A stretch of DNA of 64,000 nucleotides from an uncultured Gemmatimonadales bacterium (GTDB lineage Bacteria > Gemmatimonadota > Gemmatimonadetes > Gemmatimonadales > GWC2-71-9), in the NCBI GenBank assembly GCA_963779755.1, contig CAVZZO010000003.1, positions 1,632,001 through 1,696,000 of the forward strand, given 5' to 3'. The notes beneath the pieces were generated by a model that was not told the origin of the DNA, ran no database searches, and saw only the letters and a list, made by a program, of their open reading frames with translations. The stretch's first letter is position 1. Each line of letters begins with the position of its first letter. Below are positions 1 through 64,000 of the stretch, piece by piece. The position numbers and the translations under genes were made by a program.

Positions 1-664
1 TCGGCCCGTAGCCCTTCACGATGGGCGAGCCGAACAGCGTGCCCGAGAGCATTTCCAGCATGCGGGAGCCGGGGATGCCGCTCTTCTCGCCCAGGGCGAA
101 CGCTTCACCCAGCATTTCAATGGTGGCGGCAATCAGAAAGTTCCCCACCAGCTTGGCCAGCGACGCCTGCTCGGCGCTGTCCATCGGGAAGCTGCCCTGG
201 CCCAGCGCGGAAAACACCGGCTCGCACTGCGCCCGCAGCGATTGCTCGCCGCCGGGAACAATCCAGAGCTTCCGGGCGGCGGCGGCGTCGGGCCGGCCGA
301 ATACCGGCGCCGCCACGAAGCCCTGCTTCGCCGAGCGGTGCGCCTCCTCGAGAGTACGGGACTGGCGCACGGAAATCGTGCTCATGCCCAGGTGGATGCC
401 GCCCTCCCGCAGCCCTTCGATCAGGCCGTTGGCGCCGAAGGTGACTCCCCCCACGGCGGCGTCGTCGGCCAGCATGGTGATCGCGATATCCGCCCCGCGC
501 GCGGCCTCCGCCGGCGTCGCGGCCGGCTCCGCGCCTTCCATCTCCTGCGCCCGTCGCGCGGTACGGTTCCACACCCGGACGGGAAACCCGTCCTGGATCA
601 GATTCGAAGCCATGGCCCGGCCCATTCGCCCGAGACCGAGAAACGCAATGATGGGTTGGGACAT
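1..664 (-). CDS. NAD(P)-dependent oxidoreductase, 3-hydroxyisobutyrate/6-phosphogluconate dehydrogenase family (3' end runs off the window)
   Basis: Manual translation from ATG 664: MSQPIIAFLGLGRMGRAMASNL (GxGxMG Rossmann motif), then VWNRT, MSTIS, APVFGRPDAA, KLVGNFLIAA. Absent from the ORF track because it is truncated. Confidence 0.9.
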   Translation of the reverse strand, partial: MSQPIIAFLGLGRMGRAMASNLIQDGFPVRVWNRTARRAQEMEGAEPAATPAEAARGADIAITMLADDAAVGGVTFGANGLIEGLREGGIHLGMSTISVRQSRTLEEAHRSAKQGFVAAPVFGRPDAAAARKLWIVPGGEQSLRAQCEPVFSALGQGSFPMDSAEQASLAKLVGNFLIAATIEMLGEAFALGEKSGIPGSRMLEMLSGTLFGSPIVKGYGP

Positions 665-737
665 GATGCGTGCCCTCGAAGCTGCAAGTCTTATCAGGGA
701 TGCGCAGGTCGCCGGTCGTAATCCGGCCCTGGCCATT

Positions 738-890
738 CCGTCCTGCCGCCTTGCCGTCCTGCCGTCTTGCGACCGAGCGGCCTCCAATAAGAGCCGCGAG
801 GAAGTCCTTTAGGGCCGTCCTGCCGTCCTGCGACCGAGCGGCCTCCAATAAGAGCCGCGAGGAAGTCCTTTAGGGCCGTCTTGCCGTCCT
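738..890. repeat. Two tandem 61-bp units (GCGACCGAGCGGCCTCCAATAAGAGCCGCGAGGAAGTCCTTTAGGGCCGTC...) embedded in GCCGTCYT octamer arrays
   Basis: Units start at 769 and 830. The same unit occurs inverted, twice, at 19170-19327. Confidence 0.9.
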
Positions 891-892
891 CA

Positions 893-965
893 CTGGGGCG
901 GCTGGAGTCGAACCAGCAACCTCCCGGTTAACAGCCGGGCGCTCTGCCAATTGAGCTACACCCCA
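893..965 (-). tRNA. tRNA-Asn (GTT)
   Basis: Reverse complement reads TGGGGTGTAGCTCAATTGGCAGAGCG-CCCGG CTGTTAA CCGGG-AGGTTGCTGGTTCGACTCCAGC-CGCCCCA-G. Cloverleaf, anticodon GTT, CCA not encoded. Confidence 0.97.
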
Positions 966-1172
966 CGGAATAGCCGTCAGGAGGAATGTAACAGCGGGAT
1001 CGTATGCACCGGGCTCAGGCGGGGGAGGTGGAGCCACGTGCCTGGGCGCGGAACCACGCCATGACGGCGGCGCGGCTGCGGCGGCTCACGGGGATCGCAA
1101 CGCCGGATTGAAGGACCAGCCTGCCTCCCCCGCCCGCGCGGACAGCGGGGAGATGCGATTAGTGTTTCAGGC

Positions 1173-1817
1173 ATGGCAGGCATCTCCTCCAGCAGCTCGC
1201 CGCCGGCGGTCTGGGCGCTGGTACTCGCCGCGGGAACCGGCAGCCGCTTCGGCGGCGGCAAGCTGCTCGCCCCCTACCGGGGAACGCCGCTGCTCCAGCC
1301 GGTCCTGGAGGTCGTCCGGTCCGCCGTCCGGAGTGGCGCGCTGGCAGGGGGCGCCGCGGTGCTCCCGGCGGGCAATGAAGCGCTCGCGCGGCTGGTCCGG
1401 GGCGTTGCCCTCGATCCGGTCACGAGCGACGATCCCGGCGCCGGTCTGGCCGGTTCCCTGCGGTCGGGCCTGGCCCATCTGGCCCGGCGCGCCGGCCCGC
1501 GCGACGCGGCGCTCATTTTCCTGGGAGACCAGCCCGGGGTACGCGAGACCGTGGTTGCCACCCTGGTAGCGGCGTTCCGGCACGACCCCGATCCGGTACG
1601 GCGTCCCCGCTACCGCCAGGAACCGGATATCCCGGGACACCCGGTCCTCATTCCGCGCCGGTACTGGCACCTGGCCGGTGCTCTGGAAGGCGACCGGGGC
1701 TTCGGCGCGCTCCTGCAGGATCGCGCCGTGCCCGTCCACCCGATCGACGTGCCCGGCCGAAACCCCGGCGTCAACCTGCCCGGCGATCTCGCCCGCCTGG
1801 AATCCGAGCCGCGGTGA
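1173..1817 (+). CDS. mocA: Molybdenum cofactor cytidylyltransferase-like nucleotidyltransferase (MocA/MobA family)
   Basis: LAAGTGSRFGGGKLL, LGDQP, GHPV and GDRG motifs; next to coxG, with xdhC nearby. Confidence 0.85.
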   Translation: MAGISSSSSPPAVWALVLAAGTGSRFGGGKLLAPYRGTPLLQPVLEVVRSAVRSGALAGGAAVLPAGNEALARLVRGVALDPVTSDDPGAGLAGSLRSGLAHLARRAGPRDAALIFLGDQPGVRETVVATLVAAFRHDPDPVRRPRYRQEPDIPGHPVLIPRRYWHLAGALEGDRGFGALLQDRAVPVHPIDVPGRNPGVNLPGDLARLESEPR

Positions 1818-2806
1818 GGCTCACATTCTCCGGCGCGCCCGAAGTCGCCGCGCCCCTGGATCATGTCTGGCGCAAGGTGCTCGACCCCCGCGCGGTCGCG
1901 GCCGCGGGGCCCGGGGTCGAATCGGTGCGCGTCCTCACCCCGGAGCGGTTCCGGGTCATCACCGGCTTCGGCCTGGGCGGTCTGCGTTTCCGCTTCGGAC
2001 TGGACGTCCGGCTGTTCGATATCATCCATCCGACGGAAGTGAAGCTGCGCGCCAGCGGCCACGCACCCGGTTCAGGCCTGGACGTGCTCGCCGCCATCCG
2101 GCTGGAGTCGCTGGGCGCCGCCCGTACCCGGCTGCACTGGGCCGCGGAGTGCGGCGTGAGCGGCATGCTGGGCCGGATCGGCGCCCGGATGATGGAGCCC
2201 ACCGCCCGCCGGCTGACCGGCGAGTTCTGGGACCGGTTCGTGGAGTCCATCGGCATCGTGATGCCGCCCCTGGCCGACCGCCGCACGGCCCAGTGGACAC
2301 CGGCCCGGCTCGCCTCGCCCGCCGCCGCCTCGCTGGCGGGCGCCCTCCTGCTGGACGACGCCCTGCTGCCGCAGGGCGTGATCCCGCTGGGCACGATGCT
2401 CGATGCGTCGCAGGTGGCCGCCATCAGCCGGGCGGCGCGGCAGGGCACGCTCGCCGCCCGGCTGCGGTTCGTCTGGCCTGCTCCGGGCGATATCCCCGGT
2501 AACGACGCCGCCGCGCGGCTGGCCGGCCGCTTCGGGCCGGGGCTCACGGTTTCGCCTCCGGCGTACAGCCGTGTCCGCATCCATGCCCCTCAGGCGGGAC
2601 GGTTCGCGGTTGCCCGCGAGATCGTCACCCGGCTCAATCAGCATGACCTGCTCGATATTCAGCTCGTGCGCAGCGAAGGGCCGGTGGGTGCGGGGGCGCT
2701 GCTGGCCGAACTGGGCTGTCCCTATCACCTGATGCCGGCGGCGGAGCTGGAGCGGATGGAGCAGTGGGCCCCCGCGACGCCACCGGTGCTCCGGCTGGAA
2801 TCCTGA
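1814..2806 (+). CDS. CoxG/SRPBCC domain fused to the N-terminal part of a molybdopterin-binding protein
   Basis: The first ~145 aa are CoxG-like (VAAPLDHVW..LDP..PGVESV..GMLGRIGARMM). The C-terminal part (GDIPGNDAAARLA..RVRIHAPQAG..LNQ) resembles MoCo-accessory proteins. GTGA overlap with mocA. Confidence 0.7.
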   Translation: MRLTFSGAPEVAAPLDHVWRKVLDPRAVAAAGPGVESVRVLTPERFRVITGFGLGGLRFRFGLDVRLFDIIHPTEVKLRASGHAPGSGLDVLAAIRLESLGAARTRLHWAAECGVSGMLGRIGARMMEPTARRLTGEFWDRFVESIGIVMPPLADRRTAQWTPARLASPAAASLAGALLLDDALLPQGVIPLGTMLDASQVAAISRAARQGTLAARLRFVWPAPGDIPGNDAAARLAGRFGPGLTVSPPAYSRVRIHAPQAGRFAVAREIVTRLNQHDLLDIQLVRSEGPVGAGALLAELGCPYHLMPAAELERMEQWAPATPPVLRLES

Positions 2807-2813
2807 CCCGCCG

Positions 2814-3611
2814 GTGAGCGATCATCGCATCCGCAGCAACGGCGTCTCCCTGGCCGTGCGAGATGAGGGCACCGGCGTGCCGCTCCTCCTGCTGCACGGC
2901 ATGTGGTGCCGCGGGAGCATGTTCGATCGGCTGCTGCCGCACCTCCGCGGCTACCGCATCATCATTCCCGATCTCCGCGCCCACGGCGACAGCGACGTGC
3001 CCCGCGCCGGCTGGAGCCTTCGCGACCTCGCCCGCGACTGCCGCACCATCCTGGAGACGCTGGAAACCGGACCGGCCCTGGTGGCGGGCTTCAGCATGGG
3101 GGGCATGGCCGCGCTCCACCTGGCCCTCAAGTCTCCCGGGCTGGTGCGCGGCCTGGTGCTGCTCGGCACCTCCGCCGAAGGCGAGAACGCGCTCCGCAAG
3201 GCGGAGATGATTTCCCTCATCGGCCTGATCCGGCTGGGACTGCCCCGCAGCCGGGTGGGAACCGAGGCCGCGCGCTGGATGTTCAGCCGGGCGTTCCGGG
3301 AGGACCATCCCGACGTGGCGCACGCCTGGTCGAAGGACGTCGCCGCCATGCCGCGGAAGGCACTGACGCAGGCGCTGGAAGCGGTGGGGCGGCGTCCCTC
3401 GCTCACCCGCCGGCTCGCCCGGCTGACCCTGCCGGCGAGCGTCGGCGCGGGCGACAAGGACGTCGTGCTGACTCCCCGCCACTCGAAACGCCTCGTCCGG
3501 GTGCTCCCCGGCGCCACCCTGCGCATCCTGCCGGGAGTGGGGCACGCCCTCCCGATCGAGGCGCCGGAGGCGGTCGCCGGGATGATAGGCGAGCTGCCAG
3601 CCCTGCCCTAG
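2814..3611 (+). CDS. Alpha/beta fold hydrolase (enol-lactonase/esterase-like)
   Basis: LLLHG oxyanion loop, PDLRAHG, GFSMGG nucleophile elbow, D(V) acid residue and GH catalytic His. Confidence 0.9.
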   Translation: MSDHRIRSNGVSLAVRDEGTGVPLLLLHGMWCRGSMFDRLLPHLRGYRIIIPDLRAHGDSDVPRAGWSLRDLARDCRTILETLETGPALVAGFSMGGMAALHLALKSPGLVRGLVLLGTSAEGENALRKAEMISLIGLIRLGLPRSRVGTEAARWMFSRAFREDHPDVAHAWSKDVAAMPRKALTQALEAVGRRPSLTRRLARLTLPASVGAGDKDVVLTPRHSKRLVRVLPGATLRILPGVGHALPIEAPEAVAGMIGELPALP

Positions 3612-3715
3612 GCCCGCGGGCCTGCCCTTCATGAAGAATCCTTCCCTCCATCTTCGTGAAGATTCTAGGGGCACCCGCCTAGCATGCAGGCACGTTCCCG
3701 GCCCAGCGACGTGTC

Positions 3716-5257
3716 ATGCGGATTCCCAGCCTGCTCCTGCGACAACTGTACACCTTCGGCTCCCTGGCGAATGAGGGGGAGGGGTTTCATTTCAGCCTGA
3801 AGAACCGGCTGCGCGACGTGACGCTGACGCGGGTTCGGAGTCTGCGCGTGGACGGGCTGGACATCCCCCTGGACGATCTGGTTATCGATCTGGGCGACGG
3901 GCACACACTGCGCGCGACGGAGATCTCCCCGCAGCGGCCCCAGGCCTTTCCGCTGCGCCAGGGGGCGCGGCTCCGCAGCGCCAGGGGCCTCCTGCCGCAG
4001 GGGCCGCACGAGATCCGCATCACCTTCGAGACGCTGCCGTTCGGGTCCATGGAGATCGCGGTCAAGGACGTGATCGCCGAGTGCGCCACGCACCACTCCG
4101 CGCTGCCCTGCGACAAACAGCACAACGCCACGCCGGCCATCATCCGCCAGCGGCAGCGCTTTGTGGAAGAGTACAGCGGAGTCGCGCTGCAGCACCTGAC
4201 CCGGTACTCCTTCGATCCCGGCATCACCCACGGCAACATCGAGAACTTCACCGGCGTGGCCCAGGTGCCGCTCGGCTTCGCCGGCCCCATTCGCATCAAC
4301 GGCGAGCACGCACAGGGCGACTTCCTCATACCTCTGGCCACCAGCGAAGGGACGCTGGTCGCCTCCTACAACCGGGGGATCAAGGTCATCAATCTCTGCG
4401 GCGGCGTCACCTGCACGGTCACCGACGACTGCATGCAGCGGGCACCGGTCTTCATCTTCGATTCGGCCCGCGAGGCGCGCGATTTCCGCGACTGGATCAA
4501 CGAGCACATGGAGGACATCCGCCGGGAATCGGAAGCGACCTCCCATGTGGCGAAGCTGCTCTACATCGACGTCTACCTGTCCAACAAGTTCGCCTACCTC
4601 CGGTTCAATTTCTCCACCGGCGACGCGGCGGGCCAGAACATGGTGGGCCGCGCGACCTTCGCCGCCTGCAGCTGGATCCTGGAAAACGCGGCCGGCGTCC
4701 GGCGGTTCTATCTGGAGTCCAACCTCGCCACCGACAAGAAGGCCTCGCACGTCAACCTGCTGCGCACCCGGGGGAAGCGCGTCACCGCCGAGGTGGTGGT
4801 GCCCCGCCGGTTGCTGCTGGAGCATCTGCGGGTGGAACCGGAGAGCCTGACCTATCATGGCGGGGTCGCCAATGTCGGCGCCTTTCTGTCCGGCGCCCAC
4901 AACAACGGGCTGCACTCGGCCAACGCCATTACCGCGATGTTCATCGCCACCGGCCAGGACGTGGCCAACGTGGCCGAAGCCTCCAGCGGGATCATCTACA
5001 GCGAACTCACTCCCGCCGGCGACCTGTATCTCTCCATGACGCTGCCCTCGCTCATCGTCGCCACCCATGGCGGCGGCACCGGCCTCGCCACGCAGCAGGA
5101 ATGCCTGGCGATTCTCGGCTGCACCGGCAAGGGCACGGCGAAAAAGCTGGCCGAGATCATCGCCGGTGTGGTGCTGGCGGGCGAGCTGTCGCTGGCCGGG
5201 GCCATCTCCTCCCTGGAATGGGTGTCCGCCCACGAGGAATACGGGCGGAACCGCTGA
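3716..5257 (+). CDS. hmgA: Class I (NADPH) HMG-CoA reductase with an extra ~120-aa N-terminal domain
   Basis: ENFTG..VPLG, PLATSEGTLVAS, TGDAAGQNM, NLATDKK, ATGQDVAN, HGGGT and the C-terminal catalytic His (SAHEEY). Confidence 0.92.
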   Translation: MRIPSLLLRQLYTFGSLANEGEGFHFSLKNRLRDVTLTRVRSLRVDGLDIPLDDLVIDLGDGHTLRATEISPQRPQAFPLRQGARLRSARGLLPQGPHEIRITFETLPFGSMEIAVKDVIAECATHHSALPCDKQHNATPAIIRQRQRFVEEYSGVALQHLTRYSFDPGITHGNIENFTGVAQVPLGFAGPIRINGEHAQGDFLIPLATSEGTLVASYNRGIKVINLCGGVTCTVTDDCMQRAPVFIFDSAREARDFRDWINEHMEDIRRESEATSHVAKLLYIDVYLSNKFAYLRFNFSTGDAAGQNMVGRATFAACSWILENAAGVRRFYLESNLATDKKASHVNLLRTRGKRVTAEVVVPRRLLLEHLRVEPESLTYHGGVANVGAFLSGAHNNGLHSANAITAMFIATGQDVANVAEASSGIIYSELTPAGDLYLSMTLPSLIVATHGGGTGLATQQECLAILGCTGKGTAKKLAEIIAGVVLAGELSLAGAISSLEWVSAHEEYGRNR

Positions 5258-5259
5258 CC

Positions 5260-6948
5260 ATGGCTTCGCCCCTGCCCACCGTTTCCGCCGGATCTCCCGC
5301 GCCCGACGCGCCACCGGCCTTCGAGCTGGCTGCCGTGGGGCCGCCGCCCGGGATCATCCGCCGGATCTTCGTCACCAACCGGCATCTGGCGGGGCTGGTA
5401 GCCGGCGCGCTGGTGGCGCATGTGGATTCCGGCCGGCAGAACGGGGCGCGGGGGCCGCGCTTTCGCATCCAGCAGGCGCTGGCCCTGGTGGTACGGCCGC
5501 TCCTCGACCCGCAGCTGCGCGACGCGCCCTTCCCGGTACAGCTGCGGCGGCGGCTGGAGCGGCTGGGACCGACCTACATCAAGCTGGGGCAGATCCTGAG
5601 CCTGCGCGAAGACATCCTGCCACGGCCGGTCACCGACGAGCTCAAGAACCTGCTGAACCGCCTGCCGGTGGTGCCGCTGCCCGTCTTCCTCGCCCAGGTG
5701 GAGAAGGATCTGAAGCGCCCCACCGAGCAGATGTTCTCCTGGATCGATCCCGAGCCGCTGGGTTCCGCGTCGATTGCGCAGGCCCACCGCGCGCGCACGC
5801 TGGCGGGCGACGACGTCATCCTCAAGGTCGTGAAGCCGGGCATCAAGGAAACGCTCAAGCGCGACGCCCGGCTGCTGGGCATCGCCGGGGCGGTGCTGCA
5901 GATCTTCTTTCCCCGCTACCAGCCGCGGCGGATCATCCGCGAGTTCACCACCTACACCCTGCGTGAGGTGAACCTCCGCCGGGAAGCGGACAATGCCGAG
6001 ACCTTCGCCGGCAACTTCCGCGATATGCCGGATGTGGTCTTCCCCACGATCTACCGGGAGTACAGCGGGCCCAGCGTTCTCTGCATGGAGTTCCTGGACG
6101 GCTTGCGCCCGGACACTCCGGCCGCGCAGGCGCTCCCGGAGGAGCAGCGGGAGCGCCTGGTGGATCTGGGCGCCGCGTCCATCATCCGCATGATCTACCA
6201 GGACGGATTCTTCCATGCCGACCTGCACCCGGGCAACCTGGTGGTCCTGCCGGACGCCCAGGTGGGCTTCATCGACCTGGGCATGGTGGGCCGCCTCGAC
6301 GACGAGCTCCGCCGCACCCTGCTCTACTACTACTACTCGCTGGTGATGGGGGACGCGGAGAACGCGGCCCGCTACCTCGCGGCCATCGCCGAGCCGGGCC
6401 GCGGCGGCGACCCGGGCGGCTTCCGCCGCGAGGTCACGGAAATCTCCCGCCGCTGGAAACGGGCCGCGAGCTTCGATTCCTTCTCGCTGGGCCAACTGGT
6501 GCTCGAGTCGGTGACCCGCGGCGCCGAGTTCGGGATGTACTTCCCGGTGGAGATGGTGCTGATGGTGAAGGCGCTCATCACCTTCGAAGGGGTGGGCAAC
6601 GTGCTGCTGCCGGGCTTCGACGTGGCCGAAGTCTCCCGCCGCCACGTGCGCCGGGTCTTCCTCCACCAGTTCAGCCCGGTGCGCTTCCTCCAGGAAGGGC
6701 TCCGCGGCGCTCCCGACCTGGTGGACGCCATGGTCAAGATGCCGCTGCTGGTGACGGAGGGGCTGCGGGTGCTGGAGAAGACCACCCGCCGCCGGCCCGA
6801 GAGCCCGCTGGCCGGCATCCGGGGCACGCTGCTGGCCGGTTTCTGCCTGGTGGCGGGTTCCATCGTGATGGTCTACCACGGCCCCTGGCCGCTCTGGGCC
6901 GCGCTGTTCGCGGCTTCCCTTCCCCTCGCCTTCCATCGCAATGGCTGA
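5260..6948 (+). CDS. ABC1/AarF/UbiB family atypical kinase
   Basis: Start reassigned to ATG 5260. LGPTYIKLGQILS, PLGSASIAQAH, FFHADLHPGN, IDLGMVG and a C-terminal hydrophobic segment. Confidence 0.93.
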   Translation: MASPLPTVSAGSPAPDAPPAFELAAVGPPPGIIRRIFVTNRHLAGLVAGALVAHVDSGRQNGARGPRFRIQQALALVVRPLLDPQLRDAPFPVQLRRRLERLGPTYIKLGQILSLREDILPRPVTDELKNLLNRLPVVPLPVFLAQVEKDLKRPTEQMFSWIDPEPLGSASIAQAHRARTLAGDDVILKVVKPGIKETLKRDARLLGIAGAVLQIFFPRYQPRRIIREFTTYTLREVNLRREADNAETFAGNFRDMPDVVFPTIYREYSGPSVLCMEFLDGLRPDTPAAQALPEEQRERLVDLGAASIIRMIYQDGFFHADLHPGNLVVLPDAQVGFIDLGMVGRLDDELRRTLLYYYYSLVMGDAENAARYLAAIAEPGRGGDPGGFRREVTEISRRWKRAASFDSFSLGQLVLESVTRGAEFGMYFPVEMVLMVKALITFEGVGNVLLPGFDVAEVSRRHVRRVFLHQFSPVRFLQEGLRGAPDLVDAMVKMPLLVTEGLRVLEKTTRRRPESPLAGIRGTLLAGFCLVAGSIVMVYHGPWPLWAALFAASLPLAFHRNG

Positions 6949-8152
6949 GCCGGCCACTCTCCCCGCGCCGCCGCCGGCGACCCCGACGCCGCGGGAATGG
7001 GAGCCGTTCGACCCCGGCTTCTGCCGGGACTTCGTGAAACGCGCGGTGGCCCCGGCGTCCGATCACTGGTTCCGGCCGCAGCTCCTGGGAGCGCAGCGCA
7101 TTCCCCGCCATGGGCCGGTGATCCTGGCCGCCAACCACAGCGGCACCGCGTTTCCCTATGACGGGATGATCCTGGATGCGTATCTCTGGCGGCTGGACGG
7201 ACTCAGGGCGGGCGCCAAGTTCCGGACCGTCTACGAGAAGGAGCTCTCGTTCCGCTGGTGGATGCGGCCCTTCGGCCTGGACAACTTCTGGCGCCGGGGC
7301 GGCGGGGTCGACATGACGTTCGACAATTTCGACCGTCTCCTCGCCCGCGGCGACCGGGTCATCTACTTCCCCGAAGGGGTTCCCGGTATCGGGAAGGGAT
7401 TCCAGAACCGTTACCGGCTGCAGCGGTTCAGCACCAGCTTCGTGCTGCTGGCCGCGCGGCACGGCGTGCCGGTGATTCCGCTCTATATCCTGAACGCCGA
7501 ATGGGTGATGCCGTATCACTTCACCCTGAAGCCGCTCGACCGGCTGATGCAGCGGGTTTTCCACGTCCCCTTCCTGCCGCTGCCGGCCGGCATCCTGGCG
7601 ATCATCTTTCCCTGGATGTGGTATCTGGCGCTGCCGGCCCACATGATCTTCGTGGCGGGGAAAACGCTCGACATGGCCCCGCTGCTCGCCTCCGAGGGGG
7701 TGACCGACCTCGACCGGCCCGATCGCGCCGCGCTGCAGCATGTGGCCATGAAAGTGCGCCACGCCATGCAGGCGGAGCTGGACCAGCTGGTCCAGCTGCA
7801 CGGCCGGCGGCCCTACCGGCTGCGGATGCTGCTGCGCGAGCTCTGGCGGGCCCGCCGCCGGCTGGGGGCCATCCTCCCCATTGCGTGGCCGGCGACCTTC
7901 CTGCGCTCCGAGCGCGACCGGCTCCGGCCCCCGGCCCGGAACCGGCTGCATGCCCTGCTGCGCGACTGGGATCTGATCGGGTTCTACCTGCCGCTCGGCT
8001 GGCCCCTGCTCTCCATCTTCCGGGCCCTGCGCCGGCCGCCGTACGGCTATCGCGGCATGAGCCGGGAAGAGGCCCGGCGCAAGCGGGGAGAATTCATCTG
8101 GCGGCTCGCCGAGAGGCCGCTGCCGGACAGAGAGAAATGGACTGAGGACTGA
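6941..8152 (+). CDS. PlsC/DGAT2-like acyltransferase
   Basis: ILAANHSG..YD (NHx4-7D) and YFPEG motifs; FVLLAARHGVPVIP. Confidence 0.85.
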   Translation: MAEPATLPAPPPATPTPREWEPFDPGFCRDFVKRAVAPASDHWFRPQLLGAQRIPRHGPVILAANHSGTAFPYDGMILDAYLWRLDGLRAGAKFRTVYEKELSFRWWMRPFGLDNFWRRGGGVDMTFDNFDRLLARGDRVIYFPEGVPGIGKGFQNRYRLQRFSTSFVLLAARHGVPVIPLYILNAEWVMPYHFTLKPLDRLMQRVFHVPFLPLPAGILAIIFPWMWYLALPAHMIFVAGKTLDMAPLLASEGVTDLDRPDRAALQHVAMKVRHAMQAELDQLVQLHGRRPYRLRMLLRELWRARRRLGAILPIAWPATFLRSERDRLRPPARNRLHALLRDWDLIGFYLPLGWPLLSIFRALRRPPYGYRGMSREEARRKRGEFIWRLAERPLPDREKWTED

Positions 8153-8170
8153 GGACTGAGGACTGAGGAC
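8138..8170 (+). repeat. (GAGGACT)n heptamer array overlapping the acyltransferase stop codon
   Basis: ggactgaggactgaggactgaggactgaggac. Confidence 0.9.
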
Positions 8171-8230
8171 GCCAAGCTCAGTGTCACCCTGAGGGAGCGC
8201 AGCGACCGAAGGGGCCGAAACCCGGGGCCC

Positions 8231-9424
8231 TCAGTCCTTTTCTCTCAGTCCTTTTTCCACCGAAGCCAGCGCCCGCTCCAGTCTCCGCGTCACCGGCAGC
8301 GGCCGGCCCGACCGCGTGAGCCCCACCTCCGCCCACAAGTCGCGTTTCCGGTCGCGCAGGACGTCCAGCCGGAGGCTGACGCCGTGGCGGGCCAGCTGCG
8401 GGGCCAGCTCGCTGCGCCGGCGCCAGAGGTCGCGCCGGGTAGCCTCATAGGCCAGCTCGCAGACCCGGCGGCGGGATGAGAAGCTGAACACGTTGGTGAA
8501 GAACATCTGATACTCGTCCGGCTCCGGCTCGAAGAGCAGCACATCGGCATGCGGGTAGCGTGTTTCGTAGGCCGCCATGCCCACCTCTAGCCGCGAGTGG
8601 ATCAGGGTCCGGAAGGTCTGGGAGAAGACGGTGGGGAATCCCCGCTCCACCAGGGCGCCGTGCGGCAGCCCGGGCCCTTCGACATCATCCCGGGTATCGG
8701 CCGGCACCAGCGGATTGACGCAGAACAGCAGGTCGGCCCCTTCATCCAGGGCCACCGACGCGTGCAGCGTCTTCAGGAGCACCCCGTCGACGCAGTAACG
8801 TCCATTCACCTCCACCGGCGGATAGACGCCGGGGACCGCGGTGCTGGCCTGCACCGCCACCGAGATGGGCACCCCGTCCCAGCCCCGGTGGCCGAACCGC
8901 ACCGGCCGCCCCGATTCCAGATCGGAGGCGATGACGATGAGCCGGGAATCCAGCCGGCGAAAATCGTCCGTGCGCCCCTTGAGGCTGAAGGTGCGGGCCA
9001 GATACTCCCGAATGGGGTCGTTATTGAAGATGCCCACCGGCAGCGCCCGGGCCAGGCGGGTGAGCGATTCGACTATGCGCTGGTCGCGCGGGTTGCGGAC
9101 ATAGCTCCATAGCGCCTCGGCCAGGAGCCGGGGCAGCATGCCGCCCCGCCGGAGCAGTTCACCGTAGGCCGGCGTGAAGAACCGGACCGGATCGAACGGG
9201 TGCTCACCGGGATCGTGCTTGACCATGGCACGGACCAGCTGCGCCGGGGTCAGGCCGTTGGCCAGGAGCGCCGCAATGAACGACCCGGCGCTGACGCCCA
9301 CGTACACCGGCAGGCGATGAAAATCGACCCCATCCAGCGCCTCCTGGAGCGCCCACAGGGCGCCGATCTCGTACACGGCGCCCTCTGGACCCCCGCCCGC
9401 CAGCGCCAGGCCTATCCGGGACAT
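8231..9424 (-). CDS. Patatin-like phospholipase/esterase
   Basis: LALAGGGPEG Gly-rich loop, GVSAG nucleophile and DGV catalytic Asp. Confidence 0.9.
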   Translation of the reverse strand: MSRIGLALAGGGPEGAVYEIGALWALQEALDGVDFHRLPVYVGVSAGSFIAALLANGLTPAQLVRAMVKHDPGEHPFDPVRFFTPAYGELLRRGGMLPRLLAEALWSYVRNPRDQRIVESLTRLARALPVGIFNNDPIREYLARTFSLKGRTDDFRRLDSRLIVIASDLESGRPVRFGHRGWDGVPISVAVQASTAVPGVYPPVEVNGRYCVDGVLLKTLHASVALDEGADLLFCVNPLVPADTRDDVEGPGLPHGALVERGFPTVFSQTFRTLIHSRLEVGMAAYETRYPHADVLLFEPEPDEYQMFFTNVFSFSSRRRVCELAYEATRRDLWRRRSELAPQLARHGVSLRLDVLRDRKRDLWAEVGLTRSGRPLPVTRRLERALASVEKGLREKD

Positions 9425-9439
9425 GGCGCCTCCACCGCG

Positions 9440-9868
9440 TCAGGCAGTCGCCGCGGCGGCTTTCTTCCGGCGCGTGGTCTTGGCCCGGCGTCCCTTCGCC
9501 TTCGACCGCTCGACCGTGCGGGTCAGCTCCTCCACCCGGCGGGTCAGCTGCATGATCTCTTTCCGGGTCGGCACGCCGATCCGGTGCAGCGCCGTGGTCA
9601 TCCCGCTGTCCAGCGGGGCCGTCAGACGGTCCATCGCGCCGCCGGCGTCGGTCCGCAGATCGTCCATCCGGTCTTCCACCCGGGTGATCATCTTCTGCAG
9701 ACGACTCTTGTTCACCTTCTCCAGCGTCTGGCCCTTCTTGACCAGCGTCCGGAACAGCTTGCTCCCTTCCTCGCCGGCCAGGGCAAAGGCGCCGAGCCCG
9801 GCCAGCCAGATGTTCTGGGCCGAGCCGCGGAGCGTCGGCACTGCCGTGGTCTTCTTGGTCCTGGGCAT
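9440..9868 (-). CDS. Phasin (PhaF/PhaI-type granule-associated protein)
   Basis: SAQNIWLAGLGAF..EEGSKLF..LVKKG, LHRIGVPTRKEI..L..RVEEL and a basic K/R/A tail. Confidence 0.88.
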   Translation of the reverse strand: MPRTKKTTAVPTLRGSAQNIWLAGLGAFALAGEEGSKLFRTLVKKGQTLEKVNKSRLQKMITRVEDRMDDLRTDAGGAMDRLTAPLDSGMTTALHRIGVPTRKEIMQLTRRVEELTRTVERSKAKGRRAKTTRRKKAAAATA

Positions 9869-9915
9869 ACATCCTCCTTACAGGTAATTCGTCCTGCCGT
9901 GAACGGCCTCCGCTC

Positions 9916-10401
9916 TTACGCAGAGGCCGTGTGCCGGCGGCGCCGGCCGCCCGGCTTGCCACTCTCCCCCACCCGCGTGTGTTCCAGCGTCTCCAGCGAC
10001 TGCTCCAGCCGCGCGATCCCCTCCCGCAGCGCTTCCATTTCACCCCGCGCCGCCCGCACGCTCGGCAGCCGGTCCACCGAGGAGCGCATCAGGCTGCCCA
10101 CCCGCGTCTGCAACTGCTCCACCCCGGTGTTCAGCGCCTTCTCTCCCCGGCGAATGACGTCGTGAAACAGTTCGACCGGGAGAAACGAGATGCCGCGCTT
10201 CTCGCCCTCGAAGATGATCTGGGCCAGGGTCTGGGATGTGACGTCGTCGCCGCTCTGGCTGTCCACCACCCGGAGCTCCTGCCCGGCGCGAATCCACTCC
10301 CGGACCTCGTCCAGCGAGATATACCGGCTCTCTTCGGTGTCGTAGAGCTTGCGGCTTCCCCCACCGTACCGCTTGATCAGCCGGATCATCTCCGCCGCCA
10401 T
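9916..10401 (-). CDS. phaR: PhaR-type polyhydroxyalkanoate synthesis regulator (DNA-binding domain)
   Basis: IKRY..SRKLYDTEESRYISL..VVDSQSGDDVTSQTLAQII matches the PhaR N-terminal signature. Start is 10401 or 10389. Confidence 0.85.
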   Translation of the reverse strand: MAAEMIRLIKRYGGGSRKLYDTEESRYISLDEVREWIRAGQELRVVDSQSGDDVTSQTLAQIIFEGEKRGISFLPVELFHDVIRRGEKALNTGVEQLQTRVGSLMRSSVDRLPSVRAARGEMEALREGIARLEQSLETLEHTRVGESGKPGGRRRRHTASA

Positions 10402-10491
10402 CCTTTCCGCAGCGGGGCATGGTTGCCGCACTGCGGTATAACACTAGACAATCCGCCATGAAGGCAGCGTGAATCGCGCGTGAGAAGGCGG

Positions 10492-11568
10492 CTAGCGGGA
10501 AGGGCGAAGCGTGCGGTCGGTCGCCGACAGGCGGCGCAGCAGGTCCCGGCCGAGCGCGCCCAGCTCCGTCAGCCCGGTAGGAGGATCGGCCAGGAGCGGC
10601 AGCCCGGCCACCGGATGGTCGGGTAACAAATCCTGCAGCAGTTGCAGGCCGCGCTGGTCGCGCTCGCCCTGCCACGCCAGGAGGCGCAGTCCCTCCGGCA
10701 CCGCCGCTGGAAGCGCCGAGGCGGGCAGGGGCGGGTGCAGCTGGTTGGCGACTACCGCGCGCAGGTGATATCCCTCCTCCACCAGCCGGCGGGCGAAGAA
10801 CATGGTGTCCGCGTTGCGCTCATCGCCCGGTCCCGCTACCAGCAGAAAGGCGGTGCTCCGGTCGCGCAGCAGGTCGCGTACCGACCCGGCGCGCTCACGG
10901 AATCCCTGATACAGGGGAGCGAAGGCCTGGAAGAACTCGGCCATATCCCGCAGCAGCCCGAGCCCCACCAGCCGGTTCAGCATGGCCTCCACCCCCCGAC
11001 CCACCACGCCCCCGCGGATCCGGCCCCGGGCATCGAACCAGGGCCGCAGCGCGATGCGCCATGCGCCGCTGTCGAGGAACTGCACGATCCGGTCGGGCGC
11101 GTGGAGAAAATCGAGGGCCTGGCGTGTGGGCGGCGTGTCCAGGATGATGCGGCCGTAACGCTCGGCCTCGGCCACCTCGAAGAGGCGCTCCACCGCCATG
11201 TACTCCAGAATGCCGGCGAGGCTGCCGGAAAGGTGATGATAGAACCGGTTGGTGAAGATGCGCTCGGCGGCCGCGTCGTCCGGCGAGTAGCGGGCCACCA
11301 GCCGGTCGAACGTGGCTCCGGCATCCAGCAGGCTCGCATGCAGGCTGCCCCGTGCGCGCAGACGCACCGGGATTTCACGGTCGGCGCCGGCGAGCCCCAC
11401 CCCCAGGGTGTCCTTGAGCCGGCGCGAAGGATCGAACGTCATCACCAGCGTGTCGGCTCCCGAACGGGCGGACGCTACGCCCAGGGCGGCGGCAAGCGTG
11501 GTCTTCCCCACGCCGCCCGATCCCACCACAACCAGCAGCGGATAGCGCAGGAGCGAGCCGTAACTCAT
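10492..11568 (-). CDS. ArsA/Get3 family ATPase (variant P-loop GSGGVGKTT)
   Basis: GSGGVGKTT, TFDPSRRL and DTPPT motifs. Confidence 0.9.
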   Translation of the reverse strand: MSYGSLLRYPLLVVVGSGGVGKTTLAAALGVASARSGADTLVMTFDPSRRLKDTLGVGLAGADREIPVRLRARGSLHASLLDAGATFDRLVARYSPDDAAAERIFTNRFYHHLSGSLAGILEYMAVERLFEVAEAERYGRIILDTPPTRQALDFLHAPDRIVQFLDSGAWRIALRPWFDARGRIRGGVVGRGVEAMLNRLVGLGLLRDMAEFFQAFAPLYQGFRERAGSVRDLLRDRSTAFLLVAGPGDERNADTMFFARRLVEEGYHLRAVVANQLHPPLPASALPAAVPEGLRLLAWQGERDQRGLQLLQDLLPDHPVAGLPLLADPPTGLTELGALGRDLLRRLSATDRTLRPSR

Positions 11569-12464
11569 GCGTCCACTCCGGCCAGCTGGGTACCGAGTCG
11601 CTCGGCCAGTGCATCCACCAGATCCCGTCCGGGGGGCAGGGGAAGCAGCGGCAACGCGGGCAGCGCACCCGGCCAGGCCCGAGCGAGCCTGGCCCGTTCC
11701 GAACGGTTCAGCTTCCAGCGCGCAGTCCAGAGCTGCAGCGCGCTTTGTGCTGCCGCGCCGAGCGGGGGAAGTCCGGCGGGAACCGCGGGATACATCCGGT
11801 TGAGGACGATCATCTCCGGCCTCCGCCCCAGCCGTTCGCGGGCGGCGGCGAGCAGCTCGATAGCCTCCTGAACCGGGAGCTCCTCTGCCAGAGCGCCCAG
11901 CACCAGCCCGCAGTCCTCTCCCGCCAGGAAGCGGGCGAGATCCCGGGCCATGCCGCCCAGCTGGCCGTCCCCCAGCACATCGCCCAGGAGGGCCGGAGCG
12001 CTGAGGAGAGAGATTCCATGACCGGTGGCGGGCGCATCCAGGATCACCTGGTCCACGTCAGGCCCCGTTTCCCCGCGGATCACCAGCAGGGCGTGGCCCA
12101 GCACCGCCATCTCTTTCAGGCCCGGCGCCCCCGCGGTAAAGTGCTGAAAGACCGGGTGCGCTACGATCCTGGAGGCAACGGCCCGGATCTTTACTTTCTG
12201 CCGCACCAGTTCCTCCAGCACCGCCCTGGGCTGGATGTTCTGCACCCAGAGTCCGGGACCGCTCTGCACCGGCGTCCCGCCTGACGGCGGGCATTCCACC
12301 AGCTGGTGCAGGCTCTCCCGCGGGTCGGTCTCCATCAGCAGGACCCGCCGCCCCTCCCGGACAAACAGGCGGCCCAGCGCGGCGGTCAGCGTGGTCTTGC
12401 CCACGCCGCCTTTCCCGGTCACCACCAGCAACCGGCGCCGAAGCAGGCTTTCCAGAAGCGCCAT
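11565..12464 (-). CDS. ArsA/Get3 family ATPase
   Basis: GKGGVGKTT, ETDP..SL, APGLKE and DAPATGH motifs; ATGA overlap with the partner gene. Confidence 0.9.
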   Translation of the reverse strand: MALLESLLRRRLLVVTGKGGVGKTTLTAALGRLFVREGRRVLLMETDPRESLHQLVECPPSGGTPVQSGPGLWVQNIQPRAVLEELVRQKVKIRAVASRIVAHPVFQHFTAGAPGLKEMAVLGHALLVIRGETGPDVDQVILDAPATGHGISLLSAPALLGDVLGDGQLGGMARDLARFLAGEDCGLVLGALAEELPVQEAIELLAAARERLGRRPEMIVLNRMYPAVPAGLPPLGAAAQSALQLWTARWKLNRSERARLARAWPGALPALPLLPLPPGRDLVDALAERLGTQLAGVDA

Positions 12465-12505
12465 GCCGCCAAGGTAGTAAGCGGCGCATGAAGCGGATAT
12501 GAAGA

Positions 12506-12604
12506 AGGAGTCAGGAGTCGGGAGTCGGGATCAGGGCCCCCATTCCTGACTCCTGATTCCCCATTCCTGATTCCTGATTCCCCATTCCTGATTCCTGATT
12601 CCCG
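12506..12604. repeat. Inverted pair of heptamer arrays (GGAGTCR)n / (ATTCCTG, ATTCCCC)n in the divergent arsA-xdhC intergenic region
   Basis: ggagtcaggagtcgggagtcgggatcaggg followed by cattcctgactcctgattccccattcctgattcctgattcccc... Confidence 0.85.
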
Positions 12605-12626
12605 GCTCCTCCCTTAGTCTTCGCTC

Positions 12627-13694
12627 ATGCGCGATGTTCTTCGGGAATACCAACGCCTGCGACAGGATGGAACGGAGGTCGGACGCGCTGTCGTCACGGC
12701 CGTCTGGGGATCCGCTCCAAGGCCGGCGGGAGCTTCTCTCCTGGTTGCCGCCGACGGACGCATGGCGGGGTCGGTCTCGGGTGGCTGCGTGGAAACGGCC
12801 GCCGCCGCCGCCGTCCTCGAGGTCCTGGCGAGCGGCCAGCCACGGGTGGAGCGGATCGGCGTCAGCAATGAAAGCGCCTGGGAGGTAGGACTGGCCTGCG
12901 GCGGCACCATTTCGCTCCTGCTGGAGCCGTCGGTGCGGGAAGAGCTGCTGCTAGCGGCGGGTGGCGAGGGCGGTACCGTGATCGGGACGGTGGTGGGGGG
13001 CGGCACCGCCGTCGGCGCGTCCATTATGCTCCTGCCGGAGGAAGGCCGGGCCACCACCGCCGATCCGCTGCTGCGGCGCCTCGCGCCCGACCTGCTGGCG
13101 GCCGCCGCCGGGGCCCTGGGCACGGAGCAGAGTAGCGTGGCAACGGTGGGCACCGGCACCGATCAGGCGGAGGTCTTTCTCGAGGTCTTCCCCCGCCGGC
13201 CACGGCTGGTGGTCTTCGGCGGCGTGCACATCGCCGCGGAGCTGGTGACCCTCGCCCGGCGCATGGGCTTTCATACCGTGGTGGCCGATGGACGCGCGGT
13301 CTTTCTCACCCGCGAGCGTTTTCCCGATGCCGATGAGCTGATCCTGGCGTGGCCGGAGGAGGCCTTCGCCCGCACCGGCCTGGACGCCGCGACCTACGTC
13401 TGCGTCCTCTCGCACGATCCCAAGTTCGACGAGCCGGCTCTGCGCCTGGCCCTCCGCTCGCCGGCCCGCTACATCGGCGCCATCGGATCGAAGAAGACCC
13501 AGGCCGACCGGCGCCGGCGCCTGGCCGAGGCGGGGTTTGCCCCGGAAGAAATCGGGCGCATTCACGGCCCCATCGGCCTGGACCTGGGCGGCCGCGGCGC
13601 GGCCGAAACCGCGCTGGCGATCCTGGCGGAGATGATGGCGGTCCGGTTTGGCGCCTCCGGCAGGCCCCACTCGGGAGAAGGCGCAACGTCCTGA
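12627..13694 (+). CDS. xdhC: XdhC/CoxI family Mo-hydroxylase maturation factor
   Basis: WGSAPRPAGA, GSVSGGCVE, GLACGG, SHDPKFDEPAL, YIGAIGS and GPIGLDLG motifs. Confidence 0.95.
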   Translation: MRDVLREYQRLRQDGTEVGRAVVTAVWGSAPRPAGASLLVAADGRMAGSVSGGCVETAAAAAVLEVLASGQPRVERIGVSNESAWEVGLACGGTISLLLEPSVREELLLAAGGEGGTVIGTVVGGGTAVGASIMLLPEEGRATTADPLLRRLAPDLLAAAAGALGTEQSSVATVGTGTDQAEVFLEVFPRRPRLVVFGGVHIAAELVTLARRMGFHTVVADGRAVFLTRERFPDADELILAWPEEAFARTGLDAATYVCVLSHDPKFDEPALRLALRSPARYIGAIGSKKTQADRRRRLAEAGFAPEEIGRIHGPIGLDLGGRGAAETALAILAEMMAVRFGASGRPHSGEGATS

Positions 13695-13718
13695 GACTGC
13701 CGTTGCGCCGAGCGGTCT

Positions 13719-14240
13719 TCAGACCGCGGTTTCAGCCTCCCGCTGCTCATCCGCGCTCGGCCCGTACATTCCCGGCACCGGCACATCGTTCAGCCGCAGA
13801 TACACCGTCAACTGCCCGCGGTGGTGCACGATATGATTCAGCAGGAAGGCCCGGATCGCCGCGACCCGGGGCAGGGTCATCATTTTCTGCCCGCCCTTGA
13901 TGAATGTCCACGGCTCGGCATAGCCGGCATCGTCGCGATCGAGCGCCGCCCGGGCCCGGGTGGTGCAGCGGTCAAACAGCTCCAGCAGCTCGGTCCGGCT
14001 GGCGGCACGGGTGGACTCGAATCCTTCGGCCATAGCCTCCAGGAGATCGAATTCGGTATTGTCCATGATGGCACCGGCCCAGTCGTAGGCCTCGGCGATG
14101 TGGGAGGCGAGATGGCCCAGGGTCATGGACCTGTCATGGGGCTGCCAATCCAGCCGGTCCTCCGGCACCCGCTCCAGCACCCGCCGCGTCTGTGCGGTTT
14201 CCTGATCGAATTCCGGTAGCAGCAGTTCCTTGATTGTCAT
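13719..14240 (-). CDS. DinB/YfiT family protein
   Basis: TRRVLERVP..W.PH..SMTLGHLASH and NHIVHHRGQLTVYLRL..VPGMYGPSADE. Confidence 0.92.
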   Translation of the reverse strand: MTIKELLLPEFDQETAQTRRVLERVPEDRLDWQPHDRSMTLGHLASHIAEAYDWAGAIMDNTEFDLLEAMAEGFESTRAASRTELLELFDRCTTRARAALDRDDAGYAEPWTFIKGGQKMMTLPRVAAIRAFLLNHIVHHRGQLTVYLRLNDVPVPGMYGPSADEQREAETAV

Positions 14241-14270
14241 CGGTCACCTCGTATGAAGGATTCCAGCGCT

Positions 14271-15173
14271 TCACTCCGCCACGGCCTCTCCCTCGCTGGC
14301 TGTCAGCCGGGCATACAGCTCCCCCAGCCGGCGGGTCACCGGCCCCGGCTGGCCCGTCCCGATCCTGCGGCCGTCCACCTGGACCACCGCTGCGATCTCG
14401 CCCATGGTGCCGGTGCAGAACGCCTCTTCGGCCCGATAGACCTCCGCCTGGCTGATGTCGCGCTCGGCGTGGGGGATCGCATTCGCCGCGCAGAGCTCCA
14501 ACACCGCCGCCCGGGTGATCCCCTCGGGGCAGGCGACGGCCCGGCTGGTCAGGACCCGGCCGGATGAAACGATGAACAGGTGCGTGGCGTTGGTTTCCGC
14601 CACGAAGCCGCGCTGATCCAGCAGCAGGGCATCGTCGGCCCCGGCCGCGTTGGCTTCGATCTTGGCCAGGATACTCTGGATCAGGTTGCAGTGATGGATT
14701 TTCGGATCGAGGCAGTCGGGCGGGAAGCGGCGGATCGAGCTGGATGCCAGCGTGATGCCGCTCCGGTCATACACCGGCGGCTTGAACTCGGCCAGCACGA
14801 TGAGCGTGGGCCCCGACTGATTGAGCCGGGGGTCCATCCCCGAGGTGATCTTGACGCCGCGCGTCAGCGTGAGCCGGATATGGACCCCGTCCCGCATGCC
14901 GTTAGCGGCCAGAGTCTTCCGGATTTCGGCCGTGATCGCTTCGTGCGACGGGATCTGCTCGAAGGCCAGGGCCAGGGCCGAATGGCGCAGCCGGTCGAGA
15001 TGCTGGCGCAGCCGGAAGATGCGGCCGTCATAGAGCCGCAGCCCCTCCCACACCGCGTCGCCGCCCTGGACCGCCGAGTCGAACGGGCTGATCCCCGCCT
15101 CATTCCGGTGAATCAGCCTCCCATTGATGTTGATCTGGAGATCCTGGTTGCGTGCGTCGAAGGTCTGGAGCAT
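14271..15173 (-). CDS. Class IV PLP aminotransferase (BCAT/ADC-lyase-like)
   Basis: SPFDSAVQGGDAVWEGLR, HLDRL, PKIHH.NL, ETNATHLF, GITR and GTMGE motifs. Confidence 0.92.
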   Translation of the reverse strand: MLQTFDARNQDLQININGRLIHRNEAGISPFDSAVQGGDAVWEGLRLYDGRIFRLRQHLDRLRHSALALAFEQIPSHEAITAEIRKTLAANGMRDGVHIRLTLTRGVKITSGMDPRLNQSGPTLIVLAEFKPPVYDRSGITLASSSIRRFPPDCLDPKIHHCNLIQSILAKIEANAAGADDALLLDQRGFVAETNATHLFIVSSGRVLTSRAVACPEGITRAAVLELCAANAIPHAERDISQAEVYRAEEAFCTGTMGEIAAVVQVDGRRIGTGQPGPVTRRLGELYARLTASEGEAVAE

Positions 15174-15183
15174 CCGTGGGACC

Positions 15184-15228
15184 GGAGTCAGGAGTCAGGA
15201 ATCAGGGATCAGGAATCAGGAATCAGGG
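15184..15228. repeat. (GGAATCA/GGAGTCA)n heptamer array
   Basis: ggagtcaggagtcaggaatcagggatcaggaatcaggaatcagg. Confidence 0.88.
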
Positions 15229-15306
15229 GAGCGGCGTGGCAGTCCTCGGCTTGCTCGACCACCTCGGCCCTCTCGACCGCTTCCAGGAGGCCAACCCACC
15301 ACGCAG

Positions 15307-16056
15307 CTATCTGAGCGCGTATTGCGCCATCTCCTCATAATATGGCCGGCACTCGGCGAGGAGGCCGCGCAGGGAGGGCGACAGCTCCAGCGTGCGCTCG
15401 CGGTAGGGTTCGAACCCGGTGGACTGCTCCACCCGGTGGTACCAGTATTTCGCCCAGATGCCGTCGGTCTCGCGGCGGCCCGGCGGCCAGCTGAGCATGG
15501 ACTCGGAAAAGGCGATGCCCAGCCGCTCGCAGAGTGCGCCCAGGATGCGGCGTGGATTCTTCAGGATGTCGGACGAGTCGATGACCGGCGGTATCGCGCC
15601 GGTGTGCTCCCGCACCTCCCGGAAGATCTCCACCTGCTGGGGCAGACCGGTGTCCCGCAGGGTGGGCGGGCCCATCCGGGCGGTGAGCGAGGGCAGCATC
15701 CCGGCCGGGTCGCGAATGAGAAAGCAGTTGGTCAACCGGGTAATCCAGCCGCGGTCGACTCCGGGCAGGAGATGATGCGCCATGTGCTTCTGATAGAAGA
15801 TGGCGGCACCGGGCGGAACAAACTCGGTGAGCCACCGGGTCACCCGGGGCCAGTCGATATCGTGCGCGGCGATGACTTCGTCACGCCCCGGATGGCTCAC
15901 CTCCACCTGCGTCAGGTAATGGGCGTAGAGCGGCTCATCGCAGACGAACGTATCCGGCCGGTTCTCCCACGATCGCATGAGGGCGGTAGAGATGTTCCGT
16001 GGGCCGGACCACATGGCGAGGCGGATCAGGGAATTCTCAGACGACACGGTGCGCAC
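15307..16056 (-). CDS. Sulfotransferase-like P-loop protein (family associated with BCAT-like genes)
   Basis: AMWSGPRNISTALMRSW, DEPLYAHYL, YQKHMAHH, FLIRDP and DGIWAKYWY motifs. Start uncertain. Confidence 0.8.
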   Translation of the reverse strand: MRTVSSENSLIRLAMWSGPRNISTALMRSWENRPDTFVCDEPLYAHYLTQVEVSHPGRDEVIAAHDIDWPRVTRWLTEFVPPGAAIFYQKHMAHHLLPGVDRGWITRLTNCFLIRDPAGMLPSLTARMGPPTLRDTGLPQQVEIFREVREHTGAIPPVIDSSDILKNPRRILGALCERLGIAFSESMLSWPPGRRETDGIWAKYWYHRVEQSTGFEPYRERTLELSPSLRGLLAECRPYYEEMAQYALR

Positions 16057-16090
16057 CGGGTCTCGGAGAGCCGCATGACATAGGGAGCCG

Positions 16091-16480
16091 TCAGGAACTC
16101 TGAGAAGTCTTCCTGGCCATCTCGCTCACCAGCCAGTCCTTCGCTTTTTCCGCGTCTTCAAACGCCTTGATATTCCGGCCGGTGATCCGCATCATCGCCG
16201 TATACGCCACCCGCTGCAGTCCCTTCATCCCCACTACCGCGCCCGCCACCACGAAGCGCCGGTTCTGCGAGACCATCTCCCGCAGCTCGCCCAGGATCTC
16301 AGCGTCGAAATGCGCGTCCTGGACGTTGGTTAGTGTCAGCACGGAGTGTTCCGGCTGGGCCTGGATCAGGCGCCGGGCCTGTTCGATCGCATTCAGGCCT
16401 TGCTCGGTGGTGCGGACCTCGGAAAAATCCAGCGAGGTGATCTGCTGGCCCCGGTGGGTGATCATCTGAATGCGTTCCAT
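16091..16480 (-). CDS. Small STAS/SEC14-like (SpoIIAA-like) hypothetical protein
   Basis: ATG 16480 preceded by AAGGGAG. ITSLDFS..VLTLTNV..AVVGMKGLQ..IKAFEDAEKAKDWL. Confidence 0.75.
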   Translation of the reverse strand: MERIQMITHRGQQITSLDFSEVRTTEQGLNAIEQARRLIQAQPEHSVLTLTNVQDAHFDAEILGELREMVSQNRRFVVAGAVVGMKGLQRVAYTAMMRITGRNIKAFEDAEKAKDWLVSEMARKTSQSS

Positions 16481-16572
16481 GTACTCCCTTCCAGCCCCGT
16501 GTGCTGACGTCATGGCGTCCGGTCGGGCCCGGGTATAAGATACACACCCACCCTCTGGAATCATTACTGGAG

Positions 16573-17385
16573 ATGCCCGTGCCTTCCTGCCGGCCGGGCC
16601 CCCGCTGCCCCACCGGGGGCTCCCCAGGGTCATCCCGAACTCAAGGCGCGCTCCGGCCCGGGCTCCTCCCGCCGCTGGTGCTGCTGGGCATGCTGCTGCT
16701 CTTCGCCCTCTGGTACACCGGCCGGCAGGAACCGCCCAAGGCCACCGAAATCCAGGTGGTCCACCCCGATTCTACCGGCCGCGTATCGCGGGCGCGGACA
16801 CCCGCGCCGGCCCGGGAGCCCGATTCCACCGCCGATACCCTGAGGATACCGCCGGAGAGCCTCGCCGCCGACACCCTGCCCCTTCCCGCTCCCCCGCCGG
16901 GCACGGAGCCGCCTGCCGCGCCCTCGTTCAGCGGCCCCCCCGGCCGGGTGCCGCTCGGGATGATGACGGACTACGCCCGCTCCCTGCGCTTCGACCTGAG
17001 TCGCGGGCTCGAGCTGCGGCAGATCCCCTCCGGCAGCCTGGACCTCTCGCTGGCGCCGGTCAGCGGCATCCGCCTCCTGGGCTGGCCCGAGCTGGAACAG
17101 GGCCGGCTTTTGGCAAAGATCGAGTCCGGCCGGCGGGATGATCAGCTCGGACTGGTTCGCGGCACCGTGTATCTCTGGATCCAGGGGTCGCCCGCGAGCG
17201 GGCTGACCGCCAGCCTCGTTCCCACGACCGCCTTCAACCCCGTCCACCGCACCGATGCCGTCACCTACCGGCAGGGTGGCGTCCGTGAGGTGCCGGTGGG
17301 ACACGATATCTGGCTGGTCCAGCCCGCCGACTCCTCGCGGGCGCTGTACGTGGCCTGCCCCGGCGGATGGTGCGTCATCCGATAG
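16573..17385 (+). CDS. Hypothetical membrane-anchored protein with a Pro-rich linker and C-terminal CxxxxC
   Basis: Hydrophobic LLPPLVLLGMLLLFALW segment, Pro-rich stretch, then a globular C-terminus ending ACPGGWCVIR. Start uncertain. Confidence 0.6.
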   Translation: MPVPSCRPGPRCPTGGSPGSSRTQGALRPGLLPPLVLLGMLLLFALWYTGRQEPPKATEIQVVHPDSTGRVSRARTPAPAREPDSTADTLRIPPESLAADTLPLPAPPPGTEPPAAPSFSGPPGRVPLGMMTDYARSLRFDLSRGLELRQIPSGSLDLSLAPVSGIRLLGWPELEQGRLLAKIESGRRDDQLGLVRGTVYLWIQGSPASGLTASLVPTTAFNPVHRTDAVTYRQGGVREVPVGHDIWLVQPADSSRALYVACPGGWCVIR

Positions 17386-17492
17386 GAACCAGGGGCCAGG
17401 AATCAGGAACCCGGGTGCTCCGGTTGAGCCTAACCCCGCGGCCCGATTCCCGGTGCCCATTCCCCATTCCCCATTCCCCATCCCTATCTCCC

Positions 17493-19169
17493 ATGCGCGG
17501 ACTCCTCTGCTGCCTTCCCCTCCTCCTCGCCGGGCCCGCCCTGCCCGCCCCCCCGGCGTACGACGTGGTCATCCGCCACGGCACCATCTACGACGGCTCG
17601 GGTGGGGCGCCGTTCGTGGGCGACCTCGCCATCACGGGCGACAGCATCGCCGCGATCGGCAATGTGCCGGGCCGGGGTCGCGCCGAGCTGGATGCCCGCG
17701 GCATGGCCGTCGCCCCCGGCTTCATCAACATGCTGAGCTGGGCCGGGGTGCCGCTGCTGGTGGACGGCCGTTCCCAGAGCGACCTCCGGCAGGGCGTCAC
17801 CCTGGAAGTATTCGGCGAAGGCAGCTCCATGGGCCCGCTCACCGACACGATGAAGGCGGACATGGTCCGGCTCCAGGGCGACCTCAAGTACGATGTCACC
17901 TGGACGACCCTGTCCGGTTTCCTCGACACCCTGGTGGCGCGCGGCGTCGCGACCAACGTCGCCTCCTTCATCGGCGCCACCACTCTCCGGGTCCACGAGG
18001 TCGGCTACGCAAATCGCCCCGCCACGCCGGAGGAGCTGGACCGCATGAAAGCCCTGGTGCGCCAGGGCATGCGGCAGGGCGCGCTGGGGATCGGCTCGTC
18101 GCTCATCTATGCCCCGGCCAACTACGCGCCCACTGATGAGCTGATCGCCCTGGCGCGCGAAGCAGGCCGCTACGGCGGGATGTACATCTCGCACATGCGG
18201 AACGAGGGCTCCGGCCTGCTGCCGGCGCTGGACGAGCTGATCCGCATCGCGCGGGAGGGAGACATCCGCGCCGAAGTCTACCATTTCAAGGCCAGCGGGA
18301 AGGCCAACTGGCCCAAGCTGGACAGCGCGATCGCAAAGATCGACTCGGCCCGGGCGGCGGGCCTCCGGATCACCGCCGATATGTATACCTATCCGGCCAG
18401 CTCGACCGGGCTGGATGCCACCATGCCCACCTGGGTGCAGGAGGGCGGCCATGACGCCTGGATCGCCCGGCTGAAAGACCCGGCCATCCGCGCGAAACTG
18501 GCCGCCGAAATGCGCGGCAGCGGCGCCTACGACAATTCGTTCTCCAATGCCGGCGGCCCCTCCGGCATCCTGCTGGTGGGGTTCAAGCAGGATTCACTCA
18601 AGTACCTCACAGGAAAGACGCTGGCCCAGGTCGCCGCCATGCGCGGCACCTCGCCGGAGGAGACGGCGATGGACCTGGTCATCCAGGACGACAGCCGGGT
18701 CAGCTGCGTCTTCTTTACCATGTCCGAAGACAACGTCAGGAAGAAGGTGGCGCTGCCCTGGATGAGCTTCGGCTCCGATGCCGGTTCGATCGCCCCCGAG
18801 GGCGCCTTCCTCAAGTCCAGCCCGCATCCCCGCACCTACGGTACCTTCGCCCGGCTGCTGGGACGCTACGTCCGGGATGAGCACGTGATCCCGCTGCGGG
18901 AAGCCGTCCGCCGGCTGGCGGCGCTTCCGGCCCGCAACCTGGGTATCCAGCGCCGCGGCACCCTGCGAGTGGGCAACTACGCCGATGTTGTGGTGTTCGA
19001 TCCGGCGGCCATTCAGGATCACGCCACCTTTGAACGGCCCCATCAGTATGCCACCGGAGTGCGCGATGTGTTCGTCAACGGCGTGCCGGTGATCCGCCGG
19101 GGCGAACACACCGGGGCGCTCCCCGGCCGGGTGGTGCATGGGCCGGGATACGAGAGGACTGAGGACTGA
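17493..19169 (+). CDS. N-acyl-D-amino-acid deacylase (D-aminoacylase), secreted amidohydrolase
   Basis: Signal peptide MRGLLCCLPLLLAGPA; VAPGFINMLSW, YISHMRNEG, YHFK, GSDA, HPRTYGTF and ADVVVFDP motifs. Confidence 0.92.
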   Translation: MRGLLCCLPLLLAGPALPAPPAYDVVIRHGTIYDGSGGAPFVGDLAITGDSIAAIGNVPGRGRAELDARGMAVAPGFINMLSWAGVPLLVDGRSQSDLRQGVTLEVFGEGSSMGPLTDTMKADMVRLQGDLKYDVTWTTLSGFLDTLVARGVATNVASFIGATTLRVHEVGYANRPATPEELDRMKALVRQGMRQGALGIGSSLIYAPANYAPTDELIALAREAGRYGGMYISHMRNEGSGLLPALDELIRIAREGDIRAEVYHFKASGKANWPKLDSAIAKIDSARAAGLRITADMYTYPASSTGLDATMPTWVQEGGHDAWIARLKDPAIRAKLAAEMRGSGAYDNSFSNAGGPSGILLVGFKQDSLKYLTGKTLAQVAAMRGTSPEETAMDLVIQDDSRVSCVFFTMSEDNVRKKVALPWMSFGSDAGSIAPEGAFLKSSPHPRTYGTFARLLGRYVRDEHVIPLREAVRRLAALPARNLGIQRRGTLRVGNYADVVVFDPAAIQDHATFERPHQYATGVRDVFVNGVPVIRRGEHTGALPGRVVHGPGYERTED

Positions 19170-19602
19170 GCAGGACGGCCCTAAAGGACTTCCTCGCGGC
19201 TTTCTATTGGAGGCCGCTCGGTCGCAGGACGGCAGGACGGCAGGACGGCCCTAAAGGACTTCCTCGCGGCTTTCTATTGGAGGCCGCTCGGTCGCAGGAC
19301 GGCAGGACGGCAGGACGGCAGGACGGCTCGGGCTCTGCGAAGGGAATACCCGGCCCTCCCGGCGAGCGCAAGCAGCGAATGAACGCGTATGTGCCCTGGG
19401 GACATGCGACGCTCTTTCCCCGGTGACGCACTTCGGCGCGCGGAGGGAGGCTCGGCGAGGACGAGCAGCAGGACTGTGGACTGCGGATTGAGGATTGAGG
19501 ACTGAGCCCAGGCTCACGCGAGCCCGAAGCCGATGCAGCTGACGCACTTCGGCGCGCGGAGGGAGGCTCGGCGAGGACGAGCAGCAACAGGACTGGGGAC
19601 TA
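19154..19602. repeat. Composite intergenic repeat region
   Basis: Contains GAGGACT heptamers, two inverted copies of the 61-bp unit, GGCAGGAC octamers and two copies of GACGCACTTCGGCGCGCGGAGGGAGGCTCGGCGAGGACGAGC. Segments match 738-890 (reverse complement) and 35053-35135. Confidence 0.85.
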
Positions 19603-19668
19603 AGCCCCGAGAACTGAAGACTCTGGATCTGAGAACCCGACTGAACCTCTACGTGTGAGATTTTCGAC

Positions 19669-21084
19669 ATGCCGGACGCGATCAGCTTCCTCGAGCAGGT
19701 CAACCGCAACTTTGACAATGCCGCCGGCCTGACCGGCCACGATCCGACGCTGCTGGCCCAGATCAAGGCCTGCAACTGTCTCTACTATACCTCCTTCCCG
19801 CTCAAGCGCGACGACGGCTCGATCGACGTGATCCACGCCTGGCGGGCCGAGCATAGCCATCACCGGCTGCCGACCAAAGGCGGCATCCGTTTCAGCGCCG
19901 CCGTGGACGCCGACGAGGTCATGGCCCTGGCGGCGCTCATGACCTACAAATGCGCCATCGTGGATGTGCCGTTCGGCGGTGCCAAGGGCGCCGTCCGGAT
20001 CGACCGGAGCAGGTACTCCGCCGCCGAGCTGGAACGCATTACCCGCCGCTACACCTTCGAGCTGGTGCGCAAGAGCTTCATCGGCCCCGGCACCGATGTA
20101 CCGGCGCCCGATTTCGGCACCAGTCCGCAGGAGATGGCCTGGATCGCCGATACCTACACCACCCTGGTGCCGGCCGACATCAACGCGCTGGCCTGCGTGA
20201 CCGCCAAACCGGTCGCCTTGAGCGGCATCAACGGCCGCGTCGAGGCCACCGGCCGGGGCATCATGTACGGCCTGCGCGAAGTCTGCGCCAGCGCCGAAGA
20301 CATGAAACCGCTGGGCCTCGGCACTGGGTTGGCGGGCAAGCGGGTGGTGGTACAGGGCCTGGGAAATGTCGGCTTCCATGCCGCGAAGTTCCTGCTGGAG
20401 GAGGGCGCCATCCTGGTGGGTGTGGCGGAGCGGGAAGGCGCCATTCACGCGCCCCGGGGGCTGGACCTGGACGCGGTCATGGCACACCGGCAGGAGACCC
20501 GGTCGATCCTGGAGTTCCCCGGCGCGCGCGATCTGCCCGGGTCCGCCGACGCCCTGGAGCTGGAGTGCGACATTCTCGTGCCGGCCGCCCTGGAAAATCA
20601 GATCACCGCCGAAAACGCTCCCGCGGTCAAGGCGAGGATCATCGGCGAAGGAGCCAACGGCCCGACCACCGCCGAGGCCGACGCCATCCTCCAGCAGCGG
20701 GGCGCACTGGTGGTACCCGACATGTTCCTCAACGCCGGCGGCGTGACCGTCTCCTACTTCGAGTGGCTCAAGAACCTCTCCCACGTGCGTTTCGGCCGGA
20801 TGGAAAAACGCTACGAGGAGGCCTCCAACCGGCGCTTTCTCGCCGCCATCGAGAGCGCGACCGGCCGGCAGTTTACCGAAGACGAACTGGCGCGCCTGGG
20901 CCCGGGCGCGGATGAGATCGACCTGGTCAACAGCGGCCTCGAGGAGACCATGAGCACCGCCTACCGGCAGATCCGGGAGATCCAGCACCGGCGCGGCGCG
21001 GGGCTGTCGCTCCGCACGGCGGCATTCATCAACGCCATAGACAAGATCGCCGTGGCCTATCAGGAGATGGGCATTTTCCCCTGA
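19669..21084 (+). CDS. gdhA: Glutamate dehydrogenase (Glu/Leu/Phe/Val family)
   Basis: PTKGGIRF, MTYKCA, PFGGAKG, DVPAPD, QGLGNVG, EGANGP and NAGGVTVSYFEW motifs. Confidence 0.95.
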   Translation: MPDAISFLEQVNRNFDNAAGLTGHDPTLLAQIKACNCLYYTSFPLKRDDGSIDVIHAWRAEHSHHRLPTKGGIRFSAAVDADEVMALAALMTYKCAIVDVPFGGAKGAVRIDRSRYSAAELERITRRYTFELVRKSFIGPGTDVPAPDFGTSPQEMAWIADTYTTLVPADINALACVTAKPVALSGINGRVEATGRGIMYGLREVCASAEDMKPLGLGTGLAGKRVVVQGLGNVGFHAAKFLLEEGAILVGVAEREGAIHAPRGLDLDAVMAHRQETRSILEFPGARDLPGSADALELECDILVPAALENQITAENAPAVKARIIGEGANGPTTAEADAILQQRGALVVPDMFLNAGGVTVSYFEWLKNLSHVRFGRMEKRYEEASNRRFLAAIESATGRQFTEDELARLGPGADEIDLVNSGLEETMSTAYRQIREIQHRRGAGLSLRTAAFINAIDKIAVAYQEMGIFP

Positions 21085-21161
21085 GGCACCGGCCCCGCTT
21101 GACGCCGGCTTGACCCGGGTGGCGCAGCGTCTCCGCAGAACTCTTCCTGCGGAGACGTCCC

Positions 21162-22717
21162 ATGTTGCGGAAACTGCGCGGCACGACCTGGCATCGCTGG
21201 CTGGCCCTGCTGGTCTTTGCCCTTTACCTGCCGGCCTGTTCCAGCTGGCATACGGCGCTGGAAGGGGCGCGGGTGGTGGCCGGGCCCAAGGCGCCGTCGT
21301 CGGTAAGGTCTTCCTTCCCCAGAGTGCCTGGGTCGTCCTCAGGCATCCCACGATCTCCAACGATAGCATCATCGGCGTTGTGGGGGACGCGTCCGGCATT
21401 CCAGCCCGGCATGGCGCCAGCCTCGCCGTACCCCTCTCGAGCGTCAAGGAAGTGCAGGTGCGGCGGGGGGATGCGGCAAAGACCGTCTTTGCCGTGCTGG
21501 GTGCCACCGTAGCCATAGCACTGGTTGCCGTCGCGACCAGCGACAACGGCTCCTCCACACCGGTCCAGCAACAGTCCGACAGCATCGTCTTCAGCTGCCC
21601 CCTGGTCTACTCCTGGGACGGCACCCACTGGCGGCTGGATTCCGGGACGTTCGGCGGCGCCATTACCCGTGGTGCCCAGCGGACCGACCTGGACAACCTG
21701 CTCTACGCCCGGCCGCAACAGGGCGGGCTCTGCTTCCTGGTCACCAACCAGTCGCCGGAGACGGACCACATCGACGCGCTGAGCGTGCTGGCGGTGGATC
21801 ACGCGCCCGGAATCACGGTGGCCCCGGATGGAGCCGGCCGCCTGCACTCGGTCGGAAGCCTGATCGCGCCGGTGAGGGCCGTGGATGCGACCGGAGCGGA
21901 TATTCTCCCGCGAATCGCCCAGGAGGACGGCTGGCACTGGGCTTCGCGAGCAGTCCGGCGCGATACTGCCAGCATGACCGATGCGCGGGAAGCGCTGACC
22001 CTGAGCTTCTCCCGCGGAAGCGGCCGCACCCCGGCCCGGCTGGTGGTAGACGGCCGCAACACGACCTGGGCCGCGATGATGATGGGAGAAATGGTGAGCC
22101 TGCACGGCCGCGCCACTCCGGCGTGGTACGATTCGCTTGATCATGATCCCGCGCTGGTCAGGCAGACCATCTCGGCCATGGCGCAGACCGGCTTCCTGCA
22201 GGTCAGCGTATGGGACGGGAACCGCTGGCTGTCGCAAGGCTTCCTGCCGGAGGCCGGGCCCGAGCTGGCCAAGCGCCAGGTGATACCTCTCGATCTCGCA
22301 TCCGCCGGCGGCGATACCGTCCGGATCCGGTTGGAGACATCGCCCGGGTTCTGGCTGCTGGACCGCGTGGCCCTCGATACCTCGGCGGAGCAGGCGCTTC
22401 AGGTTCGGGAGCTGCACCCGGATACCGCCACCTTCGGCGACGGCAGCGATGCTCTTCCCTTGATCGCCGACAGGGACGACCGCTACCTCGATCTCGAAAC
22501 CAGCGACTCGGCGCGAGTCACGTTCACCGATCCGGAGGTGCCGGCAGGGATGGTTCGCAGCTATCTGCTCCGTTCCACCGGCTGGTACCGCATTCACACC
22601 CCGCAAACCGACGCGCCGTCGCCGCTGCTGGCCGCCATGGGGCAGCCGGGAATGCTGGCCCGGCTGGCCCTCGCCAGGCTGAACCAGGAGCTGGCCGGCG
22701 CGGAGCTGGGCCAATGA
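21162..22717 (+). pseudogene. Secreted lipoprotein split by a -1 frameshift near 21308 (pseudogene or assembly error)
   Basis: The frame from ATG 21162 gives a lipoprotein signal (WLALLVFALYLPAC). The globular body (VFLPQSAW..SCPLVYSWDG..) is in the -1 frame. Reading G21308 twice joins the two. Confidence 0.65.
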
Positions 22718-23883
22718 CCGGCGGGCGTGAAGTGTGGATCACCGGCATCGGGGCCGTCAGCGCGGCCGGGGTGGGAACCGGTCCGCTGCGACACCTGATC
22801 CGCACGGGGCGGGTGGCGGGTGGCGACGGGTTTGCCGCCCCTGCCCTCCCCCGAACGCCGGCCAATCGTCGGCTCGACCGGGCCGCCAGCATGTTCCTCA
22901 CGGCGGCGGAGGAAGCCTGGGCCGGCGCGGGACTCGCCGCGGGTTCCTTTGATGGTGCCGGGGCAATCCTGCTGGAGGGGTCGTCTCTGGGACCGATGGC
23001 GGATCTGTTGCGCGCACACGAGCGCCAGCTGGTGCAGGGTGCCGGCGCGCCCCGACTATCCGGCCGCCTGGTGCGCTTCATGACCGGAGCGGGCGGGGCG
23101 GTGTTTGCGCAGCTGCACGGAATCCGGGGCCTGGTTCTGCATCTGTCGGCCGGGAGCGTTTCCGCCGCCTGCGCCATCGGCGACGCATTCGAGCGCATCG
23201 CCCGGGGTGAGGCGGACGTGGCGCTGGCGGGGGGCGGAGAATGCCCGCTGCATCCCGCGATCCTCGAAACCTTCGAAAGCTCTGGAGTCCTGGTTCCGGC
23301 GGGGAAGCGCTGCCGACCCTTCGACCGGGAACGCTGTGGCACCGTCCTGGGAGAAGGAGCCGGCGCCCTGGTGCTGGAGTCGGCGGAGCACGCGCGCGGG
23401 CGCGCCGCAAGTCCTCTGGTACGCATGGCCGGCTTCGGCAGCAGCACCGAAGCTTACAGCGCCACCGCGCCGGACCCTGAGGGCACCGGTGTCTTTCGAG
23501 CCGCATCGGCGGCTCTGCAGGGTGGCGCGCTCCCGGCCTGGATCAAGACGCATGGGACCGGCACCATCCTGAACGATGCCGCCGAGTGCCGCGGGTTGGC
23601 GACCCTGCTGGGCACACAGCTGCCGCAGTGCCCTATCACGTCGCTCAAGCCTGCGCTGGGCCATGCGCTGGGGGCCAGCGGCGCAGTCGAGGCGGTCGCC
23701 GCCGTGCTCGCGTTGCTGGAGGGAATCGTGCCGGCCACGGCCACAACTGATTCACCCGATCTGGCCCTGCCGCCCTGCCGTGTCGTATTGCGACCCGAGC
23801 GCGCCGGCGATGGACCGGTGCTGCTGCTCTCCGAGAGCTTCGGCGGCCGCTGCACGGCGCTGGCGGTGAATCCCCTGACCTGA
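22714..23883 (+). CDS. Beta-ketoacyl synthase (FabF-like) homolog with active-site Cys replaced by Ser
   Basis: ATGA overlap with the upstream gene. [18 protein letters not shown] (aligns to FabF TACTSG), RPFD, LGEGAG, HGTGT..ND and [12 protein letters not shown] motifs. Confidence 0.88.
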
Positions 23884-23902
23884 GCTGGGAATGGCCTCGC
23901 CT

Positions 23903-24076
23903 GGCGCCATCCACCTTCACCAGGCGCAGCGCGGCGATGTCGCGGCTCACCGAGGACTGGGTGACGTCCCAGCCCTCCGCCGAGAGTGCCGCCGCGAGCT
24001 CCTCCTGAGTGTGGAGCGGGCGGCGGCTGATCAGCTTCAGAATCTTGAGCTGGCGCTTGTGCGATCGGCCGTCATC
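23903..24076 (-). pseudogene. argR: Duplicated 5' fragment of argR, frameshifted and truncated
   Basis: Near-identical to 25513-25687, with a 1-bp deletion in codon 5 that gives a stop after 12 codons. Confidence 0.88.
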
Positions 24077-24865
24077 CTACTGCTCTACGTTCCTCACGGT
24101 AGCAAAGACCTTTCGCGGAAGGCGGGTAATCCCGGGTGTATCCTGGTTGGCTGGTCGCATTCCACCAAACCCATAGCCCATCATGCCGCCGATAAGAGCG
24201 CCCAGGTTCCCACCGAAGGCGGCATAGCGAATGCATGGATCATCTTCGAAGCTGGACTGGTTACTACAGAAGCGGTGCATCGTCCAAGCTCCCAGGATAG
24301 TACCCGCTGCGGCCCCCAGTCCCGTTCCAACCAATGCATGCGAGCTGCTTCGTTGGCCTGCAGAAGGCGAGCGTCGTCCTGATTGGGCCGTACCGATGAG
24401 AGCGCCGATAACCCCTGGAGCTACCAGGGATACAGGTATTTCGATGGCCAGGCCCGGCCTTGATTCCCGCAGTCTATCGTGATGCAGGGCGACGACAGTT
24501 GCGAGGACCAACGCTCCCGCACCCGCACCAATCAATGCACCCCTGACCACCTCGGAGTGCCGATTGGGCTCTAGATGGAACTGGCGACCGGGTTGATTCA
24601 ACGTGCGGTTTGGATCCCAGCCGCTGGAAGGCTGAAGGATGGATGGAAGCGGCGTAGGGCCAATCCGCGCGCGATAGTGTGGCAAGCCAGTAGGCGAATC
24701 GTTGATTGGGGTCGGGTGTACAGGAGGCCCCTTGACCGGTTGGGCCATCTGGGCATTCGCCTGGCCAGTGCACAGAAGTGCAATGACTAGCAGCACACAG
24801 CAAGGAAGAGAGGCACTGAAAGAATGCTCCGGTGACCTGTTCGGAACAGGCAGGCTAATAGACAT
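24077..24865 (-). CDS. Hypothetical exported protein with glycine-zipper hydrophobic segments, in visibly lower-GC DNA
   Basis: Signal-like CCVLLVIALLCTGQANA; GALIGAGAGA, GTGLGAAAG and GALIGGMMGYG segments. Confidence 0.6.
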   Translation of the reverse strand: MSISLPVPNRSPEHSFSASLPCCVLLVIALLCTGQANAQMAQPVKGPPVHPTPINDSPTGLPHYRARIGPTPLPSILQPSSGWDPNRTLNQPGRQFHLEPNRHSEVVRGALIGAGAGALVLATVVALHHDRLRESRPGLAIEIPVSLVAPGVIGALIGTAQSGRRSPSAGQRSSSHALVGTGLGAAAGTILGAWTMHRFCSNQSSFEDDPCIRYAAFGGNLGALIGGMMGYGFGGMRPANQDTPGITRLPRKVFATVRNVEQ

Positions 24866-25230
24866 CGTGATTGGCCCTTGAAGGTCAATGGAAGACAGTA
24901 AAACCGCACCACCAACCGAGGCTCAAGTCACCGGCTCGATTCTCATTACGAGCGGGACGGTAAGGTACAGCAAAGGAAGCCGCATTGTCGGGCCGGGGGT
25001 TCCCATACTTTAGAGCTTTTCGGGCGGGGCGCTAGGGCGGCAGTGCGACAGAACGGGGCCGAATTGCGACAATGACTGCCGGCCCGTCAGCCCACTGTGC
25101 TTTAGGCGACCTTCATCGCCCAACTTGGGAGAATGAAGGAGCCGAAAGATCGGGCAGGCCGCGGAGGGAATCCGGCTAATCTGTACCGGCTCCCATGTCT
25201 GGAGCCGTTATGACCCCCAAGCACACTCTA

Positions 25231-25686
25231 TCAATCATCTTCCCTCACCCCCAGCTTCTTCAGCTCCTTCAGGACTCTCCGCTGCGCTCCCTTGTCGGTA
25301 ACCGCCAGGAACAGCGTGTCGTCTCCCGCGATCGTCCCCACCACGTCGGGCCAGGCCAGCCGGTCGAGCGCCACGCCGGCGCCATTGGCCTCGCCCGGCG
25401 GCGTGTGCAGGACGACCAGGGCATCGCCGGCCGGCTCGGCGCCAAGCACACTGTCCTGCAGCCGCCGCAGATCGGGGTTCTCGTCGGGCACCGTGGCGAT
25501 GGGCCGCCGGTAGGCGCCATCCACCTTCACCAGGCGCAGCGCGGTGATGTCCCGGCTCACCGAGGACTGGGTGACGTCCCAGCCCTCCGCCGAGAGTGCC
25601 GCCGCCAGCTCCTCCTGAGTGTGGATCGGGCGGCGGCTGATCAGCTCCAGAATCTTGAGCTGGCGCTTGTGCCGATCGGCCGTCAT
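25231..25686 (-). CDS. argR: Arginine repressor
   Basis: [39 protein letters not shown] and GTIAGDDT motifs; ATGA overlap with argH. Confidence 0.96.
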   Translation of the reverse strand: MTADRHKRQLKILELISRRPIHTQEELAAALSAEGWDVTQSSVSRDITALRLVKVDGAYRRPIATVPDENPDLRRLQDSVLGAEPAGDALVVLHTPPGEANGAGVALDRLAWPDVVGTIAGDDTLFLAVTDKGAQRRVLKELKKLGVREDD

Positions 25687-27068
25687 CGCCTGCCCCCCGC
25701 CAGACGCGCCATGGCCCGCACGAAGCGGCGCTGTTCCGCCCGTTCCCACCGGCGGAAGGCCCGGAGCCGCCGGGCCAGCACATCGAGCCCGAGGTTGCCC
25801 AGCCCCCCGGCGGAACGGCGGCGCCGCAGCAGATCGGCGGCCGGCAGCGGCGGCGGGACCTCGCCCGCCCGGACCGCCCGGGCCACGTCCTGGTACGCCG
25901 CGCGGAACGGCTCTCCCTCCTCCACCCGCTGCATGACGAGGTCGGTCGCCAGCACGCCGCCGGTCAGCGCTTCGCGCGCCCGCTTGCGGTTCACTGTCAG
26001 GCGGGGCACGGCGTAGCCCAGCATGGCCAGCATGTCCGCGGTACGATCCAGGCCGCGCACCAGCGGCTCCTTCAGGAACTGAAAGTCCCGGTGGTAGCCG
26101 CCGGTCAGGCGGCCCCGCAGCGCCAGGACGGCGGCGAGGTCGCCGTCCACCAGCGCGCTGCGCGCGCGGGTCAGCTCGAAGAGATCGGGATTGCGCTTCT
26201 GCGGCATGATGCTGGAACCGGTGGCGAGGTCGGCCGGCAGCTCGAGGAAGCCGTACTCCTCGGACGAGAGGAGGATGACATCCGCCGCGAGCTTGCCCAG
26301 GTCGGCGGCGAGCTGTGCGCACCAGAAGAGCGCCGCCGCCTCGAGCTTCCCCCGTCCGTTCTGTACCGCGGTGACGCTGAGCTCGAGCCGGGCGAACCCC
26401 AGCGCGCGGGCCGCGGCCTCGCGCCGGATGGGGAGCGGCACGCCGTAGCCCGCCGCGCTGCCCAGGGGCGAGCGGTCCGCCTGCTGGTAAACGGCCGGCA
26501 ACTGCTCCAGCGTATCGAGCAGGCCTTCGGCGTAACCCGCCGCCCAGGCCCCGGCCGACGAAGGCATTGCGCGCCGCAGGTGCGTGTACCCCGGCCACAG
26601 GCTCGCCCGTTCCCGGCGGGCGAAGGCCAGCAGCACCTCCGTGAGGGCGGCGGTGCGCTCATGCAGCCGGAGCAGCGCGTCCTTGAGATAGAGCCGGATG
26701 TCGCAGGCGATCTGGTCGTTCCGCGAGCGGCCGGTATGGAGTCGCTGGCCCGCCTCGCCGGCCTTCCGCGTGAGCCAGCCCTCGACCAGCGTGTGCACGT
26801 CTTCGTCTCGCCGCCCCAGCCGCAGGCGCCCGCGCTCAGCCTCGCGCAGCGCCGAGCGCAGCCCCCGCTGGAGCCTGCGGTAGTCGGTAAGACTCAGGAG
26901 CGACGACGCGTACAGTCCCTCCGCGTGGCCCAGGCTGCCCAGAATATCCCAGCGCAGGAGCCGGGCATCCCAGGGCCGGTCCGGCCCCGCGGTGTAGTCG
27001 AACACCGCCTGGTCCACGCCGGCCGGGCCTCCCCAAAGGGTCGTCACCGGCTTCTTTCGCGGGCTCAT
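25683..27068 (-). CDS. argH: Argininosuccinate lyase
   Basis: EDVH, LHTGRSRNDQ, PGYTHL, PLGSAAGYG, TGSSIMPQKRNPD and GYHRD motifs. Confidence 0.96.
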   Translation of the reverse strand: MSPRKKPVTTLWGGPAGVDQAVFDYTAGPDRPWDARLLRWDILGSLGHAEGLYASSLLSLTDYRRLQRGLRSALREAERGRLRLGRRDEDVHTLVEGWLTRKAGEAGQRLHTGRSRNDQIACDIRLYLKDALLRLHERTAALTEVLLAFARRERASLWPGYTHLRRAMPSSAGAWAAGYAEGLLDTLEQLPAVYQQADRSPLGSAAGYGVPLPIRREAAARALGFARLELSVTAVQNGRGKLEAAALFWCAQLAADLGKLAADVILLSSEEYGFLELPADLATGSSIMPQKRNPDLFELTRARSALVDGDLAAVLALRGRLTGGYHRDFQFLKEPLVRGLDRTADMLAMLGYAVPRLTVNRKRAREALTGGVLATDLVMQRVEEGEPFRAAYQDVARAVRAGEVPPPLPAADLLRRRRSAGGLGNLGLDVLARRLRAFRRWERAEQRRFVRAMARLAGGRR

Positions 27069-28120
27069 TGCAGGTACCCTCCCGCCAGGGCGGCATAGAA
27101 GGCGCGCGCGTCGGACACTTCCGCGAGCGCCACCGATTCATCCGGGGTATGGCTCAGGCGGCTGGTCCCGGGGCCGCATTTGAACGCATCGCAGTGCCGC
27201 AGGAAGACCCAGTCGGAACAGGTGGGGCTGCCGTAGACCGAGGCCCGTGGCCGGAGCGTCCGCGCCAGAGGCAGCAGCCGCGAATCCGCCGGCGTCTCGC
27301 AGGGCACCAGCCGGTCCGAGGTGATGACCACTTCGGCCTTGAGCGCGTCACGCAGCGCCTGCGCCAGCTCCGCATGAGGCCAGGCCGGCGTGCTGCGGAT
27401 ATCGAGTACCGCCTTCGCCACCGGCGGAGTGACGTTCCGGCTGACGCCGGCCTCCAGCATGGTAGGCGTAATGGTCGGGTCGCCCAGCACCGGGTGGGGA
27501 CGGCCGCGGCCCACGCCGGCGAGCCGCAGCAGATCTTCCGCCAGCGCCGTCACCGCATTGGTGAACTCCCCGTCGTCGGCGGCATAGCCGGCATGGCGCT
27601 GGGTGCCGTGGGCCACCAGGTCGGCCATCATGAGCCCCCGCTGCGCCACCGCAATCTCCAGGTTGGTGGGCTCGCCGATCACCGCCGCGTCGACGCTCCC
27701 CGCAGCCGCGACCGCCGCCGGCATGGTGGTGTGCTTCGTCTCTTCACCGAGGCCGAGCAGAACGAGCAGGCGGCCGGCCTCCGGCCCGCCCGCCTCCGCC
27801 AGGTCGCGCGCCGCGAGCAGCATGGCCGCGACGCTCGCCTTGGCATCGCCGGAGCCGCGGCCGACCAGCCGCCCGTCCCGCACTTCCGGCGTCCAGGGAT
27901 CGTGAGTCCAGCCGGCACCGGGCGGGACGACATCCAGGTGCGACACCAGCGCGAGCGTCCGTCCCGGCCGCCGGCCCGGCACCGTCACGGTGACGCCGGT
28001 CGCGTCGCGGCGGACCTCGAGGCCCCAGTCGCGCACCGTTCGTTCCACCAGCTGCGCCACCGCTTCCTCATCGCCGCTGACCGAGGGCGTGGCGACCAGC
28101 TCGGATAGCAGCGACCGCTC
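27065..28120 (-). CDS. argE: M20 family deacylase (ArgE-like; acyl-citrulline/ornithine deacylase); start codon unresolved
   Basis: SHLDVV, GRGSGDAK, EE, GEPT, SDW and SHTPDE motifs. The conserved N-terminal LLSELVATPSVSGDEE lies upstream of the first GTG (28060). Confidence 0.88.
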   Translation of the reverse strand, partial: ERSLLSELVATPSVSGDEEAVAQLVERTVRDWGLEVRRDATGVTVTVPGRRPGRTLALVSHLDVVPPGAGWTHDPWTPEVRDGRLVGRGSGDAKASVAAMLLAARDLAEAGGPEAGRLLVLLGLGEETKHTTMPAAVAAAGSVDAAVIGEPTNLEIAVAQRGLMMADLVAHGTQRHAGYAADDGEFTNAVTALAEDLLRLAGVGRGRPHPVLGDPTITPTMLEAGVSRNVTPPVAKAVLDIRSTPAWPHAELAQALRDALKAEVVITSDRLVPCETPADSRLLPLARTLRPRASVYGSPTCSDWVFLRHCDAFKCGPGTSRLSHTPDESVALAEVSDARAFYAALAGGYLQ

Positions 28121-29054
28121 AGTCGGCCAGGTCGACGTCGAGATAGGTCGCTTTCTCCTTTCGGCCGACGATCATGGTGCCGCATCCCGCCCCGGTGAAC
28201 ACCTCGAGGAGCAGCGCGTCGGGGGCGGCGCCGGAGATGATATGGGTACGCTCCACCCCGTTGGCCGTGGCCCGGAGGCAGGCCTCCACCTTGGGGCGCA
28301 TGCCGCCGGTAATGGTGCCGTCGGCCATCAGGGCCGACAGGTCGTCGGCGTCGGCAAAGGTGACCAGCGACCCCGGATCGGCGGGATTGCGCAGGATGCC
28401 CGGGGCGCCGGTGAGAAAGATCAGCTTCTGCGCCCGGAGCGCCGTCGCCAGCACTTCGGCCACGGTGTCGGCGTTCACGTTGTACACCTGGCCCGCCCGG
28501 TCGCCCGCCAGACTGGCCACCACGGGAATGAAGCGGCCATCGAGCAATGTGAACAACACGCGGGGATCCACCGATTCGATGTCGCCCACGTGGCCGTAAT
28601 CGACCGTCCGGGTGACCCCGTCATCGTCGCGCACCTGGACCGGCGGACGGCGGCGGGCGGTGATCAGGTCGGCATCCACGCCCGAGAGCCCGACCGCCTG
28701 GAGATCGTGCGCCCGCAGGGTCCGGAGCAGCTCCACGTTGAGCGTGCCCGCGTACACCATGGTGGCCACTTCGAGCCCGGTATCGTCCGTGATCCGCCGG
28801 CCCGCCGCCATCCGGGGTTCGACACCCAGCCGCCGGCTCAGCGCCGAGGCCTGGGGACCGCCGCCGTGCACCACCACCAGACGGATGCCCAGAGAATGCA
28901 GCAGCCCGATCTGTGCCGCGACGTGATCCAGTACCTCAGACCCGGCCAACACTTCGCCGCCCAGCTTGACCACAAAGATGTGATCCCGGTACGCCCGCAC
29001 ATAACGGAGCGCCCCCTTGAGCCCGGCGATACCACGGGATGAATCGATGGACAT
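28119..29054 (-). CDS. argB: Acetylglutamate (acylglutamate) kinase
   Basis: VVKLGG, VHGGGPQ, GRRITD, YNVNADT and GGMRPKV motifs. Confidence 0.95.
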   Translation of the reverse strand: MSIDSSRGIAGLKGALRYVRAYRDHIFVVKLGGEVLAGSEVLDHVAAQIGLLHSLGIRLVVVHGGGPQASALSRRLGVEPRMAAGRRITDDTGLEVATMVYAGTLNVELLRTLRAHDLQAVGLSGVDADLITARRRPPVQVRDDDGVTRTVDYGHVGDIESVDPRVLFTLLDGRFIPVVASLAGDRAGQVYNVNADTVAEVLATALRAQKLIFLTGAPGILRNPADPGSLVTFADADDLSALMADGTITGGMRPKVEACLRATANGVERTHIISGAAPDALLLEVFTGAGCGTMIVGRKEKATYLDVDLAD

Positions 29055-29060
29055 GGCCTC

Positions 29061-29135
29061 TCTCAGTCCTCAGTCCTCAGTCCTCAGTCCTCATTCCTCA
29101 TTCCTCATTCCTCATTCCTCATTCCTCATTCCTTC
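29061..29135. repeat. (CTCAGTC)n(CTCATTC)n heptamer array between argF' and argB
   Basis: tctcagtcctcagtcctcagtcctcagtcctcattcctcattcctcattcctcattcc... Confidence 0.92.
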
Positions 29136-29141
29136 CCAGCG

Positions 29142-30155
29142 TTACTGCTCCAGCAGCGTCAGCAATAATGCCCGTTGCACATGCAGGCGGTTCTCCGCCT
29201 CATCCACGACCACGCTATTGGGGCCGTCCAGCACCGCGTCCTCGATTTCCACGTTGCGACGCACCGGCAGGCAGTGCATGACGATGCCCCGCCCTTCCCG
29301 GGTAGACTTGAGACGCTCCTGGGTTATCCGCCAGTCGCGGTTGGCATTGCGAAGCTGCGCCTCCTCCTCCGGGCTGCCGAAATACTTGAGCGAGCCCCAG
29401 GACTTCACGTAGACGGCATCCGCGCCGACCAGGGCGTCGTAGGGATCGTTGTTGATGTGCACGAACCGGCCGCCGGTCTGCTGCGTCAGCTTCCGGATGA
29501 GCCCGGTATCTTCCGCATCCAGCTCGTAACCTTCCGGCCGGGCGATGACGATTTCCATGCCCAGGCGGGCCGCCGCCAGCGCGGCGCTCACCGGCACGGC
29601 GGTGGGCAGCGGCTTGGGGTGCCAGGCCCAGGTGAGTACGAAACGCTTGCCCCGCGGGTCGCCCAGCTTCTCCCGCAGCGTGAGCGCGTCGGCCAGCTCC
29701 TGACAGGGATGCCGGCGCGCGCTCTCCAGGTTGATGACCGGCTTCTCGCAGTGCTGGGCGAACCCGCGCACCACCCGGTCCTCGCGCACAATGCCCCAGT
29801 TGGTGCCGCGTGGGAAGCTGCGGATGCCTACCACGTCGGCGTACCGGCCCAGTACCCGGGCCGCTTCGATCACGTGCTCGACCTTGTCCTTGTCCATGAC
29901 CACGCCGGGCTCGGTCTCCAGCGGCCAGCTGCCCTTCCCCGGCTCCAGCACCACGGCATGGCCGCCGTGCAGGAACATCGCGGTTTCGAAGCTGGCGCGG
30001 GTTCGCAGGCTCGGGTCCATGAGCACCATGGCCATGACCTTCTTCTCCAGCCCTCCCGTCACCTCACCCCGCTTGATCCGCTCGGCCAGATCGAGCAGGG
30101 CCAGGATCTCCTCCTGGCTCCACTCCTCCACCGCCAGAAAGTCGCGCTTGCTCAC
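29142..30155 (-). CDS. argF': N-acyl-ornithine carbamoyltransferase (AOTCase/SOTCase family)
   Basis: GTG 30155 overlaps the argD stop. PSLRTRASF, HPCQ, TWAWHPKPLP.AV, KSWG and HCLPVRRN motifs distinguish it from OTCase. Confidence 0.93.
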   Translation of the reverse strand: MSKRDFLAVEEWSQEEILALLDLAERIKRGEVTGGLEKKVMAMVLMDPSLRTRASFETAMFLHGGHAVVLEPGKGSWPLETEPGVVMDKDKVEHVIEAARVLGRYADVVGIRSFPRGTNWGIVREDRVVRGFAQHCEKPVINLESARRHPCQELADALTLREKLGDPRGKRFVLTWAWHPKPLPTAVPVSAALAAARLGMEIVIARPEGYELDAEDTGLIRKLTQQTGGRFVHINNDPYDALVGADAVYVKSWGSLKYFGSPEEEAQLRNANRDWRITQERLKSTREGRGIVMHCLPVRRNVEIEDAVLDGPNSVVVDEAENRLHVQRALLLTLLEQ

Positions 30156-31285
30156 GCCAGTACCTCCTTGAGGGCGGTCAGCAGCCGATCCGCCTCCGCA
30201 TGCGAGAAGGACAACGGCGGCAGGAGCCGGAGTACGTCCGGATCCGTCGCCGTCCCGGTCAGTATGCGGTGAGCGAACAGCGCGCGCTGCACCGGTGCCG
30301 CCGGCCGGCCCAGCCGGAGCCCCAGCAGAAGTCCCCGGCCGTCCACGCCCGGCAGTCCCAGCGCCAGCGCCCCCTCCCGCAGCGCTTCCCCCACCGCGAT
30401 CGCGTTGGCAATCAAACCCTCGCGGTCGATGACTTCCAGGGTGGCGAGCGCCGCGGCACAGGGGACCGGGCCGCCGCCGAAGGTGCTGCCGAGGTCGCCC
30501 GGCTTGAGCATGGCGGTGATCTGCGGGGCGGCAAGCACGGCCGCCATCGGCAGCCCGGAGGCGAGGCCCTTGGCCATGGTGAGAAGATCGGGCGTCACCC
30601 CGAACGACTCCGCGGCGGTGAAGGCGCCGCAGCGGCCGGTGCCGCACTGGATCTCATCGAAAATCAGTACCGCGCCGGCGCGGTCGCAGGCCTCGCGCGC
30701 GGCGAGCAGGAACTCCGGCGTGCAGGCCCGGGCACCGGCCATCCCCTGCACCGGCTCCAGCAGCACCGCCGCGACGGTTTCGTCCACGGCCTGCATCACG
30801 GCGGCGGGATCGTTGAAGGTGGCGCGACGCGAGATCGGCATGCCCGCCCGGCGCGCCCCGGCCTCGTACTTAGCACCGTCGCAGCAGGCCAGCGTGGCCA
30901 CGGTCCGCCCATGCCACCCGCCGGTGAGGGTGACGATCGTCTGCCGGCCGGTGTAGCGGCGCGCCAGATGCAGCGCGTTTTCGTTGGCCTCCGCCCCGGA
31001 ATTGCAGAAGAACACCTGGTCCAGCGGCACCGGCGCGCGATCGGCCAGCTGGGTCGCCAGCGTCCGCCGCAGCGGCAGGGGTACCGCGGTCGAGTAGAAG
31101 AGCAGCCGAGCCGCCTGGTCGGCAATGGCCTGCACCACGGCCGGATGGCTGTGCCCGGTCACCGCCACCGCGTGCCCGCCATAGGCGTCGAGCCATTCAT
31201 TACCGCTCTCATCCACCAGCCAGGAGCCGTGCCCGGAGACGGGACGCACCGGCATCTGGGAGTAGACGGGCATGAGATGGGACAT
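30152..31285 (-). CDS. argD: Acyl-ornithine aminotransferase (class III)
   Basis: FFCNSGAEANE, WHGRT, LEPVQG, FDEIQCG, AKGLASG and GSTFGG motifs. Confidence 0.93.
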   Translation of the reverse strand: MSHLMPVYSQMPVRPVSGHGSWLVDESGNEWLDAYGGHAVAVTGHSHPAVVQAIADQAARLLFYSTAVPLPLRRTLATQLADRAPVPLDQVFFCNSGAEANENALHLARRYTGRQTIVTLTGGWHGRTVATLACCDGAKYEAGARRAGMPISRRATFNDPAAVMQAVDETVAAVLLEPVQGMAGARACTPEFLLAAREACDRAGAVLIFDEIQCGTGRCGAFTAAESFGVTPDLLTMAKGLASGLPMAAVLAAPQITAMLKPGDLGSTFGGGPVPCAAALATLEVIDREGLIANAIAVGEALREGALALGLPGVDGRGLLLGLRLGRPAAPVQRALFAHRILTGTATDPDVLRLLPPLSFSHAEADRLLTALKEVLA

Positions 31286-31335
31286 GGAGGCCGAGAGGGT
31301 CAAGGGGGTCGAAGGTCGAAGGTCAAAGGAAGCCA

Positions 31336-32355
31336 TTAGACCGGAAAGGGGCTTCCGCCCCGTAACCCGGCCGTCTCGTCAATTCCCAGCGCCAGGTTCA
31401 TCGCCTGCACCCCCTGGCCGCCCGCACCCTTGACCAGGTTATCGATGGCCACGTTGACCTCGATCTCCCGCCCGTCTTTGCTCTCCGTTACGTGGATCAG
31501 TGCGTAATTGGTACCTGCCGCGTGGGTCAACTGGACCGGCTCATCCATCACGCGGACAAAGGGCCGGGCGGCGTAGGTCGTGCGGTAGCGTTCCGCCATG
31601 CCGGGTGGGACGTGGCGTGCGTGAAGCGTGAGGTAGATCCCCCGCACGAACGGTCCCGAATGGGTGAGCAGCCGCGCTTCCGCGTCCGGCCGGCCGGTCC
31701 ATTCGCGCCAGCGCTGCAGGATCTCGGCGTCATGCCGGTGGTGGAGCGGCGAATAGGCGAAGACGTTGTTGGCCCGAAGCGGATGGTGGGTGGTCGGCCT
31801 GGGCCGGTTGCCGCTGCCGCTGGACCCGGTGATGGCGAAGAGTGAGGGCTCGACCGGGGTCTCCAGGCCCGAAAGGGGGTACAGTGCCAGTTGCGCCGCC
31901 GTGGCGAAGCAGCCGGGCACCGCCAGCGCCGTCTTCCCCAGCAAGGCGGGCCCCAGCACATCGGCCAGCGCGTAGGTGAAGCGGCCGGCGTAGGCCGGCG
32001 CGCCATGGGGGCCGTAGTACCGCTCGTAGAGCCGGAGATCGGACACGCGAAAATCGGCGGCGAGATCGACGATGATACCGGGGCCCGCCTCGTAGACCGA
32101 CTCGATCACCCGCGACGACTCCCCATGCTCCAGCGCCAGAAAGACGACATCGCAGCCGGCGGCGGCCATGCCGGCCTCGTCACCGGCAAAGCGCGCGTCG
32201 GTCATGCCCGCCAGGCCCGGATGCACCGCCGCCAGCGGCTGGCCCGCCTGGCTCCGGCTGGTGGCCGTCAACTCGGTGACGTCCGGATGCTGGAGCAGCA
32301 GGCGGAGCAGCTCCCCGCCGACGAACCCGGCTCCGCCGATTACCGCGACCCTCAC
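31336..32355 (-). CDS. argC: N-acetyl-gamma-glutamyl-phosphate reductase
   Basis: GGAGFVGGEL, DLAADFR, PGCFAT, TGSSGSG and DNLVKGAGGQ motifs. Confidence 0.95.
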   Translation of the reverse strand: MRVAVIGGAGFVGGELLRLLLQHPDVTELTATSRSQAGQPLAAVHPGLAGMTDARFAGDEAGMAAAGCDVVFLALEHGESSRVIESVYEAGPGIIVDLAADFRVSDLRLYERYYGPHGAPAYAGRFTYALADVLGPALLGKTALAVPGCFATAAQLALYPLSGLETPVEPSLFAITGSSGSGNRPRPTTHHPLRANNVFAYSPLHHRHDAEILQRWREWTGRPDAEARLLTHSGPFVRGIYLTLHARHVPPGMAERYRTTYAARPFVRVMDEPVQLTHAAGTNYALIHVTESKDGREIEVNVAIDNLVKGAGGQGVQAMNLALGIDETAGLRGGSPFPV

Positions 32356-33431
32356 GATGTTGCTCCCGCGGGGCGGCCGGCGCGGTCGAGCGCCGCGGTC
32401 ACGATTTCCACCAGGCCCGAGGGATCGCGCAGCGCGTTCCGGGATGGCAGCCCCAGCCGGTTCTCGATGTAGCTGCGGCCCACCTCGTTGTCGGTGGCCG
32501 GCCCGGTCACCACGGTGATCGACAGGCCGTAGTCCCGCCGCATCAGCTCCGCCGCACCCCAGCAGGCCACCGGGTCGGGCGCCGCCATCACCCAGGCCGC
32601 GCCGAGGCCGGCCAGCCCCTCATCGGAAAGAATGTCCTGCACCCCGTATTCCCCGAGAATGCCGTCGCCCAGCTCCGCTACCACGACGTCGGGCCGGGAG
32701 GCGGCCAGCCGGTTGAAGAGCCCCCGGGCTACGGGCACCGTCATCCCGGCATGGGTGCTCGCGGCCCCCGCGTCGTTGAAAGTGAGCGCGGCAATGGCCC
32801 CGGCATCCTGCATGGCCAGCGCGTCGCGCATGAGCGAGACGCCGGTCAGCTTCGCCGCCGCCACCCGGCGTCCTTCCCGGGCCAGGCCCCGGACAATCTC
32901 GGTGGCCGCCGCCGTCTTGCCGGCGTTCATGCAGGTGCCCGCCACGTAGACCACGGGGACACCGGTCTCCAGCCGGTCCGCGGCCGGCACCGCGTGCGCC
33001 CGGATATTGGCCGGCGTGCCGATGCGGTCGCCCAGGTCGGGGAAAGTGAGCACCGCGCCCAGGACCTCCGCGCGGAAGGGAGGCCCGATATCGGGATTGG
33101 CCGAGGTGCACCGGCCCAGAATACCGCCCAGGTTGAGCACCTCGATCTCATTGCCGGGCGAAAGCTCGTCCGGTACCACGCCGGCGTAGCCCCGCAACGC
33201 CCGCCGGCTCCCCAGGGTGCCCGCCAGCACATCGCCGGCGCGCAGCGATACCATGCGCCCACTGGGATCTTCCAGCGTATTGTAGGTCCCCTTCTCGGTC
33301 AGCACCCGGACCGCAAGGATATAACCTTCCCGGCTGACGATCTCCGGGCCGATGATCACTTCGGATGCGAGGTGCGCATTCCGGGTCGACGAGGCAATCC
33401 GGTCCAGCCGGATACGACGGGTATGAACCAT
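32352..33431 (-). CDS. DUF1611/DgcN-like P-loop protein inside the arg operon (candidate glutamate N-acyltransferase)
   Basis: YVAGTCMNAGKT, AAKLTG..RD..M.DAGA and ELGDGILG motifs. 9-bp gap from argG and 4-bp overlap with argC. Confidence 0.7.
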   Translation of the reverse strand: MVHTRRIRLDRIASSTRNAHLASEVIIGPEIVSREGYILAVRVLTEKGTYNTLEDPSGRMVSLRAGDVLAGTLGSRRALRGYAGVVPDELSPGNEIEVLNLGGILGRCTSANPDIGPPFRAEVLGAVLTFPDLGDRIGTPANIRAHAVPAADRLETGVPVVYVAGTCMNAGKTAAATEIVRGLAREGRRVAAAKLTGVSLMRDALAMQDAGAIAALTFNDAGAASTHAGMTVPVARGLFNRLAASRPDVVVAELGDGILGEYGVQDILSDEGLAGLGAAWVMAAPDPVACWGAAELMRRDYGLSITVVTGPATDNEVGRSYIENRLGLPSRNALRDPSGLVEIVTAALDRAGRPAGATS

Positions 33432-33440
33432 GAGAACCGA

Positions 33441-34634
33441 TCAGCGACCGGAGCCGGCCCGCTGCGCGAGAAGGGAAGGAATGGCGGAAACCCGGGCGAA
33501 AGCGCGGGCTTCGTCCCCGCTCCAGAGCCGGTTATCCTCGCCGTAGGTGGCGACCGACGGGTCGAGCAGCGAGAAGGGACTGCGCACCCCGACTACCTGG
33601 AATCGGCCCGGCGCCAGACGCACCCGGGTCTCGCCCGTCACCCGCTGCTGACTGCTGGCGAGCAGGGCCTCGATATCGCGCAGCGCCGGATCGAAATACT
33701 GTCCTTCGTGCAGCCGGTCGCCATAGAAGCGGGCCAGCTGGTCCTTCCAGTAGATCTGCCAGCGGGTGAGCACCAGCTTCTCCAGCTCGCGATGCGCCCC
33801 GATCAGCACCAGCGCCGCGCCCGCTTCGAACCCCACCCGGCCCTTGATGCCCAGCGCCGTCTCGCCCAGGTGTATTCCCCGGCCAATACCATACGCCTGG
33901 GTCAGGCCGGCCAAGGCATCGACCAGGGCGGGACCGGGCTGTTCCGCGCCGTCGAGCGCGGCCGGCAGCCCGTTCGCCCAGGCCAGCACGATCTCCTGCG
34001 GTGCCGGCGCATCGGCCGGCGGGTCCAGCAACTCCGCCGGAGGCCCGGCCCAGGAGTCGTGGGTCCAGCCGCCGCCCCAGGTGGTGCCCCAGCCGCCCCG
34101 ATTCACCGAATAGGCGCCCGCCTGCGCCGGGACCGGCAGGCCGCGCTCCTGGAGATAGGCGATCGCATCCGGTCGCGACAAACGCTGGTCGCGAATGGGG
34201 GTGAGAATCTCGAGCTCAGGCGCCAGGACGCGGAAGGCCACATCGAAGCGGACCTGGTCGTTCCCCGCCCCCGTCGATCCATGGGCGACCGCCGCGGCGC
34301 CGATGGCCCGCGCCGTCTCCACTACCGAGATGGCCTGCTGCGTGCGCTCGGCGGCCACGCTCAGGGGATAGACCTCCCCCCGCAGCACATTGCCCTGAAT
34401 AAGGAAGCGGACGAAACGGTCGTGCACCTGCGCCGTGGCGTCAACCTCGTGGTGCCGGGCGGCGCCCACGGCCAACGCCTGGCGGCGGATCGCCTCCCGT
34501 TCCCCGGGCGAGGCTCCGCCGGTATACACGAACACGGTGTGCACCTCCCAGCCGGCCTCCCGCAGCCGGGGCACACAGTAGGAGGTATCCAGGCCACCGG
34601 AGAAGGCGAGGGCGGCGATTCGCTGAGATTGCAT
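33441..34634 (-). CDS. argG: Argininosuccinate synthase
   Basis: Start ATG 34634. ALAFSGGLDTS, YPLSVAAER, HGSTGAGNDQVRFD and GIKGRVGFEA motifs. Confidence 0.96.
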   Translation of the reverse strand: MQSQRIAALAFSGGLDTSYCVPRLREAGWEVHTVFVYTGGASPGEREAIRRQALAVGAARHHEVDATAQVHDRFVRFLIQGNVLRGEVYPLSVAAERTQQAISVVETARAIGAAAVAHGSTGAGNDQVRFDVAFRVLAPELEILTPIRDQRLSRPDAIAYLQERGLPVPAQAGAYSVNRGGWGTTWGGGWTHDSWAGPPAELLDPPADAPAPQEIVLAWANGLPAALDGAEQPGPALVDALAGLTQAYGIGRGIHLGETALGIKGRVGFEAGAALVLIGAHRELEKLVLTRWQIYWKDQLARFYGDRLHEGQYFDPALRDIEALLASSQQRVTGETRVRLAPGRFQVVGVRSPFSLLDPSVATYGEDNRLWSGDEARAFARVSAIPSLLAQRAGSGR

Positions 34635-34636
34635 AG

Positions 34637-34650
34637 TGCATAAGTATGCA
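34637..34650. promoter_or_regulatory. ARG box (ArgR operator) immediately upstream of argG
   Basis: Palindrome TGCATAAGTATGCA lies 2 nt from the argG ATG and overlaps a putative -10 (CATACT). A -35-like TTGCGG lies 18 nt upstream of that on the minus strand. Confidence 0.8.
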
Positions 34651-34707
34651 ATAGGCCTGGGCCGCTCCGCAAGGCCGGAAACCGAAAGGAGCAAAGGACT
34701 GGGGGGG

Positions 34708-35150
34708 ACGGCAAGGCGGCAGGACGGCAAGACGGCAAGAGCGAGCTCGAAGCCGATGCCTCCCGCAGCGCGCGTCAGGAGCGCCCACCGGTGGATGGGG
34801 ATCTGATCGCCGCGAAGCGATCCGTCGGCGCGCGGAGGGAGGCTCGGCGAGGGCAAGCGCCAGGGACTGAGCGGGAAGCTGCTACGGCGCGAGGGCCGGG
34901 GTTGCCGGCGCAGGCACCACCGAACCGGGGAGTGGCGGGGTGGTATCGGTGCTGCCGGAGCCGGCACCCCGGACCGAGCACCGCGGGCCAGATGCCCCAG
35001 GACTGAGACACTAACGGCTCCGGCCGCCCGACGCCGATGCCTCCCGCAGCGCGCGTATGTGCCTTGGAGACACGCGATGCCCTCTCCCCGGTGGCGCACT
35101 TCAGCGCGCGGAGGGGGGCTCGGCGAGGACGAGCGGGAAGAGGACTGAGG
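34708..35150. repeat. Composite modular repeat region
   Basis: GGCARGAC octamers plus modules shared with 19385-19585, 36320-36439 and 42965-43075 (direct and reverse-complement matches read by eye). Confidence 0.85.
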
Positions 35151-35251
35151 CGAAGCAACTGCGAGCCCAGCGAACACCCGGCAGAAGGATGGTTCCCAAG
35201 GTTCTTGCAGAACCGCCTTCCCCTGTCACTCCGGGACAGTAGACTTCTCGC

Positions 35252-36310
35252 ATGCTGACCACCGCCCTGGTGCTCCTTGCCCTCATCCTCGTCCTGCTGC
35301 TCATAATCCTGCTCCGCGGGGGGCCGGCAGACTCGCTACGGCAGAGCCTGGATGAAATGCGCGCCCGGGTAGACCAGCTGGCCGGTAGCCAGCAGGTCCT
35401 GCCCGGGGCCGTGACCGAGCAGGTCACCGCCCTTTCCACCCTGCTCTCCCGCCAGCTCGAGGCGTCCGATGCCAGCGTCGGCCGCCGGCTGGACGAAACC
35501 GGACGCGCGGTGGCGGACGTGCGCGAGCGACTGGGACAGCTGGCCGAGGCGACCCGGCGGCTGGAGGCGGTGGGCAGGAGCATTACCGAGGTGCAGGATC
35601 TCCTGCGGGTACCGAAGTTGCGCGGGACGCTGGGCGAGGTCTGGCTGGAGGAACTGCTGCGGCAGGTCTTTCCCGCCGGACTCTTCGAAATGCAATATGC
35701 CTTTCAATCGGGCCTCAGGGTGGACGCCGTGATCCGGATCGGGCCCCGACTCGTCCCCATCGACGCCAAGTTCCCGCTGGAAGCCTGCCAGCGCATGCTG
35801 GCCGCCCCCGACCAGGAGGCAGCCCTTCGCGAGCGCCGGGCCTTCCGCCGCTCCCTGCGATCCCGAATCGACGAAATCGCCGACAAGTACATCTGCCCCG
35901 GCGAAGGCACCTTCGATTTCGCCCTGATGTATGTGCCGGCGGAGAACGTCTATTACGAGACCGTGGTGCGCGACGAGCGGCCGGAGGAAGGCGATAGCCT
36001 GCTGGCCTACGCCATGGGCCGGAAGGTCATCCCCGTCTCACCCCATACGTTCTACGCCTATCTCTCCGCCGTGCTGCACGGCCTGAAGGGCCTGCAGGTG
36101 GAGGAGCGCGCCCGGGAGCTACAGGGCGAGTTGGGACGGCTGCAGCAGCTCACCCTCCAGTTTGTCGACAGCTTCCAGAAGGTCGGCGGCCACCTGATGC
36201 ACGCGCAGAAGGCCTGGGAAGCGGCCGGGAAGGAGCACGAACGGCTGGAAGCGAGGCTGGAAGCGCTGACAGGCCTGCGGCTGGAGGAAGGACTGAGGAC
36301 TGAGGACTGA
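35252..36310 (+). CDS. rmuC: DNA recombination protein RmuC
   Basis: N-terminal TM and coiled coil; PKLRGTLGEVWLE, DAVI..VPIDAKFP, IADKYI, TFDFALMYVPAE and VSP.T motifs. Confidence 0.93.
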   Translation: MLTTALVLLALILVLLLIILLRGGPADSLRQSLDEMRARVDQLAGSQQVLPGAVTEQVTALSTLLSRQLEASDASVGRRLDETGRAVADVRERLGQLAEATRRLEAVGRSITEVQDLLRVPKLRGTLGEVWLEELLRQVFPAGLFEMQYAFQSGLRVDAVIRIGPRLVPIDAKFPLEACQRMLAAPDQEAALRERRAFRRSLRSRIDEIADKYICPGEGTFDFALMYVPAENVYYETVVRDERPEEGDSLLAYAMGRKVIPVSPHTFYAYLSAVLHGLKGLQVEERARELQGELGRLQQLTLQFVDSFQKVGGHLMHAQKAWEAAGKEHERLEARLEALTGLRLEEGLRTED

Positions 36311-36439
36311 GGACTGAGGACTGAACGGAAAGCTACCACCGGTGCGAGGGCCCGGGGTTGCCGGCAGGCACCACCGAACCGGGGAGTGGCGGGGTGGTAT
36401 CGGTGCTGCCGGAACCGGCACCCCGGACCGAGCACCGCG
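36288..36439 (+). repeat. GAGGACT array followed by a ~120-bp hairpin module that is repeated at 34865-34985
   Basis: GCGAGGGCC(C)GGGGTTGCCGG..GGCACCACCGAACCGGGGAGTGGCGGGGTGGTATCGGTGCTGCCGGA.CCGGCACCCCGGACCGAGCACCGCG is present at both sites. Confidence 0.88.
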
Positions 36440-36487
36440 CACGAGAGGCCCGAGGCTGAGGCCTGGGGCCTGAGGCCTCAGTCCTTT

Positions 36488-37147
36488 CTACTTCCGGTGC
36501 AGCTCCATCCCGAACCCAGCGTGAAGATGCAGTGCCAGGTTGGGGACGCTGGCGTGCCCGTCGGCGACCGGAATGCGGACGTAGGATGCCGATCCCCGCG
36601 CGTCCAGGCTGACGAAGACGATCTCAGGAACCAGATAGAAGCGGTGGCTCAGTGTGGCCATGGCCGTGGCCCCGGACAGGAAATAGCCGTCGAAAAGAAA
36701 GCCGCGATTGCGGTCGACTTTCTGATCGTGGATCCGGATCCGGGGATACGTAATCACCGGCCCGGCGCCCAGGCTGTACACCCAGTTCCCCCGCCGCCAG
36801 CCGCGGGAGAGGGTGATCATGTTGAACCCGTTGGTGATGCTGAACTCCTGCACCACGGCGGGACGCCGGGTGGCGTACACCTTGTGGTGGGTAAAATCCA
36901 CCAGCCACCCCTTGTTGTGCTTCCAGAATCCGATCCGCCCGGCGTAATACCAGGTGTCCTTGAAGGGATAATTGCGGAAATGCGGATTCCAGTGCAGGTC
37001 AGGATTGTGCTGCAGAGCCACACTGATCCGTATTGGCGCATCCAGCGAGGTCCCGCCGAACAACTCGAGCGTGACCTGCGCCCGGAGCGCTGAGGGGAAA
37101 ATCGCTGACAGAAACAGCACCAGCGCCGCTCGGCGCGAGTGGGACAT
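36488..37147 (-). CDS. Hypothetical exported protein, probable outer-membrane beta-barrel
   Basis: Signal peptide, alternating aromatic beta-strands and C-terminal LHLHAGFGMEL. Confidence 0.7.
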   Translation of the reverse strand: MSHSRRAALVLFLSAIFPSALRAQVTLELFGGTSLDAPIRISVALQHNPDLHWNPHFRNYPFKDTWYYAGRIGFWKHNKGWLVDFTHHKVYATRRPAVVQEFSITNGFNMITLSRGWRRGNWVYSLGAGPVITYPRIRIHDQKVDRNRGFLFDGYFLSGATAMATLSHRFYLVPEIVFVSLDARGSASYVRIPVADGHASVPNLALHLHAGFGMELHRK

Positions 37148-37324
37148 TGAAATTCCCTGGCCGGTGGAATCCGCGAATAATCTAGGCCTGGTCGCTTCGA
37201 TCGTGAACCCGCCTTTCCAATTCTCATCCTCCGGTTCCCGTCCGGGCGCTTTCCGTCTCCCTGCCTCCGTCCCTGCAACCTTTCCTCCCGGCGTTGCGTC
37301 TAATGCCCCATACCTTCAGCAGAG

Positions 37325-40012
37325 GTGGATGTGGCTTGTACGCGTGCGGGAGTGCTGCTCCTTCTGGTTTCCTTACCGGCTGCCGCGGCGGCGCAAACCG
37401 AGGCCGCGCGCCCCGTCCGGCGCCTGAACGATCATGCCGCGGCGCCGCAGGTCCACGCGGCGACCCTGCGGCAGGACCTGCACATGGATGGAAAGCTGGA
37501 CGATGCTGCCTGGCTGGCCGCAGAACCGGCGGGGTTGGCGGCTCAGTTGGATCCCAACGAGGGCGAGCCTCCCAGCGAGCGCACCGAGATCCGCGTCCTG
37601 GTGGACCAGCACGCGCTCTACATCGGCGCGCGCCTGTATGACGACCATCCCGACCGCATCGTCAGCCGCCTGGGCCGTCGGGACGAGCGGCCCGCCAGTG
37701 ATCGCCTGACCATCAGAATCGACAGCCGGCACGACCACCTGACGGCCTTTCTCTTTGATGTCTTCCCTGCCGGCAACAAGGGCGACGCCAGCGTGGGCTC
37801 GGACGAGCACGAGGACTATTCCTGGGACCCGGTCTGGGAAGTCGCGACCACCATCGACTCTCTCGGCTGGACCGCCGAGATCCGCATCCCGCTCTCGCAG
37901 TTACGCTATAACCGGGACTCGCGGGTCTGGGGTATCCAGGTGATCCGCTTCATCCAGCGGCGGCAGGAGGAAGACGTCTTCAGCTATGTGCCCAAGACGG
38001 AAAACGCCGGCGTCAACCGCTACGGACACCTGACCGGCCTGCGCGGACTGCCGGCCACCCGGCGCGTCGAGGTGACCCCGTACGTGGCGGGACGGGCCGA
38101 GTATCAGCCCGCGCAGGCCGGCGACCCGTTTGCACGGGGACACGACTACACCGGCTCCGCCGGCGCCGATTTCAAGGTGGGGCTGGGCAGCAACCTGACG
38201 CTCGACGGCACGGTGAACCCCGACTTCGGCCAGGTCGAGGTCGATCCGGCGGTGGTGAACCTCACCGCCTTCGAGACGGTCTTCGACGAGAAGCGCCCCT
38301 TCTTCGTGGAAGGCGCCGACCTGTTCAGTTTTGGGAACCTGCGCACCTACAACGCTTTCACCTCGCCCATCACCTTCTTTTCCCGGAGGATCGGGCGGCC
38401 GCCGCAGGGGGCCATTACCGCCCCGGGGGCCGCCTTCGCCGATGTGCCCGGTCAGACCACCATCGCGGCGGCCGGCAAGCTCACCGGCAAGACCGAAAAC
38501 GGCTGGTCCATCGCCCTGCTGGATGCGGTCACACCGACGGAGAACGGGAACTATGTATTGCCCGGTTCACCCGTCATCCGGCACCAGGCGGTCGAGCCGT
38601 TCACCAACTATTTCGTGGGGCGGCTCCGTCGCGAGTTGCGCCAGGGCAATACCGCCGTGGGCATGCTGGTGACCGCGGTCAACCGCAGCCTGAGCGAGCC
38701 CGCGCTCGAAGCCGAGCTGCGCTCCCAGGCCTACGCGGGGGGCATCGATTTCAACCACGCCTGGGGCAACCGGAACTGGGCGCTCGACGCTTCACTGGCG
38801 GGCAGCCGGATTGCCGGCAGCCCGGCCGCGATTGCCCGGGCCCAGCGCGCCAGTGCGCGCTACTACCAGCGCCCCGATGCCCATAACCTCCACTTTGATT
38901 CCACCCGTACCGCGCTTTCCGGCTATACCGCGCAGCTGGCCGTGACCAAGATCGGCGGCGGCCATTGGGGCGGGAACCTGGCCTATCAGGAGAAGAGCCC
39001 CGGCTTCGAGAGCAACGACCTGGGCCTGACCCAGACCACCGGCCGCCGCGGGATTTCCACCGACCTGCATTACTACCAGCCCCGCCCGGGCCTCTTCCGC
39101 AACTGGACCGTCGGAGTGCTGAGCGGGAACGACTGGAACTACGACGGCAATCACACTACCAGCTACCTGGGCAATATTATCGAGCTGCGGCTGCGGAACT
39201 TCTGGTCCTACCACAGCCAGCTCTTCTATGACTTCAGCGCCTACGACGACCAGCTCACCCGGGGGGGCCCCCTTGCCCGGCTGCCCCAGCGGGGAAACTG
39301 GGACATGTTCCTTGAGTCCGACGATCGCGGGGTGCTGTCGCTGCAGCTGGAAGGGCACTTCAACTGGAACACCGCCGGCGGGTACGCCACCAGGTATGGT
39401 GCCGGGGTGGTCTTTCAGCCCGGCCCCAATCTCCAGGTGAGCCTGGAGCCCAGCTATTCGCGCTACCACAACCTGAGCCAGTATGTCACCACGGTGGACG
39501 ACCCCACCGCCACCGCGACCTTCGGCCGGCGCACCGTCTTCGCCACGGTGGAGCAGCGCGAGGTGGCGCTGACCACGCGACTCAACTGGACTTTCAGTCC
39601 CATGCTCAGCCTGCAGCTCTACCTCCAGCCCTTCGTTTCCACCGGCGCCTACCACGACTACAAGGAATTCCGCGCGCCCGGCACCTTCAATTTCGACAGC
39701 TACGGCCGCAACCGTGGGACCATCGCTCAGGACCCCGCCACCGGCGATTTCACCGTCGACCCCGACGGCGCCGGCCCGGCGCCGGCCTTCGGCTTCCCGG
39801 CGCAGGACTTCAACTTCCGTTCGCTGCGGGCCAATCTGGTCATGCGCTGGGAATACCGCCCGGGCTCGACCCTGTTCCTGGTCTGGCAGCACTCCCGTGC
39901 CGGGGCGGCCGGACGCGGCGACTTCTCCTTCAGACGCGACTTCAACGCGATCTTCGATTATCCGGGGACCAACGTCGTGGCGGTCAAGATGACGTGGTGG
40001 CTGGGGGTATGA
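37325..40012 (+). CDS. DUF5916 outer-membrane protein with an N-terminal CBM9-like domain
   Basis: MDGKLDDAAW, LYIG, GWTAEIRIP.SQLRY, TVNPDFGQVEVDP..NL..FE..F.EKRPFF.EG and RWEYRPGSTLFLVW motifs. Confidence 0.88.
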   Translation: MDVACTRAGVLLLLVSLPAAAAAQTEAARPVRRLNDHAAAPQVHAATLRQDLHMDGKLDDAAWLAAEPAGLAAQLDPNEGEPPSERTEIRVLVDQHALYIGARLYDDHPDRIVSRLGRRDERPASDRLTIRIDSRHDHLTAFLFDVFPAGNKGDASVGSDEHEDYSWDPVWEVATTIDSLGWTAEIRIPLSQLRYNRDSRVWGIQVIRFIQRRQEEDVFSYVPKTENAGVNRYGHLTGLRGLPATRRVEVTPYVAGRAEYQPAQAGDPFARGHDYTGSAGADFKVGLGSNLTLDGTVNPDFGQVEVDPAVVNLTAFETVFDEKRPFFVEGADLFSFGNLRTYNAFTSPITFFSRRIGRPPQGAITAPGAAFADVPGQTTIAAAGKLTGKTENGWSIALLDAVTPTENGNYVLPGSPVIRHQAVEPFTNYFVGRLRRELRQGNTAVGMLVTAVNRSLSEPALEAELRSQAYAGGIDFNHAWGNRNWALDASLAGSRIAGSPAAIARAQRASARYYQRPDAHNLHFDSTRTALSGYTAQLAVTKIGGGHWGGNLAYQEKSPGFESNDLGLTQTTGRRGISTDLHYYQPRPGLFRNWTVGVLSGNDWNYDGNHTTSYLGNIIELRLRNFWSYHSQLFYDFSAYDDQLTRGGPLARLPQRGNWDMFLESDDRGVLSLQLEGHFNWNTAGGYATRYGAGVVFQPGPNLQVSLEPSYSRYHNLSQYVTTVDDPTATATFGRRTVFATVEQREVALTTRLNWTFSPMLSLQLYLQPFVSTGAYHDYKEFRAPGTFNFDSYGRNRGTIAQDPATGDFTVDPDGAGPAPAFGFPAQDFNFRSLRANLVMRWEYRPGSTLFLVWQHSRAGAAGRGDFSFRRDFNAIFDYPGTNVVAVKMTWWLGV

Positions 40013-40017
40013 CAAAC

Positions 40018-40102
40018 CGTAAGGCGTAAGGAGTGAGAGTCAGTATCCCTCGCCCCTTACGCCTCACCCCTCACGCCTCACGCCTCACGCCTCACGCCTC
40101 AC
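40018..40102. repeat. Inverted pair of heptamer arrays (CGTAAGG)n / (CGCCTCA)n between convergent genes
   Basis: cgtaaggcgtaaggagtgagag...ccttacgcctcacccctcacgcctcacgcctcacgcctcacgcctcac; supplies the tnaA stop codon. Confidence 0.88.
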
Positions 40103-41454
40103 ACTTCAACAAACGTCGCCGAGAAGTGCCGCAGCGTCGGCGGGTTGTTGGTCATCCGCAGGCCACGCAGCGTTTCCCGGCACTGATACAACTCCCCCAT
40201 TGCCTCCACCACATAGTCAATGTGGCTCTGGGTGTAAACCCGCCGGGGGATGGCGAGCCGCACCAGTTCCAATGCCGGAGCCGTCTCGCCGCCACCGAAC
40301 ATGACGCTCCCGATCTCCACGGCGCGGATGCCGGCCTGCCGGTACAGCCCGCATACCAGCGCCTGGCCCGGGAACTCGGCCGGCGGGATCCGGGGACACA
40401 GCCCGCCCGCATCCACATAGACGGCATGGCCGCCCGGCGGCTCGATGATGGGATAGCCGATCTCCCGCAGGCGCTCGCCCAGGTATTCCACCGAGCGCAG
40501 GCGGTAGGCGAGATAATCCTCGTGGACCACTTCTTCGAAGCCCTGAGCCATGGCCTCCAGGTCGCGGCCCGCCAGCCCGCCGTAGGTAACGAATCCCTCG
40601 GTCAGGATCAGCAGCGAGCCGGCGCGCTGCGCCAGCTCCGGATCGCGCAGCAGCAGCACGCCGCCGATGTTCACCAGGCCGTCCTTCTTGGCGCTGATGG
40701 TGGCGCCGTCGGCCAGATCGAACATCTCGCGGACGATCGCCCGTACCGGGCGGTCCGACTGCCCCGGCTCGCGCAGCTTGATGAAATAGGCGTTCTCGGC
40801 GAACCGGCAGGCATCGAGAAAGAGCGGGATGCCGTACCGGTCGCACAGGGCCCGGACCGCCCGGAGATTCTCCAGGCTCACCGGCTGTCCCCCGCCCGAG
40901 TTGTTGGTCACCGTGACCATGCAGAGCGGAATCCGCTCCGCCCCCACCTCGTCGATCAGCGCCTGCAGCCGCGCCACATCCATGTTGCCCTTGAAGGGAT
41001 GGCGGCTGGAGGGCTGCCGGCCCTCGGCGATGACCAGATCCACCGCCCGCGCGCCGGAATGCTCCACGTTGGCGCGGGTGGTATCGAAGTGATTGTTGTT
41101 GGGCACGACCTTGCCCGGGCCGCCCATCAGCTCGAACAGAATCCGCTCGCTGGCGCGGCCCTGGTGCGTGGGAAGCGCGTGCGGAAATCCGGTCAGCTCC
41201 GCCAGCTTGGCCTCGAACCGGTAGAAGCTCTCGGCCCCGGCGTACGACTCGTCGCCCTGCATGATGCCGGCCCACTGGAGGCTGCTCATGGCCCCGGTAC
41301 CGCTGTCGGTGAGCAGGTCGATGAGCACGTCGCGCGCGCGGATGTTGAACACATTGAACCGGGCGCGCCGCAGGATCTCCTCCCGTTCCTCCCGGGTGGT
41401 GAGCCGCAGCGGCTCCACCACCTTGATGCGAAACGGCTCGATGATGGTCCGCAT
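40099..41454 (-). CDS. tnaA: Tryptophanase
   Basis: EPFRIKVVE, DLLTDSGT, GDESYAG, THQGR and SAKKD (PLP Lys) motifs. EIGS and LRHF match tryptophanase rather than tyrosine phenol-lyase (ERG, LRFF). Confidence 0.88.
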   Translation of the reverse strand: MRTIIEPFRIKVVEPLRLTTREEREEILRRARFNVFNIRARDVLIDLLTDSGTGAMSSLQWAGIMQGDESYAGAESFYRFEAKLAELTGFPHALPTHQGRASERILFELMGGPGKVVPNNNHFDTTRANVEHSGARAVDLVIAEGRQPSSRHPFKGNMDVARLQALIDEVGAERIPLCMVTVTNNSGGGQPVSLENLRAVRALCDRYGIPLFLDACRFAENAYFIKLREPGQSDRPVRAIVREMFDLADGATISAKKDGLVNIGGVLLLRDPELAQRAGSLLILTEGFVTYGGLAGRDLEAMAQGFEEVVHEDYLAYRLRSVEYLGERLREIGYPIIEPPGGHAVYVDAGGLCPRIPPAEFPGQALVCGLYRQAGIRAVEIGSVMFGGGETAPALELVRLAIPRRVYTQSHIDYVVEAMGELYQCRETLRGLRMTNNPPTLRHFSATFVEV

Positions 41455-41460
41455 GGAGGC

Positions 41461-41904
41461 TTAGCCCAGCAGGGCGCCGACCTGCCTCAGGCCGGTCTCG
41501 CCCAGGAGGGTACGCGCCAGGGGGAAGAGCACCTGATCTTCCCGCTCGATGTGGGCCCGGAGGAGACCGACCAGCGCATGGGCCGGCGGCCCCACCCCGG
41601 CCGCCGGCTCCGGGGACTCGAGCGCGTCCGCCAGCTGCTGCTCCAGCTCGCGCAGCTCGGCATGTTCCTCGACGAAGACGCCCGTGGGAGCCTCCTCGCC
41701 CAGCAGGCGGAAGAGCGCCCGCTCCTCGTTCTCGTTGTGCTGCCGGACGGCACTGGAGATGAACCGGTGCGCTTCGCGGATCCGGACCAGATTCAGGGTG
41801 AGGCTCTCGCCCCGCTCCACCTCCACGACGGCGGACTCCAGCTCGTCCAGCACGCGCAGCGCGTGCCGGTGCTCCTCTTCAAAACGGGTGATGGGATCGT
41901 CCAT
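41461..41904 (-). CDS. Hemerythrin/HHE cation-binding domain protein
   Basis: EEEH, HNENEE..LF, EEH and HIEREDQVLFP motifs; start ATG 41904. Confidence 0.88.
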   Translation of the reverse strand: MDDPITRFEEEHRHALRVLDELESAVVEVERGESLTLNLVRIREAHRFISSAVRQHNENEERALFRLLGEEAPTGVFVEEHAELRELEQQLADALESPEPAAGVGPPAHALVGLLRAHIEREDQVLFPLARTLLGETGLRQVGALLG

Positions 41905-41915
41905 GGTCCTGTCCT

Positions 41916-42935
41916 TCACGGCGTCGCGACCCAGCGGATTCCCTCGCCTCGCCGCAGGCGGTCGAATCCCTGGTTGATCTCCGCCAGCGGGACGGTCCCG
42001 CTGACGATGGGGCCGAGCCGCAGCCGGCCCGCTTCGACCAGCCCGAGAATCTCGGCATATTCCGACCCGCAGCAGCCCAGGCTGCCCACGATTTCCATTT
42101 CGTGGTACATCAGCTTGCCGGCGGCCAGCGCGGCGGGCTCGTGGGAGAATCCGATCACGCAGAGGCGGCCGCCCCGGCGCAGCAGGCTGAATGCCAGCTC
42201 GATCGTCGCCGGCCGGCCGATGGCCTCGAAGGCGATATCCACCCCCCCGTCGCTGAGCGCCCGGATTTCCTTGTCGGGGCGCGGCACCGAGCTGGGATTG
42301 AGCGTGGCCGTGGCGCCCAGACCCCGGGCCGCGGCCAGCCGCTCCTCGTTCACATCGAGCGCGATGACCCGGGCCCCCGCCACCACCGAACACTGCACCA
42401 CGTTGAGGCCCACCCCGCCGCAGCCCACCACCGCAACCACATCACCGGCCCGGACCCGGCCCCGGTATTTCACCGCATGGTAGGGGGTGCTGATAGCGTC
42501 GGCAATGATACACGCCTGCTCCAGCGGGAGGTCGGCGGGAACCGGGATCAGAATGTCCGCGGGCACGCGCACGTACTCCGCATAGGCGCCATCGATGTTG
42601 TTGCCCAGCATGATCAGCTGGTCGCAGAGATTGTCCCGCCCCTGGCGGCAATAGCGGCACCGGCCGCAGGCGTACACCGAGGGAATGAGCACCCGGTCGC
42701 CTTCGGCGCGGCCGCTCACCCCGGACCCCAGCGCGGCCACTGTCCCGGCAGCCTCGTGCCCCAGAATGAGCGGCGGCGGCTTGAAGGTCTTGACGCCGTG
42801 ATCGAGATAGTGCAGGTCCGTGTGACACAGCCCGCATCCCGCCACCTGTACCACGACCTCGCCCGGCCCGGCGACCGGATCGGGCACGGTGGTGACGTCG
42901 AGTCCGCCATTCCCACGATAGACCGCTGCTCGCAT
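41916..42935 (-). CDS. had: Zn-dependent dehydrogenase, probable 6-hydroxycyclohex-1-ene-1-carbonyl-CoA dehydrogenase
   Basis: CGLCHTD..Y.DHGV.T..PPLILGHE, CGRCRYC..C, ADAISTPY and GCGGVG motifs; operon context. Confidence 0.8.
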   Translation of the reverse strand: MRAAVYRGNGGLDVTTVPDPVAGPGEVVVQVAGCGLCHTDLHYLDHGVKTFKPPPLILGHEAAGTVAALGSGVSGRAEGDRVLIPSVYACGRCRYCRQGRDNLCDQLIMLGNNIDGAYAEYVRVPADILIPVPADLPLEQACIIADAISTPYHAVKYRGRVRAGDVVAVVGCGGVGLNVVQCSVVAGARVIALDVNEERLAAARGLGATATLNPSSVPRPDKEIRALSDGGVDIAFEAIGRPATIELAFSLLRRGGRLCVIGFSHEPAALAAGKLMYHEMEIVGSLGCCGSEYAEILGLVEAGRLRLGPIVSGTVPLAEINQGFDRLRRGEGIRWVATP

Positions 42936-42959
42936 TGCCTTTTCTCCCAGTCCTTTCTT

Positions 42960-43075
42960 TCTCCCGCCCGCCCTCGCCGAACCTCCCTCCGCACGCCGAC
43001 GGATCGCTTCGCGGCGATTCGATCCCCATCCACCGGTGGGCGCTCCTGACGCGCTGCGGGAGGCATCGGCTTCGG
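42960..43075. repeat. Inverted copy of the 34750-34855 repeat module, inside the bcr operon
   Basis: ccctcgccgaacctccctccgcacgccgacggatcgcttcgcggcgat..ccccatccaccggtgggcgctcctgacgcgctgcgggaggcatcggcttcg. Confidence 0.88.
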
Positions 43076-43107
43076 CCGGGGAGGGCCTTCCGGCGCAGTC
43101 CTATCTC

Positions 43108-43365
43108 TCAGTCCTTTTCTCTCGTCTCTTTTCTTGTATAGATCGTCGTGAACCTGAGCAGCGACACGATCCGGCAGTCGGTGCAATCCTCCGGCAGCTC
43201 GGCCGGCCGGACCGCCTGCTCCAGGACCTCGTACCCCAGCTGCCGGTACAGGCCCGCCGCTTCCGCGGCCCGGGGACCGGCGGCGGTGAAGCGGCGTTCC
43301 CAGCCTGCCGCCACCAGCTCGGGGTCGGGCGGCGGCTCCGGAAGGAACCTCTCTTCTTCCGGCAC
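43108..43365 (-). CDS. Small hypothetical protein with CxxC (85 aa)
   Basis: Abuts the bcrD stop codon. GWERRF..RAAEA..LY..LGYEV..CTDC..IYTR. Confidence 0.75.
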   Translation of the reverse strand: MPEEERFLPEPPPDPELVAAGWERRFTAAGPRAAEAAGLYRQLGYEVLEQAVRPAELPEDCTDCRIVSLLRFTTIYTRKETREKD

Positions 43366-44172
43366 TCAGGCCTCCGCCGCGGCCAGCCGGCTGGCGCGCT
43401 GCCGCGCCAGCAGCCCCGCCCCCAGAGCGGCGGTGAACTGCACCAGGTCGCCCGGGGGCACGTTGACCTCGGCGCCGAGCTGCTCCCGCACCACGTCGAC
43501 CATGCGGCTGAATCGCAGGATCCCGCCGATCAGCGTGAACTCCGGCTCCATGCGCACCCGCTTCATGAGCTGCACCGACCGGCCCACCAGCGACACGATG
43601 GCGCCGTGCATGATGTCGGCGGGCGCCACGCCTTCGGAGAGATGGTTGATGACCTCCGACTCGGCGAACACGGCGCACACCCCGGAGATCGGGATCGCGT
43701 TGCGGGAGGTGACTACCAGCGGGCCGATCTCTTCGGTGCCGTAGCCCATGTACCGCGCCGTCTTCTCCAGGAACGCACCGGTGCCCGCGGCGCATTTGTC
43801 GTTGAGCCGGAAGGAGGCGACCTTGCGGCGGTCGTCCAGCCGGCTGGCTTTCATGGTCTGGCCGCCCACATCCAGCACCGTGCGGGTAGCCGGAAAGAGG
43901 TGCGCCGCGCCGCGGGCGCCGGCGGTCAGATCGGTAACCTGGGCATCGGTCTGGCCCGCATGGTGGCGGCCGAACCCGGTGGCCACCACATAGGCCAGCT
44001 CCTCCCGGCTGGTCCCCGCCGCCGCCGCCGCTCGGCGCAGCGTCCGGTCGGCCACCTCCGGCAGCCGGAACCCGGTGGGCTCCATGGCACGCGCCAGCAT
44101 CTCGCCGCGCTCATCCAGAATCACGGCTTTGGTATAGGTGGAGCCGATATCGACCCCCGCGACGCGCATCAT
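43366..44172 (-). CDS. bcrD: Benzoyl-CoA reductase ATP-binding activase subunit (BcrD/BzdP-like)
   Basis: [30 protein letters not shown] and CAVFAESE motifs. Confidence 0.8.
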
Positions 44173-44987
44173 GCGACCTCCCCGCCCGCGGGCACGGGCC
44201 GGCGACTGGCCAGGATGTGATCCAGCGCGAACAGCGCCGCGCCCAGCGCTCCCATGTAGTGCGACTCGGGGCTCACATTCACCGGCTGGCCCAGCCGCTC
44301 GGTCAGGGTGGCGATCATGGCCACGTTACGCGCCACGCCGCCGGTGAAGGTGACCTCGGACTCGACGCCCACCCGCCGGAGCAGCCCGGCCGACCGGCCG
44401 GCGATGGACTGGTGTACGCCGAGCAGGATATCCTCGATCTTCTTGCCGCGGCCCAGCCAGGAGAGGATCTCGGACTCGGCGAAGACGGTGCAGGTGGTGG
44501 TGATCTTCACCGGCCGCTCGCCCCGGAGCGCCGTGGGGCCTAGCTGGTCCAGCGGGATATCCAGCGCGCTGGAGGCGGCGCCCAGGAACCGGCCGGTGCC
44601 CGCGGCGCACTTGTCGTTCATGCAGAAGTCCACGATCTCGCCGTTGGGCGAGACCCGGATCGCCTTGGTATCCTGGCCCCCCATATCTACCACGGTGCGC
44701 GTGGCGGGGAACATCTGGACCGCCCCGCGGCCATGACAGCTGATCTCGGTCACCTGGGTATTCCCGAAAGTGACCTTGTAGCGGCCGTAGCCCGTCCCCA
44801 CCACGTACTCCACCTCTTCCTCCCGCAGGCCGCCATCGGCCAGCGCCATGGCGAAGGCCTGTGCCGCCGCCTGGATGACGTTGGCGCCGGTCTCCGTGAG
44901 CGCGCGGCCTACGATCCGGCGCTCCTCGTTAATCACCACCGCCTTGGTCTGGGTGGACCCGACGTCCACGCCCGCGGCCAGTGCCAT
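44169..44987 (-). CDS. bcrA: Benzoyl-CoA reductase ATP-binding activase subunit (short BcrA/BzdQ-like)
   Basis: [43 protein letters not shown] and CTVFAESE motifs. Confidence 0.82.
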
Positions 44988-45002
44988 ATTTCCTCCCTCC
45001 GG

Positions 45003-46304
45003 CTAGGCGCCGGCCAGCGCCGACTGGCGCCGGCGGGTCGCCAGCCCTTCGAAGAATGCATCCACGCGGTTCTTGAGCTGCGCTTCGGACACCACCCGCC
45101 GGTCCATCATGTCCGACTCGATGAACAGGCTGGGTGCTCCGCTGGCCTCCATCAGGGCGCGGCGGCTGTCCGCCAGCCCGGTGGACACCGTGCGGCAGCT
45201 CTTGATGGGGTGGTACACCACGCCGTCGGCGTGATAGTCGCCCAGCATGTGCAGCAGGATGCGGGTCTGGTGGAACATGCTGTCCATCGCGTCGCGCACC
45301 CCCAGCAGCACGCCTTCGGCCAGGCTGTCGAGCGGGCTGGCCATGTCGTACTGATAGCCCAGGTTGGCGCCCCCGGAGGCGAACCAGAGGTAGGTGGAAT
45401 TGACGAACGTCCCGCCCTGGCCGGAGAAGAACTCCTGGAAGCGGCGGAAGATGGGATAGCAGGGCACGCCGGCGAACAGCAGCCGGAACTGCTCCTCGTT
45501 CAGCGTGCCGATCCCGTGCAGCGCCTTGTACTCCATCTCCTCCACCAGCTGGTCGAAAAACTCCGCGCCCTCCGCGCTGCCCCGGAACCCGTTGGCCACG
45601 CCGAGATAGATGGTGCCCTCCGACAGGGCGTCGAACACGGCCGGGCGGCTGGCGTTCAGCTGCAGCAGGCGCTGCCAGCCCCGGCTCATGGTGTTGGCGT
45701 GTCCCAGCGTCTCGCGCAGCCGGTCGATATCGAACGGCCGGCCGGTGGTACGCTCGCAGAGCGCGATCACCTCGTCCAGCTGCGAGCGGACATAGCGGCG
45801 GTCGTTCTCGAAATCCGGATCGCCCGGGCCCGGCCTGGTCACGGAGGAACGCGAGCCGGGCACGTCGAGCGTGAGCGTGGGGATGTGATACATCCGCTCC
45901 CAGATCTCCGCCCATTTGATGTAGGTGTTGCAGGCGTTGGTGGCGATGGCGAACGCGGGCTTGGGGATCCGGCCCATGGGGTGCGCCCCGCCCCGCAACT
46001 GCAGCGCCACGTCGGCCTTGACGTAGCCGCAGATGTCGGGCGAGTAGCCGTAGTCTTCCGCCTCATTGAGGTACTCGTGCGCGACGTGCCGCACCGCGGT
46101 CTGCAGTGAGTTGATTTCGGGAAATACCGTGGGGATATCGAACGACCGCAGCAGCTCCGCCAGGCTGCCCATCACGAAGACATATGCCGCCGGCGCCTGC
46201 GTCTCCGCCGCCTGCGTCAGCTCCTCGTACCACTTCCGGAAGAGGCGGCCCCCTTCCCGGTTGCCGCGCCCCACCAGGGAATCCCGGCTGTCCGGTCCCG
46301 TCAT
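45003..46304 (-). CDS. bcrB: Benzoyl-CoA reductase subunit B (2-hydroxyacyl-CoA dehydratase family)
   Basis: FPEINSLQ, AEDYGYSPDICGYVKAD, NACNTYIKW, HPIKSC and FIESDMMD..Q.KNRVDAFFE motifs. Confidence 0.85.
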   Translation of the reverse strand: MTGPDSRDSLVGRGNREGGRLFRKWYEELTQAAETQAPAAYVFVMGSLAELLRSFDIPTVFPEINSLQTAVRHVAHEYLNEAEDYGYSPDICGYVKADVALQLRGGAHPMGRIPKPAFAIATNACNTYIKWAEIWERMYHIPTLTLDVPGSRSSVTRPGPGDPDFENDRRYVRSQLDEVIALCERTTGRPFDIDRLRETLGHANTMSRGWQRLLQLNASRPAVFDALSEGTIYLGVANGFRGSAEGAEFFDQLVEEMEYKALHGIGTLNEEQFRLLFAGVPCYPIFRRFQEFFSGQGGTFVNSTYLWFASGGANLGYQYDMASPLDSLAEGVLLGVRDAMDSMFHQTRILLHMLGDYHADGVVYHPIKSCRTVSTGLADSRRALMEASGAPSLFIESDMMDRRVVSEAQLKNRVDAFFEGLATRRRQSALAGA

Positions 46305-46316
46305 GGCGTCGCCCCC

Positions 46317-47501
46317 TTACTCGAAGAGTATGTTCTCGAGGAAGGTCTCCAGCTGGACCTCGAGATGGTCGGTGCTGGACATGTTCTCCTCGAACTCGCT
46401 CACGAAGTACGGAATCCCTTCCCGGTCCAGGGTGCGGGTATACACCACCTGCTCCTCCAGGCCCGGCTCGCACATCTTCGCGGCCGTGATGATGGCGGCG
46501 CCCGCCCCGGCCCCGCGGATCCGGCGCAGCAGCATGTCTTCCTTGGGCTTGCGGGGATCGTGCTGCACCGGGCTGTGGCTGGACTGTTCCAGATAGGCAT
46601 GCGCCAGGTTGGCCAGCGGATCGCCCTCCAGCGGCACGTCGGTCAGCAACCAGCGAAGCCCGATGAGCAGGTCGTCGTCCACCACGTAACAACTCCGTCC
46701 GATCGCCCGGATCAGATCCAGCGGCGGCTGCTCGCAGAAGCCCCCCTCCAGCACCACCCGGATCTTGTCCTGCCGGCGGCGCACGCGGCGGGAGAGCTGC
46801 GGCAGCACCTCGGCGAGCAGGGCATTGTGCTCCTCCCGCGGCAAGACCCCGCCGATCGCCGTGAGGATGTAGGCTTCATCCGCCGACACCTGCCACGGCA
46901 TTTCGCGTTTGAGCACGTAGAGGTCGCGGAGCAGCGAGCGGTTCCGGTTGAAGACGCCAAGCGAGTGGCGCAGGGCCTCGTCGGTCACCGGCCTGCCGGC
47001 CACCGCCTCGATGGTGCGGCGCAGGCGGTCGTACTCGCCGCGCAGCCACCCGGCCGCGGCGGGTGAGTCCGCGTGCTGCGGCAGGTAGAGGATCTCGCAG
47101 GGATAGGAGAAGTTCCGTTCCCAGACGGCGGCCAGGTTGCGCGCCGCATCGCAGATCGGATGGGTCACGAACAGATCCAGCTCCACTCTCGCCGAGAGGG
47201 CCAGCTCCAGGGACGTCTTCACGATCGAGCAGAGATAGGACCCGAACCGCGAATCCGCCTGGGTGGGCTCGATGGGAGCGCCACGCATCTTGAACGGCAG
47301 CATCCCGGCGGCGTGGACGATCTCTTCCGGGAAATAGACCTGGAAATGCCCCACCACCTTGCCGCCGCGCTCCCGCCAGCGGCGCACCGTGGGGAAGGAC
47401 GTATCCTCCAGCAGCTCCCGGCACTGCTGCAGCACGATATTCAGCGGCTGGCCCGACCAGCCCTCGAACAACGGTTCTGACATGACAGGCTCCCGGCTCA
47501 T
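46317..47501 (-). CDS. bcrC: Benzoyl-CoA reductase subunit C
   Basis: VYFPEEIVHAAG, SYLCS, PICDAARNL, GGFCEQPP..LI, VVDDD and KMCEPGL motifs. Confidence 0.85.
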   Translation of the reverse strand: MSREPVMSEPLFEGWSGQPLNIVLQQCRELLEDTSFPTVRRWRERGGKVVGHFQVYFPEEIVHAAGMLPFKMRGAPIEPTQADSRFGSYLCSIVKTSLELALSARVELDLFVTHPICDAARNLAAVWERNFSYPCEILYLPQHADSPAAAGWLRGEYDRLRRTIEAVAGRPVTDEALRHSLGVFNRNRSLLRDLYVLKREMPWQVSADEAYILTAIGGVLPREEHNALLAEVLPQLSRRVRRRQDKIRVVLEGGFCEQPPLDLIRAIGRSCYVVDDDLLIGLRWLLTDVPLEGDPLANLAHAYLEQSSHSPVQHDPRKPKEDMLLRRIRGAGAGAAIITAAKMCEPGLEEQVVYTRTLDREGIPYFVSEFEENMSSTDHLEVQLETFLENILFE

Positions 47502-48262
47502 CGGTGGCTCCAGGCCGGCACGCGCTTCTCCTGAAACGCCTGCAGCCCTTCGACGGCATCGGCCGTGGCCATCAGGGATTCGATATAGATCTGTTGCGCG
47601 CTGCGGAGGGCCGCCGCCCGGCTGCCGGCGCTCCCGGCCAGCAGCGCGCGCCGCGCCAGCCGCACCGCGGCCGCGCTGTGCCGCGCGATCCGCTCCCCCA
47701 GTTCCTCGGCCGCGGGCTCCACGTCGTCGTCCGGCACCACGCGGTAGACCAGCCCGTAGTCACGCGCCTCCGCCGCGCGGATCGGGTCGCCCGTCAGAAT
47801 GATGGAGGCCGCCACGGCATGGCCACAGCGTTCCGGCAGGAGCGCGCAGGCCGCCGGCGGAAAGACGCCCAGGGCAATTTCGGGATGGCCGAACACCGCG
47901 CTTTCACCGGCGATGACCAGGTCCGCCGCCTGCACCAGCTCGAAGCCGCCGCCCAGACACTTGCCCCGGACCGCCGCGATCACCGGCAACGGCCCGTCGG
48001 CCAGCGCCGATACGGTGCGGACGAACTCGGGGATCATGGTCTCGTATTCCGGCGGCAGATGCTCGCCCACGTCGGCGCCCGCCGAGAAGTGCCGGCCTTC
48101 TGCGGTCAACAGAATGACCCGCAGGTCCGCGGTCGCGACCAGCCGGTCCACCGCCTTCTGCAGCGCGACCAGCGTGTTGCGCGTCAGGATGTTGAGCGGA
48201 GGGGTGGCGAGAATGATCCGGCCGATGCCGTTGGCCGCCCGTACATGAATACCGCCGTTCAT
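47498..48262 (-). CDS. dch: Enoyl-CoA hydratase, probable cyclohexa-1,5-diene-1-carbonyl-CoA hydratase
   Basis: PPLNIL, HFSAGADVGEH, CLGGGFEL, PEIALGVFPPAA and LMAT.DAVEGL.AF.EKR motifs. Confidence 0.85.
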   Translation of the reverse strand: MNGGIHVRAANGIGRIILATPPLNILTRNTLVALQKAVDRLVATADLRVILLTAEGRHFSAGADVGEHLPPEYETMIPEFVRTVSALADGPLPVIAAVRGKCLGGGFELVQAADLVIAGESAVFGHPEIALGVFPPAACALLPERCGHAVAASIILTGDPIRAAEARDYGLVYRVVPDDDVEPAAEELGERIARHSAAAVRLARRALLAGSAGSRAAALRSAQQIYIESLMATADAVEGLQAFQEKRVPAWSHR

Positions 48263-48972
48263 CAGGCCACCTCCCCCAGAAGCTGGCCGCCATCCACCGG
48301 GATCACGGCGCCGGTGATGAATCCGCCGCCCTCCCCGCAGAGGAAACGCGTCACCCGGCCGATGTCCTCCGGCCGGCCCATCCGGCCCAGCGGAGTGCGG
48401 GCCACGGCGCGCTGCCGCAGATCCTCCGGCATCGCCCGGGTCATGTCGGTATCGATGAAGCCGGGAGCGATGACGTTGACCGTGACGCCGTCGCGCGCAA
48501 GCTCCAGCGCCAGCGATCGGGCCAGCCCGATCAGCCCGGCCTTGGAGGCGGCATAGTTGGTCTGGCCCAGCCGTCCGCGGATCCCGTTGATGGACCCGAG
48601 CAGCACCACCCGCCCCATGGGTGAGCGGCGCAGAAGCGGCAAGGCCGCCCGGACGGCGAGAAAGGCGCCGGTCAGGTTGACGTCGAGCACCGCGCGCCAG
48701 TCGGCCTCTTCCATCTTCCAGCTCACCCGGTCGCGGGTAATCCCGGCAGCGCAGACCAGCCAGTCGAGTGCCTGCCGTTCCTCCTCCACCCGCCCCACGG
48801 CGCGGCGGAGGTCGTCCAGGCTGGTGACATCCCCCTCGAGCGTGAGCGAGGCGGGCGAGGCGGCGGGAAATGCCCGGTCCACCGCGGCCACCCAGGCATC
48901 CTCCGCCAGGGCCTCCGCGATGGCGTGGCCGATGCCGCGCCCCGCGCCGGTTACGAGAGCGGTGCGCCGCAT
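48262..48972 (-). CDS. SDR family oxidoreductase (FabG/BzdZ-like)
   Basis: Start ATG 48972. TGAGRGIG, AGITRD, NYAASKAG and PGFIDTDM motifs. Confidence 0.9.
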   Translation of the reverse strand: MRRTALVTGAGRGIGHAIAEALAEDAWVAAVDRAFPAASPASLTLEGDVTSLDDLRRAVGRVEEERQALDWLVCAAGITRDRVSWKMEEADWRAVLDVNLTGAFLAVRAALPLLRRSPMGRVVLLGSINGIRGRLGQTNYAASKAGLIGLARSLALELARDGVTVNVIAPGFIDTDMTRAMPEDLRQRAVARTPLGRMGRPEDIGRVTRFLCGEGGGFITGAVIPVDGGQLLGEVA

Positions 48973-50015
48973 GCGCCGCAATACCGGTGCTGAGCCGGGA
49001 GGTTGCCGGCCCCGCAGGCGCCGCAGACCCCGAGCGGCGGCCCCCACTCGGTCTCCGAGCTCAGGCCCTCCGCGGCCCGCTGCCGCAGCAGGTCGTAACG
49101 GGGCGGCCGCTTTTCCACGAACGCCCGCATCCCTTCCACCGGCTCCCAGGAGGCGTAGTGCAGGGCCAGCCAGTCCTGCGCATGCCGCACGGTGGAGTGC
49201 CACGCCAGATCCTTCCAGAAATTCACCTGCTGCTTGGTGTACCGGGTGCACTCCGGGAAGGAGGCGAGCAGCCGGGCGGCGAGATCCTCCACGAAGGCAT
49301 CGAGCTTCGACAGATCGAGCGCGTAGCCGTCCTCGCCCTTCTGGGCCTTGCGGATCTGGCCGGCATCGGCGCCCTCGACCCACTCGCCGTTGTGCCGCAC
49401 CGAGGGCACCACCCAGTTCACCAGGCCCCAGTCCAGTGCCTGTCGCGCGGTGACGGGCTCGTTGAGCATCAGGATCTGGCGGGCCCGCTTGTCGCCCGCC
49501 ACGATCGGCAGCCACTGGGTCGACCCGCCGCAGGCGACCGAGCCCACATGGGTGCCCACCTGCTTGATGATCGCGTGCTCCGCCATCACCGTCAGGTCGC
49601 AGGCCAGCTGGCTCTCGTTGCCGCCGCCCACGGCCATGCCGTTGAGCCGGGCCACCACCGGCTTGCCGGTGTTGAGAATGCTCTCGATATAGGCGCGGAA
49701 CAGCGCCATGTATTTCCAGTAGTCGCGCGGAACGGCCACGTACTCCGCGGCGTACTCCTTCACGTCGCCGCCGGTACAGAAGGCCCGGTCACCGGCTCCG
49801 GTGAGCACGATGACCCCCACGGCGTCGTCGAAGCTGGCGTCGCGGAACGCGGCCGCCAGCTCTTCCAGCGCGCGGGTGGAGTAGGCGTTGTAATTCTGGG
49901 GCCGGTTGATGGTGATCCGCGCCACGCCGCCGGCCTTGGCGTAGAGCACCTCTTCGAAGCCAAAGGTGTCGGCGCCGCGGGGCGCGAAATGCCGGGTCAT
50001 GACGGGGGCGTGCAT
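48951..50015 (-). CDS. oah: 6-oxocyclohex-1-ene-1-carbonyl-CoA hydrolase (Oah/BamA/BzdY-like) with C-terminal zinc ribbon
   Basis: NRP..YNAY, AFCTGG.VKEYA.EY, NGMAVGGG.E..LACD, HVGS..GGST, FPECT..TK..N.WK motifs; ends CGACG..CGACG. Confidence 0.85.
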   Translation of the reverse strand: MHAPVMTRHFAPRGADTFGFEEVLYAKAGGVARITINRPQNYNAYSTRALEELAAAFRDASFDDAVGVIVLTGAGDRAFCTGGDVKEYAAEYVAVPRDYWKYMALFRAYIESILNTGKPVVARLNGMAVGGGNESQLACDLTVMAEHAIIKQVGTHVGSVACGGSTQWLPIVAGDKRARQILMLNEPVTARQALDWGLVNWVVPSVRHNGEWVEGADAGQIRKAQKGEDGYALDLSKLDAFVEDLAARLLASFPECTRYTKQQVNFWKDLAWHSTVRHAQDWLALHYASWEPVEGMRAFVEKRPPRYDLLRQRAAEGLSSETEWGPPLGVCGACGAGNLPAQHRYCGACGAPLS

Positions 50016-50623
50016 GTCAGTCCTCCCACCAGGTGGTCGGCGAAGACGGTGCCGAGCTCGGCCCCCTGGATGGTGCCTGCGGGTTGATACCAGCGGGCGA
50101 TCCAGTTGATGGCGCCCAGGATCACGAAGACGGCCACTTTGGGGTCCACGGCGCGAAACTCCCCCGCGCGGACGCCCCCGGCAATGATGGCCCGGAGACC
50201 GCGCTCGTAGCGGTCCCGGGCGGCGATGACCTGCCGCTGCCGCGCCTCGCCCAGCGCGGTGACCTCAAAGGCCAGGGGCGACCCCTCCAGCGTTTCGGTC
50301 ATCACCCGGACGTGCTCGCGGATGACGTGCCGCAGGCGGCCCGTGCCGGTCCGGTGCGCCCGCCGGGCCTCCCGCAGATGCCCGCTCACCTGGGCCAGCG
50401 AAACGCGGTGGCACTCGAAGAGGATCGCTTCCTTGTCGGGGAAGTAGTGGTAAAGCGCCTGCTTGCGCACACCGAGGTAGCGGGCGATGTCCTCCAGCGT
50501 GGTGGCGTGATAGCCCTTATCGCGGAAAGCTGTCAGCGCGGCACGCAGGATCTCCGCCCGGCGGCGTTGCCGCTTGCGGAGCACGTGAGGAGAGGAGCCA
50601 CTGGCCGATACGCGCCGGGCCAT
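49997..50623 (-). CDS. TetR/AcrR family regulator
   Basis: ILRAA..F..KGYHATTLEDIA..LGV.KQALYHYF..KE and GAINWIARWY motifs. Confidence 0.93.
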   Translation of the reverse strand: MARRVSASGSSPHVLRKRQRRRAEILRAALTAFRDKGYHATTLEDIARYLGVRKQALYHYFPDKEAILFECHRVSLAQVSGHLREARRAHRTGTGRLRHVIREHVRVMTETLEGSPLAFEVTALGEARQRQVIAARDRYERGLRAIIAGGVRAGEFRAVDPKVAVFVILGAINWIARWYQPAGTIQGAELGTVFADHLVGGLTCTPPS

Positions 50624-50654
50624 GACGGGCCTATTCCGGAAGAAAGAAGTCGGG

Positions 50655-50700
50655 TTTTACCACCCATTAGAATTCTTACCCACGGTTAAAAATTGGCAAG
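50655..50700 (-). promoter_or_regulatory. AT-rich putative promoter/operator of the tetR-bcr operon
   Basis: Minus strand TTGCCA-N16-AAGAAT, with imperfect palindromes such as TTAACCGTGGGTAA overlapping it. Confidence 0.45.
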
Positions 50701-50721
50701 CCGGAGATTCTCCCACAGAGA

Positions 50722-50806
50722 AGACGGCAGGACGGCAGGACGGCAAGACGGCAAGACGGCAAGACGGCAGGACGGCAAGACGGCGGCACTCGCCGTCCTG
50801 CCGTCC
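50722..50806. repeat. (GACGGCAR)n octamer array with a short inverted partner
   Basis: gacggcaggacggcaggacggcaagacggcaagacggcaagacggcaggacggcaagacggc...gccgtcctgccgtcc. Confidence 0.9.
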
Positions 50807-50970
50807 TCACCGTGACTGTCGTCACTTCACCGATTTGTCCGCTGGGCCACTTTGTTGAGTCTTCGGCCTCCGCCGGGCTCCGGCGGGATTCCGGCCGGCC
50901 CACACCGCCCGGGCGATGCAGCTCGACGGGGCGGCCCAGAAGCAGAGGGACAACACCGGGAGGGACAGGT

Positions 50971-52434
50971 ATGAAATGGAAGGCGCTACCGCTCGCCGCC
51001 GCGCTGGCGACGCTGCTCGCCCCCGCGGCAGCAGCCCAGCGGGCCGGCAGCCTGGAGATCGGCGCGTTCGGCACCTGGCATAAATTCGACAAGAGCGTGC
51101 AGTTCAAGAACCACATCGGGGCCGGGGGGCTGGTGGGCCTGTTCGTGGCCCGGAATGTCTCCATCGAGGCCGATGCCTCGTACACCAAGACCCAGTTCAG
51201 CGTGAACCCCCGTAGCGATGTCACCTACGTCCCCATCCGGGGTCGGGTGGTCGCCCATGTGCCGCTGGGCAGCATGTCCAGCGTCAACCTGGGCGCCGGC
51301 TATGTGCGCGCCCGGTACGGCAAGGCTCTGAGCGTGGACGACAACGGCGCCACCGGCCTCATCGGGTTCCGCCTGGGGAGCAGCAATATCGCCGCCCGGG
51401 TCGACGGCATCATCGATTACATCCCCTCGCCCTACAACGAGCTCGACGGGTTCGTCAGCCGGAACATCCACTACAGCGTGCGTGCCGGCCTGAGTTTCCT
51501 CATCGGCAAGCAGGGGCCGCGCGACAGCGACCGGGACGGCGTCCCCAACGACCTCGACCGCTGCCCCGATACGCCCATCGGCACGGCGGTGGATGCCTCC
51601 GGCTGCGCCCTGCCCAAGGACGCCGATCACGACGGCGTGATGGACGATGTGGACCGCTGCGCCAACACGCCTGCCGGGGCCAAGGTGGACGAAAACGGCT
51701 GCCAGGTAAAGGACAGCGACCACGACGGCGTGATGGACTCGGTCGACAAGTGTGCGGGCACGCCCAGCGGGACCAAAGTGGACGCCGTGGGCTGCCCCGT
51801 GAAAGTGGACAGCGACGGCGACGGTGTCGTGGATGCGCAGGACAAGTGCGAGGATACGCCTGCCGGCACCAAGGTCGACGCGACCGGCTGCCCCATCGAC
51901 AGCGACAAGGACGGCGTGGTTGACGCCGCCGATCGCTGCCCCGACACACCGCCGGGCGCCAAGGTGGACGGCTCCGGCTGCCCCATCACGGATTCGGACG
52001 GCGACGGTATCGCCGACAGCAACGACAAGTGTCCGGGCACGCCCGCCGGCATGCTGGTCGGGCCCAATGGATGCCTGGTACTGTTCGCCGAAAACAAGGA
52101 AAGCGTGGTGTTGCAGGGGGTGACCTTCCAGACCGGCAGCTCGCGCCTCAGCATCGACGCGCGCAAGGTGCTGGATTTCGTGGCCCAGTCGCTCAAGGCC
52201 AATCCCGACATCAGCGTCGAGGTGCAGGGGTATACCGATTCGCAGGGATCGAATGCGGTGAACCAGCGGCTCTCCCAGGCCCGCGCGCAGTCGGTCCGGG
52301 CCTACCTGATCCAGAAAGGCGTGAGTGCCGGCCGGCTCACCGCCCGCGGCTACGGCGAGAGCAATCCCATCGCCGATAACTCGACCGCCCAGGGCCGGGA
52401 ACAGAACCGGCGCGTCGAACTGAAAAAGCAGTAG
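50971..52434 (+). CDS. OmpA family protein: beta-barrel, thrombospondin type 3 Ca-binding repeats and OmpA C-terminal domain
   Basis: Start ATG 50971 after GGGAGG. Six DxDxDGVxDxxDxCPxTPxGxxVDxxGC repeats; GYTDS.G..N..LS..RA..V and NRRVE motifs. Confidence 0.93.
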   Translation: MKWKALPLAAALATLLAPAAAAQRAGSLEIGAFGTWHKFDKSVQFKNHIGAGGLVGLFVARNVSIEADASYTKTQFSVNPRSDVTYVPIRGRVVAHVPLGSMSSVNLGAGYVRARYGKALSVDDNGATGLIGFRLGSSNIAARVDGIIDYIPSPYNELDGFVSRNIHYSVRAGLSFLIGKQGPRDSDRDGVPNDLDRCPDTPIGTAVDASGCALPKDADHDGVMDDVDRCANTPAGAKVDENGCQVKDSDHDGVMDSVDKCAGTPSGTKVDAVGCPVKVDSDGDGVVDAQDKCEDTPAGTKVDATGCPIDSDKDGVVDAADRCPDTPPGAKVDGSGCPITDSDGDGIADSNDKCPGTPAGMLVGPNGCLVLFAENKESVVLQGVTFQTGSSRLSIDARKVLDFVAQSLKANPDISVEVQGYTDSQGSNAVNQRLSQARAQSVRAYLIQKGVSAGRLTARGYGESNPIADNSTAQGREQNRRVELKKQ

Positions 52435-52458
52435 CCGGAAGAAGCAGGGACCAACGGG

Positions 52459-52490
52459 AAAGGGGAGGAACCATGTTCCTCCCCTTTTCT
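52459..52490 (+). terminator. Putative intrinsic terminator between the convergent ompA and eamA genes
   Basis: AAAGGGGAGGAAC-CAT-GTTCCTCCCCTTT followed by TCT. Confidence 0.7.
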
Positions 52491-52524
52491 CGTGGCTCTT
52501 CCCGGCCTTGCTCTGCGTGAGGAA

Positions 52525-53463
52525 CTAGACCGCCCGCCTTGGTCCAGCCGCCGCCGGGCGCGGTGTGCCCCGGGTAATCAGAAGCACCGAGGCCACAATC
52601 GCGAGCGTGGCGAACGCGGTACGCAGCGAGAGGCTCTCCCCCGCCAGCAGCCAACCCAGCAGCACCGCCACCACCGGATTGACATAGGCGTAGGTGGACA
52701 CCTGCGTGGGCGGCGCCACCCGCAGAAGCCAGAGATAAGCCGTAAAACCGATCAGGGCGCCGAAGACGATGAGATAGAGCAGCGCGAGCGCCGACCTGGG
52801 CGTAATCGCGGCTAGATCCAGCCCCCGCCCCTCACCCAGCAGGAGCCCGGCCAGCACCAGCGCGGCGCCGCCGGCCAGCATCTCCATCCCGGTGGACAGG
52901 AGCGGGGAGGACGGGAGCCGTGCCGCGCGCGAGTACAGAGAGCCGATGGCCCAGGACAGACTCGCCAGCACCAGCATGACGGCGCCGAGGGCATCCACCC
53001 GCTCGCCCAGGCCCAGGCTGGCTGGGCTCACCAGCACCACCAGGCCGGCCAGGCCGAGCGCAAGCCCGGTCATCACCCGCAGGGTCGGGCGCCCACCGCC
53101 GGGCCGGAGCCATTGCAGCACGACCATCCACACCGGCACCACCGCCACGAGTACTGCCGCCAGCCCCGAGGGCACGCGCTGCTCGGCCAGCACCACACCG
53201 CCGTTGCCGCCCAGCAGGAGCAGGGCACCGATGACCGCCGCCGCCGCCCAGTGATGCCGGTCCGGCCCGGGGGCGCCGCGCAGGCGCGACCAGGCGTAGA
53301 GAATCAGCCCCGAGACGGTAAACCGGACGCCGGCCATGAACAGCGGCGGCATGGTCTCGATCGCGAACCGGATGGCGAGATAGGTGGAGCCCCAGATGAG
53401 GTACACCGCCGCAAAGGCGAGGACCACCTTCCAGCGGGGCGGCGTCAACGTTTCAGGTGTCAC
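52525..53463 (-). CDS. EamA/DMT family exporter (YedA-like)
   Basis: VYLIWGSTYLAI, GGNG.V..AEQ.VPSG and STYAYVNPVVAV motifs. Confidence 0.93.
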   Translation of the reverse strand: MTPETLTPPRWKVVLAFAAVYLIWGSTYLAIRFAIETMPPLFMAGVRFTVSGLILYAWSRLRGAPGPDRHHWAAAAVIGALLLLGGNGGVVLAEQRVPSGLAAVLVAVVPVWMVVLQWLRPGGGRPTLRVMTGLALGLAGLVVLVSPASLGLGERVDALGAVMLVLASLSWAIGSLYSRAARLPSSPLLSTGMEMLAGGAALVLAGLLLGEGRGLDLAAITPRSALALLYLIVFGALIGFTAYLWLLRVAPPTQVSTYAYVNPVVAVLLGWLLAGESLSLRTAFATLAIVASVLLITRGTPRPAAAGPRRAV

Positions 53464-53923
53464 GGCCCGTCTCGAGCGGGGGAAGCTGCATGGTTTCCTT
53501 GATGCTGTTCAGCACGACGGTCGTACGAGTGGACCGTACGGTTGGAATGGCGCCGAAACGGTCCTGCAGCAGTGTGCCCAGGGCGGACGTATCCCGGGTT
53601 CGCACCTTCACCAGGAAACAGTCCTCCCCTGCCACGTGGTGCACCTCGAGCACCTCGGGGATGGCCACCAGGGCGGCGCTCGTCTCCGAGGCGCCCGGGC
53701 TGTCCTCCGCCCGCACGAACACGAACGCCAGGAGCCCCATCCCCACCTCCGCAGGGTCCACCCGGGTCTCATAGCCCTGGATCACGCCGCGCGCCTCGAG
53801 CTTCCGCACCCGCTCCAGCACCGCCGAGGGGGCCATCCCGATTTCCCGGGCAACCTCAGCGTTCGACACCCTGGCATTAGACCGCATAATATTCAGTATA
53901 AACCGATCAATATCGTCTATCAT
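53453..53923 (-). CDS. Lrp/AsnC family regulator
   Basis: DDIDRFIL..NARVSNAEVA..GMAPSAVLERVRKLE..GVI.GY and HHVAGEDC motifs. Confidence 0.95.
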   Translation of the reverse strand: MIDDIDRFILNIMRSNARVSNAEVAREIGMAPSAVLERVRKLEARGVIQGYETRVDPAEVGMGLLAFVFVRAEDSPGASETSAALVAIPEVLEVHHVAGEDCFLVKVRTRDTSALGTLLQDRFGAIPTVRSTRTTVVLNSIKETMQLPPLETGRDT

Positions 53924-53929
53924 GCGGAT

Positions 53930-53958
53930 ATATTACTATTATTTAGAATATTGGTCAA
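53930..53958 (-). promoter_or_regulatory. Sigma70 promoter giving a leaderless lrp transcript
   Basis: Minus strand TTGACC-N17-TAATAT-N6-ATG. Confidence 0.8.
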
Positions 53959-54040
53959 ACCCCAGCGCCGACTCCCAGCCCAGGCATTCGGGGTTTCGGT
54001 TCGGGATGCCAGAGCCGCCCGGATGCGTTACCATTGACCC

Positions 54041-55366
54041 GTGTCCACGCCGCATACGTCTTATGCCCGCCGCCTGGGCCTCTTCTCGGGAACCATGGTG
54101 GTGGTCGGCGGCATCATCGGCGCCGGCATCTTCCTCAACCCGGCGGTGGTCGCCGTCCGGGTCCATACCGGCGGCCTCACCATGGCCGTCTGGGGGACCG
54201 GCGGGGTCGTGGCCCTGCTCGGCGCTTTCATCTACGGCGAGCTGGGCCAGCGGGTTCCCCGCGCAGGCGGCGGGTACGTCTATCTCCGCAATGCCTTCGG
54301 CCCGCTGCCCGCCTTCCTCTATGCCTGGGCCCTGCTGCTGGTGATGGCCACCGGCGCCCTGGCCTATGTCGCGGTGATGTTCGCCAACTACACCGCCGAT
54401 CTGATAGGCCTGCCCGCCCGCGCGGTGACACCGCTGGCCGTGGGGGGGATCGTCTTCCTGACGGGCGTGAATTACCTGGGGGTGAAGCCCGGCGCCATCA
54501 CCCAGAATCTCTTCACGCTGCTGAAGCTGGCCGCGCTCGCCGCCCTGATCGGCGCGGGATTGTTTGCCGCGGCTCCCGCGACGGCACCCGCCGCGACCGC
54601 CGCCCCGCACGGCGGCGCCCTGATCGTGGCCTTCGGGACCGCACTGGTCCCGGTCCTCTTTACCTTCGGGGGCTGGCAACAGGCGAACTTCATCGCCGAA
54701 GAGATGGTCAATCCGCGGCGCGACCTCCCGCGGGCACTGCTCCTGGGAGTCGTCGTGGTGGTGGTGGCCTACCTGCTCACCAACGCGGCCTACCTGCGCG
54801 CCCTGGGCGTGGACGGGCTGGCCCGGAGCAGCACCCCGGCGGCCGACACCATGGGAGTCTTTTTCGGGCAAACGGGCCGGGTGCTCATCTCCGCCGGCAT
54901 CGCGCTGTCGACGTTCGGGTTCCTCAACCTGGTGATCCTGGTCTCGCCCCGGGTCTACCAGACCATGGCCGCCGACGGGCTGTTCTTCCCTTCCATGGCC
55001 CGCCTGCATCCGCGCTACCGGACGCCGTCGGTCGCGCTGCTGGTGCAGGCGGCGTGGGCCATCGCGCTCACGCTCACCGGTACCTACGGCACCCTGCTCG
55101 ATTATGTGGTGTTTGGAGATTGGATCTTCTTCGGCACCACCGCCGCTACGCTGTTCATCGCGCGGCGGCAGCGTTGGGGAGAGGAGGAGCAGGAGGGCGG
55201 ACTGTTCCGGACGCCGTTCTATCCCTGGAGCGTGCTGCTGTTCATCCTGGCGGCGGTGTATGTGGTGGCGGGATCGGTAGCGTCGAATCCGCTGAATGCC
55301 CTGAAGGGGACGATCCTCCTGGTGCTGGGTGTTCCGGTGTTCCTGTTCTGGCGCCGCCGGCGCTGA
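54041..55366 (+). CDS. APC family amino acid permease
   Basis: GGIIGAGIF, YGELG..P.AGGGYVY, GGWQ..EE..NP.R.LP and RVYQTMA.DGLF motifs. Confidence 0.93.
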   Translation: MSTPHTSYARRLGLFSGTMVVVGGIIGAGIFLNPAVVAVRVHTGGLTMAVWGTGGVVALLGAFIYGELGQRVPRAGGGYVYLRNAFGPLPAFLYAWALLLVMATGALAYVAVMFANYTADLIGLPARAVTPLAVGGIVFLTGVNYLGVKPGAITQNLFTLLKLAALAALIGAGLFAAAPATAPAATAAPHGGALIVAFGTALVPVLFTFGGWQQANFIAEEMVNPRRDLPRALLLGVVVVVVAYLLTNAAYLRALGVDGLARSSTPAADTMGVFFGQTGRVLISAGIALSTFGFLNLVILVSPRVYQTMAADGLFFPSMARLHPRYRTPSVALLVQAAWAIALTLTGTYGTLLDYVVFGDWIFFGTTAATLFIARRQRWGEEEQEGGLFRTPFYPWSVLLFILAAVYVVAGSVASNPLNALKGTILLVLGVPVFLFWRRRR

Positions 55367-56402
55367 CCGTCTCCTCCGTCACCTGCGACACGGTATCCGA
55401 GCGCCGCCGGCGTCTGAGGATGTACTCCTCGCGGTACATCCGGATCAATTCGAAGAAATACGACAGCGCCAGCGGCCCCACCAGGATCCCCAGCAGTCCG
55501 AAGTAGCGAATGCCCGCAAAGGCGCCGATCAGCGTCACCAGCGGGTGGATCTTGGCCCAGCGGCTGAAGACGATCGGGCGGATGACGTTGTCCACGTTGG
55601 CCACCAGGAGCACGCTCCAGGCCGCCAGCCCGATGGCCGCGCCGTAGCGGCCGTCCAGCGTCAGCAGAATCACCCCCGGCACCCACACCAGCCCCGAGCC
55701 CACCACCGGCAGCACGGAGAAGATGGCCGTCACCAGCGCCCAGAACAGGGGATTGGCCAGCCCCACCATGAGGAAACCGAGGCCCACCAGCGTGCCCTGC
55801 AGCAGCGCCGTCAGCCCCGTCCCGATCACGGTGGAGACGGTTACGTCGGTAAACCGCTGGCGCAGGATGGCGCTGTTGGCCGGCGAAAACGGGATGTAGG
55901 GCTCCACCGCGCTCCAGGTCTCGTCCGACCAGATCAGCAGGTAGTAGAGCCCGAACAGCGAGATGGTCAGATTCAGCGACAGCCGGGTCGCGGTGCCGAT
56001 GAGCAGCAGTGCGCTGCTGCCGACCCAGGCGACGATCGATTCGCTCATCTTGGCCAGCTGGGGGCCCAGATCATAAGAGCCGATGCGGACCGCGCTCAGC
56101 CGGCCGATCAGCGGCCCATTGAGCACGCCCCGGGCGATGTCCGGCGCCTCGTTGACCACCACCCCCGTGATCAGGAATCCCGCCGCCATCAGGATGAGCA
56201 GCGCCAGCGCCACCACCAGCCCCGCCCCGATGGTCGGCCGGAGCGGCGGCACCAGCAGCCGGTAGATCGGCTCGAAAATGACAAAGAGGACGGGAATCGC
56301 GATCAGTCCCGTGGTAAACGGGAGCAACGCGACGATGATGAGAACCCCCAGCAGGAGGATCAGCGCCGCCGCCCGCTGGTACTTGGAGTCGAACAATCGC
56401 AT
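55242..56402 (-). CDS. AI-2E family transporter
   Basis: Multiple TM segments; LPVVGS.LVWVP, DNVIRP, HPLVTLIG and FG..G...GP motifs. The 3' tail overlaps the permease. Confidence 0.88.
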   Translation of the reverse strand: MRLFDSKYQRAAALILLLGVLIIVALLPFTTGLIAIPVLFVIFEPIYRLLVPPLRPTIGAGLVVALALLILMAAGFLITGVVVNEAPDIARGVLNGPLIGRLSAVRIGSYDLGPQLAKMSESIVAWVGSSALLLIGTATRLSLNLTISLFGLYYLLIWSDETWSAVEPYIPFSPANSAILRQRFTDVTVSTVIGTGLTALLQGTLVGLGFLMVGLANPLFWALVTAIFSVLPVVGSGLVWVPGVILLTLDGRYGAAIGLAAWSVLLVANVDNVIRPIVFSRWAKIHPLVTLIGAFAGIRYFGLLGILVGPLALSYFFELIRMYREEYILRRRRRSDTVSQVTEETVSAGGARTGTPEHPAPGGSSPSGHSADSTLPIPPPHTPPPG

Positions 56403-56567
56403 GCGGGGAGTCTAGAGGACCACTCCCGGACACGCCAGCAGGCCCCCCTCCCTGCCCCATGATTCGGCAGGATTCAGCTCGTCACAAAGTGAAACTAGGC
56501 CTGGAACGAGCCCCGCTCGCCGGAGCCTGCGCCCTCACCGCCCGGGGGCAGCACAGCGGGATCGGAG

Positions 56568-57091
56568 CGGTACAGACCTCCCTGAGCCGGACGAGTTCGC
56601 TATGAAGAAACCGCAGATGACGCAGATTTCGCAGATTGATTCCCTGTGAGGTGACTCCGGTATCGACCCCACCAACCAGAAAAGAAGAGAGAACGCCTTT
56701 GCTGGTGGTTGCCCGGCAGCGCTCCGCGGAGCACGGCGGGGATCGGAGCCAATCTGCGTAATCTGTGTAATCTGTGGATCGAAACCGGCCCTGATCCAAC
56801 TCGCGATACGACGGCCGGCAGGAGACCAGCCCGGTACAGACTTCCCTGAACCGGACGAGTTCGCTATGAAGAAACCGCAGAAGACGCAGATAACGCAGAT
56901 TGATTCCCTGTGAGGTGACTCCGGTATCGACCCCACCAACCAGAAAAGAAGAGAGAACGCCTTTGCTGGTGGTTGCCCGGCAGCGCTCCGCGGAGCACGG
57001 CCGGGATCGGAGCCAATCTGCGTAATCTGTGTAATCTGTGGATCGAAACCGGCCCTGACCCAACCCGCGATACGACGGCCGCCGGCAGGAG
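56568..57091. repeat. Two tandem ~264-bp units, each with inverted nonamer arrays flanking a core (MITE-like)
   Basis: Units begin CGGTACAGAC at 56568 and 56832. Each holds (CGCAGATNN)x3 ... (AATCTGYGT)x3. Confidence 0.92.
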
Positions 57092-57245
57092 GGCCCGGTG
57101 GAGATTTCCCGGGGCTGGTCTTCAACCGGTATCCCGCCCGGCACGATCCGATCGAGGCCATCGAGGCCTGGTGTCTTGCCCAGTCCGGTACCGGGACCTA
57201 TGGTAGGCCCGGCCACGCAGCCTTTCCCTAGACGAGGGAGGTCCC

Positions 57246-57866
57246 ATGCGCTTGTTTCTTCTGCGGCGCCTCGCGCTGCTCGCCGGTGTCCTGACCTACC
57301 TCCTTCCCGCCATCGGGCTGCCACCCCTGTATGCCCAGGATTCTTCGTCAGACGCCCGGTTGGTGATGTCGGCCGGCATGCTCAAACGTCTCGGGGCTGC
57401 CGTTGACGGGCATCGCACAGGCACACGCGTGTGGGTTGTGATCGACAGCGCTGCTCCCTATACGGTCTGGGGAGTCTTCGAAAAGCACGACCCGGCCATC
57501 GAGGTGGCGCGGCGGCATCCGGGCACTCTGGCACTCGGGCCGTACTACGCCCCGACCGATGATGGACTCACCGAGACCTTCATGGCGACCACGTGCTGGA
57601 AAGACCAGTACACCCAGTGGCACTGCCCGGATAGCTTGAGGACCACCAGTATGGACAGCGTGCTGAGCGTGACGGTTACGGTGCAGACCCGTGACGGTCG
57701 CAGGTACGTCTCCAATTTCGGTCCGGATGTCGAAGCGGTGTTCTTCACGCTGTCGGCCATCGACCGGCTGTTGCTGCCCTATTACACCACCCTCTACGGC
57801 CCGGAATACGCCAAACGCCAACGTCAGGAGGTGGTGAGGCGGATCAGGGGACAGCAGCACCAGTAA
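57246..57866 (+). CDS. Hypothetical secreted protein
   Basis: GGGAGG ribosome-binding site, signal peptide ending LYAQ, and a Cys pair. Confidence 0.7.
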   Translation: MRLFLLRRLALLAGVLTYLLPAIGLPPLYAQDSSSDARLVMSAGMLKRLGAAVDGHRTGTRVWVVIDSAAPYTVWGVFEKHDPAIEVARRHPGTLALGPYYAPTDDGLTETFMATTCWKDQYTQWHCPDSLRTTSMDSVLSVTVTVQTRDGRRYVSNFGPDVEAVFFTLSAIDRLLLPYYTTLYGPEYAKRQRQEVVRRIRGQQHQ

Positions 57867-60333
57867 CGGACGGCGTATCCGCCAGCAGCCGGATGAACGC
57901 CGAGTCTTCGTGCAGGGAGCGAAACCAGGGACTGGTCGCGAGGAATTTCCGGTCCGCCGGCTCCTCCTGGAGCAGTGCCGCCAGGAGGGCCAGCGCATCG
58001 GCACGTTGGCCGGCGAGGAGTGTGACATAGGCTTCGAAGGGGGTGAGTGCGAGGCGGGCGACGCGAGACAGTCGGGCTTTCCCCTTCACCGCCTGCGACA
58101 GCAGTGAGCGGGCGCTGTCCAGGCGGCCGCTGCGGGCCAGCACCGCCGCAACCATCAACTGGCGTTCCAGCAGCACGGCTGGCTCGCCCCCTTCCGTGTC
58201 GGCCGCCAAGCGCCTGAACTCGGCCCAGGCGCTGTCGATGTCCGGCCGGCCGTTGCCCGACCAGCCCAGGAGGCGAAGTTTGCAGTCGACGAAATTCGGA
58301 TCCTGGGGGAAGCGGCTCCGGCCTTGGGTGCACCACGACGCGGCGTCCTCGAACCGGCCCTCGGTAAGGGCAGTAAAGAAGAGCCCCGAGAGGATCCGGG
58401 GGGCGGCCGTCAGGTAGGCATCGGCCGCATAGGCGCGGGCGGCGGCCGCGTCCGCTTCGGCAAAGTGCCCATCACTGAAATACGCGCGGCTCAGGATATA
58501 CCACGCCTCCGCGTCCACCGGGTCCTTCTCCACCGCCGCCTGCAGGTCGCGCGCGGCGGCTGCCAGCGTGTCGCGCGCCGCGGGAGACACACGCTCCCAC
58601 CAGGTGTACCGCAGCATTCCCCGGGCGGCCAGCGCCTCGGCGTTCCCCGGCTCGCGGCGCAGCGCCTTCGCCACCAGTGCGCGGCTGGAATCGAATGCCT
58701 GGCGGACGATCGCGGAGTCACCCGGCTCGGTGGACGCCACCTGGCCCAGCACCAGCGCGGTGCGGGCACGCCCCAGCGTGGGGCGCAGCCATTTGGGATC
58801 GGCTGCCTCGGCATGGCGCAGGAGCGTGTCCGCCCGATGCAGGAGCCGGATGGCCCCCTCGGGCTGATCCCGCGCGACCAGCTCCCCGGCATCGTTGATC
58901 AGGTCCCTCGATTGTTGCATCCGGGTCCAGGCCTCGACACTCCGGGTTTCCTGCCGGGTCTCCCGGTTCCGCACTTCCACCCCGATGCGCCGCCGGAGCA
59001 CCGAGGCGACTTCCTGGGTGATGGAGTCCTGCAGATCGAACAGGGCCGGCAATGCGGCTTCCACCGTGTGGTCGTCGAGCTGCACCCCGCTCTCCGGGTT
59101 CACCAGCTGCACGCTGACGCGGATGCGATCCGCGTCGCGGTCCACGCTTCCCGTCACCACCGTGCCGACCTGGCGCATGCGGGCCAGGCTGTCCAGCGGG
59201 ACCTGCCGGTAGCGGAACGGCTTGACCCCCTCGGCGCTGATGACGCTGAGGGCCGGCACCCGGCTCAGCTCGTCGATCAGGTCCTGCGTCAGGCCGGTCG
59301 CCAGGTAGCCCAGGCTGCTGTCGGGCGTGAGGTCCTGAAAATAGAGCACGGCAATGTGGCGCGGATCGAGCCGGGAAGGCTGTCCCAGCGCCGCCGGCTC
59401 CCGGCTGCCGCGCCACCAGAGGACGAGCGCCAGGACGGCCCCCAGCGCGAGCGCCGCCGCCGGCCACCACCGCCACCGCCGCCGCCGCTGGGGAACCGGC
59501 GCGATGCCCTCCAGGGCCGCGATGAACCCGCGAACGGTGGAGAAGCGGTCCGCCGGCATCTTGGCCAGCCCCTGGCCGACCGCTGCCTCCACCTTGGGCG
59601 GCAACGAGGGGCGAAGCGAGGAAAGCGGCGGCACCGGATCGAGCTGATGGCGCGCAATGATGGCGTGGCTGGTCGGCCCGGTGAACGGCGGCACGCCGCC
59701 CAGCATCTCATAGAGCACGCAGGCCAGGGAGTAGAGATCGCTGCGCCCATCCAGGTCCTCCTGCCCGGCGCCCTGCTCCGGACTCATGTAGGGCGCCGTG
59801 CCGACCACCAGGCCGACGGACGTGATCCGCTCGGCGCCCGCCTCCAGCACCGCGCGGGCCACACCGAAATCGGCCACAACGGCATGTCCCTGGTCCAGCA
59901 GGATGTTCTCCGGTTTGATGTCGCGGTGGATGATGCCCATGCTGTGGGCGTATCCCAGCGCATCGGCCACTTCGCGGGCGATCCGCAGGGCATCCTCCAG
60001 CGGGAACTGGTGCTCCCGCTGGAGGCGGGCCCGGAGCGATTCGCCCTCGAGATAGGGCATGACGTAGTACAGCAGGCCCTGCGCTTCGCCCGAATCGAAG
60101 AGGGGGAGGATGTTGGGGTGGTGCAGCTGGGCCGCGATGTGGATCTCGCGGAGAAACCGTTCGGGGCCGAGCAGCTGCACCAACTCCGGCCGGAGCACCT
60201 TGATGGCCACCATCCGGTCGTGCTTCAGGTCGCGGGCCAGGTAGATCCGCGCCATCCCCCCCTGGCCGATCTCCCGGTCCGGGAGATAGCGGTCGCCCAG
60301 CGCCTGCCGCAGGCGTTCCAGGATCTCGGGCAT
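57844..60333 (-). CDS. Membrane Hanks-type Ser/Thr kinase with TolB-like and TPR C-terminal region
   Basis: IGQGGMARIY, VAIKVL, HRDIKPEN, DFG, GTAPYMSPEQ and DLYSL motifs; TM segment WWPAAALALGAVLALVLWW. Confidence 0.95.
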   Translation of the reverse strand: MPEILERLRQALGDRYLPDREIGQGGMARIYLARDLKHDRMVAIKVLRPELVQLLGPERFLREIHIAAQLHHPNILPLFDSGEAQGLLYYVMPYLEGESLRARLQREHQFPLEDALRIAREVADALGYAHSMGIIHRDIKPENILLDQGHAVVADFGVARAVLEAGAERITSVGLVVGTAPYMSPEQGAGQEDLDGRSDLYSLACVLYEMLGGVPPFTGPTSHAIIARHQLDPVPPLSSLRPSLPPKVEAAVGQGLAKMPADRFSTVRGFIAALEGIAPVPQRRRRWRWWPAAALALGAVLALVLWWRGSREPAALGQPSRLDPRHIAVLYFQDLTPDSSLGYLATGLTQDLIDELSRVPALSVISAEGVKPFRYRQVPLDSLARMRQVGTVVTGSVDRDADRIRVSVQLVNPESGVQLDDHTVEAALPALFDLQDSITQEVASVLRRRIGVEVRNRETRQETRSVEAWTRMQQSRDLINDAGELVARDQPEGAIRLLHRADTLLRHAEAADPKWLRPTLGRARTALVLGQVASTEPGDSAIVRQAFDSSRALVAKALRREPGNAEALAARGMLRYTWWERVSPAARDTLAAAARDLQAAVEKDPVDAEAWYILSRAYFSDGHFAEADAAAARAYAADAYLTAAPRILSGLFFTALTEGRFEDAASWCTQGRSRFPQDPNFVDCKLRLLGWSGNGRPDIDSAWAEFRRLAADTEGGEPAVLLERQLMVAAVLARSGRLDSARSLLSQAVKGKARLSRVARLALTPFEAYVTLLAGQRADALALLAALLQEEPADRKFLATSPWFRSLHEDSAFIRLLADTPSVTGAAVP

Positions 60334-60356
60334 GGCGGCCCCCGCAACCAAAGGCG

Positions 60357-60386
60357 AGAAAGCCGGATCGGTAGATCCGGCTTTCT
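60357..60386 (-). terminator. Perfect 13-bp hairpin after the DUF4097 operon
   Basis: AGAAAGCCGGATC-GGTA-GATCCGGCTTTCT. Confidence 0.6.
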
Positions 60387-60425
60387 ACAATAGGGCGGCG
60401 GAGACTGCCGGGCCAGCCTGCTGCC

Positions 60426-61253
60426 TCAGGACCGGCGGAGCGTGATGTCGCCGTTCACCGTTTCGATCTTTAGATCGGGGCCGCCTTTGCCCAGGGTACC
60501 CCGGACCCGCCGGGGCCCGAACTTGCCGGTGACGGTCACCGGGAAGTCGCTGGTGATGTCGCCATTCACGGTCTTCACCGACAGATCGGCGTTGATATCG
60601 GCGGGCAGGGTAAGCTCGACCCCGCCGTTCACCGTACTGAAATGCGCGCCTTCAGCGAAGTCCGCCCGCCCCATGCTGATGCGCAGCGAGCCATTGACCG
60701 TGGAAGCCTCGGCCCGCCCGGCCGCGCTCAGATCGATGCTGCCGTTCACCGTACTGGCTTCGGCATCCGCCGGCATGCCGGTGGCGTCGACATCGCCGTT
60801 CACCGTCCGGCCCACGAAGTGGACGCCCTTCGGCACCCGCACCCGGAAATGGACACTGACGTCGTTGTTGTTGGTATTCATGTGCCCCGCGTCGCCGGGG
60901 CCGCACTCGTTCTCATGGCTGCTGCGCCGCGGGGTGGGATATACCGCGCAGATAGTGATGCCGCCATCGTGTTCCAGCACCTTGATGGTGACATCGTCCG
61001 GATCGCTGCGCCGGGCCTGCTTGGTGGCGGTCACCTCGGCCTCATTGCCGGACGCCGCCACGGCTTCGATCTCGCCGTTCACGCCCTTGATCTCGAGCGT
61101 GGTGCCCGGCGCCATCTCCTTGTGCCAGCTGAAATCGGGAGCGGCCGATGCCGCCGCCGGCGGCGGGGACGGCGCCCGCAGGCCGGCGCCGAAGCCACCG
61201 ATGGGCAGCACGGCGGCCGCGGCCGCCAGGGTCAGGGTTTCCAACGCGCGCAT
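60426..61253 (-). CDS. DUF4097 beta-strand repeat (adhesin-like) exported protein
   Basis: Signal peptide and repeated TVNG(D/S)I motifs. Confidence 0.85.
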   Translation of the reverse strand: MRALETLTLAAAAAVLPIGGFGAGLRAPSPPPAAASAAPDFSWHKEMAPGTTLEIKGVNGEIEAVAASGNEAEVTATKQARRSDPDDVTIKVLEHDGGITICAVYPTPRRSSHENECGPGDAGHMNTNNNDVSVHFRVRVPKGVHFVGRTVNGDVDATGMPADAEASTVNGSIDLSAAGRAEASTVNGSLRISMGRADFAEGAHFSTVNGGVELTLPADINADLSVKTVNGDITSDFPVTVTGKFGPRRVRGTLGKGGPDLKIETVNGDITLRRS

Positions 61254-61356
61254 GCTGCCACCTCGCTTTCCAATGGTCTGAAGGTCCAGACGAGCATCGT
61301 GTGTGCTTTGCCGGGGATGCCCCGGGTCCGCCGGAGATTCTCCTGGTGCCTTACCG

Positions 61357-62196
61357 CTAGCGCTTCCGCAACCGCATGTCGCCATCGAAGGACTGCATGT
61401 CGATGCGCGCGGAGCCGTTCCCGATGGTGAAGCTGAACCGCTTCTTCATGCCGTGCGTCCCCGTCAGCACGACGGGCCAGTCGGACTGGAAGTCGCCATC
61501 GAAGGTCGAGATGGACAGGGTCGCGTTGAGCGGATCGGCCACCTCGAGCGTGACGTCGCCGGAGTGGGAATCGAAGCGGTAGCGGCCGCTGGTGGCGATG
61601 TTTCCGCGATAGAGGATGTCGCCATCCACCGTGGTGGCCTCCACCTCGCCCGAGCTGATTCCGTCCAGCGTGATATCGCCGTCCACCGCCGAGGCGGAGA
61701 TGTCGCCCTTGACGTCGGTGAGGCCGATGCCCCCGTCCACCGTGTTTACTTCCACCCGGGCCTGGGCGCCGGCCACCGTGATCTCTCCCTCGACGCTGTG
61801 GACAGAGACAAAATCCCGGCCGCCCTGTACTGAGACATTGCCTTCCACCGACCGCAGATCCACCCGGGCCTCGCTCCCCTGCACCGTGATATCTCCCTCG
61901 GTGGTCTGCAGGTCCAGCTCCATCCAGGCCGGCACGGTGAGCCGGAAATCGGCGTTGTCGTTCCCCCGCCAGGGCTGATTGCGGACCCGCAGCACGCCGC
62001 CCCCCTGGTCGATCTGCAGCCGGTCGTTATCCGACAGCTCGGCGGAGACCTGTACCGCGTTGCGGCTCCAGGTACGCACCACGATCTGCCCCGACCGGTT
62101 GTTCATCTCGAGCCGGGTCCCGCGGGCCACCGTGATAGTGGTATCCTGCTGGACCGGTGCCAGGATCAGCGCGGCAATTGCCAGTGTTGCCAGCAT
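61357..62196 (-). CDS. DUF4097 beta-strand repeat exported protein
   Basis: Signal peptide and repeated S/TV(E/D)GDI motifs. Confidence 0.85.
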   Translation of the reverse strand: MLATLAIAALILAPVQQDTTITVARGTRLEMNNRSGQIVVRTWSRNAVQVSAELSDNDRLQIDQGGGVLRVRNQPWRGNDNADFRLTVPAWMELDLQTTEGDITVQGSEARVDLRSVEGNVSVQGGRDFVSVHSVEGEITVAGAQARVEVNTVDGGIGLTDVKGDISASAVDGDITLDGISSGEVEATTVDGDILYRGNIATSGRYRFDSHSGDVTLEVADPLNATLSISTFDGDFQSDWPVVLTGTHGMKKRFSFTIGNGSARIDMQSFDGDMRLRKR

Positions 62197-62212
62197 ACGA
62201 TCAGCCTTTCGT

Positions 62213-62893
62213 TCAGCTCTGCGCCACGGCCAGCTGGGCCGCCCGGCGCAACAGTTCGATCTTCTTGCGCATGGTCTGCGCGAGATGATCGTTCAGGTAC
62301 GTATTGTTGGGATCGCGGGCCAGGGCACTGCGCGCCTCTCCGATGGCCCGGTCGATCCGGCTCAGATTCTCCTCGATCACCCGCACGGTGGTCGTATCCA
62401 GATGCCCCCGTTCCTCGGCCAGCACCCGCTCCAGCTCGGCGATGGCCGAATCGGGGCGGCCCCGGCCGAAGTTCGCTACCGGCCGCAGCGGGGTCGTCTG
62501 CGCCACGCTATCGGTCCGGGCGGCCACCATGGGCGGGGCCGCAGGCCGCAGCAGCACCCAGGCCCCACCGGCCCCGAGCATCAACAGCAGCACGGCCGCC
62601 ACGGCCAGCTGCGCCAGGTTGAGACTGATCCGCCGTCCCGGGCGCCGCGACGCGATCGGGACGACCCGGCTCTCGCCGGTCAGGCCGATCGCCGCGGCAA
62701 TCCCGGCCCAGACCCGCGCGGGCGGCTGATGCACCGGCAGCCGGGCGGCCCGCGCCGCCACCTGCCCCAGCTCCGCGAGGACCGCCCGGCACCCGGCACA
62801 GTCCGCCAGGTGGCTTTCCAGCCCCTCCCGCTCGGCCGGGCTCAACTCGCCGTCCAGGTATTCCGACAGCCGTTCCGTCCACTGGTCGCTCAT
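62213..62893 (-). CDS. Zinc-finger (zf-HC2) anti-sigma factor
   Basis: LSEYLDGEL..ESHLADCAGC (HxxxCxxC) followed by a single TM segment. Confidence 0.92.
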   Translation of the reverse strand: MSDQWTERLSEYLDGELSPAEREGLESHLADCAGCRAVLAELGQVAARAARLPVHQPPARVWAGIAAAIGLTGESRVVPIASRRPGRRISLNLAQLAVAAVLLLMLGAGGAWVLLRPAAPPMVAARTDSVAQTTPLRPVANFGRGRPDSAIAELERVLAEERGHLDTTTVRVIEENLSRIDRAIGEARSALARDPNNTYLNDHLAQTMRKKIELLRRAAQLAVAQS

Positions 62894-62903
62894 ATTCTGC
62901 TCC

Positions 62904-63485
62904 TTACCGGTCGAGCCAGCCGCGCAGGGCCATCCGGGCCCGGTGCAGCTGCGCCTTCGATGTGCCGGGTACGATGCCCAGCATGCCGGCGATTTCCTCG
63001 TGCTTATAGCCCTCGACATCGTGGAGCACGAAGATCCGCCGCGCTCCCTCGGGAAGCCGGGCCATGGCTTCCTCGAAATCGATCGACAACTCGGGGCGCG
63101 GGGTCCGGGTCCGCAGGTTCTCAACCGCGCTCTCGTCCTCCAGAAACCGGTTCCGCTCCACCCCCAACCGCTCCCGCCGGGCCAGCATGACATTGATCGC
63201 CAGCCGATGGAGCCAGGTCCCGAAGGCCGCCTCGCCCCGGAACGTCCCCAGTTTCTCCCAGGCCCGGATGAACACCGCCTGGGTGGCATCCTCCGCCTCT
63301 TCCGGGTTGATCATCCGGCGCGCCAAACTGAAAATCCGACCCGCGTGCCGGTGATAGAGCCGCTCGAAGGCAAGGGCGTCGCCTGCGGCCGCGAGGGCCG
63401 CGTCTACCGCATCCTGTTCTGCCGGAAGGGTTTCCGAGTCGCGCGTCAGGGCTCTGGCTCCCGAGCTTGGCGTCGTCATCCTCAT
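62904..63485 (-). CDS. ECF RNA polymerase sigma factor
   Basis: GD..AFE.LY, AEDATQ.VF.RAW, F.TWL.RLA.N and LP...R..FVLHDVEGY.HEEIA..GTSKAQLHRAR motifs. Confidence 0.95.
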   Translation of the reverse strand: MRMTTPSSGARALTRDSETLPAEQDAVDAALAAAGDALAFERLYHRHAGRIFSLARRMINPEEAEDATQAVFIRAWEKLGTFRGEAAFGTWLHRLAINVMLARRERLGVERNRFLEDESAVENLRTRTPRPELSIDFEEAMARLPEGARRIFVLHDVEGYKHEEIAGMLGIVPGTSKAQLHRARMALRGWLDR

Positions 63486-63529
63486 GCACCCCGTTGGATA
63501 GGGTGGAGGGGTGAATTGGTTTGAATTGT

Positions 63530-63670
63530 AAGGACGGGAGAAAGACGGGAGTAGGACGGGAATAGGACGGGAGAAAGACGGGAGTGGGACGGGGAGTAGC
63601 CATGGTCGAGCCAGGAACAGCGTCTTTTCCCGTCCTTTTCCCGTCCTTTTCCCGTCTTCTTCCCGTCCTC
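63530..63670. repeat. Inverted pair of 11-bp arrays (GACGGGAGWAR)n / (TTTTCCCGTCC)n
   Basis: aggacgggagaaagacgggagtaggacgggaataggacggg... followed by ttttcccgtccttttcccgtccttttcccgtc. Confidence 0.88.
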
Positions 63671-64000
63671 CTATCGCACCTGCCTTCGTTCCGCTGCCCG
63701 GGAGAGCAGGGTGAGCACCAGGGCCACCAGCAGCAGCCACACCGGCACCGTCCACCCGGCAATGGCCGGGCCGGCGCGGAGTTGCTCGCTGCGCGCCGCG
63801 ACCCACTGCCCCGTCCAGGTATCGAGCGAGACTCCAGCCGCGGCCTGGAGGGCGCTGTCGACCGGCAGGGGTGACTGCCAGAACCGCCGGAACCGGTCCG
63901 GCCCCAGGTCGTGCGCCATGTCGGACAGCAGGTGTTCTTCCAATCCGGGCAGGAACATGCCGTACGCGAGTCTATAACCGTAGGTCTCGACCCACGGGTG
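63671..64000 (-). CDS. 3' end of a hypothetical membrane protein (starts outside the window)
   Basis: Frame is open to the window edge; GPDRFRRFWQS.LPVDSA and a C-terminal TM segment. Confidence 0.7.
   Translation of the reverse strand, partial: HPWVETYGYRLAYGMFLPGLEEHLLSDMAHDLGPDRFRRFWQSPLPVDSALQAAAGVSLDTWTGQWVAARSEQLRAGPAIAGWTVPVWLLLVALVLTLLSRAAERRQVR

Follow-up and report, generated by a model that had tools for sequence, protein, structure and literature searches.

A candidate N-succinyl-L-glutamate synthase lacking a GNAT domain in the arginine operon of an uncultured Gemmatimonadales bacterium

The first step of arginine biosynthesis can be carried out by classical ArgA, which consists of AAK and GNAT domains, or by ArgJ, an ornithine acetyltransferase that recycles the acetyl group. 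Another enzyme, ArgA2 (BT3761 and Cabys_1732, from Bacteroidota and Caldithrix), is a GNAT-type N-succinylglutamate synthase (GapMind 2020; Kublanov 2017; Ashniev 2022), whose role is backed by fitness data from B. thetaiotaomicron. Price et al. (PLoS Genet 2026) predicted the same role for a Steroidobacter protein, ACG33_RS14135 (A0A127FCT3), listed in their Table 1 with experimental evidence "no", and counted its family in 109 genera.

Here, we describe a gene, designated X, in a 64,000-nucleotide stretch of Gemmatimonadales DNA (the whole stretch analyzed, hereafter the window). X would take the same place in the pathway as ArgA and ArgJ, and its distribution and theirs are mutually exclusive; it has no homology to either and, unlike ArgJ, cannot recycle the acetyl group. 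The reaction proposed for X is that of ArgA2, and the operon is of the same kind, with a SOTCase-type ArgF', but X carries no GNAT domain and its role is a predicted one.

X also resembles ACG33_RS14135; the hosts differ (Gemmatimonadales and Steroidobacter). Both are hypothetical proteins of about 357 to 359 aa whose genes sit among argB, C, D, F', E, G, H and R, both show remote structural similarity to DgcN (7XRJ), and in both cases position 92 of the neighboring ArgF' is A, P, S or V. These three features, as well as the absence of ArgA from genomes carrying the ACG33_RS14135 family, were reproduced here for X. About 60 codons of the codon-optimized pALF12 insert (supplement of Price et al.) were translated by eye, yielding GTCMEAGKT and KATGVSLRRD..LAMED; in these two stretches, X agrees with the insert at roughly 33 of 57 residues aligned by eye, among them GTCM.AGKTAAA and K.TGVSL.RD.LAM.D. 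At 1074 nt, the insert is close in length to X (1080 nt), and one member of our alignments, P0128 (A1/A2 alignment), matches it almost letter for letter in the same two stretches. Judging from these motifs, which were compared by eye only, X probably belongs to the same family as ACG33_RS14135. That this family comprises succinylglutamate synthases was predicted independently by Price et al. (2026); the idea is already in print and in GapMind, and is not new. While Price et al. reported anti-correlation with the Pseudomonas-type ArgA and assumed an acyltransferase, ArgJ was also considered here, as were the intact Walker A motif and the N-terminal domain, which are not discussed there.

Organization and context of the operon

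The reading frame at 32352..33431 (-) was confirmed, with an ATG start and a 359 aa product. Pfam and NCBIfam profiles place it in an operon with the order argG-X-argC-argD-argF'-argB-argE'-argH-argR, which has a palindrome in front of it:

34637..34650 (-), ARG-box-like palindrome TGCATACTTATGCA, read directly, 2 nt ahead of the argG start
33441..34634 (-), argG, argininosuccinate synthase, 397 aa (PF00764 and PF20979; TIGR00032, 250.7 bits)
32352..33431 (-), gene X, candidate N-succinyl-L-glutamate synthase (alternative ArgA), 359 aa, from conservation and context
31336..32355 (-), argC (TIGR01850, 288.8 bits, cut-off 233.6)
30152..31336 (-), argD, N-acylornithine aminotransferase (PF00202, 297.8 bits; TIGR00707, 317.1 bits)
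29142..30152 (-), argF', N-acylornithine carbamoyltransferase of the AOTCase/SOTCase type (NF003384, 416.4 bits, cut-off 288)
29880..29882 (-), Val codon within argF' aligned with E92 of Xanthomonas AOTCase, the residue that determines acetyl/succinyl specificity, from alignment and translation
28119..29054 (-), argB, N-acylglutamate kinase (TIGR00761, 227.7 bits, cut-off 151.3)
27065..28060 (-), argE', M20 deacylase of the ArgE/DapE family (PF01546 and PF07687; TIGR01910, 126.1 bits, below cut-off)
25683..27068 (-), argH, argininosuccinate lyase (TIGR00838, 295.5 bits, cut-off 279.5)
25231..25686 (-), argR, arginine repressor (PF02863, 69.6 bits at 25255-25458), its ATG overlapping the argH stop codon

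X starts 9 nt after the argG stop codon and its TGA stop overlaps the GTG start of argC, in line with the tight coupling between argG and argC claimed in the preliminary description. The same description placed the operon under an ARG box, and a predicted site of this kind, the ARG-box-like palindrome, does lie just before the argG ATG (34632-34634). Palindromes built alike (TGCAT, 4-8 bases, ATGCA) occupy a similar position in 29 of the 72 related loci that could be scored, and one of the two ArgR_C matches in the genome is located at the end of the X operon. The profile matches of the neighbors also bore out the claim that every arginine step but the first is represented in the operon, and no GNAT, ArgJ or LysW/ArgX genes were found within it with the Pfam and NCBIfam profiles. 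Based on its position in the operon, argE' is a candidate for an N-succinylcitrulline desuccinylase. The pathway has eight steps and the operon eight biosynthetic genes; once all others are paired, X and step 1 are left over, which was counted in favor of X as the first enzyme.

Related loci were identified with a 12-sequence alignment of X, and 80 of them, from species-representative genomes, were fetched. At least one other arg gene was present in all 80 and the full set of seven others in 49. While argG was found directly upstream of X in 74 loci, argC immediately follows X in 78; the remaining two are a locus at which the contig ends and one lacking argC within 10 kb. By label, 24 of the 80 loci come from other phyla (Acidobacteriota, Myxococcota, Planctomycetota, Alphaproteobacteria and Elusimicrobia), and in three Myxococcota loci the gene order is rearranged with the X-argC pair kept.

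Seven longer X relatives, in which X is joined to ArgC, ArgG or several arg genes together, were considered as fusion evidence and set aside; all seven are singletons from a single contig, each fused to whichever arg gene adjoins, and they look like read-through artefacts. Separately, a single sequence (P0222) combines an X-like domain with an amino-acid-kinase domain of the ArgB/ArgA type, and a search among metagenome contigs turned up no relatives of it.

Members of the wider family also occur outside arg clusters, for example beside a PGA_cap-domain protein (locus L110). Five Acidobacteriota copies have lower scores, including one from a genome with ArgJ, and one match in a Gemmatimonadota genome (G047, E 4.8e-72) was dropped from the orthologue count as a paralogue outside arg clusters. 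These copies outside the clusters and at lower scores could be taken to mean that X catalyzes another arginine or glutamate reaction and travels with the operon, for instance as a kinase or ligase acting on a different intermediate. However, the lower-scoring copies form a distinct group, with E-values of 1e-58 to 1e-72 as opposed to 1e-107 or better for the arg-linked clade, and every other pathway step already has a dedicated gene in the operon, so that we give this explanation hardly any weight.

Distribution of X, ArgJ and ArgA

The preliminary description proposed to look for anti-correlation with argA and argJ across genomes, and such a pattern was found. Among 121 Gemmatimonadota genomes, 30 have an X orthologue and 48 have ArgJ; among 151 Acidobacteriota genomes, the respective numbers are 38 and 33. 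The two never occur together in either phylum (0/30 and 0/38, i.e., ArgJ is present in none of the 68 genomes with an X orthologue), and ArgJ is likewise missing from all five X-bearing genomes of four other lineages. Within the family to which the host belongs, each of the 44 ArgB-positive genomes carries exactly one of X (26 genomes) or ArgJ (18 genomes). ArgA, scored as TIGR01890 above cut-off, was found in none of the Gemmatimonadota genomes and in one Acidobacteriota genome, which does not have X. This anti-correlation partly reflects two whole operon types; ArgB and ArgC from the inspected Gemmatimonadota clusters of the ArgJ type, and of the type with neither gene, are only 30-40% identical to those of the window, so that the pattern does not by itself set X apart from the other genes of the cassette.

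The genome from which the window was taken is 96.97% complete in 4 contigs. An argA or argJ gene elsewhere in this genome had been named in advance as a finding that would speak against the proposed role, and profile searches of the genome found neither ArgJ nor a classical ArgA above cut-off, the sole strong TIGR01890 match being to the kinase portion of ArgB. No NAGS model was matched at its cut-off by any of the genome's 20 GNAT open reading frames. One open reading frame of 178 aa scored 123.7 bits on ArsN2 and matched the GNAT part of ArgA weakly. In a sister family, 13 ArgB-positive genomes have no X orthologue, ArgJ or ArgA, which indicates that unrecognized first-step enzymes exist and that a cryptic GNAT in the genome of the window is possible.

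An unrecognized acyltransferase encoded elsewhere in the genome is part of an alternative in which X is an accessory nucleotide-dependent factor and not a pathway enzyme, for example a regulator, or a SIMIBI-type metallochaperone or maturation factor acting on the M20 deacylase, and the N-acylglutamate is made by the other enzyme. We regard this as unlikely, given that X pairs with argC and not with the M20 gene, that it is kept in clusters without an ArgE match (e.g., L089, L092 and L098), and that no GNAT of the genome attains a NAGS cut-off. Steroidobacter, too, has an X homologue and lacks the expected ArgE (Price et al. 2026). A chaperone would, moreover, leave unexplained why, in every cluster, step 1 alone lacks a gene.

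Predicted fold and the nature of the acyl group

X is a conserved gene; of 8000 candidate proteins scored, 5069 match it at E<=1e-3, the best 120 of these matches are 73-90% identical to it, and its relatives form 1442 clusters at 50% identity. The preliminary description called the product DUF1611-like. As a family assignment by sequence this did not hold, since X falls short of every model cut-off: PF07755 (DUF1611_C) matches only residues 155-195, with a score of 15.2 bits (cut-off 25; E 0.015), and neither the N-terminal domain PF17396, which canonical DUF1611 members carry, nor NF041892 (DgcN) matches X. Among 57 diverse homologues, PF07755 matches 14 at E<=0.01 (best E-value 2.8e-4), TIGR00347 (bioD) matches 5 weakly, and NF041892 matches none. 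No match of X to PF00583 or a NAGS model was obtained even at E<=10, and thus a GNAT domain is absent. Sequence searches of solved structures with X returned generic P-loop proteins (FtsY, BioD and MobB) and no DUF1611 entry, and a 113-residue piece around the P-loop returned nothing useful. Automatic "DUF1611" cluster names in the ESM Atlas, without a common Pfam family, were treated as a lead only, and a literature search on DUF1611 found nothing relevant.

What did stand was a remote kinship of the C-terminal P-loop domain, seen in an AlphaFold2 model of X (pLDDT 96.6, pTM 0.93) with the following parts:

32982..33431 (-), N-terminal all-beta domain of X, residues 1 to about 150, with conserved S14, E54, R76 and P87
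32376..32969 (-), C-terminal SIMIBI-type P-loop domain of X, residues about 155-352, with invariant K194 and Walker-B-like E253
32913..32939 (-), Walker A motif GTCMNAGKT of X, G165-T173, from translation

In the predicted structure, the C-terminal domain has the fold of the DUF1611/DgcN P-loop domain, with dethiobiotin synthetase and CTP synthase scoring about as similar in the fold comparison. The Walker A motif, a Walker B motif (VVVAELGDG, E253) and the fold also agree with a SIMIBI protein of the dethiobiotin synthetase type, and nucleotide binding is predicted. Structure comparison of the all-beta N-terminal domain gave no match; we consider that it probably supplies the glutamate site. 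Across the 57 homologues, G171, K172, K194 (22 residues past the Walker A Lys) and E253 are invariant and T173 is at least 90% conserved. K194 may be equivalent to the second catalytic Lys found in dethiobiotin synthetase. The Walker A motif ends in GKT in X, whereas the three solved DUF1611 proteins (PDB 7XRJ, which is DgcN, 2OBN and 2G0T) have GKM, GKM and GKR, and at the place of the invariant Lys they show TGQTG. A separate, canonical DUF1611 gene, scoring 289.6 bits on NF041892, is present elsewhere in the genome of the window, in which no BioD was found.

Among P-loop families, DUF1611/DgcN is to our knowledge the only one for which N-acylation of glutamate has been reported, and the remote relationship of the C-terminal domain to it was counted in favor of glutamate N-acylation by X. 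DgcN itself reportedly transfers acetyl, with which its database names agree (JGI "D-glutamate N-acetyltransferase" and the NCBIfam name). This characterized relative, along with the top NCBIfam and PDB matches of ArgF', which are N-acetylornithine carbamoyltransferases (the best PDB matches being Xanthomonas AOTCase entries at 320-323 bits), would be expected if X were an N-acetylglutamate synthase in a pathway with acetylated intermediates, as in Xanthomonas. Such a pathway appears very unlikely, however, as ArgF' has Val instead of Glu at the site equivalent to E92 (DKDKVEH aligned to DGDTEEH of Xanthomonas AOTCase), as does its top PDB match, 3l06. The SOTCase-type residue mentioned in the preliminary description is thus present. 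In neighboring ArgF' proteins from 61 loci, this residue is V in 53, A in 5, and S, I and T in one each (V, A or S in 59 of 61), and never E. According to Shi et al. 2007, as quoted in Price et al. 2026, replacement of E92 in AOTCase by A, P, S or V switches the enzyme to succinylornithine. The Val therefore points to succinyl intermediates, an assignment from sequence that rests on this single residue rule from the literature.

Proposed pathway and implications

Taken together, X most likely provides the enzyme for the missing first step, and its product is probably N-succinylglutamate. We infer, with good though not full confidence, a linear N-succinylated arginine pathway in which X would succinylate L-glutamate on its amino group. 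N-succinylglutamate would then be converted to N-succinylornithine by ArgB, ArgC and ArgD, ArgF' would carbamoylate the N-succinylornithine, the M20 deacylase would strip succinate to give citrulline, and ArgG and ArgH would complete the final steps. X would thus be a non-orthologous replacement of ArgA and ArgJ, with a catalytic core formed by a P-loop domain of the dethiobiotin synthetase, CTP synthase and DUF1611 group under an all-beta N-terminal cap. The suggestion made at the outset, a non-homologous ArgA replacement of non-GNAT fold, possibly using succinyl, is the reading of the comparative data that is best supported for the predicted activity.

The acyl donor may be succinyl-CoA, comparable to the acetyl-CoA used by DgcN, or free succinate together with ATP. 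Dethiobiotin synthetase and the synthetase domain of CTP synthase are ATP-dependent P-loop enzymes that form C-N bonds; X differs from both in having an additional N-terminal domain and no sequence membership, and by analogy an ATP-dependent mechanism may be hypothesized for it. X could in that case be a succinate-L-glutamate ligase and not an acyl-CoA transferase, with free succinate being converted on the dethiobiotin-synthetase-like P-loop to succinyl phosphate, from which the succinyl group would pass to the amino group of glutamate. This possibility, which we advance tentatively and consider the less probable version of the mechanism, is suggested by the Mg-binding Thr of Walker A, the invariant Lys 22 residues downstream and the invariant Walker-B Glu, all of which X keeps, by the lack of such a Lys in the three solved DUF1611 proteins with their GKM or GKR motifs, and by ATP-dependent ligases scoring as high as DgcN in the fold comparison. 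If true, the operon would encode a self-contained succinate cycle, with the desuccinylase at its other end, and X would represent a new enzyme class for arginine step 1 with an N-terminal substrate domain of undescribed fold.

If X makes N-succinylglutamate, the "missing ArgA" gap in arginine biosynthesis would be closed, and X would be the first enzyme for arginine step 1 that is neither a GNAT protein nor ArgJ. N-acylation of glutamate by P-loop proteins would then extend from D-glutamate catabolism, represented by DgcN, to a core anabolic pathway. Taking into consideration that a quarter of the Gemmatimonadota and Acidobacteriota genomes sampled here carry X, which also occurs in loci labeled Myxococcota, Planctomycetota and others, its role would bear on the genome-based prediction of auxotrophy in abundant and mostly uncultured soil bacteria.

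The arginine operon and its counterparts in other genomes

Gene X (359 aa), the candidate N-succinylglutamate synthase, forms one densely packed minus-strand operon with the arg genes in a window with a G+C content of approximately 69% (G000:C3:1632001-1696000, from an assembly of 4.23 Mb in 4 contigs, 96.97% complete).

Genes of the arginine operon, in order of transcription
33441-34634, minus strand, argG
32352-33431, minus strand, X
31336-32355, minus strand, argC
30152-31336, minus strand, argD
29142-30152, minus strand, argF' (N-acylornithine carbamoyltransferase)
28119-29054, minus strand, argB
27065-28060, minus strand, M20 ArgE/DapE-type deacylase
25683-27068, minus strand, argH
25231-25686, minus strand, argR, last gene of the operon, its ATG overlapping the argH stop codon

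The gene layout, the coupling of argG, X and argC and the palindrome before argG show that the operon had been described correctly in the preliminary description. The argG stop codon precedes the start of X by 9 nt, the TGA of X overlaps the GTG of argC, and the palindrome TGCATACTTATGCA is located 2 nt upstream of the argG ATG; in 29 of 72 related loci, a similarly built palindrome (TGCAT, 4-8 bases, ATGCA) occupies a roughly equivalent site. The argR gene was missed by a longest-ORF listing because a longer, meaningless ORF occupies another frame (25235-25783), and a second ArgR_C match was found elsewhere on the contig (G000:C3:1170696-1170884). Between the putative argG operator and the divergent rmuC, approximately 600 bp (34651-35250) carry no credible ORF and no Rfam family at E≤0.1; this stretch contains two direct-repeat pairs (35 nt, 89%; 31 nt, 94%), each approximately 280 bp apart and representing a duplicated block, as well as a 16-nt tandem pair.

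With one genome scanned per species, at least 585 stretches encoding an X relative were identified; the best 80 were searched for arg genes by tblastn with the Arg proteins of the window (E≤1e-10, a search that may miss divergent arg genes). Besides X, each of the 80 loci carried one or more arg genes, with the full set of seven in 49; 24 of the 80 had labels of other phyla. Immediately downstream of X, argC was found in 78 of the 80 loci, the exceptions being L096, which ends 53 nt past X, and L090, which has no argC within 10 kb. The argG gene was immediately upstream in 74 loci; the exceptions were two loci whose sequence begins inside X, one locus whose argG is on the opposite strand, and three from Myxococcota in which the genes run X-argC-argD-argB-argE-argG-argH.

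Sequence and predicted structure of X

X is strongly conserved. Among 8000 candidates scored, 5069 proteins were related to X at E≤1e-3, and an exhaustive search of cluster representatives found 1442 clusters at the same threshold. The best 120 relatives share 73-90% identity with X and, where named, are called "hypothetical protein"; the closest among the matches listed have Gemmatimonadales labels. In an alignment of 57 diverse full-length family members, P87, G171, K172, K194 and E253 are invariant, and S14, E54, R76, T173, D203, D220 and D286 are at least 90% conserved.

The preliminary description had called X DUF1611-like, which holds only weakly, for the P-loop stretch, and not for the protein as scored by family models. 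At E≤1e-3, neither Pfam nor NCBIfam contained a family matching X; at E≤10, residues 155-195 matched the P-loop of DUF1611_C with 15.2 bits, below the cut-off of 25, and CbiA and MobB were matched as well. Weak matches among the 57 aligned members were to CbiA (24), MobB (22) and DUF1611 (14), and none of the 57 matched the model of DgcN, the D-glutamate N-acetyltransferase of the DUF1611 family.

The AlphaFold2 model of X, built from the same alignment (pLDDT 96.6, pTM 0.93), has two domains. The N-terminal domain is all-beta in the model, and no structural match to it was found. The C-terminal domain (approximately residues 155-352) is predicted to be a SIMIBI-type P-loop domain, for which Foldseek ranked SRP GTPases and dethiobiotin synthetase on top (E ~1e-5) and the DUF1611 structure 2obn 18th. 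In fold comparison, the highest value was obtained for the DUF1611 protein TM0796 (2g0t; 17.6, rmsd 2.8 Å over 181 residues), followed by CTP synthase (16.3), 2obn (16.0), dethiobiotin synthetase (15.9) and DgcN (7xrj; 15.1, rmsd 3.0 Å over 180 residues). Since these values interleave, the DUF1611 group would be only nominally the best match of the modelled domain and is not separated from ATP-dependent ligases or NTPase chaperones.

The genome also encodes a canonical DUF1611 protein outside the window (G000:C3:721906-722514; L115:1435-2541), so X is not its sole P-loop protein of that group. This protein scored 252.5 bits with PF07755 and 289.6 bits with the DgcN model, below the equivalog cut-off of 480, and its gene adjoins genes for a geranylgeranyl-reductase-like flavoprotein and pspA. 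BLASTP found only a 43-residue P-loop region in common between X and this protein, and profile-profile comparison of the two families aligned 173 columns of the C-terminal domain with 37.9% probability.

First-step enzymes across genomes

The absence of argA and argJ, which the preliminary description had reported for the operon, extends to the whole genome, where ArgJ had no match and ArgA (TIGR01890) gave nothing above cut-off. The sole strong hit of TIGR01890 was ArgB of the operon, in its kinase domain. GNAT-type ArgA2 enzymes have been described in Bacteroidota and Caldithrix (GapMind 2020; Kublanov et al. 2017; Ashniev et al. 2022); none of the 20 GNAT ORFs in this genome reached the cut-off of any NAGS model, the best scores being 43.8 bits for PRK07922 (cut-off 180), 32.7 for the CG3035 family (cut-off 280) and 26.5 for TIGR01890 (cut-off 202.85). 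One of these ORFs (178 aa; ArsN2-like, 123.7 bits) is a conceivable cryptic candidate for the first step.

Anti-correlation of X with argA and argJ, proposed as a check, was borne out for argJ in two phyla. In one fixed sample of 121 Gemmatimonadota genomes, the profile of the 57-member alignment identified X in 31, and ArgJ was found in 48, ArgB in 94 and ArgA in none; no genome carried both X and ArgJ. The hit in G047 was rejected as an X orthologue, as it is a paralogue located outside arg clusters. Within the family to which the window belongs (54 genomes including G000), each of the 44 ArgB-positive genomes carries either X (26) or ArgJ (18), never both; 8 genomes with neither X nor ArgJ also lack ArgB, and ArgB was not detected in 2 fragmented X-positive assemblies. 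Among 151 Acidobacteriota genomes, 38 X orthologues (E≤2e-107), 5 lower-scoring paralogues and 1 fragment were found, along with ArgJ in 33 genomes and ArgA in 1; no X orthologue occurred with ArgJ or ArgA, and the single family hit in an ArgJ-bearing genome (G163) is a paralogue. None of 5 X-bearing genomes of other lineages carried ArgJ. Three unpublished genomes (G057, G149 and G174) are part of these co-occurrence counts; leaving them out gives 0/65.

In the sister family, neither an X orthologue nor ArgJ nor classical ArgA was found in 13 ArgB-positive Gemmatimonadota genomes (G036, G040, G047, G050, G052, G072, G074, G084, G092, G098, G104, G111 and G114), and loci L106-L109 (from G036, G040, G074 and G114) contain argC-argB-argD clusters. 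Because such clusters in the examined genomes without X are only 30-40% identical to the window genes, the pattern contrasts two entire operon types rather than X and ArgJ alone.

The paralogues outside arg clusters (L110:9874-10947 in G047; also in G127, G163, G164, G218 and G267) form a clade with 34% identity to X and profile E values of 1e-58 to 1e-72. The G047 paralogue is flanked by a 407-aa protein and an 800-aa PGA_cap-domain protein, followed by an ABC exporter; this neighbor, of poly-gamma-glutamate capsule type, hints at another glutamate-linked role for the clade. The metagenomic representative P0222 (626 aa) is 5'-truncated and joins residues 1-309, which are X-like, to an amino-acid-kinase domain scoring 127.1 bits with argB (cut-off 151.3) and 95.5 bits with the kinase-like portion of classical ArgA. 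The architecture of this one sequence would mirror that of ArgA, with X replacing the GNAT domain; no relatives were found in metagenome contigs.

The acyl group and the published prediction

ArgF' of the window scored 320-323 bits against the Xanthomonas N-acetylornithine carbamoyltransferase and carries Val at the site of the wild-type E92, as does the best-scoring entry, 3l06. Replacement of E92 by A, P, S or V turns this enzyme to N-succinylornithine (Shi et al. 2007, cited in Price et al. 2026). Across 61 readable related loci, the equivalent residue is V in 53, A in 5 and S, I and T in 1 each, and never E. Judged by this residue, succinylated intermediates are more likely than acetylated ones.

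The acyl donor could be succinyl-CoA. X could alternatively be an ATP-dependent succinate-glutamate ligase using free succinate, which we consider a real, though less likely, alternative. In its favor, X has a complete Walker A motif (GTCMNAGKT, its Thr at least 90% conserved) and the invariant K194, whereas the solved DUF1611 proteins have GKM (2obn and DgcN 7xrj) or GKR (2g0t) in place of GKT and TGQTG at the position of K194. By these motifs, X appears to retain hallmarks of nucleotide-triphosphate enzymes that were lost in the DgcN group.

Synthesis of N-succinylglutamate by a non-GNAT enzyme, as first proposed for X, is the best-supported reading given the arg context, the lack of overlap with ArgJ and ArgA and the Val in ArgF', and X is probably the first-step enzyme. 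The same role was predicted by Price et al. for Steroidobacter ACG33_RS14135 (A0A127FCT3), in a preprint (Appendix 2) and then in PLoS Genetics (12 Nov 2026; "GapMind 2026"). The grounds given in the passages on this protein are that a hypothetical protein is nearly always within arg operons and never together with the Pseudomonas-type ArgA (109 vs 970 genera), that Foldseek weakly matches it to DgcN (7XRJ) and that position 92 is A, P, S or V in 90% of 70 neighboring ArgF'. Experimental evidence is entered as "no" in their Table 1; the supplement includes a plasmid with the codon-optimized gene (pALF12, supplementary file 4, PMC13759103), for which the accessible parts of that article report no complementation or assay result. 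The plasmid label reads A0A127FTC3, with two letters swapped relative to the text. Approximately 60 codons of the insert, translated by eye, encode the family P-loop followed by a K.TGVSL.RD.LAM.D block; approximately 33 of 57 residues are identical to X, and the stretch matches the aligned family member P0128 near-exactly. X thus very probably belongs to the family of Price et al.

The role of X is therefore an unproven prediction that is already in print. New here are an all-beta N-terminal domain to which no structure matched, the complete Walker A motif and K194 that distinguish X from DgcN, the strict X-or-ArgJ pattern at the family level in two phyla, its nature as a whole-cassette contrast, and a third, unexplained solution to the first step of arginine synthesis in the sister family.
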